A stretch of 62,966 nucleotides of DNA, filler included, from Octopus bimaculoides (taxonomy: Eukaryota), in assembly GCF_001194135.2 (NCBI RefSeq). It is 6 parts of 5 records of this genome, joined end to end, with 100 filler letters (N's around TTAATTAATTAA, not from the genome) between each part and the next. Parts side by side here need not be neighbours in the genome. Positions count along the whole stretch, not along the records: positions 8,164 to 27,915 come from NC_068983.1; 5 more parts are not named here. One strand, given 5' to 3'. Positions 1-62,966 of this stretch are shown here, piece after piece. Numbering within the stretch: position 1 is the stretch's first letter; each line of letters begins with the position of its first letter. Under the pieces are notes generated by a model. That model made no database searches, was not told where the DNA came from, and saw only the letters and a program-made list of their open reading frames with translations. Position numbers and translations under genes: made by a program.

Positions 1-875
1 AGTTGAAGTTGAAGAAACCGTTATTTAGAAACTAACAAGGAATCAGTCTGGTTTGGGGCCCTAAACTATACTTATGCATCAGGTCCTTCCTTTGTGGTCC
101 CTTCTGTTTTGTACTTGGGGTCATTGTTTAGGTAAATATTTGACAACTTTACAATATTTCTGTTCATGAAAAAGTCATAACTTCTAATTGTATAAAATAT
201 ATTTAATGAGAGAAGCATTTAAAATACAATAAACAATAAAATGTGCTGTAATTACAGGATGCGATATTCAAGAAAGAATAATGTGTNNNNNNNNNNTATA
301 TATAGATTCAATATGGTACTTAAGTTTAGGCACCAGAAATATTCGTTACCTGGGAAGAACTGTGCATTCACAAGTTCTCCTCCGTCTCCCCTGTTTTCTT
401 GTGAGAAATTAGCCAATCTGGCTTGTGTCACTAGATTCATAGTTAGTCAAGAGGCTGGTGGGTTACCCAGAGTTCTGAAGTTAGTGTTGACAAAAACAGG
501 GTGCAGATGAGAATAAGAATCTCCTCCAAAATGTTCTCAATTCTATGAAAATAATCTTAATCTGGACGTTTGAAAACTCATCTCTGTAAAGTTTAATTTA
601 AAGAAACCATTATTGAAAAACCAACAAGGAATCAGTCTGGTGTGGGGCCCTAAACTGTACTTATGTATCAGGTTCTTCCTTTGTGGTCCCTTCTGTTTTG
701 TACTTGGGGTCATTGTTTAGGTAAATATTTGACAACTTTACAATATTTCTGTTCATGAAAAAGTCATAACTTCTAATTGTATAAAATATATTTAATGAGA
801 GAAGCATTTAAAATACAATAAACAATAAAATGTGCTGTAATTACAGGATGCGATATTCAAGAAAGAATAATGTGT
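1..875 (+). repeat. Direct duplication with 589-bp offset (1-286 repeated at 590-875), first copy ending at a 10-N gap
   Basis: About 65-286 appears identical to 654-875; the first ~60 nt carry several substitutions. Confidence 0.85.
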
Positions 876-1065
876 AGGGTTGCCAGGAGATTTGGTTGAG
901 AGGTCCTTACACCATGGAAAGGAAAGTTATGGGTGTTCAAGAAAAGAGTGGAAGATGAATATTCCATTAAAAAATGGAAAAAATCTAAAATTCTTGGAAA
1001 CACTTTTGTCACAATTTACAACAAAAGAATGTTAAATAAATACAGCAAAGAAGAAACCATAGAAA

Positions 1066-2337
1066 CTACTTTTTGCCTTTCTTCCCTGTTTTAATATGTT
1101 TGTGTTTAGTTAAGTGAATACTTTGAGAAAATGATTTACCACAGATATCACAATGATATGGTTTCGCTCCTGTATGAACACGTTTGTGTTTCTTTAAATC
1201 ATTACTTTGAGAGAATGATTTACCACAGATATCACAGTGATATGGTTTCTCTCCCGTATGAAGACGTGTGTGTTTTGTTAAGTTACTACTGTCAGAGAAG
1301 GTTTTATTGCAGAAATCACAATGATATGGTTTCTCTCCAGTATGAACATATCTGTGTGTAGATAAGTGACTACTGTTAGAGAATGATTTACCACAGATAT
1401 AACAAGAATACGGTTTCTCTCCAGTATGAAAACGTATGTGTTTTTTTAAGCTACTATTGTAGGAGAATGATTTACCACAGATATCACAATGATATGGTTT
1501 CTCTCCAGTATGAATATATTTGTGTGTAGATAAATGACCAGCGCTAGAGAATGATTTACCACAGATATCACAGTGATATGGTTTCTCTCCAGTATGTATA
1601 CGTGTGTGTATAGATAAGGCACCACGTTGGAAGAATGATTGACCACACGTATCACAGTGGAACAGTTTCTCTCCTGTGTGAATATATTTGTGTCGAGATA
1701 AGGCACCACGTTGAGAGAATGACTGACCACAGATATCACAACGATATGGCTTCTCTCCTATATGAGTACGTTTGTGCACAGCAACCTGACCACTGAGAGA
1801 GAATGACTGACCACAGATATCACAATTATATGATTTCTCACCAGTATGAATACGTTTGTGTTTTGATAATTGACTACGGTCAAATGATTCGCCACAGATA
1901 TCACACTGATATGGTTTCTCTCTAGCATGAATATATCCGTGTCTTAATAAGCTGTTACTGTAAGGGAATGATTTACCACAGATATCACAGTGATATGGTT
2001 TCTCTCCCGTATGAAAACGTGTGTGTTTTGTTAAGTTACTATTGTCAGAGAAGGATTTACCACAGATACCACAGTGATATGGTTTCTCTCCAGTATGAAT
2101 ATATTTGTGTGTAGATAAGTGACTACTGTTTGAGAATGATTTACCACAAATGCCACAACGATACGGTTTCTCTCCTGTATGAACACGTATGTGTGTTGTT
2201 AGGGTACCACTTGCAGAGAATGATTTACCACAGATAACACACTGATAGGATTTCCCTCCCGTATGAGTATGTTTGTGCATAATTAGGTTACTTTCTTGAA
2301 AGGACTTTGTACAGACATCACAGTCATATGATGTCAT
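1066..2337 (-). CDS. ZNF-A: single-exon tandem C2H2 zinc-finger protein, 15 fingers (last one degenerate)
   Basis: Repeated CxxC-x12-HxxxH with TGEKP linkers. The ORF-track start at 2349 is TTG; the first ATG is at 2337-2335. In-frame TAA at 2355-2353. Confidence 0.92.
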
Positions 2338-2702
2338 CTCTTTTTTCAAGTGTTACAGGGAAAAATCAATTCTATAATTTTCTCTTTTCTATTACTTTTT
2401 CTTCTCAAATTCCAGTTAATATACTTTTCTTGCTTTTATACGTTGTTCCTTACATACACTTTTACTGCTGGATTTCTGTCCAGTGTTACCTTTGCTTAGC
2501 AACACTTCTATAAATCTATCCAACTTTAATCAGCACAAAATCTTCTCTTCTTGACACTCCAGTCAGCAATGTTCAGAAAATTAGTTAATAATTCTTCCAC
2601 AGATTCGTAGAAACAATGTTACACGTCTGTTTCGTATAATATCTTTCTTGAATCTTTAAAACAAGGCAGATATTGAGGATGCTTCTCCTGTCTTCTCATA
2701 TT
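2338..2702 (-). other. Probable 5' UTR portion of the ZNF-A coding exon, with splice acceptor at 2703
   Basis: Minus strand reads ctctataatttcag|AATATG, resembling the ZNF-B acceptor ttgttatttcag|AATACA. An alternative acceptor (tttctacag) would start the exon at 2757. Confidence 0.45.
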
Positions 2703-2814
2703 CTGAAATTATAGAGAAGCAACAGTGTAAAATTCGATTCATTTCTATTGAGATAAACTGTAGAAACAAACATTTCTTTTAACAACTGAGCTGGATGCCA
2801 ACAGTTCTATGAAG

Positions 2815-3155
2815 AAGTTCCAATCTCTCAAAGAAGATAGAAGTGGGACACCCAAGAAGACATGGGAAAGTCTCAGGTAATATGATAAAGACCAAGATGC
2901 CTGGCTCCCAGCTGTACTCCACAGCAGAAATATTCAGACTCATCCATCTCATGGCAAAAAGCAATTCTGTGGTGGCACATAAAATTGCCTGTGCAGTGCC
3001 ACATAAAAGCAACCTGTGAACTGTGAAGTGGTTGGCACTAGGAAGGGCATCTAGCTCTAGAAACCATAAAAAATTAACACTGGAGTGTGCTGCAGCTTCC
3101 CTTCTCAAACCATCCAACCCATGCCAGCATGGACAACAGGCATTAAAAGATGAGG
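2815..3155 (+). mobile_element. RTE-type LINE / RTE-tailed element, 3' end fragment
   Basis: Decayed (G)RPxKTW...KDxDxW-like coding remnant followed by ggaagggcatc(t)agc and ccatccaacccatgccagcatgga...ttaaa-gatga; the same tail occurs at 22505, 40803 and 58790. Confidence 0.6.
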
Positions 3156-4586
3156 GTGAACTTAATTCATTAAAATTGACATCATAGGATCCTGTGTGAA
3201 GCTTCCATATTTGCAAACTACACTGACACCTTCCCATTGTGTAACAGTTTGAAAATAAAAACTACAGAATGGTGGACACCAACATTAGTCTTTCTCCAGA
3301 AATATAACTTGACATTGTTGTTTAGATCAAAGTCAGTTCTCACAGGAGCACATATGTGGTTATAGACATTCCACCCATGAACATCCTATCTATTTCTCTA
3401 ACATTCTATATCTATAATTATGTCATCCAATACAGTCTTCTCCCACAGGAGAGATTGAAGTGGAATGTGCTGTTATTTCTAGGAGTTCATGTGATCCCAT
3501 GGGGAACTGCTGGGCCTACAATTTTTGACTGATGAAGCAAAAACAAACATTGATGAATGATGAAAAGCCAACGAAATTAGGGGAAAAAATTTGAACAACT
3601 TTGGTTTCCATCCAAGTGATTTGAAGTTCGGTCCCACAGAGCAGCACCTTGAGCAAGTCTCTTCTTTAATAGCAGCAGTGCACATCTAAAGCCATCTGAA
3701 TGGATTTGATAGACAGAAAATGAAGGAAGGTTGTCCTGTGCGTCTTCATATCACTTCACATCAACATGAAAATATGTGCAGACATGGGCAAATATTACCT
3801 TGCTTGGAAACTGATGAGGGTTCATAACAAGAAGGCCATCTGGCAGAAGAACGTCTGCCTGACCCACAAAAGAATGGGAAAATGGGTTTTTAATCGTGCC
3901 AATTTNNNNNNNNNNNNNNNNNNNNNNNNNNNNNNNNNNNNNNNNNNNNNNNNNNNNNNNNNNNNNNNNNNNNNNNNNNNNNNNNNNNNNNNNNNNNNNN
4001 NNNNNNNNNNNNNNNNNNNNNNNNNNNNNNNNNNNNNNNNNNNNNNNNNNNNNNNNNNNNNNNNNNNNNNNNNNNNNNNNNNNNNNNNNNNNNNNNNNNN
4101 NNNNNNNNNNNNNNNNNNNNNNNNNNNNNNNNNNNNNNNNNNNNNNNNNNNNNNNNNNNNNNNNNNNNNNNNNNNNNNNNNNNNNNNNNNNNNNNNNNNN
4201 NNNNNNNNNNNNNNNNNNNNNNNNNNNNNNNNNNNNNNNNNNNNNNNNNNNNNNNNNNNNNNNNNNNNNNNNNNNNNNNNNNNNNNNNNNNNNNNNNNNN
4301 NNNNNNNNNNNNNNNNNNNNNNNNNNNNNNNNNNNNNNNNNNNNNNNNNNNNNNNNNNNNNNNNNNNNNNNNNNNNNNNNNNNNNNNNNNNNNNNNNNNN
4401 NNNNNNNNNNNNNNNNNNNNNNNNNNNNNNNNNNNNNNNNNNNNNNNNNNNNNNNNNNNNNNNNNNNNNNNNNNNNNNNNNNNNNNNNNNNNNNNNNNNN
4501 NNNNNNNNNNNNNNNNNNNNNNNNNNNNNNNNNNNNNNNNNNNNNNNNNNNNNNNNNNNNNNNNNNNNNNNNNNNNNNNNNNNNNC

Positions 4587-4910
4587 AGATCGGGCGTTGT
4601 GAGTGTTTATTGAGTGAAAACACCTAAAGCTCCACGAGGCTCCGGCAGGGGATGGTGGCGAACCCTGCTGTACTCTTTCACCACAACCTTCTCTCTCACT
4701 CTTTCTTCCTGTTTCTGTTGTGCCTGTATTTCAAAGGGTCAGCCTTGTCACACTGTGTCACGCTGAATATCCCCGAAAACTACGTTAAGGGTACACGTGT
4801 CTGTGGAGTACTCAGCCACTTGCACGTTAATTTCACGAGCAAGCTGTTCCGTTGATCGGATCAACTGGAACCCTCATCGTCGTAAGCGACGGAAGTGCCA
4901 ACAACAACCG
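4587..4910 (+). mobile_element. tRNA-derived SINE family A, 5' end lost in the gap
   Basis: High similarity to 6865-7190; ends in gccaacaacaac. Confidence 0.85.
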
Positions 4911-5124
4911 AAAGATCACCACTGGTGCATTCTAATACATATAAATACATATATTTAATATATTTACATGGAAACTGTAAATGTATTTGATATAAGATGG
5001 ACAAAAAAATCACATTTGCGGGAAAACGTAACAGTAATCGATGCACGAAAGGCATGGATGGTTATCTTCGATTTCTTTGTTTCACTCTGGATGTTCATGA
5101 AGGTATGGTGCAAATGAACCACCA

Positions 5125-5535
5125 CGAGGCACAGTTGTCTTTTCCAACCACATGGTTCCAGGTTCAGTCCGACTGCATGACACCTTGGGCAAGTATTTCT
5201 TATCATAGTCTTAAGTCGACCAAAGCTTTAAAAGTGGATTCGGTAGACAGAAACTGAGAGATGCCCGTCGTACACATACTCACGTGTGTGTGTGTGTGTC
5301 CCCCATGACAATCAGTGTTGCTGTATTTAGTTCACCATAACTTAGTAGTTCAGCTAAAGAGACCGATAGAATAAGTACTAGGCTTACAAAGAATAAGCCC
5401 TGGGGGCGATTTGCATCACCCACTCAGTGCAAGCCATTCCGATCCTCCGCCTTTATTGTTTCAGCCTAATTTTAATTTACTCTTTTACTCGTTTCACTCA
5501 TTTGACTGCGGCCATGCTGGAGCACCGCCTTTAAA
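5125..5535. mobile_element. SINE family B copy (+) followed by an inverted family B tail (~5480-5535)
   Basis: ccaaccacatggttccaggttcagtc head, gagaccgatagaataagtactaggc body, then the reverse tail catttgactgcggccatgctggagcaccgcc. Confidence 0.75.
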
Positions 5536-5869
5536 TCTACAAATTTGAGAAAATAAAAGTCTGTGGTGTATAAATTATCCACAACCCTTCATTCAGTTGT
5601 ATTTTTCTTTTCCCAACAAATTCCAACCGAATCCTTCTCTAAACAATCTAAAAAAAGGTTCTTTCAGATAATTTAATTTTTCAGAAAGATAGGAGGAAAC
5701 AAATTCCAAGTTGGTTGGGGCACAGATCGATAGTAATATTGAGAAAGAATCGATAAATTAAAATAAAGAATTGGTTTCCAAACATTTCAGTTGTTGGAAA
5801 ATATTTGAGAATCTTTCTCAAACTAAAACACAAACAACAAACGACGGAGAGGGAAGAAGGTGGCCTCCG

Positions 5870-6560
5870 TAGCTAGAAATAGCAGTCAAATCCCGAACAA
5901 CTCATAGACATATCTCTTTCGTAGTTAGAAATAGCAGCCAAATCCCGCACGAATAAAGGACATTTNNNNNNNNNNNNNNNNNNNNNNNNNNNNNNNNNNN
6001 NNNNNNNNNNNNNNNNNNNNNNNNNNNNNNNNNNNNNNNNNNNNNNNNNNNNNNNNNNNNNNNNNNNNAAATAGCAGCAAAATCCCGCACGAATAAAGGA
6101 CATTTCTCATTCATAAATAGAAATAGCAGCAAAATCCCGCACGAATAAAGGACATTTCTCATTCATAAATAGAAATAACAGCCAAATCCCGCACGAATAA
6201 AGGACATTTCTCATTCATAAATAGAAATAGCAGCCAAATCCCGCACGAATAAAGGACATTTCTCATTCATAAATATAAATAGCAGCAAAATCCCGAACAA
6301 CTCATAGACATATCTCTTTCGTAGTTAGAAATAGCAGCCAAATCCCGCACAGATCATAGACATGCCTTCCATAGCTAGAAATAGAAGTCAAATTTCGAAC
6401 AAAATAATAGATATCTCTCTCTTAAAGCTAGAAATAACAGCCAAATCCCGCACGGATCATAGACATCTCCCTTCCGTAGCTAGAAATAGCAGCCAAATCC
6501 CGAACAAGTCATAGACATATCTCTTTCGTAGCTAGAAATAGCAGCCAAATCCTGCCATAA
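5870..6560 (+). repeat. Minisatellite of ~52-bp units with core TAGAAATAGCAGCCAAATCCCG (left arm of inverted structure)
   Basis: More than 10 visible units in at least two subtypes (…cacgaataaaggacatttctc… and …aacaactcatagacatatctc…); partly in a gap. Confidence 0.9.
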
Positions 6561-6652
6561 TTCAAGGACATGTTTCATTCCTAAAACCTAGAAACGAGAA
6601 ACTTCGCCCCGAACGGAATTAAAAACAATAAAAAGGATTTTCTTTGTTAAAA

Positions 6653-7421
6653 ACTTACGGAAAAGATTTTCTGTTCAAGAATCTTTTTCAGGTTTGAGTA
6701 AAAAACGGAAGAGGAAATAAGAAAGGGAAATAAATAAGTTCACGTGTGATTTAGTCATGTGACGATGGGACTTGATTGGCGGCGGGAATATGACGTCATG
6801 AGTGGAGGCACTATGGCCCAGTGGTTAAGGCAGCGGACTCGCGGTCATAGGATCACGGTTTCGATTCCCAGACCGGGCATTGTGAGTGTTTATTGAGTGA
6901 AAGCACCTAAAAGCTCCACGAGGCTCCGGCAGGGGATGGTGGCGAACCCTGCTGTACTCTTCCACCACAACTTTCTCTCACTCTTACTTCCTGTTTCTGT
7001 TGTACCTGTAATTCAAAGGGTCAGCCTTGTCACACTGTGTCACGCTGAATATCCCCCCGAGAACTACGTTATGGGTACACGTGTCTGTGGAGTGCTCAGC
7101 CACTTGCACGTTAATTTTACGAGCAGGCTGTTCCGTTGATCCGATCAACTGGAACGCTCCTCGTCGTAAGCGACGGAGTGCCAACAACAAATGGAGATAA
7201 TGAGACTTGGCTGCTTTTAATTATTGCAGAAGAGGAGAGACGCATGCGCATTGAACATGCCTCCAACCTGATGTTGACATCCGGTCAAATGTCTTACGCT
7301 TTAATTTCTCTTAATTAATTGACAATAAATCCATTTAGAATTCTTAGAATCCAGATCTCGACTACCACCATATACCCACATATATAAACAACACTATCCT
7401 TTCTGAAACATTTGCGTAAGT
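6653..7421. promoter_or_regulatory. Putative bidirectional promoter with two divergent first exons
   Basis: CACGTG 6741, ATTGG 6775, GGCGGGA 6781, TGACGTCA 6791, CGCATGCGCA 7241. Minus-strand GTAAGT donor at 6658-6653 and plus-strand GTAAGT donor at 7416-7421. Confidence 0.6.
6802..7190 (+). mobile_element. Full-length tRNA-derived SINE family A inserted in the promoter core
   Basis: A box TGGCCCAGTGG, B box GGTTTCGATTCC, body shared with 4587-4910, (CAA)n tail. Confidence 0.9.
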
Positions 7422-7529
7422 ATTAATGAAAATATTCAATGTTTTTAATTCTGTAGACGTTCGCTTTTTGGCGCCAAAATTCTTTCTTGCTCTTCTATCC
7501 TTTAGCAAAGAGAGATGTCCTTGATTTTT

Positions 7530-7865
7530 CAGGGATTTGGCTGTTATTTCTAGCTATAGGGGAGAGATGACTGCATTGTGTGGGATTTGGCTGTTATTTC
7601 TAGCTACAAAAAAGATATGTCTATGACTTGTTTGAGATTTGGCTGCTATTTCTAGCTTTAGGAGAGAGATGACTATGAATTGTGTGGGATTTGGCTGTTA
7701 TTTCTAGCTACAAAAGAGATATGTCTATGAGTTGTGTGGAATTTGACTGGTATTTCTAACTATGGAAGGGAGATGTCTATGATTTGTTTGAGATTTGGCT
7801 GCTATTTCTAGCTTTAGGAGAGAGATGACTAAGAATTGTGTGGGATTTGGCTGCTATTTCTAGCT
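7530..7865 (-). repeat. Minisatellite, inverted relative to 5870-6560 (right arm)
   Basis: About 7 units with core GGGATTTGGCTGCTATTTCTAGCT. Confidence 0.9.
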
Positions 7866-8107
7866 ATGTAAGGTACCGTACATGGTTAGTATTATTTTTT
7901 TTTTTTCTCAAATACATTTCAATCGCTGAAATGTTCAGAAACCAATTCTTCGTAAAGTTTTCATTTATTTATTTATATTCATTTTCATGACCTTTTGAAT
8001 TTGTCATTCATTTTCAAGTGAGGGAAGAAAAAATCGAAAGATGGCCCTTTTTGTGTGTGTATANNNNNNNNNNNNNNNNNNNNNNNNNNNNNNNNNNNNN
8101 NNNNNNN

Positions 8108-8119
8108 TTAATTAATTAA
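8108..8119. other. Artificial gap spacer TTAATTAATTAA (also at ~27960, 40747, 57543, 60084)
   Basis: The identical 12-mer sits between N runs five times and contains stops in all six frames. Confidence 0.9.
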
Positions 8120-8163
8120 NNNNNNNNNNNNNNNNNNNNNNNNNNNNNNNNNNNNNNNNNNNN

Positions 8164-8196
<33 letters not shown>

Positions 8197-8340
8197 GGTA
8201 TGTATGATTCTGTATAGAAGAATATATTACTCAAAGAAATTCCAACTTTGATTTTCACGTTTTATTTACAATCTTATTTGATATAATATAAGATAATATA
8301 ATATAATAAAATGATAGAGTATTAGATATCCATTCTTGAT

Positions 8341-8385
8341 TGAACTAGTACTTTCAGGCGTTAAACTCTGCAATCTTCAGGTTCA
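8341..8385 (-). ncRNA. Minimal type I hammerhead ribozyme motif (minus strand)
   Basis: Minus strand reads TGAAC-CTGAAGA-TTGCAGAGTTTAACGCCT-GAAA-GTACT-A-GTTCA. Stem I TGAAC/GTTCA is perfect; stem II is partly decayed. Confidence 0.6.
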
Positions 8386-9207
8386 TGTAGCAGTAGTAAC
8401 AGTTATGTTTTACAATTTACAACTGTAGTGAGGTGGCTAAACTGTGTGCCTTAAATACATTTGTATAGGTTCCGGAAGGTTAATTGTTGCAAACTATATT
8501 CTGACCAATCAGTGCGTGGCTTTACTAAATTACATAAGTTGATTGGTGTTTTTGGTTTAGGCGTCACGGTTTGTTGAACATGTCAAGAGACCTGTATTTT
8601 GACCCTGGCCAAAGCAGTAATTGTTGGGTTATTTTTAGAAATGTAAACATTTTCCAGAGATTTTTACATTTCAGTTATTTTCACCATTATCATTTCCTTT
8701 ATTATTGTTGTCGTTGTTGCTGTTGTTGTTGTTAATGGTGGTGGTGGTGGTGGTGGTGGTAAGAGTAGCTGTGGTAATAGAACTTTAAACCCCAAAATAA
8801 GATTATTTTTGCTGACTTTTCTCTTGACTTAGCTAGTATTTCCCTGCTATCGTCATCATGAGCACCTTTAGTATTGTTGTTGTTGTTGTTGTTAAGGGTC
8901 GTAGCAGTAGAAATAGTACCTCTAAGTATTATTATTGTTTATTTAGCTTGGGCTGGAATTTATTAATAAAGTTCTTTTCTCTGATTTTTTAAAAATTTCA
9001 CTTGAACTGTGTAGTTTGTAGAATGGAAATATAAATATTTTCCGACCGTATGTTGCTAAACAAAACACCAATCAACTTAATTTAGTAAAATCACACACTG
9101 ATTGGTCAGAATACCAAATGGAGCCTATGCAAATGTATTTAAGGCACACAGTTTAGCCATCTCACTACAGTTGTAAATTGTAAAACATAACTGTAACCAC
9201 TACTATA

Positions 9208-9252
9208 TGAACCTGAAGATTGCATAGTTTAATACATGAAAGTACTAGTTCA
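9208..9252 (+). ncRNA. Minimal type I hammerhead ribozyme motif (plus strand)
   Basis: TGAAC-CTGAAGA-TTGCATAGTTTAATACAT-GAAA-GTACT-A-GTTCA. CUGANGA and GAAA cores, palindromic AGTACT stem III, predicted cleavage after A9247. Confidence 0.65.
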
Positions 9253-9344
9253 ATCAAGAATGGACATTTAATACTCTATCATTTTATTATATTATATTAT
9301 CATAAGATTGTAAATAAAACGTGAAAATCAGATAAAGTTGGAAT

Positions 9345-9498
9345 AGTGGTTGTGTGGTAAGTAGCTTGCTTACCAACCACATGGTTCCAGGTTCAGTCCC
9401 ACTGCATGGCACCTTGCGCAAGTGTCTTCTACTATAGCCTCGGGCCGACTAAAGCCTTGTGAGTGGATTTGGTAGACGGAAGCTGAAAGAAGCCTGTC

Positions 9499-9587
<89 letters not shown>

Positions 9588-9595
9588 TGTGTCTG
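9345..9595 (+). mobile_element. SINE family B with internal (GT)n
   Basis: gtgtggtaagtagcttgcttaccaaccacatggttccaggttcagtccc...gtggatttggtagacggaagctgaaagaagcc. Confidence 0.85.
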
Positions 9596-9759
9596 TGTTC
9601 CAGACATACAAGGTTAGAAAATACTAGCCAAAGGCGTCGCACAGTAGGACTGAACCCGAATCCAGGTAGTTCGAAACAAACTTCTTAAGATTTTGCACGT
9701 CTTCAGAGACTGACAGAAGGGAAACTCGAAGGTTTCTGCAAAGCGTGGACATGAAACAG

Positions 9760-10045
9760 AGTGGATTCTGTATCTTCAGCCTCTCACTTAACAAAGCTAT
9801 TTTCAAAGGCGCTTCTATGTATTACAGTGATGCTTTAAAACGATTTGGTTTCACTGGAAAAATTAAACGTATAAGAAATAATAAAACACCCAGTATCACG
9901 AAAAATATAACTAGAAATAGGAACATAATCTGGTATAATTTCTTTTTAACCCATAAGTCCTGTCCCCAGTAGTAAAAATTTTCTTTAATTTGTTGTAAAA
10001 CATTCCTCTACAAGCATAAGTATAATAATCTTGTCAATAAAATCT
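9760..10045 (+). mobile_element. Penelope-like element remnant (region C-terminal to the RT)
   Basis: Translates to YYSDALKRFGF...RNRNIIWYN, then frameshifted KIFFNLL..HxPLQHKY, matching the PLE motif YxDALKxSGY...RNIIWFNPP...HFP. Confidence 0.65.
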
Positions 10046-11264
10046 GCAAAAAATATTTCTTAGTCAACCACACCTAATTTCGGATAAATTTATCTAATAT
10101 GAACGTTAAAAAAATAATATTTCACTATTTTTAAATATGCAAAAAAATAGAGCGAATACCCACTTGAGCTTCGATATATCTTTAAATGCATTATTTACCG
10201 GGTGCCTCTGTGAATGCGAATTATTTTTCAATAATATATACTGATTTGGTGTCAAACTTTTTCACAATTCAACACCTTTATTCATTCGAAACTATCTTTG
10301 AACCAAGAATATAACTTTATCGACTTCCATTAGGAATTTCAGAAATTATATTAACTTTGTCGCCAGGTGGGAATTAATGTAAATAAGCAAATCATATAAC
10401 CATTCTAAAATTCCTTGTGGCTAAAGCAAATCAGAATCGTATGAAATTTTGGCAGACATTCTTCTTAATAAGCAAGCAGAAATGATTTCTACTTGCATAT
10501 ACAAAAGGTACGGGACGCTCAAAATTTTTAAGCCATTCGTCAAACAACTATTAGCACAAAAAAGGATGAAAGTTACTTCGTAATCTTCGTATGATATTGG
10601 ATGTTTTTAAAGTACAATGGTCTTTGTACTACCTTCATTGGATAACTCAATATTTTAGGTTTCTTGTAATCATTATAATACAATTTTCATTAAACCATTC
10701 CGGTTGAAAGAATTATAATATCCATTCGATTGACTTTTCCTGAAAACTCGTAATTACAGAACGAATTAAAATTTCAAGTGCAATCACAATTCAACAGCAT
10801 TTTAGTCATTATAAAAAATTGTGGAAAAATATTTACTCTTCCTTTATAAACCATTCTCTTGGCTTACATAACGCAGCTGTCACACAAACGAAAGCTTAAA
10901 AACAGTTAATGATAATTCATTGATTCAATGCACACTTAATCATATTTCTATTGTACAATGTTAGCACCCCATAAAGCCAAGAAAGCCAAGAAAATATTTT
11001 TAAAGAATATGATTCCTTCGATAAGCCTTAATCCTATAAAAATAGCTTTTATATCTCTAATACTCTTTAGAACATCGATCGACTCATCAGTTTTCCCTTT
11101 CCACGATGTTTTCTCTAACTTTTGCTTAAAAAGCTAAATATTTTTTATATATGCAAAAATTTTTTCAAAATTTGTTTCAGCACTATTCCTGAAGAATTCG
11201 AAAGAAAAACTGCACTGTAATTCAGTAATTTGTAACTGTTCTCATTTTTGCAAGTTACTGCCGA

Positions 11265-11440
11265 CATAGGTAGACTTCGTAGGAATGGGCCCGGTTATTG
11301 GAAGCTGAATGCATCGTTCTCGGTGCACCAAACTTACAGGGACCGAATGTCTGCGCACCATTAACGACAGCCTGGCGATTCCTCCACGCAGTAGATGTTG
11401 ACAGCAAATGGATCGTCCAACCAGGTATCATATCCAAACT
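11265..11440 (+). mobile_element. L1/Tx1-clade LINE ORF2 fragment
   Basis: GRLRRNGPGYWKLNAS matches the post-endonuclease G(P)GYWKLN motif of L1/Tx1 ORF2; frameshifted after it. Confidence 0.65.
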
Positions 11441-12177
11441 CTAGTAAATTGTTGTCACTGAGCAGGTGACCCTGTTTCTAAGCTGATACCAGGCCACGTG
11501 AATTTATACACTCCCACTCTTCGAACTGCCGTGTTGGTAGAAAGAGGAGGAAAAGAAAAGGAACATGGCAACTCACGTATTTGATGATTTCGATCACCGT
11601 GGAATTTGGAGTTTCTTTTGGAAAATTCTTTGGGCACCTACTGCTGGTCCTTGTACTTCAAACTTTTCACATGACTAGGGAAATCTCCTTCAATATTTTT
11701 TTATGTTTTCATGTCCAACATTAATTTAAAATATTTTATGTACTTGGAAAGTGCTGGTCTTGAAGACTTCTCCCTCTTTTTTAATCTTTTCCTTTTGTGC
11801 AAGGAAGGACATCAGTTTTTTTCTTAGTGTTCCTTATCAATACGAAGTTTGGGCGCATGTTTGTATTTCTGATGTTATTCTTGTGTGGTTTTCCTTTTTG
11901 TTGACATGAGTGTTCGTGATGGTTGGTGGTGGTGGTGGAGTTGTTGTAGGTGTGGTGTCGGTGATGTCGGGATTGCGTGGTTCGTTCAGAGAGAGTGAGT
12001 GTGTAATATTTTTAAAAAATTATTATCTTTCTTTTGATTTACCTGTGTGTCCCTCCCCTTAACAGATGACATTTTCACATCGAAATGATCCGATGCGAGA
12101 GGGGTTGAAGATATATTTCCGTATGTGTGTCCATAAATATGTTCCAAAAAGAGAGAAGAGGAGAGTAATGCAGGAGT

Positions 12178-12750
12178 TTAGATATTTTCCCGGATAGTGA
12201 GTTCTGGTTCTTTACTGTGTTCGTCATTGATGGTCATGTTGTTGGTACTGCTGTTGTTGGTACTGCTGTTGTTGTTGCTGCTGCTGCTCTGGTTCTTGCT
12301 CCTTTCGCTACTACTATTGCTGGTGGTACCACAGTATACTGTCGTTGTTGGGATTGTGGTGTCAGCAGTTGCGGAAGCCCCCTCTCTCCTGATTTTGGTT
12401 GAAGACAAAAAGTTCGTTTCATTTTGAGGAGGGTGTCACTGCCCTCTAAAGCAATACAGGCTACAAACGATTAGATGTCCAATTCAAGTGGAACTCACTC
12501 TGTTTTATCGTAGATGGAAGTTATGGAGTACTTCAGCGCGAGAGTATCGCTTGTAAAGAGGATTTCCACACCCCCGAACTGCCTTGCTCTGGTCACATGG
12601 TCTATATTTTTTCATATCCCTTTCAGGCATTCTTCTTTGTCGTTTAGAGAGAGAGTCAAGTACTATTTTGATTTTTCAATTATCTCAGTAAAAAGTTATC
12701 CACACGTGGAGCGCCTTTATCACTTACCTTGCCGTCGCCGCTATATGTTT
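12178..12750 (-). mobile_element. Possible LINE ORF1 (gag-like) remnant
   Basis: Decayed frame IEKSK*YL...KNIDHVTRARQFGGVEILF followed by a Thr/Ser/Asn-rich tract. Recalled similarity to Tx1-like ORF1, not verified. Confidence 0.35.
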
Positions 12751-13159
12751 TGGCTGCTATCACTGTTGTTGTTATTGCTGCTGCTATTGTTGCTATTAGT
12801 GTTAATACTGTTGTTTTTGCTGGTGTCATTGTTGTTTTTGTTGTTAAACATGTTGTCATAATTGTTGTTGCTATCAAGTGTGTGCTTTTTCATAAAGCCT
12901 GTAGTGGTTGAGAATTTCCTTACTGAATCTGTTGGTAGGCTTGAACGATACCATAACTACAACAAGAAAAAAACTGAGAAAAGTAAATAAATATTACTAT
13001 AATTGTGTCATTTATGGCATAATTTGGTGACCCTCTCTTCATCCAGTAAAGTAGGGCGTCCTTATCTAAAGTTATAACGAAAATTAGCAAGAGTAAACAA
13101 ATTATTTTCAACAAAATCCAACAAATCTTAGGGAACCGATGCAAAGTACGCCCAACAAA

Positions 13160-13164
13160 AGCAA

Positions 13165-13238
<74 letters not shown>

Positions 13239-13272
13239 NNNNNNNNNNTGCTCTTCCGATCTCTATTTGATT

Positions 13273-13326
<54 letters not shown>

Positions 13327-13327
13327 A
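13160..13327. repeat. (ACT)n(AAT)n / gap / (GTT)n microsatellites
   Basis: Direct reading. Confidence 0.95.
13249..13262 (+). other. Probable Illumina adapter remnant at a contig edge
   Basis: TGCTCTTCCGATCT immediately after the N gap equals the 3' end of the TruSeq read-primer sequence. Confidence 0.8.
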
Positions 13328-13883
13328 TCGAATGAGAGAGCAGTGCATGCCATCAAACTGACGCTGGGGTAAAATATACGAAACCCAGTATACCTATCAT
13401 GACTACCCGTCTGATAAGGGTACACCAGGCACACGCATCACAACCATATGTGCGTGACACAGTGATCCCATATCAAGATAAACAGTACGTGACCTTCCAG
13501 GTGGGGCCCAGTTAAAAGTTTCTTCAAGTCGAGTAGCCCATCCTGCTCAAAAGGTCCCTGAATAAAGATTGCTTAAAGATGTAGAACGAAGCACCAATGT
13601 TTCTAAAGTTGAATGATTCAAATCCCAAAGAATTCCTCTCAACACATGGCTATGATACTCCCCCACTACTTCTGTTCGTGTTCAGGGATGCACATATCGT
13701 CAGCCACCAAGGGACATGCTTAACTGGTTAAGGTCAAACAACTGACAAGGAAATCTGTAGTATTGAGTAGAATATTTGCTGTAGCCCATCTTTTATACCA
13801 AGACAAAACAATGTACATGATAACACTTCCAATCATTTAAGATGAGAAGCCATGAGAGCCACTGCCTGGTACTGCATCAGGGC

Positions 13884-13887
<4 letters not shown>
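13328..13887 (-). mobile_element. ~560-bp interspersed repeat bounded by trinucleotide microsatellites (non-autonomous retroelement-like)
   Basis: Non-coding block with sharp edges between (GTT)n and (ATT)n. Recalled as a common octopus repeat; family not assigned. Confidence 0.5.
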
Positions 13888-13949
<62 letters not shown>

Positions 13950-13984
13950 CATCATCATTTTTCAACCTTAAGAATAAGCAAGTG

Positions 13985-14735
13985 TCTCCATTGTGCCACA
14001 TCTGTAATAGAGTGGACGAAACCATTGCCCATATGGAGAATGAAGAATACCCTAGATCTATCCAAAACTATTACAAGTTGTGGTGACATAATGAGTAGCT
14101 AAAGTGCTACTTTGGAAACTGTGTGAAAAAGTAGGGGATAGAGAGAAGAAAAACGTGGTATGAGCACAACCGCAAAGAGCGACGGAGTGGGAAACCTGCA
14201 AAATCCTGTGGGTTTTTCCAATCCAAATAGATCAGGTGGTAGAGCATTATAAACAGGACCTTGTAGTGATAGACAAGGTGCACCACATGTGTTATATAGT
14301 TGGTATTGCGTGCCCCTTTGATCCACGAATAATCAAGAAGAAAGGTGAAAAAATAAATATATATAATCCTTTTAAGTACGAAATAGCCCGGTTATGGAAA
14401 ATGAAGAAGGGGAAGATTGTACCAATTATTGTTGGGTCCTTGGGGATAGTATCAGAAGGCATCAAGAGGAATATACAGGAAATCGAAATAGAGTGCCCAG
14501 TAGTACTGTTACAAAAGGTTTGCTTCTTTGGCACGACCAGAATAATCAGAAAAGTATTAGAGAGTTGAAAAAGAAGAAATAGCATGGTACTGTGGGCTGT
14601 AGGCAGAAAACCCCGACTCTAGGGGTTCAAATAAAATCTGAGTGAAGAAGAAGAAGAAGAAGAAGAAGAAGAAGAAGAAGAAGAAGAAGAAGAAGAAGAA
14701 GAAGAAGAAGAAGAAGAAGAAGAAGAAGAAGAAGA
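13985..14735 (+). mobile_element. 5'-truncated R4/Dong-clade (RLE) non-LTR retrotransposon with (GAA)n tail
   Basis: CCHC knuckle LCHICNRVDETIAH, then KILWVFPIQID and the restriction-like endonuclease QDLVVIDK...IACPFD...IARLWKM...PIIVGSLG...GTTRIIRKVLES*; short 3' UTR; (GAA)n at 14643-14735. Confidence 0.88.
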
Positions 14736-16654
14736 GGCGACTTTGGCAATATTTGAACTCAGAACGTAAAAGGCTGCAATTTTTCTCGTTGTTCTACAGA
14801 TTTCCTGTCTGTCACAATATTAATTAATTATGAAGGTCTTTAAANNNNNNNNNNNNNNNNNNNNNNNNNNNNNNNNNNNNNNNNNNNNNNNNNNNNNNNN
14901 NNNNNNNNNNNNNNNNNNNNNNNNNNNNNNNNNNNNNNNNNNNNNNNNNNNNNNNNNNNNNNNNNNNNNNNNNNNNNNNNNNNNNNNNNNNNNNNNNNNN
15001 NNNNNNNNNNNNNNNNNNNNNNNNNNNNNNNNNNNNNNNNNNNNNNNNNNNNNNNNNNNNNNNNNNNNNNNNNNNNNNNNNNNNNNNNNNNNNNNNNNNN
15101 NNNNNNNNNNNNNNNNNNNNNNNNNNNNNNNNNNNNNNNNNNNNNNNNNNNNNNNNNNNNNNNNNNNNNNNNNNNNNNNNNNNNNNNNNNNNNNNNNNNN
15201 NNNNNNNNNTATATTTATATATATATACCAAGTGTTGATATAATGAAACCTGGCTAGAAACCATAATGTTTGAAACCCGCTAAAGTCAGTTCTTCTAATT
15301 GTGTATTAACTGCTTAACACAGACAAGTAAATATTTTGTAAACACAAAGATAAAATCATGATTCAGATCATAAAAGCTTATAAACATATGCCAATATTAC
15401 CCGATGTACGCATTGATATTACAAGACGTCAAAGAGGCGCTGGTTGTGTTTGACAAGGGGAGATAATTGTCAGAGAATTAAGTGCAATGACAACGTAGTC
15501 GTTATGTTTACATATGAACGATGTACTTAATGAACACACTACGTATTATTCTCTGCATTATGTTATTCGCTACTATGTGTGTTGTTTGCTATCAAGTCTT
15601 TGAACGCATACATTGCTGGTGTCTACTTACTCGTCAGATAACTACAAGTTTGATGACCCAAAGCTACTACCGACTTGGTGTCTCCACTACTTTCAATAAA
15701 TATTTACCGCACCGATTTTTAATTTCCAGGGCCTTTATGACAATAGCAAGTATTTAAAATTGGAAGAGGCGATAAGTGCTGGACAGGCTTCAGTTTAGAG
15801 TATTTTTTTAAAGGATTGGATTATATATTAAACTGTTTGAACTGCCCTTTGTAAATATTCTTTTTATGTATGTGACATGTGTTTTAGAGAAAGCGGTAAG
15901 TTCACTCTCTTTCGTCTGCACTGCACAAGTTCCATTCCTAGTTGAAGGCATTTCACTTGATTTACGGCGCCATTGCATTCAGTAAAGGTATAACTGTGTT
16001 GCATTGATTTTAACTCCCCAACAAATATGGGATAAAGTAAAAAAGAGAAAACTGAATGACACTTTGTCCATCATTTATGATGAGCTCTATAGAAAGCTAT
16101 AACACCTGGGGGGTTGAATTTGCAACGCAAGTTCGATTCACTTCTCGTGTGTCGATGCAATTGGAAAGGCATAACTATCATAACTTTCCCTTCCTTGAAA
16201 TGAAATTCCTTTGTTTCAAATTAAACCCAATTAATAATGACTACTATAGAATATATAATAAACATTCTTGGCCAGTTAAAAATCTATTCCATCAACAGAT
16301 GTCGGATCATTGCAAACACTTATGGCACATCTACTTAGGAAATATCAAGGGTGTGAGCTAGAAAAAAACACTAACCTGACCTTCAATCATTAACCTATCT
16401 CCTAGTATCCACCATTGTGACACAGTCCCTCTTAATCCTTCATGAAGTTCCTATTAACCATCCTACATTTCCTAGTTAAACACAGGTTTTCTCATTTCTA
16501 GAGGATATGCGTATGATTGCTTAAGGTTCATGCCTTTCTCTAAAGCTTTATAGCTGCTTGTTTTGCTCTACCTTATAGATTTCAGTAATATCTCTCTTCA
16601 CTAAACACGCAAGGCCACTGAAAAAGCGTTTTATTCTGAGCTCTTTTAGTAGAA

Positions 16655-17000
16655 CGTCCTTCTTGCCTCTCTCACTCTCTCTCTCCCTCTCTCTCTCTCT
16701 CAATCTCTCTATCTCACTCTTTTTCTCTTTGTATCTAGCTAGCTAGCTATCTTTAAACTTTTATCGCTCTTAACACTTCCCTTCCTAGATCACATCACTC
16801 TAGCTGTCTATCGCTCAAAGTGTATGTCTTTTTTATCTCTTTCACTTTCAACCTTTCTTGTTCAATTTCTCACGCTCCAATTACTCTCAATATTTCAATC
16901 TTCCTTACTCTCAATTTCTCTCTCATTCTCTTTCTCTTTAACCCTCTCTCTCTTTCTTTCTCTCCCCCCTCTCTCAAACACCACTCTCTCTCTCTCACTC
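16655..17000. repeat. CT-rich low-complexity tract
   Basis: Degenerate (CT)n. Confidence 0.8.
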
Positions 17001-17299
17001 AAATACAATACTCGTGTAAAAACCGACCCTAGTTTTACAGAATCAAGAGACTTTCCCATACATAAATGTTACGACCTGGAAATGAGATCTTTTCAAGTTA
17101 ACCCATAACACTATGTGTTTTGTTATACAATTCACAAAAATATTTGGCTGCAGATTTCTTAAAATTCGTTATTAAATGAGTAGTATCTTGTTATAATGTC
17201 TTTTTGCAGTTCAACTGATCTCAGTCCCCGTTTAGTGTTTATGGAATACAGTTGTATTGCTGAGGTTTTTAAATTTTGCCGTAATTTTATGCAAAAATG

Positions 17300-18500
17300 T
17301 TCTCCAGGAAAACAACAAATACACAACAGCTTCAACGTTAAACGTTACTGAGGTTGCTGAGAAGACAAATAGCTGTGTTCCACGCATCAAAATAATTTTG
17401 TTTCGGGGAAGCTAGCGTGAGACTGGAGACAGATATAAAACGAACTTCAGACAATGCTTAAAGGAAAATGTGCTCACAATGGTAAACCAAATAGAAGTCT
17501 ATAACTAAAGAAAAATTTTGCAGAGTGGCTACTTAAAAATTCTCAGAATGGGAATTGTGTTACTCATGCTTCCCTCCAAATCCAATTACGAAAAGAAGCA
17601 AAGAAGGATGGAATTTTGGTTTTTAAAGCAAATGCTGGATAGTACACTAGGTTCATGAAATACTATAACTTAGTACTTCGGTAGAGAAATAAGAGTGCAC
17701 AAAAGTTGTTGGCTGACCACGAATATAAAATATTACAGTTTTACTAGTTTGTAACGAGAAATCAGCAAAAGTTATGAAGTATTGAGCACGTGAACGAAAT
17801 GCTTATTACTCTTGATATGTGAAGATTTGAACTGTGAAGCAAAGAGATTAAAAAAAAACGTAATGATGAGAACTACTAGCTACAAAAATGTAGGATTACA
17901 TTAGTGCTTTCTTGTATAGCTGGTAGTATACTAAGTTAAAACTGATCGAAGTTTATAAGAGAAACACATTGCCAAGGAAGAAATTTTCAATGGAATTGTT
18001 ATCCATGTGCATCCACAAAACTGAATGATTCAGAATAAATATAGTAAATGAATAAAGGAAGTTTAGAATTTACGACATGGTTAATTACGAAAAAAACAAT
18101 CTGGGACCAACTTAGGGCAAATTTATTGAAAAATGTTGTTTATAACCTCCGATCATAAAACGCTGACAGTTGTAATTTCTAGCGGAGTTAAAAGGATTTT
18201 GCAACTTTTAGATGTAAATGTCAATAAGTAATTTGATAAGAAAGGCGGGAAGACATTTAGAGAATCAAGTGGAATAGCATAATGGAGAAAAGTCATACTC
18301 GACAAGAGGTAGTATACAGGCTTCATCACTGTCTCTGGTAAGGGATCTAGTTAGGGATCATTGAGTTACGGAAGGAAATAAAAGCTAACATTATTGTCAA
18401 GTCATTCAAGAAAAGTGGAGTTTTGAATGCATTGGGCGGTACAGAAGATTATTGTCTATAGGAGGGCGTGGGTGAGTTGTGAAGTGGATGATGTGCTATC
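17300..18500 (+). mobile_element. Decayed pogo-family (POGK-like) transposase
   Basis: Frameshifted motifs YTTAFKLNVTEVAEKTN, RFMKYYNLVLR, AQKL, ITLVLSCIAG, KRNTLP, IVIHVHPQNW and LQ-LDVNVNK (HTH plus DDE_1). Confidence 0.75.
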
Positions 18501-19829
18501 TCTAACTATGGATAACGAAATGGAAAATGATTTTTACGATTATATCATTCATTCTGGTAATTATAAAGCTTTATTTAGTACTGATGGTGAAGAGCGATTT
18601 AGCAGGAACAACTGTGCTAGAAATGAATCATATAATTGTAAAATAATATTATATTAATTTTCGATTTCACTTTTTACATGCATAAATAGAAGTTTACTAA
18701 CATATTTTTGTTTCTATTGTCATTATCAACTTTTATGTTTGCTTTATATTTTATGATTTTAAGCTGCATTGTTTTCATTAAAAGTAGAAATGCTACGAAG
18801 AAAACGGTGGTCTATAATCTAGCTATGAAAATGAAAAAAAATGTTTTCTGTGGCGATTGTTTGCATGGAAAGTAGTGCTGTGTTTTTACATCTTTTATCA
18901 ACACTAGTTAATAAAGCCTTAAGCTGCGTTGAATTAAAAAAAGAAAAATAAAAGAAATACTGATACACAATACATGTGATGAGTGAGATTTAACCTCGAA
19001 TATGAAGATAAATGTGGATAGAGAGCTGTGGCACAAAACATACTCAACTGGGGATGTTTACTGCTGAGCAGTTAGCAAGAGTGTCCATATTATTACAGCA
19101 AGTTAATGGTAATATACAAAAAATCTGTGATGTAAATTGACTTCTCTGCTGAGTGTGTCTTATTGTTTTTATTTGATAGAAAGTGTACCTATGTAATATT
19201 AGTATTATTACTGAAATTCATTGTTTTCTTTTTATTTAAAGATCACATATGCTTCAGCTACTGATGCAATACTTTGGATTCTAGTCTAACCCATGAATTT
19301 AACCTTAACAAAATAGTCTAAAATGTTTCGACTTTACAGTATGTATGTTAAAAATCAGTGGAAAAACAGTGCAGTTCCAGTAATGTCCTTTGCTAGAATG
19401 ATGTCATATGCGTTAAGTTACCGACATTCTCTTGTCATTCTTGGAGTCAGCAATTCAGTGATCTCCAGTGATGGCCCATTGAAATTCTGCAACAAATAAC
19501 CCTATTGTCTACAAATTGTATAAAATAAGCCGAAGCAACAACGGTATTATTGAAGGTATCACACATTTCATTTGGCTTGAGAAAGTGATATATTCATGAT
19601 CTTGAAAAGTATGCTCAAAACTTTAATATATATTTATTTTTCTGAAATTTACATTGTGTAATTTTACATTCTAAATATTTTTCTCTATATTTTTGTAAGT
19701 AAAATATTTTCAATATTGCGTTTTAACTCATGTGTAGTTGGATGCTCTGTCCGTCCATCAGTAAAATGTATCTGTTCAAAAGGTGTATAGATTACGTGTG
19801 TATAAAGCATGATCGAAGTAGCTTAGAAA

Positions 19830-20160
19830 GGAGTGAAAAGTAGTATCACTAGCGTAAGAGTGGACGTTGTTGAACGTGACAGCCAGTAGATCATTGATGT
19901 ATGAAGACAGTACGGAATAAAACCGAACTCAGGAACACACCAATGTCGATAGAATGTGAAAGAGAGTTCCATCAACACTCGTACGGACAATGTGATCCGA
20001 TATAAAGCTACCCATCATAGAGATGGGCGACGGGTAGAATCAATAAGTGGCAGTTCTGATAGGAAGTGCGCATCCCAGATGCGGTCGAATGCTTTGTTGA
20101 TGTCGAGGGTGTTTCCATTGCTTTCGCCAAATTTCTCTGAGATAGGATACACTGAAGGCT
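19830..20160 (-). mobile_element. CR1/Jockey-type reverse transcriptase fragment
   Basis: LDINKAFDRIW, SFISD...VDG, GV..SVL..., YINDLL...VHSYASDT (decayed YADD). Confidence 0.8.
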
Positions 20161-20224
20161 GACATAAGAGACTAAGTAGGTACTTTTGACTGCACAGAAT
20201 ACATACTCTCGGTCAATAAAGGAA

Positions 20225-20227
20225 GAC

Positions 20228-20323
<96 letters not shown>

Positions 20324-20337
20324 AGAGATAGAAAGAA

Positions 20338-20388
<51 letters not shown>

Positions 20389-20390
20389 GA
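20225..20390. repeat. Compound (GATA)n(GA)n(GACA)n microsatellite
   Basis: Direct reading. Confidence 0.95.
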
Positions 20391-20858
20391 ACGGTTCATA
20401 CTATCGAAGAATATCTACTTTTGAGATGTTGGCCGTGATTGCAATTGGGCGACTTTTAACAAAGTCTGACGGATTGACTTTCTTTTGAATGGGATGCACT
20501 GAATTATATTTGCGAACGTAAGCATATAATCAAGGCAATTTCCATACTTTATACAAAAATGAGCTAAGAGATACAAATCAGGGTGGCTAGCGGCATATAT
20601 ATGAGCTTTCTTTCTCTCTCTCTCTTCTCTCTCCTTTCTCTCTCTCTCTCTCTCTCATGCACATGTATACATTCATACATATATAGAGACAGATAGATAC
20701 GTATATACTTAATAATCATCCATTCGTTCATTACCACTACCCCTCCGTCTGTACTCCTTTAAGCGAATTGTCCGTCTGTTTTTCACTCTTTTGCCTGTCT
20801 GTGTGTCGTTTCATCTTATTTCTGCCTCTTTTTTCGCCACAATTCTCTTTCTTTCCTT

Positions 20859-20918
<60 letters not shown>

Positions 20919-21190
20919 NNNNNNNNNNNNNNNNNNNNNNNNNNNNNNNNNNNNNNNNNNNNNNNNNNNNNNNNNNNNNNNNNNNNNNNNNNNNNNNNNN
21001 NNNNNNNNNNNNNNNNNNNNNNNNNNNNNNNNNNNNNNNNNNNNNNNNNNNNNNNNNNNNNNNNNNNNNNNNNNNNNNNNNNNNNNNNNNNNNNNNNNNN
21101 NNNNNNNNNNNNNNNNNNNNNNNNNNNNNNNNNNNNNNNNNNNNNNNNNNNNNNNNNNNNNNNNNNNNNNNNNNNNNNNNNNNNNNNNNN

Positions 21191-21448
21191 ATCGACTTAA
21201 TCTGTTTGTCTGTCCTTGTTTGTCCCCTCTGTGTGTAGCCCCTCTTGTGGGCAGTAAAGAAATAGGTATTTCGTCTGCCGCTACGTTCTGAGTTCAAATT
21301 CCGCCGAGGTCGACTTTGCCTTTCATCCTTTCGGGGTCGATTAAATAAGTACCAGGTACGCACTGGGGTTGATATAATCGACTTAATCTGTTTGTCTGTC
21401 CTTGTTTGTCCCCTCTGTGTGTAGCCCCTTGTGGGTAGTAAAGAAATA
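21191..21448 (+). mobile_element. SINE family C, head-to-tail dimer
   Basis: The tail ...gtgggcagtaaagaaata is joined directly to ggtatttcgtctgccgctacgttctgagttcaaattcc of the next unit; the two 3' ends are nearly identical. Confidence 0.85.
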
Positions 21449-22326
21449 ACACATCTGGGTTTTTTTTCTCTCGAATTTCTCTGTAGCATATATCTTTATA
21501 GAGAAAAGTATCACAATGTTTATGGATAATTGAAAGGACATTGTCAAGACCGGTAGCCTAATTGGTTTGATGTGACTGAAGGTACTTCCGAATAGAAAGT
21601 AGTGAAACTGGATCTGACCAAGAGACTTAATTCTCGCCGGTTTACTTCACCTAAATCCAAAGAGAAACCGCCTAAAAGTACAGCTAATCGCTGTAAGAAG
21701 CACATATACGAAACAATTTAATACTTTTTTAATTAGGGGCCACTTTGTCATAATTATACACTGTGATTATGAGAGTGAATAATCCATTAGCTTCCATTGC
21801 TAAGTTGAAAGCAACTCAGGGTCAAATGAAAGTAACAGGAAGCTGTTTCAAAACTCATCCTCAGATCACAGTCCATACAGTTTCTTTTAGTAACGACTAG
21901 GCAAGCTTTTGAAACACCAACTTTTTCTTTTCTACATATAAAGATGGCATTTAGTTGTTCTAATATTTGTCAGATATTTTCGTGATTTGCTTAGTTTGCA
22001 GCAAGCTTGACAATAACCTTCTTCCTTACATGAATCCTTATCGAGATTATCTCTCATAGGGGCTTATCGCATAATTATTATATAGCTTCATCATCTAAAT
22101 AAAGAGCCTCTCCTTGGTGTCTGAAAGAATTTCTAGATATTGTTTTTGTTGCATATTCTTCTTTGTCTTACATCAAATATGTTTTGGTACAACGAAAGCT
22201 TGATAAGCGAAGTAAAGACAGTTTAGTGAAACCTCTCCTTTTTTCTGTTTGTTTTTTTTTTTTTTGAAATACTAATACCTTTTACTATCTTTGTTTTTAA
22301 TATCAACCTACCTCATCTCCCTTACA

Positions 22327-22362
<36 letters not shown>

Positions 22363-22504
22363 CTACTTTAGAGTTTGGCATAAATACACTGATGTTACTG
22401 ATTTTCTGTGGATGCCACCACTTTCGATAAATATGATGCTGCTCATCCTTCATATACCTATGTATGTGCATGGGCATTTATGATGTATATGTATGCATAT
22501 ATAT

Positions 22505-22580
22505 CATTATCATCATCATCATTATTTAACATCCATGTTCTGTGCTGGCATGGATTGGACGTCTTGACAGGATGCGATGA
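22505..22580 (-). mobile_element. RTE-type tail fragment
   Basis: (CAT)n-tttaacatcc...gctggcatggattggac. Confidence 0.6.
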
Positions 22581-23709
22581 GTCCAAGGACAGAATCGTGA
22601 TCCAATGTCTGCTTTACCGAAGGAATGATGAGAGAATCATAAAGAAGTAAAATCTGAAAATTTCATCGATCTCTTTTTCTCTATTAGCTCTACTTCTCTT
22701 CATTTCTGGGGTCTTTTTAAATGGATTGTTACTTAAGTCTAGCCAGTCATTTTAGTCTTCATTCTAAATACGGTGGCGACTAATTTTGTTAATGCCCACC
22801 TTGCAGCACACTCACATAGTCTGATGGAATGAGACCATATACCTATAAAGAAATGTGTAGTAATACCAAAACAACATTTTTACGACAATTGATCGCATTC
22901 AAACAAAAGTAAGATAATTTACAATAAAAAAAATATATATAAGAAAATGTTAAACAAACACTTCTAAAAATGTTGCAGTGCATTCATATTCCTATCGTTT
23001 AAATATATNNNNNNNNNNNNNNNNNNNNTATATATATATATATATATATATATTATGAAGTTCTTCACGACAAGGAGTGAATATCAAAGGATAATGTAAG
23101 GAATGATTTGCTAAATGATGTGCGCCAAAAATTTTCAAAATGCCATTTAACCGAAATTTCTTTTTTGGGGAAAGAAACTAAGAAAGTTTGCGTACTTGCC
23201 TATTGTCGTTGTCACTCAGCTCCTAAACAGTTCCATTTGAGTAAACCTGTGATTAAATATATTCAATCTATGACCGTATCGATATTTTCTCAAATGTAGT
23301 GTAACTTGGACAATATTATTGAAATTCTTCTGCTTGTAAGACAATAAGGCATAATTCGAGGAAGATTTAACATATATTTCTAGCAGGTTGAACAAGCACA
23401 TAAAAGAGAGGTGGGGAACTTTTACAGTATCAAGGGGCGAGTAGCGAAAGTAGAAGTACCCGTGGGAGTACATATCTGCAACGATATGTAACTTAGATTA
23501 AATTACTGTTTTGGTCTTAATGCTTAAACCGTTTTTTGCAAATGGATTTTTAGAAACTTTGTCAGCGGGCGGTTTCGAATTTGATGCAGGCGAAATTTCA
23601 TCCACAACCGAGGGGTTCCAGACACTTACATACAGGATCCCTCGTTAGTTGCATTGTGTTACGTAACATCAGACAAGCAAGTAGATGTAATTCTTTCTGT
23701 TCGCTTAGA

Positions 23710-23760
23710 TCAGCGGTTCTCAAACTATGGGTCGCGACCCACATTAGTTTGTGGCATATT
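23710..23760 (+). mobile_element. Possible hAT (Charlie-like) terminal sequence
   Basis: cagcggttctcaaactatgggtcgcgaccc; no clear matching right end found. Confidence 0.35.
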
Positions 23761-24289
23761 TCTGAAAGAGTCGTGAAAACAAAAACAAAAACTTTTACTT
23801 ATAAAATATTTTGTTAAATATATAATTTTCGTGGATTTGTTATTCAATAAACTGAAGGGTTTTTAATAATATATATTTTTTTAATGCAGACATAAGAATA
23901 CAACATAAAATCTACAAGACATTACAAAATGTAAGAATCGATTACAATTGTCGGTTATGATTCTACCTTTCCTGCGTATTATGATACATTTGGTCTCGAA
24001 GAGTTTCCTGGTTTATTTTGAAGCTCATCCAATACTTCAGCTAATATGATCTTCAACTAATTCTTTCAAGCGATTTTTAAGAAAACCGAAACCTAGCCTT
24101 TTCATACACATAGCCTCAAATATAGAATCTGTTTACTATTTATATACAGTTAAAAACACTTTAGGACTAAACCATAAGTATGCTTTTTATATGAATATAG
24201 ATATATAAAAGGATTAATGGTCGCAAAGATATTTTTCTGAGCCGTAAAGACAGGAACTCGATATATAATACACAGATAGTATAATGTTT

Positions 24290-37884: not shown

Positions 37885-39058
37885 TATTTACTATTTATTT
37901 ACTTTCATATGATTTTCAAGCTTTTGCCTGATCTAAGTCTTCTTCAAATGGTTATAATATGAAGATTTGTAGTTTGTAAAACTCTAAAATGTACGGAGGT
38001 GCTTTGGAAGATTTATTTTAATAAAATGGGTTTAGTTGTTAGAAAATTTCAGCTGTAATTAAAATTTTAGGTTTTGAAGTTGAAAGGCCTTCACATGTAT
38101 ACACTTTGTGCAAAGAAAAGATTCTATAAATAGTTTGTAGTCAGGTGGTTCATTTGCTTTAAATAAAATGGGTCAAAATCATAATTTGGGGATATGGTAA
38201 ATAGTAATAATTGAAAAATAATGGACTAATAAAGATGAAAGAAGATGATATTTAACAGTGGTGCAGAAGGTATGTAAAATGGGACTACATGTGTGTATCT
38301 GTGCTTATTTCTAATTATCTGTATTTGTATTTGGGCAGCAATGATTCCACCAGATATCAAGCACCTAATCTATATATACTTTTCATGATGAAGAATATAT
38401 TCCAATTCCACTATGAAAAAGCTCTCTTAAATACATTTTCACAGAAGACATAAACCTTTAATGTTTCTTTGAAGAAAATTATAATGATAATGACTCAACA
38501 GATAACACAATATAAAAAAAAAACTATTTTGCCAGTTTCAGCCTCCAAGCTTTCAAAAACCAAGTTAATTCTTAAGATAAACAAAGGAATTAACATTCAG
38601 GAACTGAACTAATAATTTTTAAAAGACTTCTGCAGAAAAAAATCATTCACATTTCATGGGAATGACAGTTTTGAAAAGCTGATATGACCAAAAATATTTA
38701 TGATTTAAACAAAAAAAAAAAAATCATTTCACCAATTGATTTTGTATTTTATCATAAATATAACCCCCCCCCCCCAAAAAAAAAACCCCAAACAAATCAC
38801 ATTAACTTCAAGGAAGTTAATAAGTCTCTGAACATTATAATGAAACTCAATACTGAAAACAGAAGCATATCAATCCCCTTTGGTGCCATACATTACTTTA
38901 AGTGACCACAAGCCAAATTTTTGACCATCTATCTACCAGACATGAATCCCTTAAGAACAGACATTGCATCAATAAGTAAATCCATAACTGACATAAACTA
39001 AAATTTGAACGAAAATAGAATGTGAAGAAGAGAAAAAGAAAGCAGACCAGGAACCAGA

Positions 39059-39131
39059 TGCCGAAACCTGGAATTGAACAAAGCATCTATAGATCTTCAG
39101 GCTAACACTTTCCTAACTGAGCTATGTTTAA
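39059..39131 (-). pseudogene. tRNA-Phe: tRNA-Phe(GAA) pseudogene
   Basis: Minus strand ATAGCTCAGTTAGGAAAGTGTTAGCCTGAAGATCTA..GTTCAATTCCAGGTTTCGGCA aligns with eukaryotic tRNA-Phe; the 5' acceptor strand has decayed (TTAAACA for GCCGAAA). Confidence 0.85.
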
Positions 39132-40444
39132 TATTAAGCGTTTATCCAAAAGAACAATTCAACCTTCTTAATTTGCTACATTTCCTCTAAAATATAAACA
39201 AATGCTGTTTTTTCCCCATTTGATACACAAAATTATCTATTACCTTTATATGATCTAACCCTCTTTAACATTGCTTTTAACATTGAAAAACTATCACCCT
39301 CACCAAACCTTCTATGGAGATCATTTTAGAGACTAGATAATCCATTCTGTTCTTCAACAATGTCCCATAGGTGGGAAGAAAGCAACATGTTGAGCCTACT
39401 TTTATACCTTTTGATGAGATGAACTCAGTGGAAGAAAGGAACTTGTTGACATTTCTTATTTAAAAGCTGTTACATTTTGTACTTGAAGATTTATATATAG
39501 TTATGGCCTTACTGTTTCCTGAAATTTTAACTCACAATTTCAATAAGTCATCTACAAACACTATAAAGAAGTAAGTTTTACAATTACAGTAGAGAGCTTG
39601 ATCAAAGAATATTTTGTTTACAAGTCACGCTTAACTTACATAATACACTATCCCTATTAAAAAAAAAACAAAGGAAAATTACAAGCATATACAGAATATC
39701 AAACTACATCATTAATATATTTTAATTAAGCTATTAATCTCCAAATCATCTTCTAATGAAGAAATATTCACAGGCAATTTAGAATATACTTCACAAAGTG
39801 GATTTACTGAAAAATGAAATGGCACCAAAATACTGAGAATTGTAACAGGTCAACTTAACCTAGATGCCACTGTGCTAATAGAAATTCATATCATTAATGG
39901 GAACAGATCAAAATAGGAATCGGTGTATTGGGTAACAATATCAATGCCACAAATTTATTTTCTTTTTCATATATACAGCACTAACTGTCAAACCCGTAAA
40001 AATTATTTAAAGCAAATGGCAACTTCTATTGACAGTCCTAACAGAAAAAAAAAAAGCTCAGTCTATCTACATGCTAGTGGGTTTTAAGATCTTTAAACAC
40101 TCCATAAAATTTCACGTAACTTGTAAAATTGTATCACAATCCAAATCATAACTAATATAAGACATAGAAAAAGAACATGCTAACATTGTATCACAGACTG
40201 TAATGAAATCATGTTTTTCCAACACTCTGAAGTACTTCAGTAGACAGTGGATATACGGTGCATTGAAATACGATAAAACGATTCAGTCCCTTTATAAACC
40301 TTATTCCTGACAGCATTGTCCAGAGCAAATTAAATGTAATAAAACTTGTATTCTCACATGAAAAGTACAACCTGCAGTGTATCAAAGTGTATTTGAGCAG
40401 CACCTATAGACTTAAAAAGACAGTCAATTTCTGCATATGATGTG

Positions 40445-40517
<73 letters not shown>

Positions 40518-40658
40518 AGACACACACACACATCTATCTATCTATAGATGCATGCACACATATCTATGCATGCACACATATATATACACACATACATACA
40601 TACATATATACATGTACATTCAGATACACACGTATCTATATACATAACGTATACCATA

Positions 40659-40702
<44 letters not shown>

Positions 40703-40869
40703 NNNNNNNNNNNNNNNNNNNNNNNNNNNNNNNNNNNNNNNNNNNNTTAATTAATTAANNNNNNNNNNNNNNNNNNNNNNNNNNNNNNNNNNNNNNNNNN
40801 NNGTTAAACGATGATGATGATGATGATGATGATAAATTAAGGACACCATCACTGTACGGTTGCAGTTGT

Positions 40870-41160
40870 GAAGGCCCATAGCGCAGTGATTAAGGTATTC
40901 AGCTCATGATTGTACGGTGGTGGATTTGATTATCAGCTGTGTGTTGGTCTTTGAGCAAGATTCTTTATTTCACGTTGCTTCAGTTCACTCAGCTAACAAA
41001 AGTGAGGAGGACCAGCCTTGTCACGCTGAATTTCCCTGAAAACTATGTTATGGGTATGTGTGTCTGTGGAGTGCTCAGACACTTGCACATTAATTTTGTG
41101 AGCAGGCTGTTCTATTGATCTAATCAGCTGGAACCCTTGGTGTAACTGATGGGATGCCAA
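40870..41160 (+). mobile_element. SINE with family A 3' tail but a different central domain
   Basis: Central ttgagcaagattctttatttcacgttgcttcagttcactcagc, then cagccttgtcacgctgaat...gtggagtgctcag...ggatgccaa shared with 6802-7190. Confidence 0.7.
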
Positions 41161-41934
41161 GGCAGCTATGTTACAAATACATATACAACTACAAAAAAAG
41201 ATATTTCATCAGACCATAATAGGATTCATGTAGTATATTGTACATGTATTTAGAATTTTTTATTACATTCTTACATATATATACTGGTTAATTTAATCTG
41301 ATTCACTCCTCCTATGACATGCTTCCTAGCCCTACAAATGTAAAGTATTGGAACATAGAGGTGAGTGGTATGCAAAAAGGCTGGAATGATGAGGCACATA
41401 CTCTCCAATTGCCCATTAGGCCTGGAACACAGATGCACATAGTGGCATAACCAAGGGAGCATTGATGGTGATTTTTTCAGAGCTAGCTGTGAAGAAGACA
41501 AAAGATGTTGCAAGCTGTTGAGGAAACAGGCCATTATATGTGGCTCAAGAGAAGACAAGTCAGAGTACTTGGCTGATGCAATGGTAGCTAAGGTAAATGA
41601 GTTAACAATGGTGAAAGGCCACAAATAGTGAAGCACAGAGAAGGTGAACACTAAGTTAAGAATGATCCAAAATTATCTTGATGGTAAATATCACTTCCTA
41701 TTTTTTTATGGCCAAAAGACCCAGCCTTATCATATGGTGCAAAGAATGGAAGTTGGTGTAAGATGGTAGAGCTGACAGTTCTCTAATGTTTAAAGGAAAT
41801 AGCTATTTTTCATACTTTCTAGGGGTAAGTAAACAGGAAATAGCAGTTGTTAACCAAGGACAGACAGACATGTTACACAGTGTAAGTTGATTAATTTCCA
41901 AATATTGAAGTAATCTTCAACTTCATACAGGAGT

Positions 41935-42123
41935 GGGTGTTGAAAAGTTTCTGGCCTTGAGTGAAAGAAAATGCAAGAGGATCGGTTAATTATGATTTTA
42001 TTCACACTTATTGCAGTGGTCCTTCAGTTTTTCTGAACCCTGTAAAAGAACTTGGAAGGGTGGGCCTCCAATCAAGTCTTTTCTGATACGCTTAAAGCCA
42101 AAAACTTTTCAGCACCCTTTCGT
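41935..42123. mobile_element. Mariner-type MITE (~190 bp)
   Basis: TIRs gggtgttgaaaagtttctggcctt and aaagccaaaaacttttcagcaccc. Confidence 0.65.
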
Positions 42124-42409
42124 TCATTAAATCCATGATCAAAAAAACTGTTTTTGAGAATCAGGTGGAAAACATACCACTTTGTGAAGGAAAACCAGAG
42201 TGGTACAAACAATGGAACTGGAAGAATGAATTTATAAGCAGGGGAAACCCATTGTAAGATTTCCCTACTTCACTACTAGAAACCTAGCACAAATTATAGT
42301 GTCCCACAGCATCCATAGACTAAGGGAATTAGAAAACTTAAATCTGACAGACCTAGACTGAAATAGAATATGTAATAAAAGAAAAAAATGTAAGGCTAAT
42401 GTTAAGACT

Positions 42410-42637
42410 GTAGTGACGTCATTTGGCGCCAAAATACAGTCGCCATTACTGTGTTTTCATCCACGCATGCGCAGGGAATAGTTCTGGAAGGAACACAGGA
42501 GAGTCCCATGCGCATGTGTGGAATTCAACAGCTCTTTTCATTCTCTTTCTCAGCCGGCTGGCGATGAGCGTGGTCGTATCAAGCTGTCTCTCCAACATTC
42601 CGACGTCTCAGCAACCATGCCTATTTCCTCGGTAAAT
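42410..42637 (+). promoter_or_regulatory. CpG-enriched promoter-like region with candidate first exon
   Basis: TGACGTCA 42414, TTTGGCGCCAAA 42422, CGCATGCGCA 42464, CATGCGCATG 42507; donor TCG|GTAAAT at 42632. Confidence 0.55.
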
Positions 42638-42814
42638 AAATATTGTTGTGTTGATAGTTCGGAGTCAGCGTTTCGTTGTTTCTTTTGAATTTAATATAGG
42701 AAAGTGGGTGTACACCTAATGGTGTATAACCACTTTCCTATAAGACTAATAGAAACTATACTGTAAATGACAAGAACAGAGGCAGTGATGGTAAGAGTAA
42801 CAATAATGACAATA

Positions 42815-43330
42815 GTAATAACGAGCACTCAGCAGAAACCTCTGCCAGGGCAACACCAACGTTCAGCCGGAGATGATTTTTAAAATAAGGATATCTGAAA
42901 TAAACTTGACTGCTCTCACAAATGAGAATACTAAGAATGAACCCGACCACTCTCAAAAATTAAGTAGTCATGGAATGTGGGAATCTACGTAGAAAATTTA
43001 GTAACTCATAAATAGTTTATCTTTTATCCTTATCTAGTACGAACCAAAGTTAACAAAGTCACCATTCAAAATAGTTAGTCTAAAGGTAGATAATTGAGAA
43101 AGACTTGAAAGTTAACATATGACTAATCCTGTAAAGTAAATATAACAAATAATCCAGAATCCTTGTGAGGTACTGGATTGATCCCAAAATCTAATCAGTT
43201 TGTGCTAGTCATGAGGCCAAACATCCCTGAAAGTTTCATCCAAATCCATCCAGCGGTTCTTGAGATATCTTGTCCATGGACACACACACATACAACTGAA
43301 AACAATTCCTTCGCTAGGGTGGGGGTAATA
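42815..43330 (+). mobile_element. Helentron-associated (HINE/DINE-1-like) non-autonomous element, interrupted
   Basis: 3' end aaagtttcatccaaatccatccagcggttcttgagatatc + (CA)n + gaaaacaattccttcgct..ggggtaat is typical of HINE ends. Confidence 0.55.
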
Positions 43331-43379
43331 AGAATAATGACAGTAATGTTAAAGTTAATAATAAGTGTGAGAATAACTC

Positions 43380-43790
43380 CAAAAGTAGCAGCAATTGGAA
43401 GACAAACGCTGGTTCTAACAGAGTGGGTAAGGAATGTGTGTTAAATAAATCCTGCTGAAAAAGGAACATAGTATATATATATGGTAGTAACCCAGAACAA
43501 CTTACAAATACATAAGATGTGCCACAACATTTAAGCTATGATATTACAACCACTCCTTATCATTTAGGCATAAGAATAAAGAAAATGTGACACCAATCAG
43601 CAAACTAATATGGCAACTTAGGGAGGAAAAAGCAGAAATTGAGCTCAAACAGCCAATCCTCAGTAGAGCTAAACCATATGAAATTAATAGATGTGAATTT
43701 TGCCTCGAGGAGTCTTTCCAAATCTTAAAAGCAGTGTGTATTCTTATTAACCATAGGCAGGAATTAGTAATTACACTTATTTTATTTTAC
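43380..43790 (+). mobile_element. Penelope-like element GIY-YIG endonuclease remnant
   Basis: CVLNKSC*KRNIVY...FKLxYYNHS..FRHKNKENVTPISKLIWQLRE...AKPYEINRCEFCLEE...LINHRQEL. Confidence 0.8.
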
Positions 43791-44941
43791 TTAGGTTTTT
43801 ATATTTATATGTATGGCTATGTGTGTGTGTATATAAATACGAGTATATATGTAAGTGTATATATATATTTGCATGGGTTTCAAATTTTAAAAATTTATTA
43901 AATCTCTTTAATATTTTTTTTTTTTTTTGTATATATTTTATTTCATCCTATTTTGTTCTTTTGAGATTTTAACATTACTCAGCAAATTCATTCTAATCCT
44001 TTATATCTTAGTTTGCTTTAATACTAAATTTAGAAACTTCAGTACAAAATTTTAATCCATAACCCTTTTTATTAATTTAAAATTTTAAAACCTGACCAAT
44101 CAGGTTAATCTATATTTTCATTGAATTTTTAACAACTTTAACTTGACATCATCCCATTTGTAACAACATCTCTCAATCTATCAGTATTTATATCCTGAAT
44201 AATTAGAGCATTCCTGACCTAAAATCTGACTACAATTAATATCTTTTTATTTTCTAACATTATTCCTTCACTATGCTAGATAGCAAAAACTAGAAAGTTA
44301 CTGTCTCAGATTGACCATGTTCATCAAAGACCCATATCAAATTTCAACACAATGGCTGGAGAATATCTAACCTATATATAATGCTAATATGGTAATTGGT
44401 GCTGACCTGATTACAAATGCTAATGTTTTAGACTATCCCCTCTTCCAAATTTGGCAATACACTGACCCTACTTCTAGTGACTCCTATACCATCCTCTTAC
44501 CTACTCCCACCCCTTTGTAACCTGTCTTCCTCTGTTCTCTGTCCCACTTGAGTATTTCCATCTTCTCTTCCCACCTTCCCCAAACAATAGCCATTCCTCC
44601 AGAAAGTAGCTTTCGTTTTCTTAGTTCTTGTTCAATTTTCCTCAATTGAGCAATAAACCAATTGAGTAAACCTATCAATAATGTACCTGTAATAATTACT
44701 GGAAACAGCTGTAAGCCAGATTTGCTCCAATAAAGGAAAAATATGTAATAACCATTGTTTTAAACTTCTTTCTTTTATTTATATATATATGAGGATGTTA
44801 ATGTTTATAATAATAATATCAGTAGCTTAGTATGTGTAAAAAAAAAGAAAAAACATAATCTCTATAACCCTGGGGTCAGTAAGACTTGCAGAAGATGAAC
44901 TAAAAGAACCTAAAAGAAGAAAGGCTTAATGTATTTAAACC

Positions 44942-46232
44942 ATACCATTTTGCATATATGATGCTTCATGACATTGAGTAAATAACTAAACTTAAAATAT
45001 TAATTAGTGGATTAATTTTTCTAAGGAGGTAATAGGGTGTATAAATAATTTAAAAAAATAAAATAAAAACTATACCATAACAGGATACACCAACAGGTCT
45101 AGAAAAAGCGGGAGTGATAGTGCCATAATGTTTTGAAGTAATCATAATAGTTGTTAAGATTATGTTAATAGTAGTAATTAATAGTTTATCCTAATAAAAT
45201 GCCTATCAATTAATTACATTATTTACTTATTGATATGTTGTAAAGACCAACCACCTATTGTCTGTAATGGGACTGACCAAGGTGCAGCTTTCGATATAAA
45301 TGGTCAGTTAAATTTAAAAAGAAAGGGCAAGGTATTACGACTGTTGTATGGGTAGATGTAAATAAATAAAAAAAATAAAACCCCCATTCTTTAAAAGGAA
45401 TTGATAAGGCAAAACTTCCTGTAATCTGGAAGCATACAAAAAAGCTTGGATTACAGGAACTCTATTTGAAGATTGGTTTACTAATCACTTTGTTGCCAAA
45501 ATAGAAAAATATTGTAAGGATAAAAAAATTCCTTTCAAGATTCTTTTGATAATGGATAATGCTTCCAGTCATGCTGAATTTTTAAAGCATCACCATCAAA
45601 ATATTAATGTTGTTTGTTTACCTTCCAATATAATATCTTTGTTGCAGCCTATGGATCAAGGAGTCATTTCATTGTTTAAATCTTAGTATCTCCGTTTCAC
45701 CTTTGAATGACTCCTTGAAGTGAGAGATAAAGAAAATGGTTCTATGATTCAAGAATTTTGGAAGAGTTTCAGCATCCTTGATGCAATAGAATTGGTAAAG
45801 AAAGCATGGGTTAAAATCGCCGTAAAGAACCTGAAAGGAATTTGGGAAAATCTCTGCTCCAAATTAATTGACAATTTTGAAGGATTTGATAATCTTCATG
45901 AAGGTCTTCAAAAAGAAACTGCTAAGTTACGGGGACGTAAACACACCAGCATCGGTTGTCAAGCGATGTTGGGGGGACAAACATACACACACATATACAT
46001 ATATACGATGGGCTTCTTTCAGTTTCCGTCTACCAAATCCACTCACAAGGCTTTGGTTGGCCCGAGGCTATAGTAGAAGACACTTGCCCAAGGTGTCACG
46101 CAGTGGAACTGAACCCGGAATTTTGAGGTTCATAAGCAAGCTACTTACCACACAGCCACTCCTACGCCTGAAATTTTTTACAAAATTTGACCTCATCTAA
46201 AGGTCACATTATATGTGGAAATATACGGTATG
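44942..46232 (+). mobile_element. Tigger/pogo transposon remnant with a SINE B insertion (45933-46165, minus strand)
   Basis: KAWITGTLFEDWF...ILLIMDNASSH...LLQPMDQGVI...ILDAIELVKKAW (DDE_1). Right TIR-like cattatatgtggaaatatacggta; the left end is tentative. Confidence 0.85.
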
Positions 46233-47044
46233 TAGACTTATATATATAGTCAATTCAATGAAAAAACAATTCAAAAACAAAAAGAGAAAAAAAATGAACG
46301 CAAGGATGTGCACAAGAATTATATTAGTTTAATGCTCAGTGAAAGGAGAGTTTTTAAGGTTTCAAGCATGGCTCTTCATCAGAAAGAAGAAAGGAAGAAA
46401 TCCAAAGAAGAAAAATCGCCAACAGTTCACATGTGGTTACATTTCTATATTACATACAAACATATATACACACACGTATCATATAAGCTATGATAAGATA
46501 TTTTGTCTTGTAGTTTCTGTGTTTATAAATGATTGTACACTGATCGTATTACTGATATCTCCGGATACATTTCTTTGCCATTTACCCACAGTACTGAATA
46601 TATCAACTGTGTCTTTTCTTTATCCTGGAAATGTTATATAGAATATATATTAGTATACTGTTATTTAAAATATTGGTGCTCCAGCATGGCCACAGTCAAA
46701 TGATTGAAACAAGTAAAAGAGTAATGATAAGTAAAGTAATAGGTATTCGTTGTCCCCCTGTCTGAATAAAATGGTCCTACAAGTTATTTCTTGCATAAAA
46801 TGAATTTTGACAAGCATGTATCCTGATGGACTCAATATCCCACTGAAGAAGTTACTAAACAGTTGGTATCAAGAAATGCATTTGGCTGTATAACAATGCT
46901 TCAAAAACAGAACCCTGATGAGTATGATTTTTGCCATGAGTTCATAGATTATTGTTATGTTCATAAGACTAACCAATGTTTTAGCATGGAAATTGATCTT
47001 AGAACATGTTTCATATGTTGCAGTGCATTTTGACAATGATGTAT

Positions 47045-48643
47045 TTAGACTTCTGTATGGATAGATATATGTGAAGTTAAGGTACATTTCTGAGAGAATG
47101 ATTTGCCACAAATATCACAGTGATGTGGCTTCTCACCTGTATGAATACGTTTGTGTCTCGCCAGGTCACTACTCCCAGAGAATGATTTTCCACAAACATC
47201 ACAGTGATATAGTTTCTCTCCTGAATGAATGCGTTTGTGTGAAGTTAAGGAACCGCTATGAGAAAATGATTTACTACAGACATCACAGTGATAGGGTTTC
47301 TCTCCTGTATGAATGCGTTTGTGTGAAGTCACATGACTACTTCTAGAGAATGATTTACCACAGATATCACAGTGATATGGCTTCTCTCCTGTGTGAATAC
47401 GTTTATGACCAGTTAAAGTGCTTCCATCAAGGAACGACATTCCACAGATGTCACAGTGAAAAGGTCTTTCCCCTGTATGAATGTATTTGTGTCTAGCTAA
47501 GCTAATTTTCAGAGAGAATGATTTATCACAGGCATCACACTGATATGGTTTCTCTCCTGTATGAATATATTTGTGTCTAGTTAAAGTGCTTCCATCAGAG
47601 AATGATTTGCCACAAAAATGACACTGATATGGTTTTTCTCCTGTATGAATATATTTGTGTGTGGTTAAGTTACTTCTAGTAGAGAAAGATTTACCACAAA
47701 TATGACAGTGATATGGTTTTTCTCCAGTGTGAATGCGTTTGTGTATAGTTAAGCTATCTAACTTAAAGAATGATTTACCACAGATATCACAGTGATATGA
47801 TTTTTCTCCTGTATGACGACGTTTATGTTGTGTTAAACTACTACTTTGAGAAAATGATTTACCACAGACATCACAGTGATATGGTTTTTCTCCTGTATGA
47901 ACACGTTTGTGTTTGTTTAAATTACTACTTGAAGAAAATGATTTATCACAAATATCACAGCAATATGGTCTTTCTCCAGTATGAATGTTTTTGTGAGCAG
48001 TTAAGGCACTCCTAGTTGATAACGATATCCCACAGTCATACAATTTTTCTGCTGTATGAATGTATTTGTGTCTAGCTAATTTATTTTCCTGAGTGAATGA
48101 CTTACCACAAATATCACAGGTATGTGTTTCATCTCCTGTATGAATATATTGGTGTCTAGTTAAGTTACTTCCACTAGAGAATGATTTCTCACAAACAAGA
48201 CAATGATACGGTTTCTCTCCTGTATGAATTCGAATGTGTGTAGTTAAATTCCATTTCCCAGAGAATGATTTACCACAGATTTCACAGTGATATGGTTCCT
48301 CTCCTGTATGAGTGCGTTTGTGTTTAGCTAAACTGTCTAACTTGGAGAATGAGTATCCACAGATGTTGCAGCAAAATGGCTTTTCTCCAGTATGAATGCT
48401 TTTGTGTTCAGTTAAGCGAACACATCGAGAGAATGATTTACCACATATATCACAGTGATATACTTTCACATTTGTATGAGTGCATTTATGTTGAGCAAGG
48501 TTATTATTTTGAGAAAATGACTTTTTACAGATATCACAGCAGTATGATGGTTTATCTGCCTCTGTTGGTATCTCATCAGTAAAATCAATGCCTTCAGCCT
48601 GTGATTTACATTCAATGTTGTTATCACACAATTCATTAGCCAT
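47045..48643 (-). CDS. ZNF-B: single-exon tandem C2H2 zinc-finger protein, 532 aa, 18 finger units (finger 7 broken)
   Basis: Intact ORF. The track start at 48661 is GTG; the ATG (MANEL) is at 48643. TGEKP linkers; short acidic leader with no recognisable effector domain. Confidence 0.95.
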   Translation of the reverse strand: MANELCDNNIECKSQAEGIDFTDEIPTEADKPSYCCDICKKSFSQNNNLAQHKCTHTNVKVYHCDICGKSFSRCVRLTEHKSIHTGEKPFCCNICGYSFSKLDSLAKHKRTHTGEEPYHCEICGKSFSGKWNLTTHIRIHTGEKPYHCLVCEKSFSSGSNLTRHQYIHTGDETHTCDICGKSFTQENKLARHKYIHTAEKLYDCGISLSTRSALTAHKNIHTGERPYCCDICDKSFSSSSNLNKHKRVHTGEKPYHCDVCGKSFSQSSSLTQHKRRHTGEKSYHCDICGKSFFKLDSLTIHKRIHTGEKPYHCHICGKSFSTRSNLTTHKYIHTGEKPYQCHFCGKSFSDGSTLTRHKYIHTGEKPYQCDACDKSFSLKISLARHKYIHTGERPFHCDICGMSFLDGSTLTGHKRIHTGEKPYHCDICGKSFSRSSHVTSHKRIHTGEKPYHCDVCSKSFSHSGSLTSHKRIHSGEKLYHCDVCGKSFSGSSDLARHKRIHTGEKPHHCDICGKSFSQKCTLTSHISIHTEV

Positions 48644-48977
48644 TGTTTCTTCTTCTCTCACCAGAACATTCAGAGGTTTTTCTTCTTTTCAAATATTCCT
48701 AACAAATACTTATTCTGCTATATTTTCATCAAATGTGATCTCAAATAGTACATGAAGACATTGTAAAGTCCTGTGCAACCTCAACTGAATTAAAATACAA
48801 AATGATCTTCCACACTCTCCACTTGGTAATGTAAAGAAATGTATTATTCAGAGAAAATGTTTTACTGTAATTCTCTAGATAGATTCATGTGAACAGAACA
48901 ACGTCTTGGGTAAAATCTTCCAAATATTATGTATCCAATGCAAATAGAATTCTTTAATGCCAGCGCTATTTTGTATT
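48644..48977 (-). other. Probable 5' UTR portion of the ZNF-B coding exon, acceptor at 48978
   Basis: Minus strand ttttttgttatttcag|AATACA; in-frame stop at 48691-48689. Confidence 0.55.
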
Positions 48978-49121
48978 CTGAAATAACAAAAAATACAGTA
49001 TAAAATATAGTGGATATTTAAAAAGTTGGCATATAACAGAGGAAATTTTATATTTCTCTAATTAAAGTTACTTTCAATTTGTTATTAAAATTACATCATA
49101 CAGCATCATTTGAATCCTACA

Positions 49122-49260
49122 TGTAGTTGTGTGGTAAGAACTTTGCTTCCCAGTCACATGGTTCCAAGTTCAATGTCACTGCATGTCATCTGGGGCAAGT
49201 GTCTTCAACTATAGCCTTGTGAGTGGATCTGGTAGACAGAATGTGAAAGAAGCCCATTGT
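49122..49260 (+). mobile_element. SINE family B 5' half
   Basis: gtgtggtaagaactttgcttcccagtcacatggttcc...ggtagacagaatgtgaaagaagccc. Confidence 0.75.
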
Positions 49261-49261
49261 G

Positions 49262-49331
<70 letters not shown>

Positions 49332-49794
49332 ACAGGGTGGCAGTACTAAGCAGTAATGTGTATAAATGCAAGGTTATTAGCAGTTCAAATATGTTTGGGG
49401 CATATTCGAGCCCATAAGAAAGCCCTTCTTTGTGTTTTATCATGAAGAAAATTTCTTGCTGGAGACAAACGGTGTAAATACACCAAAATCAGCTAGCCGT
49501 GTCTCTTCCCCCAGACTATAAGATGCAAGCATTTGGGACTGGTTATCTCTTGTTCAGTCACAGAAATTGGACAGGGTGTGCTGCGAGCTGATAAGAGAGA
49601 TTGTCTTTCTCATGACATACCAGTCATTGGACATGACTGGTAGTGTTAATAGGTGCCTTACCAATCACATCCCATGACCACCTGATACCCTTCTTGTTTC
49701 TTTGTCACTCTGACATGTACTGATGTTTTTCAATATTTTTATCCCTTCAAACATGTTTAATGAAACGATAATGCACCCTAGGGTGGGATTTTAG

Positions 49795-50447
49795 AAAGGA
49801 GGAAGTTGATTACATCAACTCAAGTGCTCAACTGGTACTTATTTTATCAACCCTAAAAGGATGAAAGGCAAAGTTAATGTCAGCAGAATTTGAACTCAGG
49901 ACACAGTGACAGGCAAAATACTGCTAAGCATTTTGCCTGACATGCTAACAATTCTGCCAGCTCACCACCTTAAGAGTAATAATAATAATAATAATAATAA
50001 TCCTTTCTACTATAGGCACAAGGCCTGAAATTTTGGGGGAGGGGACTAGTTAAATATATCAACCCCAGTTTTTCACCGGTAGTTAATTTATTGACCCCAA
50101 AATAATGAAATGCAAAGTTGACTTTGATGGAATTTGAACTCAGAACATAAAGACAGACGAAATGCAGGTAAGTATTTTACCTGGTGTGCTAATGATTCTG
50201 CCAGCTCGCCACCCTAATAATAATAATGGTTTCCCATTTTTTGGACAAGGCCAGTAGTTTTGGGGAAGGGTCTAAGCTAGTTACACCAACCCCCCAGTGC
50301 TCAAGTTGTACTTACTTTTATCAACTTGAAAAGGATGAGAGACAAAGTCAACCTTGGCAGAATTTGAACTCATAACGTAAAGATGGATGAAATGCTACTA
50401 AGCATTTTCACCCAGTGCACTGACGATTCCATCAGCTTGTTACCCTC
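49795..50447 (-). mobile_element. Three diverged family C SINEs in tandem, same orientation, joined by (TAA)n
   Basis: Units ~49795-49972, 50000-50216 and 50230-50447, each with gaatttgaactca (B box) and ctgccagctc-cc-cc head. Confidence 0.85.
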
Positions 50448-50923
50448 CAACTTCTAGAAATATCAGCAACATTTCCTTGAAATTGAATCTTTCAGTCTTA
50501 GAAAAATGGAGAAACCAAAGAATTATTCATGGTGTTTTTGATTATGTGTTCAGTCAGAACAATAGCAACAACCATGCAAAGAATGAATTATGTTTCTGGA
50601 GGTAGGAGAATGTTAGGCTGAATTGTGGTTTAAGCACGCCAAATAATCCTCCTCACAACTTAAAAATAGTTTTTGGAATTTTCAGAAAATTTTTCCGCAT
50701 TTGTGTTCTATGCACGGGAATTCACACAATTCTGCAAATTTTCTTTTTTATTTTACCCCCATTCAGCCCATAAATCCTAAAAGTTACAAATGTTTTTAAA
50801 ATCAGCGTTTACAACACAGACAGTCCAAACTTTTTGCTTAAATCTAAACAATGGACCGTCCTTGAGTGATTCCTCATTTCATTCAATGTGTTCCAAGAGA
50901 AGAAAAATATTCTTTTCGGCACT

Positions 50924-51529
50924 GTCATGGTATTAGCTGTCAGAAGTGAAAGTAGAACTGACAAGGAACGTTACTGCTGGTTTGAGTTGATTCTTTGGCT
51001 ACTGACTAGTTGGAGCTATCTATCTGTCTGTCTCACTATCTCTCTCTCTCTCACTCTATCTATCTATCTATCTATCACTCGTTCACCTCTGTGTCCGTAG
51101 AATTTATCAAATTAGAAAACGCAAATTTAATATAAAAATATATTTTCTGAAATTGCAAATTATTTAAAATATAAAAATATAATTTTCAACAGAGAGAATT
51201 TATCAAAATAGAAAACAAATGAAATTTGAAGTTTAAAAATAATAGGATCGACCACTCACGACTAGATAGCGCGGACGCGCGACTGCGCGTTCGAGACCAC
51301 TCTGCTTTAGTAGTACCCTTATACTCTGTGTGTTTTCAAACGCATGCATATAGGTGTCAAATTTGTTCCAATAACTTTCAAGTGAGAGAGAGACAGACAG
51401 ACAGACAGATAGCTCGCTCCGGCCAGTCATGGTATTAGCTGTCAGTAGCCAAAGAATCAACTCAAACCAGCAGTAACGTTCCTTGTCAGATTTTTCTACT
51501 TTCACTTCTGACAGCTAATACCATGACTG
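50924..51529. repeat. Inverted repeat (arms ~50924-51050 and ~51385-51529) around a CpG-containing spacer
   Basis: About 85 bp of near-perfect reverse complement plus (TCTG)n/(CAGA)n flanks; the right arm has its own perfect 22-bp inverted ends. Confidence 0.88.
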
Positions 51530-51559
51530 CTTTCTTTTCTAATCTAGGCACAAGACCCG

Positions 51560-51740
51560 TTCAAAATGCTTAGTGGCATTTCGTTCGTGTTTACATTCTA
51601 AAGTACAAATTTTGCCAAGGTCGACTTTGACTTTCATCCTTTCGTAGTCAATACAATGCGTACCAGTTGAGCACAGGGATCAATGCAATCCACTTATGCC
51701 CTCCATCAAGATGCTGGTATTGTGCCAAAAATTGAAACCA
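51560..51740 (+). mobile_element. SINE family C
   Basis: aaatgcttagtggcatttcg...gtcgactttgactttcatcctttcg...taccagttgagcac. Confidence 0.75.
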
Positions 51741-52849
51741 ATATTTTCTGCAAGAAAGGGTCAAATAGGGTAAAGATCGCAGCTTATAATCACATCTGGT
51801 CTTAAATAACAACACAAAAATTTGCAACAACGATAACATTTGAAAGGAAATACAATGAACCGCTGAAAACGTAACAAAGAAAACAAATTAGAAGAATATA
51901 CCTTAGGAAGGTTAAACATGAAAGGTGTGAATTGTAGCGAAGTAAATGCAAGGAAAGAACAAATTTAAAGATGCGGAGAGGAAGTGCAGGATCGCAGTGA
52001 ATGCGTTGATAAACACTTTATGAAATTATGTCAGGGAATTTTAACAAGGGACACCGGTACCTCTGAGACGAAAGAAAAATTGTTTACGTTGTCGCCTTTT
52101 CTGTATATTTGTAATTAGTTCAGCTAATTTAATTATACAATTAAATCTTGGGAGAGGCAAAAACTAAATATTGTTTATAAATTAATAAAGGAATGAACCA
52201 GTGCGTGTGTTTATTTTAATTAAATACCTCTAAGTTACCTAAGTATTTTTCTCACAATACGCATGCTTTTAAAATTAAAGTACTTATGACTCTTATTACT
52301 ACATTGCGTCTTGGAAAGAACATGCCGATTTCGTTTCGGCTTTTCAAGAAAATCCTGATGTTTTTATATATTCCTTATTTTCTCGAAAATACACCGTAGT
52401 TCTCTCCAAAAGTTATTAAGTGTCTGATGCGGTGTTTCTTTTTCATTCTTATGCCTGGTATTTTAGGAAGATTGTTGAATTTCGCTTTCATTAAGGGTCG
52501 ATGATACAATCGTCTCTCGTTATTTTATATATTCATTTACTTATTTATGTAATCGTCGCTATAAGTGGAACTTACATCTTATATTGTGTAGGACTACACT
52601 GTCCAATATATCGTTCTTTTTTTTTAATAAGATAGCAGATCTACTACGAAAAGGTACTTGGCTACTATTTCTAGTAGGTCGAAAGACACGTAGCGGCAGC
52701 TTCATAGATATGTAATCGTTATTTTGCTCTGAGATTATTATAATTTTCTATTTAACATGGTGTGTATATATTAAAAGAAGCAAATTTATGCAATTAAAGG
52801 TGATTCTAAATGTTAAATTATGTTAGGAACTTCTAATTTAAGTCACCGG

Positions 52850-52899
52850 TGTCATTCCAACGCGGGAAAATTGTCAACGTCACCGCCTACTTGGTAAGA
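52850..52899 (+). other. Candidate non-coding first exon of ZNF-C
   Basis: CGCGGGAAA motif and donor TTG|GTAAGA at 52894. Confidence 0.4.
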
Positions 52900-53502
52900 T
52901 TAATTAGTTTAGCTAATGTAATTATGTTGTGTAATAATTATCTGATATTAAGGTAAAGTTTGATTTACATGTTTCATGATCTGTGTTCTATCATCTTCAT
53001 GATTAAATATTTTATTTCATCACAAACTACATTACATCGTATATTGATTGTCCCCTATTTTACAGGACGGGTTTTAATCTAGAAATGAGTGAATATCTAT
53101 TCTGAACATTATTGACTTTTTTCAGCTGAATTTCAAATTGAAAAGAATTTTTATTTGAATTACTATCGCAACACACATTGTTGCTCTTTTCCTCTAATCG
53201 TGGGAAACAAACTCCATTTATTGGGACCACACCTATATGAGAATACGTACACACTCACATACATTCGTACACGTATATTGAGTTTCTATTATAAACACTC
53301 ATATTCTCTCTCCCGACATCATTGTTTTCCGCCGTGATTTTTGCTTCTCTGTTTTGATTATTATTGCATTGCAATATCTCTTAAGATCGCTCCGATTTCA
53401 TCAGGACGTCTGCTGCCAGTCGTTTATCCTATAGACTGGGATAGCATATTTTAACCATTTCTACATTTCTTAATTTTGACATAGATATAATTATTTTTAC
53501 AG

Positions 53503-53553
53503 CAAAATGTGAATTACTAGGATAGTACTCAGTCAGCTGCAAGTATTCTAATG
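53503..53553 (+). other. Candidate 5' UTR exon of ZNF-C (intron 53554-53679)
   Basis: Acceptor ttatttttacag|, donor ATG|GTGAGT, next acceptor ttccaacttttag|G at 53680. Confidence 0.6.
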
Positions 53554-53698
53554 GTGAGTAGACTATACATACCTACATTAAATATTTTCCACGCGTGTAA
53601 ACAGTTTCATGATAGATAAAATTTTTTTAAAAAACTGAAGCAGGATAGATTATTCTGTCAGACATTTTCCAACTTTTAGGAATTCCTCAAGAATTAAT

Positions 53699-54916
53699 AT
53701 GGAGGACGTTAATCATTTGGACACTTCAACTACAACTGTTATTACCAATATAAATACAGTTACACAGACCGACAAAGATGATAAACTTGTAAACAACAAT
53801 GTTCCTGAACATCACTCTGAGATTTGTAAGAAGACATTCTCTTCAGAACATGAAGTCTCCATGCACAAAGAAATACACAATAAGGTAACAGCCTATCATT
53901 GTGACATTTGTGGAAAATACTTTGTCTCAAACAATAATTTAACAATACACAAGAGAATACACTCTGGAGAAAAACCGTTTCACTGTGAAATGTGTGGAAA
54001 ATCATTCTCTGATAATTCTAATTTTGTAGTTCACAAACGAATACATACTGGAGAGAGACCTTACCACTGTGAAATATGTGGAAAATTGTTCTCCGATAAT
54101 TCTAGTCTTGTAGTTCACATACGTAGTCACACTGGCGAAAAACCATTTCATTGTGAAATTTGTGGGAAATATTTTGTCAAGAATGGCGACTTAAAAAAAC
54201 ATATAAGAAAACATACTGGAGAAAAACCTTTTCCTTGTGAAATCTGTGGGAAATCTTTCTCTGATAATTCTAATCTTGTAGTTCACAAAAGAATACATAC
54301 TGGAGAAAAACCATTTCATTGTGAAATATGTGGAAAATCATTTAACACCAAAGGTCAATTAAATAGACACAAAAGAATACACACAGGGGAAAAGCCTTTC
54401 CACTGTGAAGTATGCGGGAAATCATTGGCCTCTAATGGTGATTTAACAACACACAAACGTAGCCACACGGGAGAGAAACCTTTTCCTTGTGAACTATGTG
54501 GGAAATCATTCTCGGACAATTCTAATCTTGTAGTTCATAAAAGAATACATACTGGAGAGAAACCTTTTCACTGTGAAATTTGTGGGAAATATTTTGTCCA
54601 GAATGGTGATTTAAACAAACATAAAAGAATCCACACTGGAGAAAAGCCTTTTCATTGTGAAATCTGTGGTAAATCATTTACTCAGAATTCTTGTCTTATT
54701 ATCCACAATCGTAGTCACACTGGAGAAAAACCATATTACTGTGAAATATGTGGAAAATCATTCACCACTAATGGTGATTTGACAACACACAAACGTAGTC
54801 ACACAAGAGAGAAACCATTCCAGTGTGAAATATGTGAGGAATCATTTGTTTATAGAAGATATTTAACAGAACACAAAAGAATACACACAGGAGAAAAACC
54901 GTATAATTGTGAAATA
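53699..54916 (+). CDS. ZNF-C: tandem C2H2 zinc-finger protein, at least 12 complete fingers, 3' end lost in gap 54917-55077
   Basis: ATG at 53699; one degenerate N-terminal finger (SEIC), then FHCEICGK...HTGEKP repeats. Confidence 0.92.
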
Positions 54917-55099
54917 NNNNNNNNNNNNNNNNNNNNNNNNNNNNNNNNNNNNNNNNNNNNNNNNNNNNNNNNNNNNNNNNNNNNNNNNNNNNNNNNNNNN
55001 NNNNNNNNNNNNNNNNNNNNNNNNNNNNNNNNNNNNNNNNNNNNNNNNNNNNNNNNNNNNNNNNNNNNNNNNNNNNNAACATTATTGTTCATCATCAAA

Positions 55100-55640
55100 T
55101 ACAAATAGACATTGGAGAATATCTATCATGGTGAAATATGTCAGAAATCATTCTCTAGTCTACAAATGTGCTTTTGTTTGAGTAAAACCCCTTCACTAAA
55201 ATGTTTGGAAAATTCTTATTTGAGAATTATTACCTTGTAGTAAACAAATTAAAATATACACAGGACAAAACACAATATCAATGTTATATATAGCTTTATG
55301 AAGTGGTGGTCCCGTGGCTATTTAAAATGAGGTAAGTCTTCGCTTGTAATCCACAGCTGAATACAAACTGAAGAAAGAAAAATTATTGTGAAATATATAG
55401 GAAAATCATTCTCTGAGTTGTGGTCTTGTAATTCACAAACATTCACTGGAAAAAGATCTACTCTGTTATTTGTCTCCGAATTTCTTTCAGAAATACAATC
55501 TCATTAATCATAACTAGGATTACACCAGGATAAAGCTTTTTAGATGTAGATTTTGTGGAAAATTGTTCTAATCCAAAAGCTCTTTGTTAAACATAGGCAA
55601 ATAGATACAGGAAGAAACTACTATTGAGATAATTTGTTGG
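55100..55640 (+). pseudogene. Decayed zinc-finger units downstream of ZNF-C
   Basis: Frameshifted remnants: tatcatggtgaaatatgtcagaaatcattctct, tattgtgaaatatataggaaaatcattctct, tttagatgtagattttgtggaaaattgttc. Confidence 0.7.
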
Positions 55641-55884
55641 AAACCTTTTTTTAATAGAAGTCATAACAATGGTGGATTTTAAGAAAAGTTACACAGTCGT
55701 TCTTTTTCAATTATATTTTATGTATGGTATTCTGTTACAGAAATCTGTCCTATCAGTGTCTGGACATTGTATCTATTCATCCAGTCTGTGATGTTGTTTT
55801 GCTAATGCTAGGTACGATAAGCATTTTGTATGTGACCAGGACTATTTAATCCTTTTGCGTTCAGTTTATTCTGTTAAAAGTAAT

Positions 55885-56400
55885 GTTTCTTTATTCACAT
55901 ATCTTTAATTAATCATGAAGTAACTGTTAAATTTTAGAATGATATTGTAGGGTAGGTGTGAGAGGGCACATCTGGCCAGTTTAAACATAAACATATTTTG
56001 GGCCACATATGGCTGGTTTAAATACTAAATGGTTAAGGTGATGACCAGTTCAATGTGAGGGACAACTTTATGGCATGTCACTTGGATAATGTTGGTGAAC
56101 AATGATACTCAGTTATATAACATCTGAAGTTTTGAACTTATTCACAAAAGCCCACTGTCATGATGGCTTATACAGTTTAGCCCTTTAGCATTTAAACCAG
56201 CTGTACCCAGCCTAAACATACTACCTGTTTTATGTTCTAATAGGCAGATCCAGCCTATCACACCTACCCTTCAATGCCATTCTAAAAATATATAATCACA
56301 CCATCAAAATTTCAAAGCTACAAAATAATGCATGATTAATTCAAAACAATATGAATAAATAAGCATTAAATTTGACAATAGACTGAATGCTAAGGGATTA
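55885..56400. mobile_element. piggyBac-type MITE (56176-56400) and an inverted partial copy (55885-56037)
   Basis: Ends ttagccctttagcatt and gaatgctaagggattaa (TTAA/CCC-type); the partial copy shares tagggtaggtgtgagag...tactaaatggttaa. Confidence 0.6.
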
Positions 56401-56718
56401 ATGCAAATCTGTACAAATAGATGATACAAACCTTGAACTATTTAAGCCAAAATTATGTGACCTCAGTGCAATCATCGAACTGATGTCCTATATCTTACAA
56501 CAATTCAAGAATGTTCATTTGAACACTTAAAATGTGCTATTCAAAAAATATCCGAAGCTAAAGAAAGATTATCTTTTCAGATTGATAATAAGTTGTTAAT
56601 GAGAACAAAAACAAGAACGAGTTCATAATTTCCTGCTAAGGCTTAACATGCATGTATTTATGTAAAGATCACCCAAACACAGAGCTTATAAAGTTTTTTT
56701 TTTTTTTTATTAATGGAA

Positions 56719-57330
56719 TCAATCATACTCAGATGAAAGTATTATTGATTGTCTAAGAACTTTGTCTAAAGCATCCATCTCAGTTTTAGTTAGCCTTGTA
56801 ATGGTGCAGTTGGAGCTAATGTTTACTCTTGGATCAAAAATACAGCCAAGTTCTAATACACCACTAACAATGACTGTCATCAAGTAAAGTTGATCAAACA
56901 ACAAATGAGTGAAGCTGGGTTAATTATTGTATTAATGATAAGATCATCACATTTTCCTAGGTTCTGCCCTACATTAGGGAAGAAATGCTTCTGTTGTGGC
57001 ACATTGGGTTGCTTCAACATATTCTGCAGCTCAAAGCCACTGAATTCATGCTGACGCCCATAAAGTTTGACTAAAGTATGTCTCATATCAGTTTCATACA
57101 GTGTTCTTTACATTTGTATAAGATTATGACAATGGATTAATTCTGCTGATGCTCAGATAGTTGAAAGCATGAAAAATCGTTTTAATATTTTGTATCTTTT
57201 ATGTTCACTTAAAAGAATCATGTTGCTGGAAAAGATTGGTGGAGACCAACTCTTTTAAGAACAATTATTTACAAGACATTCTTCTGAAATGATTGTAGAG
57301 AATAAATTTATCTTTAATCAAAACAGGTTG
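56719..57330 (-). pseudogene. Unidentified decayed intronless reading frame
   Basis: About 200 codons of protein-like sequence with about three stops and one frameshift linking track ORFs 56880-57086 and 56719-56904. Confidence 0.45.
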
Positions 57331-57598
57331 TTTGTTTTTTAATCTTATTCTGCAAAAATTTTTTTCTACAATTCATAATACACACATCACTGAAGAAAGC
57401 AAGATTTTGTTTGGTGACCTAATCTTGGTAGAGACAGTAAGGAATTTGTCAGATCTTATGACATGCTAAAAATCAAAATTAAATGTGAGACAGCAGAANN
57501 NNNNNNNNNNNNNNNNNNNNNNNNNNNNNNNNNNNNNNNNNNTTAATTAATTAANNNNNNNNNNNNNNNNNNNNNNNNNNNNNNNNNNNNNNNNNNNN

Positions 57599-57639
<41 letters not shown>

Positions 57640-57949
57640 ATGGATATCTGAGATGTGTATGTATACATGATATCTGAAATGTGTATGTATACATAATATC
57701 TATCCATGTAAATGGATAGATATGTAGTTCTCATATGGTATCTGAAAATACATAGCGTACTGGTACTCTTGAATGCTCAGTGAGGAAAATGAGCTTACCA
57801 TTCACCTTTAATCATACCACTAAATGTTAATTTGAAATTAGAAAGGAGGACAAGTGTATGTGAACTTACTGATTATGTCTTAAAAAAACTTTTTGAAAGA
57901 AAAAGAGAAAGCTTGAGAGAGAAATCTCCTCTATGCTGCTCCTTCATTT

Positions 57950-58146
57950 ACTCTTTACTCTTTTACTCTCTTACTTGTTTCAGTCATTTGACTGCAGCCA
58001 TGCTGGAGCACTGCCTTTAGTCAAGCAAATCGACCCCAGGACTTATTCTTTGGAAGCCTAGTACTTATTCTATCGGTCTCTTTTGTCAAGTGATGTTGGG
58101 GGGACAAACACAGACACAAACATATGCACATACATACATATACATA
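57950..58146 (-). mobile_element. SINE family B 3' half
   Basis: ttgtttcagtcatttgactgcagccatgctggagcac...agtacttattctatcggtctc. Confidence 0.85.
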
Positions 58147-58759
58147 NNNNNNNNNNNNNNNNNNNNNNNNNNNNNNNNNNNNNNNNNNNNNNNNNNNNNN
58201 NNNNNNNNNNNNNNNNNNNNNNNNNNNNNNNNNNNNNNNNNNNNNNNNNNNNNNNNNNNNNNNNNNNNNNNNNNNNNNNNNNNNNNNNNNNNNNNNNNNN
58301 NNNNNNNNNNNNNNNNNNNNNNNNNNNNNNNNNNNNNNNNNNNNNNNNNNNNNNNNNNNNNNNNNNNNNNNNNNNNNNNNNNNNNNNNNNNNNNNNNNNN
58401 NNNNNNNNNNNNNNNNNNNNNNNNNNNNNNNNNNNNNNNNNNNNNNNNNNNNNNNNNNNNNNNNNNNNNNNNNNNNNNNNNNNNNNNNNNNNNNNNNNNN
58501 NNNNNNNNNNNNNNNNNNNNNNNNNNNNNNNNNNNNNNNNNNNNNNNNNNNNNNNNNNNNNNNNNNNNNNNNNNNNNNNNNNNNNNNNNNNNNNNNNNNN
58601 NNNNNNNNNNNNNNNNNNNNNNNNNNNNNNNNNNNNNNNNNNNNNNNNNNNNNNNNNNNNNNNNNNNNNNNNNNNNNNNNNNNNNNNNNNNNNNNNNNNN
58701 NNNNNNNNNNNNNNNNNNNNNNNNNNNNNNNNNNNAACAAATTATTTCACATTCTCTTG

Positions 58760-58930
58760 AATGTTTCATCATCATCATCGTTGTCGTCGTCGTCATCATT
58801 ATTATCATCATTATTGTCATTATCATCGTCATCATCATCAATATCATCATCATCATCATCATTTAACGTCTGTTTTCCATACTGGCATGGGTTAGATGGT
58901 TTGACAAGAGTTGGCAAGCCAGAAGACTAG
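58760..58930 (-). mobile_element. RTE-type tail with expanded (CAT)n
   Basis: (CAT)n-ttaacgtctgttttccatactggcatgggttagatgg. Confidence 0.7.
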
Positions 58931-59131
58931 TTATTTATCATGCTTTCACGTTTTTCTAGAGCTCATTCAATATAAACCTTGGCCTAGACACTCATGATGG
59001 GTCTGTAGGAAAAACTATTTCTTTTGATATGCACACAGCTGGACTTGATTTTTAGGTTTATTCTAATGTTTATAGAAATTATTATAGCTTGGTGAATTTG
59101 GCTATCATTAGGTATCTTCAAGATATATAAG

Positions 59132-59510
59132 CACAGGCATGGCAGTGTGGTAAGAAGCTTGTTTCCCAACCACATGTTTCTGGGTTCAGTCCCACTATGT
59201 GGCATTTTGGGCAAATGTCTTCTATCATAGCCTCAGGCCAACCAAAGTTTCGTGAGTGGCTATGGTAGATGGAAACTGAAAGAAGTCCATTGTATGTGTG
59301 TGTGTGTGTCTTTATGTCTGTGTTTGTCCCCCACTATCGCTTGATAACCAGTACTGGTGTGTGTACATCCTGGAAACTTAGCAGTTCAGCAAAAGTGAAT
59401 GATAGAATAAGTACCAGACTTTTAAAAAGTAAGTACTGGGGTCAATTCATTCAACTAAAAATTTCTGCCCCAGCATAGCCACAGTCTCGTGACTGAAACA
59501 AGTAAAAGAT
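59132..59510 (+). mobile_element. Full-length SINE family B
   Basis: gcacaggcatggcagtgtggtaagaagc head to gactgaaacaagtaaaaga tail. Confidence 0.85.
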
Positions 59511-60404
59511 AAAAGTTATTTATGAATATTTCATATACAACAATCTAACTCTGCCTGGAGGTACTAAAAACTTAACCTGCCACTTAGAGTGAAATAAACT
59601 TTGCCATCTCATCACTACAGAATATATATTTGTAATTTAAATACTAATTCAACTGTGATACTTTTTATAAAACATTTAGACATAATAGCTACCATTATGC
59701 TTCATGTCATAGTTATTTAAAAATTTCTATATTTCTTTATCTGAATAATCATTAAATATTTAAATAAATACATTTATGTCCAACTCTTTTATAAACATAT
59801 TTAGTAATGAAAATAAACCTTTAGCTACTTCTGTCTCTTAGCTACAAATCAAATAGGTTCATTTGGATAGCTTGATTTCAATTTTAAATTCATTTTAATA
59901 TTTCAACTGGACCATACAAACTGAATAAAAAGCAAATGTTCTTAATCACCATTGGCTACTGGTTCATACTCTCACACATTCCTACTCATTATATGTGTGT
60001 GTGTGTATGCACACACACACACACACATATATATATATANNNNNNNNNNNNNNNNNNNNNNNNNNNNNNNNNNNNNNNNNNNNTTAATTAATTAANNNNN
60101 NNNNNNNNNNNNNNNNNNNNNNNNNNNNNNNNNNNNNNNATATATATATGTGTATGTATGTATGTATGTATGTATGTATATGTGTGTGTGTGAGAACATA
60201 TACATAGCTGTTCATAGCATTGCATACCATTGACATTCTTGTGATTCTCATGGCAATTGCCAATTGTATTGTATGTTCTTTTGAAAACAAAATCTCTTAA
60301 TCTCTATAATGATATAATACACACACACACACACACAGAATCAAGCACACATACATATATATACAGTATATGTATGTATGAATGTATGAATGTATATACG
60401 TATA

Positions 60405-60452
<48 letters not shown>

Positions 60453-61814
60453 NNNNNNNNNNNNNNNNNNNNNNNNNNNNNNNNNNNNNNNNNNNNNNNN
60501 NNNNNNNNNNNNNNNNNNNNNNNNNNNNNNNNNNNNNNNNNNNNNNNNNNNNNNNNNNNNNNNNNNNNNNNNNNNNNNNNNNNNNNNNNNNNNNNNNNNN
60601 NNNNNNNNNNNNNNNNNNNNNNNNNNNNNNNNNNNNNNNNNNNNNNNNNNNNNNNNNNNNNNNNNNNNNNNNNNNNNNNNNNNNNNNNNNNNNNNNNNNN
60701 NNNNNNNNNNNNNNNNNNNNNNNNNNNNNNNNNNNNNNNNNNNNNNNNNNNNNNNNNNNNNNNNNNNNNNNNNNNNNNNNNNNNNNNNNNNNNNNNNNNN
60801 NNNNNNNNNNNNNNNNNNNNNNNNNNNNNNNNNNNNNNNNNNNNNNNNNNNNNNNNNNNNNNNNNNNNNNNNNNNNNNNNNNNNNNNNNNNNNNNNNNNN
60901 NNNNNNNNNNNNNNNNNNNNNNNNNNNNNNNNNNNNNNNNNNNNNNNNNNNNNNNNNNNNNNNNNNNNNNNNNNNNNNNNNNNNNNNNNNNNNNNNNNNN
61001 NNNNNNNNNNNNNNNNNNNNNNNNNNNNNNNNNNNNNNNNNNNNNNNNNNNNNNNNNNNNNNNNNNNNNNNNNNNNNNNNNNNNNNNNNNNNNNNNNNNN
61101 NNNNNNNNNNNNNNNNNNNNNNNNNNNNNNNNNNNNNNNNNNNNNNNNNNNNNNNNNNNNNNNNNNNNNNNNNNNNNNNNNNNNNNNNNNNNNNNNNNNN
61201 NNNNNNNNNNNNNNNNNNNNNNNNNNNNNNNNNNNNNNNNNNNNNNNNNNNNNNNNNNNNNNNNNNNNNNNNNNNNNNNNNNNNNNNNNNNNNNNNNNNN
61301 NNNNNNNNNNNNNNNNNNNNNNNNNNNNNNNNNNNNNNNNNNNNNNNNNNNNNNNNNNNNNNNNNNNNNNNNNNNNNNNNNNNNNNNNNNNNNAATTTGT
61401 GTATGTATATGTATACACACACATATGTGTGTATATATGTGTGTGTATATATGTGTGTGTATATGCATGTATTCGTTATACCATTTGTTGTAGTTGATGT
61501 TTGTTAAGGTGGATGTTATTGGTGTTTATATTGTTGTTGTTTTTGTTTTTGTCTACGGTGGTAGAGGTGGGTGATGGGGGCAGGGTGGGGGTCGCATTGG
61601 GGATGTGAATGTGTCAGTAGGATTAGGGCTTGTTACCCTTCGGGGAAAGAAAAAAACCCAGGAAATTCGTACACAGTGGAAAATTCATGATCTAACCAAA
61701 TACACACTCACACATGCACACTCGCGCATGCGTGCATGCATGCACACATACACACTCTTACATTCATACACTCACATATAGAAACACAAGCAAGTACATA
61801 GAATCACTCACTTG

Positions 61815-61853
<39 letters not shown>

Positions 61854-62069
61854 TCACTTACATACACACATACACACACACACACTCACACACTCATACA
61901 AACACGTGCACTGACATGCGTACATATGCACATGCGCACGCATGCTCTGCACCACATTATTCAAACCGTATGAATTACAAATTCACATGGACATACACAT
62001 GAATAGATTTATATGTGAAAACACAACACACTTACTCCCACACATACACATACTGTGTATATTTGTGTG

Positions 62070-62290
62070 GGAAGATGCACAGCTTAGTTGTAAGGGTGTT
62101 GCATTCATGATTGTGATATCGTGGTTTCGATTCCCAGGCTAGGCGCTGCATTGTGTTCTTGAGCAAAGCACTTCATTTCACATTGCTCTGCGATCATTTC
62201 GTCATCTGACGTGTGGCACATCCTGTACCTGCACATGTAATGTCGATTTGATGCAGGAAGTGAGCTTATGTGATCACAAACATTTGATCC
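62070..62290 (+). mobile_element. tRNA-headed SINE with a central domain like that at 40900
   Basis: B box ggtttcgattcc, then tgtgttcttgagcaaagcacttcatttcacattgct. Confidence 0.65.
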
Positions 62291-62534
62291 CAAAACACCT
62301 GTGGAGTTATTCAGCAAGAAATTGCAGAACGCTGATGATGTTGATGATGATATGTCTAACGATGGGAGAGTTCATAATGCACACACACATATCTATATGT
62401 GTGTGTGTATACATATGTACGTATCTGTATGTGTATAAATATGTGTACATAAACAGAGTTATGATTTCATATTCTATATTTCTTAATTTCACTATTCATT
62501 CCGACTTTGCTTACTAATCACTGCTACAATCTAC

Positions 62535-62966
62535 TCGACGAGCCCTTTACCCGTCGACTGCGTGCGTAACACACGGACACACACACACTCGCCGCGCGGC
62601 TGATACCGCCACCTAGACGACGGCCTTTCGATTGCACCTTTCGCTCGGCCGGCGGCGGCCACGTCTTTGCTCGATACGAATGACGCAGCTAATCGCCTGC
62701 TTCCTTTACCTTACAAGTTTCCTCACTACTCGAGAGTCAGTAGTGAGAGTCAGTACTATAGAGAGTCAGAGTCACTCCAGCCGTTTGTCTGCGCTTAGTG
62801 CGATGCGTGCATCCCACTCTTCGCAACTAACTCGGAGCAGAGATCGCGTTCACGCGGCAACGACCGGCACTCGCGCTCATGCTCGATGCCGCCGATTCTC
62901 GGTCGGCTGGAGAGCCGCGTGGCTCTACAAAAAAAAAGTCGCTTCTACTGCAACGGGAGAATCCCC
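62535..62966. other. CpG-rich island at the window end (promoter or young element terminus)
   Basis: Abrupt switch to GC/CpG-rich sequence; GAGAGTCAG occurs three times at ~62731-62770. Confidence 0.5.

What the first reader, a model, noticed from the sequence alone, without database searches (positions are those of the whole stretch)
5765..7950. Mirror-image promoter: two divergent first exons with homologous inverted first introns, only one leading to a gene
Seen: homology extends beyond the minisatellites. The outer blocks 5765-5812 and 7900-7950 (aagaattggtttc..aacatttcag...tatttgagaa) and the inner blocks 6545-6627 and 7440-7540 are reverse complements. Each arm starts with a GTAAGT donor (minus 6658, plus 7416) followed by similar text (gtaagt..taa..aaaat....tgtttttaattc). 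The ~760-bp core holds E-box, CCAAT, CRE and NRF1-like motifs. Inference: an old inverted duplication of a ZNF 5' module produced a bidirectional promoter. The left arm plausibly splices to ZNF-A (acceptor ~2702). No plus-strand ZNF CDS is visible for 46 kb, so the right arm is orphaned, drives a lncRNA, or feeds a CDS hidden in a gap. This suggests cluster growth by palindromic duplication of promoter plus exon 1.
Basis: partly seen in the sequence, partly recalled or inferred. Interest (0 to 1): 0.75.

Follow-up and report, generated by a model that had tools for sequence, protein, structure and literature searches.

The report
Head-to-head octopus zinc-finger gene pair
The mirror-image region is the shared upstream region of two neighbouring Octopus bimaculoides zinc-finger genes that point away from each other, each with a related first intron carrying a 52-base repeat; this is ordinary gene-cluster architecture, not a jumping element or an orphan promoter.

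Summary
The inverted structure is real. The window is Octopus bimaculoides scaffold LGKD02134351.1.

- **The right arm is not orphaned.** Past the piece's edge there is a 1353-N gap. Directly after it lies an intact 311-aa C2H2 zinc-finger ORF (ZNF-B) on the plus strand, 65% identical to ZNF-A. This is a head-to-head paralogue pair.
- **The arms belong to a gene unit.** A gap-free O. sinensis cluster holds three full and one partial same-strand unit. Their order is: conserved 220-bp element, CC|GTAAGT donor, inner block, one to three 52-bp repeats, outer block, further intron, TTTCAG acceptor, 5'UTR, ZNF CDS.
- **What the arms are.** They are the 5' parts of the first introns of a ZNF subfamily. 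They recur singly, oriented towards a gene, and collinear beyond their ends, with no target-site duplication. A foldback transposon is rejected.
- **Only the introns are mirrored.** The right side keeps the family's conserved upstream element (7189-7415). The left donor is preceded by an unrelated 137-bp promoter-like stretch (6664-6800). A 388-bp SINE (6801-7188) fills half the core.
- **The 5966-6068 gap** lies inside the repeat array and is out of phase, so its stated length is only nominal.

Transcription itself is untested. Interest is low.

The parts
1066..2337 (-). ZNF-A coding sequence: 423 aa, poly-C2H2, ATG at 2337, stop included
   Evidence: ORF. The same 423-aa product is on record as a called gene on LGKD02134351.1. 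Pfam zf-C2H2 and zf-H2C2_2 match in 12-14 stretches.
2338..2702 (-). Putative 5'UTR part of exon 2, with the acceptor TTTCAG|AA at 2703/2702. It holds the remnant of an ancestral N-terminal extension, now closed by a stop codon.
   Evidence: Stops occur in all frames upstream of the ATG. The stretch is 77-84% identical to the region upstream of four O. sinensis ZNF CDSs. The acceptor island is conserved in O. vulgaris L007. P0196 begins MERSKKILELISPEHMIKEM-RSYDCD.
2703..6657 (-). Putative intron 1 of ZNF-A. It includes the gaps 3906-4585 and 5966-6068 and interspersed repeats at 2988-3159, 4586-4905 (SINE) and 5141-5540.
   Evidence: The non-repeat segments are collinear, in order and orientation, with O. 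sinensis units. The repeats recur at unrelated loci.
5753..5860 (-). Left outer block: unique intron sequence distal to the repeat array
   Evidence: Matches the reverse complement of 7900-7969, z = 13.8. It is 84-89% identical to O. sinensis units and continues collinearly into 5752-5541 there.
5861..6585 (-). Left 52-bp minisatellite: 12 anchors seen (one a unit cut by the gap), plus an assembly gap inside it
   Evidence: Unit types a, b and c are shared with the right array. Type d (4 or more copies, 94-98% alike) is on the left only and flanks the gap.
6586..6663 (-). Left inner block, with the donor GTAAGT at 6658-6653
   Evidence: The donor context CC|GTAAGT(A/T)TT is conserved in all five copies that cover it.
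6664..6800 (-). 'Core L': a 137-bp promoter-like stretch upstream of the left donor. Reading towards ZNF-A it carries CRE, CCAAT, two E-box-like sites and CTTCCG.
   Evidence: Motifs and CpG o/e of 1.55. No homology to the right core, to canonical spacers or to any fetched locus.
6801..7188 (+). SINE insertion, with pol III A- and B-box-like head motifs
   Evidence: 93-96% identical to 4586-4905. 85-88% identical to copies at unrelated O. sinensis and O. vulgaris loci. ARAGORN and Rfam find no intact tRNA.
7189..7415 (+). 'Core R': the family's conserved upstream element (putative promoter plus non-coding exon 1 of ZNF-B). It carries an NRF1-like CGCATGCGCA and an ETS-like ACATCCGG.
   Evidence: Aligned with O. 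sinensis units u1, u2 and u4 and with a third, truncated O. bimaculoides copy.
7416..7506 (+). Right inner block, starting with the donor GTAAGT at 7416
   Evidence: It is 82-88% identical to O. sinensis units.
7507..7867 (+). Right 52-bp minisatellite: 7 units, almost free of CpG
7868..7969 (+). Right outer block
7970..8063 (+). 94 bp between the right arm and the 1353-N scaffold gap. ZNF-B follows the gap on the plus strand (L001 2921 to 1989, equal to window-scale 9417-10349).
   Evidence: No match on the left side or in any fetched locus. ZNF-B ORF and gap.

Best explanation
The region 5753-7969 is the space between two divergently oriented paralogous C2H2 zinc-finger genes in an Octopus bimaculoides ZNF cluster. 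ZNF-A runs on the minus strand (CDS 2337 to 1066). ZNF-B runs on the plus strand and starts directly after the scaffold gap at 8064-9416.

**The family's gene unit.** Each gene of this octopod subfamily has the same layout:
1. a roughly 220-bp conserved upstream element (putative promoter plus non-coding exon 1) ending in CC|GTAAGT;
2. a 2-4 kb first intron, whose 5' part holds an inner block, a 51-52-bp minisatellite and an outer block;
3. an acceptor TTTCAG|AA;
4. one exon carrying about 365 nt of 5'UTR and the whole finger array.

**How the mirror image arose.** The 'arms' are simply the 5' parts of the two first introns, placed in mirror image because the two units face away from each other. 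ZNF-B keeps the canonical upstream element (7189-7415). ZNF-A keeps the donor and the intron, but its upstream 137 bp (6664-6800) are unrelated and look like a different small promoter (CRE, CCAAT, E-boxes, ETS). A younger SINE (6801-7188) later split the two.

**Origin.** The head-to-head order arose long ago, either by inversion of one unit of a head-to-tail array or by an inverted duplication. A truncated, orphaned copy of the canonical upstream element sits about 7 kb beyond ZNF-A's 3' end, in the orientation an inversion predicts. That favours inversion.

**Shown:** the structure, the second gene, collinearity with O. sinensis units, conservation of the splice signals, and the SINE.

**Inferred:** that the conserved elements are transcribed first exons, that core L drives ZNF-A, and that the two promoters interact.
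For: - **Source.** The scaffold is O. bimaculoides GCA_001194135.2 LGKD02134351.1.
- **Second gene.** ZNF-B is an intact 311-aa ORF starting MTSYNCDICRKSF at the gap edge, on the strand opposite ZNF-A. It is 65% identical in protein and about 80% in DNA, and both proteins are poly-C2H2.
- **O. sinensis units.** Locus L005 has no gaps and holds three full units and one lacking core R, all on one strand. Each is collinear with window segments in this order: core R, inner block, 52-bp repeats (1-3), outer block, 5752-5541, 5140-4906, 3905-3160, 2987-2703, 2702-2338, CDS.
- **Donor.** It is conserved in A, B, u1, u2 and u4.
- **Acceptor.** It is conserved in 4 of 5 close units and in more distant O. 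vulgaris ZNF genes, where the flanks have diverged.
- **Spacing.** Donor to ATG is 4.3 kb for A and about 2.0 kb for B (gap length estimated). In O. sinensis it is 2.4-4.3 kb.
- **Shared history of the arms.** They share derived repeat-unit types a, b and c, and the first fingers share SNLIMHKH.
- **Sequence contiguity.** The central 2 kb is one contig, and the arms are only about 80% alike, so this is not a chimeric fold-back read.
- **Inversion hint.** A truncated core R copy lies at L001 18335-18473. Its canonical upstream spacer is collinear with the O. sinensis spacer, and no ZNF or intron lies downstream of it.
Against: - No transcript, TSS or splice-junction data could be reached, so the exons and promoters are inferred from conservation only.
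- The paralogues are young enough that introns are conserved about as well as the putative exons.
- ZNF-B is joined to the right arm only through a 1353-N scaffold gap. The 94 bp after the right arm (7970-8063) do not match the canonical unit.
- Core L matches nothing, so neither the inversion nor the duplication junction could be demonstrated.
- A and B are no more alike than each is to the O. sinensis paralogues (79-84% against 72-91% on short segments). Their sister relationship rests on a few shared derived characters.
- The core is not CpG-island-like overall (GC 37-38%).
Confidence: 0.8

Rival explanations
1. One reading: an inverted duplication of only the 5' module (promoter, exon 1 and intron) produced a bidirectional promoter. 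Its right arm is orphaned or drives a lncRNA.
For: The arms are inverted and homologous, and both donors are intact.
Against: An intact plus-strand ZNF ORF follows the gap, at the spacing expected for a canonical unit. The sequences upstream of the two donors are not homologous. The side with the canonical upstream element is the right one.
Confidence: 0.08
2. A foldback-type or long-TIR DNA transposon: terminal inverted repeats built of tandem repeats around a middle domain, inserted between two genes.
For: It resembles Drosophila FB elements superficially. There are long inverted arms made largely of tandem repeats, and the homology ends sharply at 5753/7969 and at 6663/7411.
Against: - No direct repeat flanks the ends.
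- In O. sinensis the arm sequence occurs singly, always oriented towards a ZNF CDS, and homology continues past the 'terminus' into 5752-5541 and on to the gene.
- The arms are absent from about 146 kb of other octopus ZNF loci, where the true interspersed repeats of this window recur many times.
Confidence: 0.03
3. An assembly artefact: a wrongly oriented contig or a collapsed inverted join creates an apparent palindrome.
For: The scaffold comes from a short-read assembly with four N runs within the piece and a 1353-N run at its right edge. One lies inside the left array and is out of phase. A 589-bp 96% duplicate flanks a 10-N gap at 287-296.
Against: Both arrays, both inner blocks, the core and the right outer block lie in one uninterrupted contig (6069-8063). 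The arms differ by about 20%, with indels and different unit composition. The order on the left across the gaps matches gap-free O. sinensis units.
Confidence: 0.05

Closest known systems
Divergent (head-to-head) gene pairs with a bidirectional promoter, as catalogued in vertebrates (from my own knowledge: TSSs less than 1 kb apart, enriched for ETS/GABP, NRF1, NFY/CCAAT and E-box sites)
   Same: Two genes on opposite strands. The putative first-exon donors are 757 bp apart, or 369 bp without the SINE. CRE, CCAAT, E-box, ETS-like and NRF1-like motifs lie between them.
   Different: There is no TSS or expression evidence. The region is not a CpG island. The two halves have different origins and are now separated by a SINE. 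They may act as two independent promoters.
Lineage-specific tandem clusters of poly-C2H2 ZNF genes: the octopod C2H2 expansion (PMC9795677 reports clusters and dates the expansion to about 41 Ma) and mammalian KRAB-ZNF clusters
   Same: Paralogous finger-array genes lie a few kb apart, duplicated as whole units including upstream region and intron. Pseudogenised members sit in the same array (O. sinensis u2 and u3).
   Different: Here one unit is inverted relative to its neighbour and has a non-homologous upstream element. There is no KRAB or other effector domain, and the CDS is fingers only.
Foldback (FB) transposons with tandem-repeat TIRs
   Same: Inverted arms consisting mostly of short tandem repeats around a unique centre.
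   Different: No TSD. The arms occur singly elsewhere and are embedded collinearly in gene introns. This is not a member.
Intronic minisatellites/VNTRs, and the reported enrichment of tandem repeats next to octopus C2H2 genes (Albertin et al. 2015, recalled from memory; the paper was not held)
   Same: A 51-52-bp tandem repeat tied to ZNF genes. Copy number ranges from 1-3 (O. sinensis) to 7 and at least 12 (O. bimaculoides).
   Different: The period is 52 bp, not the 70-90 bp I recall from that report. The repeat sits in the first intron of one subfamily. No function is known.

Membership tests
Foldback / long-TIR DNA transposon | Long terminal inverted repeats, often built of tandem repeats | tested here: met
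   Inverted arms of 560-910 bp with 52-bp arrays.
Foldback / long-TIR DNA transposon | Target-site duplication directly flanking the termini | tested here: not met
   No direct repeat at 5753/7969 or at 5766/7950.
Foldback / long-TIR DNA transposon | The whole element recurs at unrelated loci with the same termini | tested here: not met
   In O. sinensis L005 the arm sequence is single, gene-oriented, and collinear beyond the 'terminus'. It is absent from L002-L004, L006 and L007. Only about 235 kb was sampled, not the whole genome.
Bidirectional promoter / divergent gene pair | Two genes on opposite strands, head to head | tested here: met
   ZNF-A is on the minus strand. ZNF-B is on the plus strand after the 1353-N scaffold gap.
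Bidirectional promoter / divergent gene pair | Transcription start sites less than about 1 kb apart | not testable with these tools
   No TSS data. The conserved donors are 757 bp apart, so the TSSs would be closer than that if both exons are real.
Bidirectional promoter / divergent gene pair | Shared regulatory activity or co-expression | not testable with these tools
   Needs RNA-seq, CAGE or reporter assays.
Poly-C2H2 zinc-finger gene | Tandem C2H2 fingers with TGEKP-type linkers | tested here: met
   Pfam zf-C2H2 at E = 1e-81 (A) and 1e-63 (B). zf-H2C2_2 in 14 and 10 stretches. The DNA period is 84 bp.
SINE (6801-7188) | Interspersed copies at unrelated loci | tested here: met
   A second copy at 4586-4905 is 93-96% identical. 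Copies in L002-L004 are 80-88% identical.
SINE (6801-7188) | tRNA-derived head with pol III A and B boxes | tested here: inconclusive
   TGGCCCAGTGG and GGTTTCGATTCC are visible in the head. ARAGORN and Rfam give no tRNA match.
SINE (6801-7188) | Target-site duplication | tested here: inconclusive
   Only ATGA / ATGGA is found at the junctions.

The most novel reading that the evidence does not exclude
An inversion in an octopod ZNF array cut ZNF-A off from the family's promoter. The orphaned promoter was left about 7 kb beyond the gene's 3' end. The inversion fused ZNF-A's intact splice donor to an unrelated small promoter next to its neighbour's promoter, creating a new bidirectional regulatory unit. 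In this reading the conserved intronic 52-bp minisatellite, expanded in both O. bimaculoides genes and CpG-depleted in only one, is a family-specific cis-regulatory or epigenetic element rather than neutral repeat DNA.
Probability: 0.12. Interest if true: 0.45.

Novelty: new member of a known kind. Interest (0 to 1): 0.25.

Why it matters
The main value is as a correction. The striking 'mirror-image promoter with an orphan arm' results from reading a scaffold piece that ends at an assembly gap. With the rest of the scaffold and a gap-free sister-species cluster, it becomes an ordinary divergent pair of zinc-finger paralogues.

There are some modest positive results:
- It defines the gene unit of one octopod C2H2 subfamily: conserved upstream element, donor, minisatellite-bearing first intron, acceptor, and a single coding exon.
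- It shows that clusters of this family grow and rearrange as whole units.
- It gives a concrete case where one paralogue kept its splice donor but changed its upstream region. This can be tested with existing octopus RNA-seq.

Tried and rejected
- **tRNA and RNA families.** ARAGORN and Rfam on the whole piece found nothing.
- **Full-length ZNF-A protein search.** It was swamped by long vertebrate ZNFs, with only one distant octopus hit. That hit's loci, L002 and L003, carry only the interspersed repeats.
- **Short N-terminal profile search.** It returned only proteins of 72 aa or less. P0123's locus L004 was negative for the module. P0121 is not on record.
- The exact-sequence cluster look-up found neither protein.
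- **Other octopus loci.** P0245 and P0250 (L006, L007) lack the arms and cores; L007 has only the acceptor island.
- **Unnamed proteins.** The Logan, ENA and JGI ZNF hits were checked as possible octopus transcripts. None has this subfamily's N-terminus, so no cDNA evidence was obtained.
- **Core L.** It was compared with the right core, with the canonical spacers upstream of core R, and with all loci. There is no homology.
- **Missing exon-1 piece.** The roughly 60 nt absent next to the truncated third core R copy could not be found.
- **The 94 bp beyond the right arm.** They match nothing.
- **Literature.** Albertin et al. 2015 could not be retrieved.
- **Not used.** The sigma-70 promoter scan was skipped as irrelevant to a eukaryote. 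The metagenome, prokaryote-genome and viral collections were not scanned because they do not hold cephalopod genomes.
Full report
**1. What is in the sequence**

The piece (1-8063) has an 84-bp-period C2H2 finger array on the minus strand (1093-2277). It lies inside a 423-aa ORF from ATG 2337 to the stop at 1066. To its right sit two 52-bp tandem arrays in opposite orientation, 5860-6585 and 7507-7867.

Unique sequence on both sides of each array is also inverted-homologous:
- Outer blocks: 5753-5812 against 7900-7969, 50 of 59 aligned bases, z = 13.8 against shuffles.
- Inner blocks: 6613-6663 against 7411-7460, 37 of 44 aligned bases, z = 6.3.

GTAAGT starts at 6658 (minus) and at 7416 (plus). 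CACGTG (6741), CCAAT on minus (6775), TGACGTCA (6791) and GCATGCGC (7242) lie between them.

Three qualifications apply:
- 6801-7188, which is 388 of the 747 core bases, is an interspersed SINE. A second copy lies at 4586-4905 (93-96%), and copies at unrelated O. sinensis and O. vulgaris loci are 85-88% identical.
- The sequences directly upstream of the two donors (6664-6800 and 7189-7415) are not homologous to each other (score 34 against 28.8 +/- 5.2).
- The homology stops at 5753/7969, and the last 94 bp of the piece match nothing.

**2. The gap at 5966-6068**

Both flanks lie in the left array, in the same orientation, and carry the same unit variant. A unit head ends at 6069 and a unit tail begins at 5965, with 15 bases of the unit missing. 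The true gap should therefore be 15 + 52n bases.

The 103 N do not fit this. Anchor spacing across the gap is 140 = 2 x 52 + 36. The gap sits in a run of near-identical 'd' units (94-98% alike), which is the likely reason assembly broke there.

The two sides very probably belong together, and the order across the gap matches gap-free O. sinensis units. The copy number is unknown.

**3. Where the window comes from, and what lies beyond its edge**

The 423-aa product is on record on Octopus bimaculoides GCA_001194135.2, scaffold LGKD02134351.1. The fetched locus L001 is the reverse complement of the window (L001 position = 12338 minus window position).

The piece ends at 8063 because a 1353-N run follows. 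Directly after that run lies an intact 311-aa ORF on the window's plus strand, beginning MTSYNCDICRKSF. ZNF-A begins [13 protein letters not shown].

The two proteins are 65% identical, and both are poly-C2H2. The right arm is therefore not orphaned. The region lies between two head-to-head paralogues. This rests on one scaffold join.

**4. What the arms are**

A search with the first 250 aa of ZNF-A returned an O. sinensis protein, P0196, at 62% identity. Its locus L005 is 89 kb on CM016862.1 with no Ns. It holds four ZNF genes on one strand (a fifth ZNF-like region belongs to u2).

Upstream of each gene lie the window's segments in a fixed order and orientation:
1. core R (7189-7415)
2. inner block
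3. one to three 51-52-bp repeats
4. outer block
5. 5752-5541
6. 5140-4906
7. 3905-3160
8. 2987-2703
9. 2702-2338
10. CDS

Three conclusions follow:
- Everything between ZNF-A's ATG and its donor, apart from interspersed repeats, is the canonical first intron plus 5'UTR of this subfamily.
- The arm 'termini' are not element ends, because homology runs straight through the outer block.
- The arms occur singly. About 146 kb of other octopus ZNF loci (L002-L004, L006, L007) lack them, although the window's true interspersed repeats recur there many times.

No target-site duplication flanks the arms. The foldback-transposon reading is rejected.

**5. Splice signals**

The donor context CC|GTAAGT(A/T)TT is identical in position in A, B and O. 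sinensis u1, u2 and u4.

It is also the centre of a 43-bp island, ACACTGTTGTTTCTCT..TTTCAG|A.TATCAGA. This is the only part of the module still recognisable in O. vulgaris L007, which holds five copies, each in the sense orientation of a nearby ZNF gene. Four of them lie about 415-640 bp upstream of a called gene.

In O. sinensis the CDS starts 57 nt upstream of the MRSY codon, in the same exon (MERSKKILELISPEHMIKEM...). In ZNF-A that stretch carries a stop, and the annotated start is the downstream ATG. Exon 1 is therefore non-coding.

It remains inference, because the paralogues are young enough that introns are conserved about as well as exons, and no transcript data could be reached.

**6. 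Asymmetry of the core**

Core R is conserved in O. sinensis u1, u2 and u4, including the NRF1-like CGCATGCGCA and the ETS-like ACATCCGG.

Core L (6664-6800), read towards ZNF-A, carries TGACGTCA, CCGCCAATCA, CACATG, CACGTG and CTTCCG within about 140 nt of the donor. Its CpG o/e is 1.55. It matches nothing else fetched.

ZNF-B therefore has the family's upstream element. ZNF-A has the family's donor and intron behind a foreign, promoter-like 137 bp. The SINE between them is younger: its two local copies are 93-96% alike, against about 80% for the arms.

**7. Origin**

A-B identity is 84% over the first 170 nt of CDS, 83% over the inner block and 79% over the outer block. This is no higher than A or B against the O. 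sinensis units (72-91%). The arrangement is old, in line with a family expansion dated to about 41 Ma (PMC9795677).

Shared derived characters argue for a common A/B ancestor with an already expanded array. These are repeat-unit type b in both arms, 7 and at least 12 units against 1-3 in O. sinensis, and SNLIMHKH in finger 1.

A third copy of core R lies about 7 kb beyond ZNF-A's 3' end (L001 18335-18473):
- It has the window's plus orientation and is truncated about 70 nt before the donor position by a repeat insertion.
- Its upstream spacer is collinear with the spacer upstream of O. sinensis u4.
- No intron or ZNF lies downstream of it.

This is the layout expected if unit A was inverted within a head-to-tail array, leaving its promoter behind. 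The junction sequences could not be matched, so inversion against inverted duplication stays open.

**8. Verdict**

The 'orphan arm' and the 'palindromic duplication of promoter plus exon 1' are not supported.

This is an ordinary divergent ZNF paralogue pair in the known octopod C2H2 expansion. It has a family-specific intronic minisatellite and a possible promoter swap in one member. Interest is low.

Noticed in passing
window 5753-6663 versus 7416-7969: The two arms differ strongly in CpG content. The left has 29 CpG (o/e 1.12) and the right has 6 (o/e 0.39). Where left-arm and O. sinensis units read CG (CTACGAAAG, GTTCGG, GTGCGG), right-arm units read CA or TG. This suggests methylation-driven decay in ZNF-B's intron only. 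Recent amplification of CpG-bearing 'd' units on the left explains part of the difference.
   Followed up: partly
L001 18335-18473 (window scale about -6135 to -5997): A third, truncated copy of the conserved upstream element lies here. It points towards ZNF-A's 3' end and has its canonical upstream spacer, but no intron or ZNF downstream. It may be the promoter ZNF-A lost in an inversion. A degenerate single-finger relic lies 55 bp away on the other strand, at L001 18528-18746.
   Followed up: partly
window 1-286 and 590-875: A 286-bp direct repeat (96% identical, spacing 589 bp) lies in ZNF-A's 3' flank, with a 10-N gap at 287-296 right after the first copy. It is either a real tandem duplication or an assembly duplication. 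The flank is homologous to the 3' flanks of O. sinensis units.
   Followed up: partly
window 2338-2400 (minus strand): The stretch homologous to the O. sinensis N-terminal extension MERSKKILELISPEHMIKE is closed by a stop in ZNF-A (..[16 protein letters not shown]). ZNF-A's first finger also has a one-residue deletion between F and L (F-X4-L). The N-terminus of ZNF-A is therefore degenerating.
   Followed up: partly
window 2988-3159, 4586-4969, 5141-5540: These are further interspersed repeats inside ZNF-A's intron. Each recurs several times in unrelated O. sinensis and O. vulgaris loci at 70-96% identity. 5476-5533 is the best conserved, at up to 96%.
   Followed up: partly
L007 5342-5384, 9317-9359, 18369-18411, 21060-21101, 27022-27064: A 43-bp splice-acceptor island (polypyrimidine tract, CAG, then A.TATCAGA.GAC) occurs five times among more distant O. 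vulgaris ZNF genes, four times about 415-640 bp upstream of a called gene. The rest of the upstream region has diverged.
   Followed up: yes
L005 22872-24225 and 29680-30562: O. sinensis units u2 and u3 have stops or frameshifts right after the start codon region and look like pseudogenes. The RefSeq-derived product P0196 (gene range 69 kb, non-finger C-terminus) looks like a chimeric model that reads out of unit u1.
   Followed up: no
window 7868-7900 versus 5813-5860: The transition from the last repeat unit into the outer block differs between the arms. The left and all O. sinensis units read ..GGAAGCTACCTTCT..CTCCGT.., while the right reads GTAAGGTACCGTACATGG followed by a T-run. This is a local replacement or deletion in ZNF-B's intron.
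   Followed up: no

What the first reader, a model, noticed from the sequence alone, without database searches (positions are those of the whole stretch)
8239..9344. Inverted ~300-bp repeat carrying a hammerhead ribozyme motif on each strand
Seen: both arms contain TGAAC-CTGAAGA-[stem II]-GAAA-GTACT-A-GTTCA (plus 9208-9252, minus 8385-8341). Stem I (TGAAC/GTTCA), both catalytic boxes and a palindromic AGTACT stem III are identical in the two copies. Stem II differs in a way that fits decay from TGCA...TGCA, and the 10.1-11.1 position is U-U. Known: minimal type I hammerheads with palindromic stem III, which can act as dimers, occur in Penelope-like terminal repeats and animal retrozymes, and PLE repeats can be inverted. 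A PLE remnant lies 0.4 kb downstream. Inference: a transcript crossing this region in either direction meets a potential self-cleavage site, and the arms can also fold into ~300-bp dsRNA. It lies just downstream of the orphan plus-strand donor at 7416, so it could limit one output of the bidirectional promoter.
Basis: partly seen in the sequence, partly recalled or inferred. Interest (0 to 1): 0.85.

Follow-up and report, generated by a model that had tools for sequence, protein, structure and literature searches.

The report
Decayed inverted retroelement ends with hammerhead relics
Two ~300-bp copies of a mobile-element end sit head-to-head, each with a hammerhead-ribozyme-like motif of the minimal kind known from Penelope-like retroelements, but both motifs look degraded, so this is an ordinary relic and not a working RNA switch.

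Summary
Arms 8239-8560 (reverse strand) and ~9056-9344 form an inverted repeat: 82% over 326 columns with indels, 92% over a 185-nt core. Each arm carries TGAAC-CTGAAGA-N18-GAAA-GTACT-A-GTTCA at the stated coordinates. A descriptor that ignores helix II is expected 0.002-0.004 times per shuffled piece.

The motif matches minimal type I hammerheads of Penelope-like elements (PLEs) and animal retrozymes in four respects: 5-bp helix I, intact core, 1-bp helix III with a palindromic tetraloop, and U.U at the base of helix II (precedent in axolotl HHR_Amex2).

In the motif's sense direction each arm reads CCAAT, ATTGG, TATTTAA, motif, AATAAA, with the arm ending 22-26 nt after AATAAA. The 3' ends point outward, as in PLE head-to-head insertions. 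A 5'-truncated RT-linker remnant lies at 9751-9939.

Present function is unlikely:
- Helix II has 4 of 6 pairs (right) and 2 of 6 (left).
- Rfam Hammerhead_1 gives no hit.
- The ribozyme fold is predicted unfavourable.
- In a read-through RNA the sense motif is buried in a ~280-bp duplex.

Other genomic copies could not be retrieved, so family-level conservation is untested. Verdict: a known kind, of low interest.

The parts
8239..8560 (-). Left arm: terminal unit in reverse orientation, with its 3' end at 8239
   Evidence: blastn 9056-9344 vs 8560-8239, 82%/326, E=3e-94; alignment
9056..9344 (+). Right arm: terminal unit in forward orientation, with its 3' end at 9344
9208..9252 (+). Hammerhead-like motif, right arm. 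Helix I 9208-9212/9248-9252; CUGAAGA 9213-9219; helix II/loop 2 insert 9220-9237; GAAA 9238-9241; GUACU 9242-9246; A17 9247. The predicted scissile bond lies between 9247 and 9248.
   Evidence: pattern scan; folding
8341..8385 (-). Hammerhead-like motif, left arm. The predicted scissile bond lies between 8346 and 8345 on the minus strand. Helix II retains only 2 of 6 pairs.
8561..9055 (.). Unique centre between the arms. It is rich in (GTT)n/(GGT)n microsatellites, contains an internal ~170-bp direct duplication, and has no recognisable coding remnant. It may be the longer 5' part of one of the two copies.
   Evidence: the repeat finder D2, D3; six-frame segments
9068..9142 (+). Promoter-like module in the right arm: CCAAT 9068, ATTGG 9101, TATTTAA 9136. 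The same order occurs in the left arm at 8546, 8509 and 8457 on the minus strand. Inference only.
   Evidence: motif positions
9313..9318 (+). AATAAA hexamer 26 nt before the right arm's end. The left arm has it at 8266-8261 on the minus strand, 22 nt before that arm's end.
9751..9939 (+). 5'-truncated remnant of the linker that follows the RT domain of a retroelement protein of PLE type. By eye it continues, with stops and frameshifts, into a GIY-YIG-like stretch near 10230-10300.
   Evidence: phmmer hits P0002/P0003; tblastn E=7e-9. Relative P0005 has a YRDD-containing RT-like C-terminal part and PF26215 HTH_animal (weak).

Best explanation
The region is a decayed head-to-head pair of 5'-truncated copies of the 3'-terminal unit of a retroelement. 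That unit is either the pseudo-LTR type of a Penelope-like element or a non-autonomous derivative mobilised by one.

Read in its own sense, each unit carries CCAAT/TATA promoter-like boxes, a minimal type I hammerhead motif, and AATAAA about 25 nt before its end. The two 3' ends point outward.

In the active ancestor the hammerhead would have processed multimeric or tandem element RNA. It would have worked as a dimer through the palindromic AGUACU, which gives a 6-bp helix III. Helix II was probably UGCAU/AUGCA above a U.U base.

In this locus the motifs are relics. Helix II has mutated in both arms and the ribozyme fold is not favoured. Any read-through RNA would fold into a long hairpin, which could be a dsRNA substrate, and would not cleave itself.

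Shown here: the repeat, the motif, the outward orientation, the predicted folds and the neighbouring remnant. Inferred: PLE origin of the arms, past catalytic activity and the role of the promoter-like boxes.
For: - Exact core, 5-bp helix I, A15.1-U16.1 closing a palindromic GUAC, and A17, in both arms. Expected 0.002-0.004 per shuffled piece.
- Architecture as described for PLE min-HHRs, including pairs of motifs on opposite strands 100-700 bp apart in Schistosoma (PMC4209133).
- A 1-bp helix III with a palindromic tetraloop, and U.U at the base of helix II, both occur in abundant axolotl hammerheads that still cleave (PMC7229834).
- PLEs often carry an adjacent inverted 5'-truncated copy, have the hammerhead near the 3' end and the TSS in the pseudo-LTR, and favour microsatellite targets (PMC8557442).
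- Here the 3' ends face outward, AATAAA lies 22-26 nt from each end, CCAAT/ATTGG/TATTTAA lie upstream of the motif in both arms, and (AC)n lies 45 bp from the left end.
- All four differences between the arms within the motif lie in helix II, and each breaks a pair in one arm only. A 5-bp ancestral helix is therefore reconstructible. The hypothetical restored sequence folds as a hammerhead monomer (-5.8 kcal/mol) and as a dimer with a 6-bp helix III (-18.0).
- A retroelement RT-linker remnant lies on the same strand 400 bp downstream.
Against: - No other copy of the arm could be retrieved. Family-level conservation and covariation of helix II are therefore untested.
- G10.1-C11.1, called highly conserved in PLE min-HHRs, is U.U in both arms, so it was already U.U in their common ancestor.
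- There is no Rfam Hammerhead_1 hit.
- The arms are not contiguous with any RT/GIY-YIG coding sequence.
- The downstream remnant is separated from the right arm by two SINE-like fragments and (GT)n, and no arm-like sequence follows it.
- The promoter-like boxes and AATAAA are short motifs in 65% A+T DNA and could be chance.
- The ancestral helix II is reconstructed by choosing the pairing state at each variable site, without an outgroup.
Confidence: 0.6

Rival explanations
1. The arms are the terminal inverted repeats of a non-autonomous DNA transposon (foldback or MITE-like), or a plain inverted segmental duplication. On this view the hammerhead-like string arose by chance once and was copied into both arms.
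For: - Long inverted arms of similar length (~290-320 bp) around a non-coding, microsatellite-rich centre.
- Helix II is poor and 10.1/11.1 is U.U in both arms.
- There is no Rfam hit.
- A descriptor without helix II would still occur by chance a few hundred times in a genome of gigabase size (extrapolated).
Against: - The chance expectation is about 3e-5 for the ~640 nt of the two arms.
- No target-site duplication is visible at 8239/9344, and no known TIR terminal signature is present.
- The outward 3' ends with AATAAA about 25 nt from each end fit a retroposed transcript end better.
- The palindromic helix III, the 5-bp helix I and the helix II pattern all match the published PLE and retrozyme hammerheads.
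Confidence: 0.22
2. Each arm is a monomer of an animal non-LTR retrozyme, a ~300-nt non-autonomous element that spreads through hammerhead-processed circular RNA. The two monomers were inserted in opposite orientations.
For: - The unit size of ~290-320 bp and the low G+C fit retrozyme monomers (150-450 bp, below 45-50% GC).
- Mussel retrozymes also lack the loop 1-loop 2 contacts (PMC7229834).
- Retrozymes are proposed to derive from PLE pseudo-LTRs (bioRxiv 10.64898/2026.07.22.740005).
Against: - There is no head-to-tail tandem arrangement.
- Both units end at the same point 92-102 nt beyond the predicted cleavage site, after AATAAA. That suggests a linear transcript end, not a permuted copy of a circle.
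- The helices are of the minimal type, not the canonical type.
Confidence: 0.12
3. The motifs are active today and limit or process transcripts crossing the region in either direction.
For: The catalytic core and the cleavage-site context are intact in both arms. A U.U base pair and a 1-bp helix III are tolerated in axolotl hammerheads.
Against: - In read-through RNA the sense motif is 42/45 nt paired to the other arm, and the arm duplex is about -398 kcal/mol.
- The ribozyme fold is unfavourable in isolation and in short outward transcripts.
- Dimer formation needs a second sense copy, which one transcript does not contain.
- PLE min-HHRs cleave poorly even when intact.
Confidence: 0.04

Closest known systems
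Minimal type I hammerheads in the pseudo-LTRs of Penelope-like elements (Cervera & de la Pena 2014, PMC4209133)
   Same: Type I topology; a short 5-bp helix I without a defined loop 1; an intact CUGANGA/GAAA core; a palindromic 15.2-16.2 segment that implies action as a dimer; scattered, mostly truncated copies; and pairs on opposite strands a few hundred bp apart.
   Different: Helix II here is short and mismatched instead of 6-8 bp. G10.1-C11.1 is replaced by U.U. No clear bulged nucleotide lies between positions 9 and 10.1. No contiguous PLE ORF is present.
Axolotl/newt retrozyme hammerheads HHR_Amex1 and HHR_Amex2 (Cervera & de la Pena 2020, PMC7229834)
   Same: [quoted passage not shown] Amex2 has a U.U mismatch at the base of helix II. 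The units are ~330-350 bp and A+T-rich.
   Different: Those hammerheads occur in long head-to-tail tandem arrays, keep loop 1-loop 2 tertiary contacts, and are expressed as circular RNAs. This locus is an inverted pair with no tandem array.
Complex PLE insertions with an inverted 5'-truncated copy next to the pseudo-LTR (Craig et al. 2021, PMC8557442)
   Same: Head-to-head inverted copies with their 3' ends outward, microsatellites at the flanks, and the hammerhead near the 3' end.
   Different: No full-length copy is attached. The nearby RT-linker remnant is separated by later SINE-like insertions and cannot be shown to belong to the same element.

Membership tests
Hammerhead ribozyme, type I | Conserved core C3-U4-G5-A6-N7-G8-A9 and G12-A13-A14, A15.1-U16.1 pair, non-G at position 17 | tested here: met
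   CTGAAGA ... GAAA-GTACT-A is exact in both arms
Hammerhead ribozyme, type I | Helix I formed by the 5' and 3' flanks (open end) | tested here: met
   TGAAC/GTTCA gives 5 Watson-Crick pairs, with no extension beyond them
Hammerhead ribozyme, type I | Stable helix II, normally closed by G10.1-C11.1 | tested here: not met
   U.U at 10.1/11.1 in both arms. The right arm has 4 of 6 possible pairs with an internal C.A mismatch and the left arm has 2 of 6. Helix II pair probabilities are about 0.
Hammerhead ribozyme, type I | Match to the Rfam Hammerhead_1 covariance model | tested here: not met
   No hit at the gathering score, none at E<=10 on 1.5 kb and none on 81 nt. Minimal PLE variants are not what that model describes, so this result is weak evidence.
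Hammerhead ribozyme, type I | Self-cleavage 3' of position 17 | not testable with these tools
   This needs in vitro transcription or RNA end mapping at 9247/9248 and 8346/8345.
PLE minimal hammerhead (min-HHR) | Palindromic 15.2-16.2/loop 3 allowing a dimeric helix III | tested here: met
   AGUACU is self-complementary. Cofolding of two copies forms the 6-bp intermolecular helix.
PLE minimal hammerhead (min-HHR) | [quoted passage not shown] | tested here: not met
   No register with a 5' bulge improves the pairing. At most 5 bp can be reached, and only in a reconstructed ancestor.
PLE minimal hammerhead (min-HHR) | Location in the terminal repeat of an element encoding RT and GIY-YIG endonuclease | tested here: inconclusive
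   The arms are non-coding. An RT-linker remnant lies at 9751-9939 on the same strand. It sits beyond two SINE-like fragments, and no arm-like sequence follows it.
PLE minimal hammerhead (min-HHR) | Many genomic copies forming consensus families with compensatory changes | not testable with these tools
   No eukaryotic genome collection was available. Scans of the metagenome, prokaryote-genome and viral collections and a peptide search all returned nothing.
Animal non-LTR retrozyme | Head-to-tail tandem repeats of 150-450 bp, each with a type I hammerhead | tested here: not met
   Only two copies are present, in inverted orientation, and no direct repeat of the unit exists in the piece.
TIR DNA transposon / MITE | Terminal inverted repeats flanked by a target-site duplication | tested here: inconclusive
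   Inverted arms are present. No duplication is seen at 8229-8238 versus 9345-9354, but the right flank is a later SINE-like insertion.

The most novel reading that the evidence does not exclude
The arms belong to a live family of PLE-derived units in this genome (probably a cephalopod) whose hammerhead naturally has a U.U base in helix II and a 1-bp helix III. In this reading the two outward-facing promoter-like modules give two separate sense RNAs, and these cleave by pairing in trans through AGUACU. A head-to-head pair would then be a functional unit of ribozyme dimerisation.
Probability: 0.05. Interest if true: 0.5.

Novelty: new member of a known kind. Interest (0 to 1): 0.2.

Why it matters
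If the family consensus keeps the motif, it would add a mollusc/cephalopod-type example to the catalogue of minimal hammerheads carried by Penelope-like elements and retrozymes. It would combine two traits so far described separately, a 1-bp palindromic helix III and a U.U-based helix II. The locus itself is a decayed repeat. Its most likely present-day effect, if it is transcribed at all, is formation of a ~280-bp double-stranded RNA hairpin.

Tried and rejected
- Rfam at the gathering score over the whole piece, and at E<=10 over 1.5 kb and over 81 nt, gave no hammerhead family. The other weak hits (SCARNA7, mir-297 and similar) fall on the (AC)n run and are artefacts.
- Search for other copies. 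blastn (word size 7) and an nhmmer profile of the two arms against the piece found only the two arms.
- The weak resemblance at 27729-27775 (E=21) has a broken core (CTGAAGT), and its flanks do not align. I rejected it as chance.
- Exact-pattern scans of the metagenome collection (twice), the prokaryotic genomes and the viral contigs returned nothing.
- A concatenated peptide query made from all open frames of the arms found nothing.
- Exact-product look-ups of four window ORFs, meant to identify the source record, found nothing.
- The organism is therefore not established by a tool. From memory, the SINE-like element at 9345-9498 resembles the abundant octopus SINE.
- Pfam on the downstream frames and on two other ORFs gave nothing. 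Pfam and PDB searches on the relatives P0004-P0006 gave nothing useful.
- ARAGORN found no tRNA.
- The supplement of the 2014 PLE hammerhead paper is not held, so no real min-HHR sequences were available for a direct alignment.

Full report
**Observation**

The piece (8164-27915) is 65% A+T. It is full of microsatellites, SINE-like and LINE-like fragments and assembly gaps, so it looks like intergenic or intronic animal DNA.

The inverted repeat is real.
- The repeat finder reports arms 8289-8473 / 9120-9304 (185 nt, 92% complementary) and 8497-8532 / 9078-9113 (36 nt, 92%).
- blastn aligns 9056-9344 to 8560-8239 at 82% over 326 columns, E=3e-94.
- The MAFFT alignment shows that homology stops exactly at 8239 and 9344 on the outside and fades at about 8560-8570 and 9040-9056 on the inside, with several 4-17-nt indels.

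A regular-expression scan finds TGAAC-CTGAAGA-N18-GAAA-GTACT-A-GTTCA at + 9208-9252 and - 8385-8341 and nowhere else in the piece.

**Chance**

I used a descriptor that asks for the core, a self-complementary segment between A15.1 and U16.1, a non-G at position 17 and a 4-5-bp helix I, but no helix II. It is found 0.002-0.0037 times per dinucleotide-shuffled piece (3000 shuffles). The two observed copies are one event that was duplicated with the arm.

Extrapolated to a gigabase genome, this loose descriptor would still give a few hundred chance hits. The motif alone is therefore not proof.

The arms differ by 13 substitutions in the 185-nt core. Four of these lie in the 18-nt helix II/loop 2 insert and none in the 27 nt of core, helix I and helix III. 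The enrichment is mild (binomial about 0.03, my arithmetic), and the absence from the core is expected about 10-13% of the time. This pattern says little about constraint.

**Anatomy of the motif**

- Helix I is 5 bp and cannot be extended.
- The core is canonical.
- A15.1-U16.1 closes a GUAC tetraloop, so AGUACU is a palindrome.
- A17 precedes the helix I 3' strand, which places the predicted scissile bond between 9247 and 9248 (and between 8346 and 8345 on the minus strand).
- Helix II, read without a bulge, is as follows:
  - Right arm: U.U, U-A, G-C, C.A, A-U, U-A.
  - Left arm: U.U, U.C, G-C, C-G, A.C, G.A.
- Each of the four differences breaks a pair in one arm only. Without an outgroup this is a choice, not a result.

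**Folding**

- The hammerhead fold costs +0.9 kcal/mol (right) and -0.4 (left), against MFEs of -3.1 and -4.8.
- A hypothetical restored sequence reaches -5.8 as a hammerhead. As a homodimer it forms the 6-bp intermolecular helix III with swapped helix I strands (-18.0).
- Rfam finds no hammerhead family at the gathering score, at E<=10 over 1.5 kb or over 81 nt.

**Context of the arms**

Read in the sense of its motif, each arm has the same order of short signals:

| Signal | Right arm (+) | Left arm (-) |
|---|---|---|
| CCAAT | 9068 | 8546 |
| ATTGG | 9101 | 8509 |
| TATTTAA | 9136 | 8457 |
| motif (CTGAAGA) | 9213 | 8380 |
| AATAAA | 9313 | 8266 |

The unit ends 26 nt (right) and 22 nt (left) after the AATAAA hexamer. 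The two 3' ends therefore face outward and the units are head-to-head.

The centre (8561-9055) is non-coding and rich in (GTT)n/(GGT)n. The left end is 45 bp from an (AC)n run at the piece's edge. The right end abuts a SINE-like element (9345-9498), its (GT)n tail (9499-9590) and a second, inverted SINE-like fragment (about 9604-9690; I2). No target-site duplication is visible.

**The downstream remnant**

The frame at 9751-9939 (+) matches short predicted proteins P0002 and P0003 in an exhaustive phmmer search (E about 2e-4 to 7e-4 against 1.8 billion proteins). By tblastn against the piece the E-value is 7e-9.

The relatives P0004-P0006 place this stretch directly after an RT-like C-terminal part ('GLYRDDGL', 'FLDTTLNLNNG...YHKPN'). 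P0005 carries a weak precomputed PF26215 HTH_animal hit. By eye the window frame continues, with stops and frameshifts, into a Zn-finger-like and a GIY-YIG-like stretch ('IIYTDLVSNFFTIQHLYSF').

From memory, this is the RT-linker-endonuclease layout of C-terminal-endonuclease PLEs. No tool confirmed the clade. No arm-like sequence follows the remnant, so it cannot be tied to the arms.

**Comparison with the literature**

Cervera & de la Pena 2014 describe PLE min-HHRs with the following properties:
- type I topology with a 4-5-bp helix I;
- a long helix II with a 5' bulge and a conserved G10.1-C11.1;
- a palindromic 15.2-16.2, with action as dimers;
- very low activity in vitro;
- thousands of mostly solitary copies, and pairs on opposite strands 100-700 bp apart.

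Craig et al. 2021 describe four relevant features: an inverted 5'-truncated copy next to the pseudo-LTR, the hammerhead near the 3' end, the TSS inside the pseudo-LTR of Penelope, and a microsatellite target bias.

Cervera & de la Pena 2020 describe axolotl HHR_Amex1, with a helix III of one pair and a palindromic tetraloop. They also describe HHR_Amex2, with U.U at the base of helix II, which still cleaves. The U.U is therefore not disqualifying.

A 2026 preprint derives animal retrozymes from PLE pseudo-LTRs.

**Mechanism**

The best reading is a decayed head-to-head pair of PLE-type terminal units, or of a non-autonomous derivative, each keeping a relic of a dimer-dependent minimal hammerhead.

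Present-day cleavage is unlikely.
- In a read-through RNA of either direction the sense motif lies in the distal arm. 42 of its 45 nt pair with the complementary arm, there are 275-280 inter-arm pairs, and cofolding of the arms gives -398 kcal/mol.
- In short outward transcripts helix I has 3-7% probability and helix II about 0.
- One transcript never holds two sense copies.

The more likely fate of any read-through RNA is a long double-stranded hairpin.

**Limits**

No eukaryotic genome collection was available, and every attempt to retrieve further copies failed. The source organism was not established by any tool.

**Verdict**

- The structural interpretation is supported at moderate confidence (about 0.6, plus about 0.12 for the retrozyme variant).
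- The functional inference is not supported.
- This is a new member of a known kind, of low interest.

Noticed in passing
window 9345-9690: A SINE-like element lies at 9345-9498, with a B-box-like GGTTCAGTCCC and a (GT)n tail at 9499-9590. It is followed by an inverted fragment of a related SINE-like sequence at about 9604-9690 (arms 9370-9431 / 9615-9676, 71% complementary). ARAGORN and Rfam call no tRNA here. From memory it resembles the abundant octopus SINE.
   Followed up: partly
window 9068-9142 and 8546-8451 (minus strand): Both arms carry CCAAT, ATTGG and TATTTAA in the same order and spacing upstream of the hammerhead-like motif, pointing outward. They would make a divergent promoter pair about 680 bp apart. 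The motifs are short in A+T-rich DNA and no test was possible.
   Followed up: partly
window 9751-10330: A 5'-truncated, frameshifted remnant of a retroelement protein (the linker after RT, then Zn-finger-like and GIY-YIG-like stretches). Only 9751-9939 is supported by a search. The rest was read by eye.
   Followed up: partly
window 14236-14568 (+) and 24438-24719 (+): Two open frames that look like non-LTR retrotransposon remnants: 'ACPFD...IPIIVGSLG...' and 'GDFFNFPNIRW', the latter endonuclease-like. Pfam gave no hit.
   Followed up: partly
window 8561-9055: The centre of the inverted repeat holds (GTT)n and (GGT)n runs and a ~170-bp internal direct duplication (8685-8724 vs 8854-8893, 80%).
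   Followed up: no
window 11270-11600: A block richer in G+C with a stop-free stretch on the minus strand ('GYDTWLDDPFAVNIYCVEESPGC'). It may be a coding remnant of another element or an exon.
   Followed up: no
window ~13200-13300, 14850-15240, 20900-21200: Runs of N (667 in all) inside the piece are assembly gaps that cut several listed ORFs. The flanks are microsatellite-rich.
   Followed up: no
window 27729-27775: This stretch is loosely similar to the hammerhead-like segment (AGCTGAAGT...CATGAAACTATTAGTAGTTCA). The nhmmer E-value is 21, the core is broken and the flanks do not align, so I judged it chance.
   Followed up: yes
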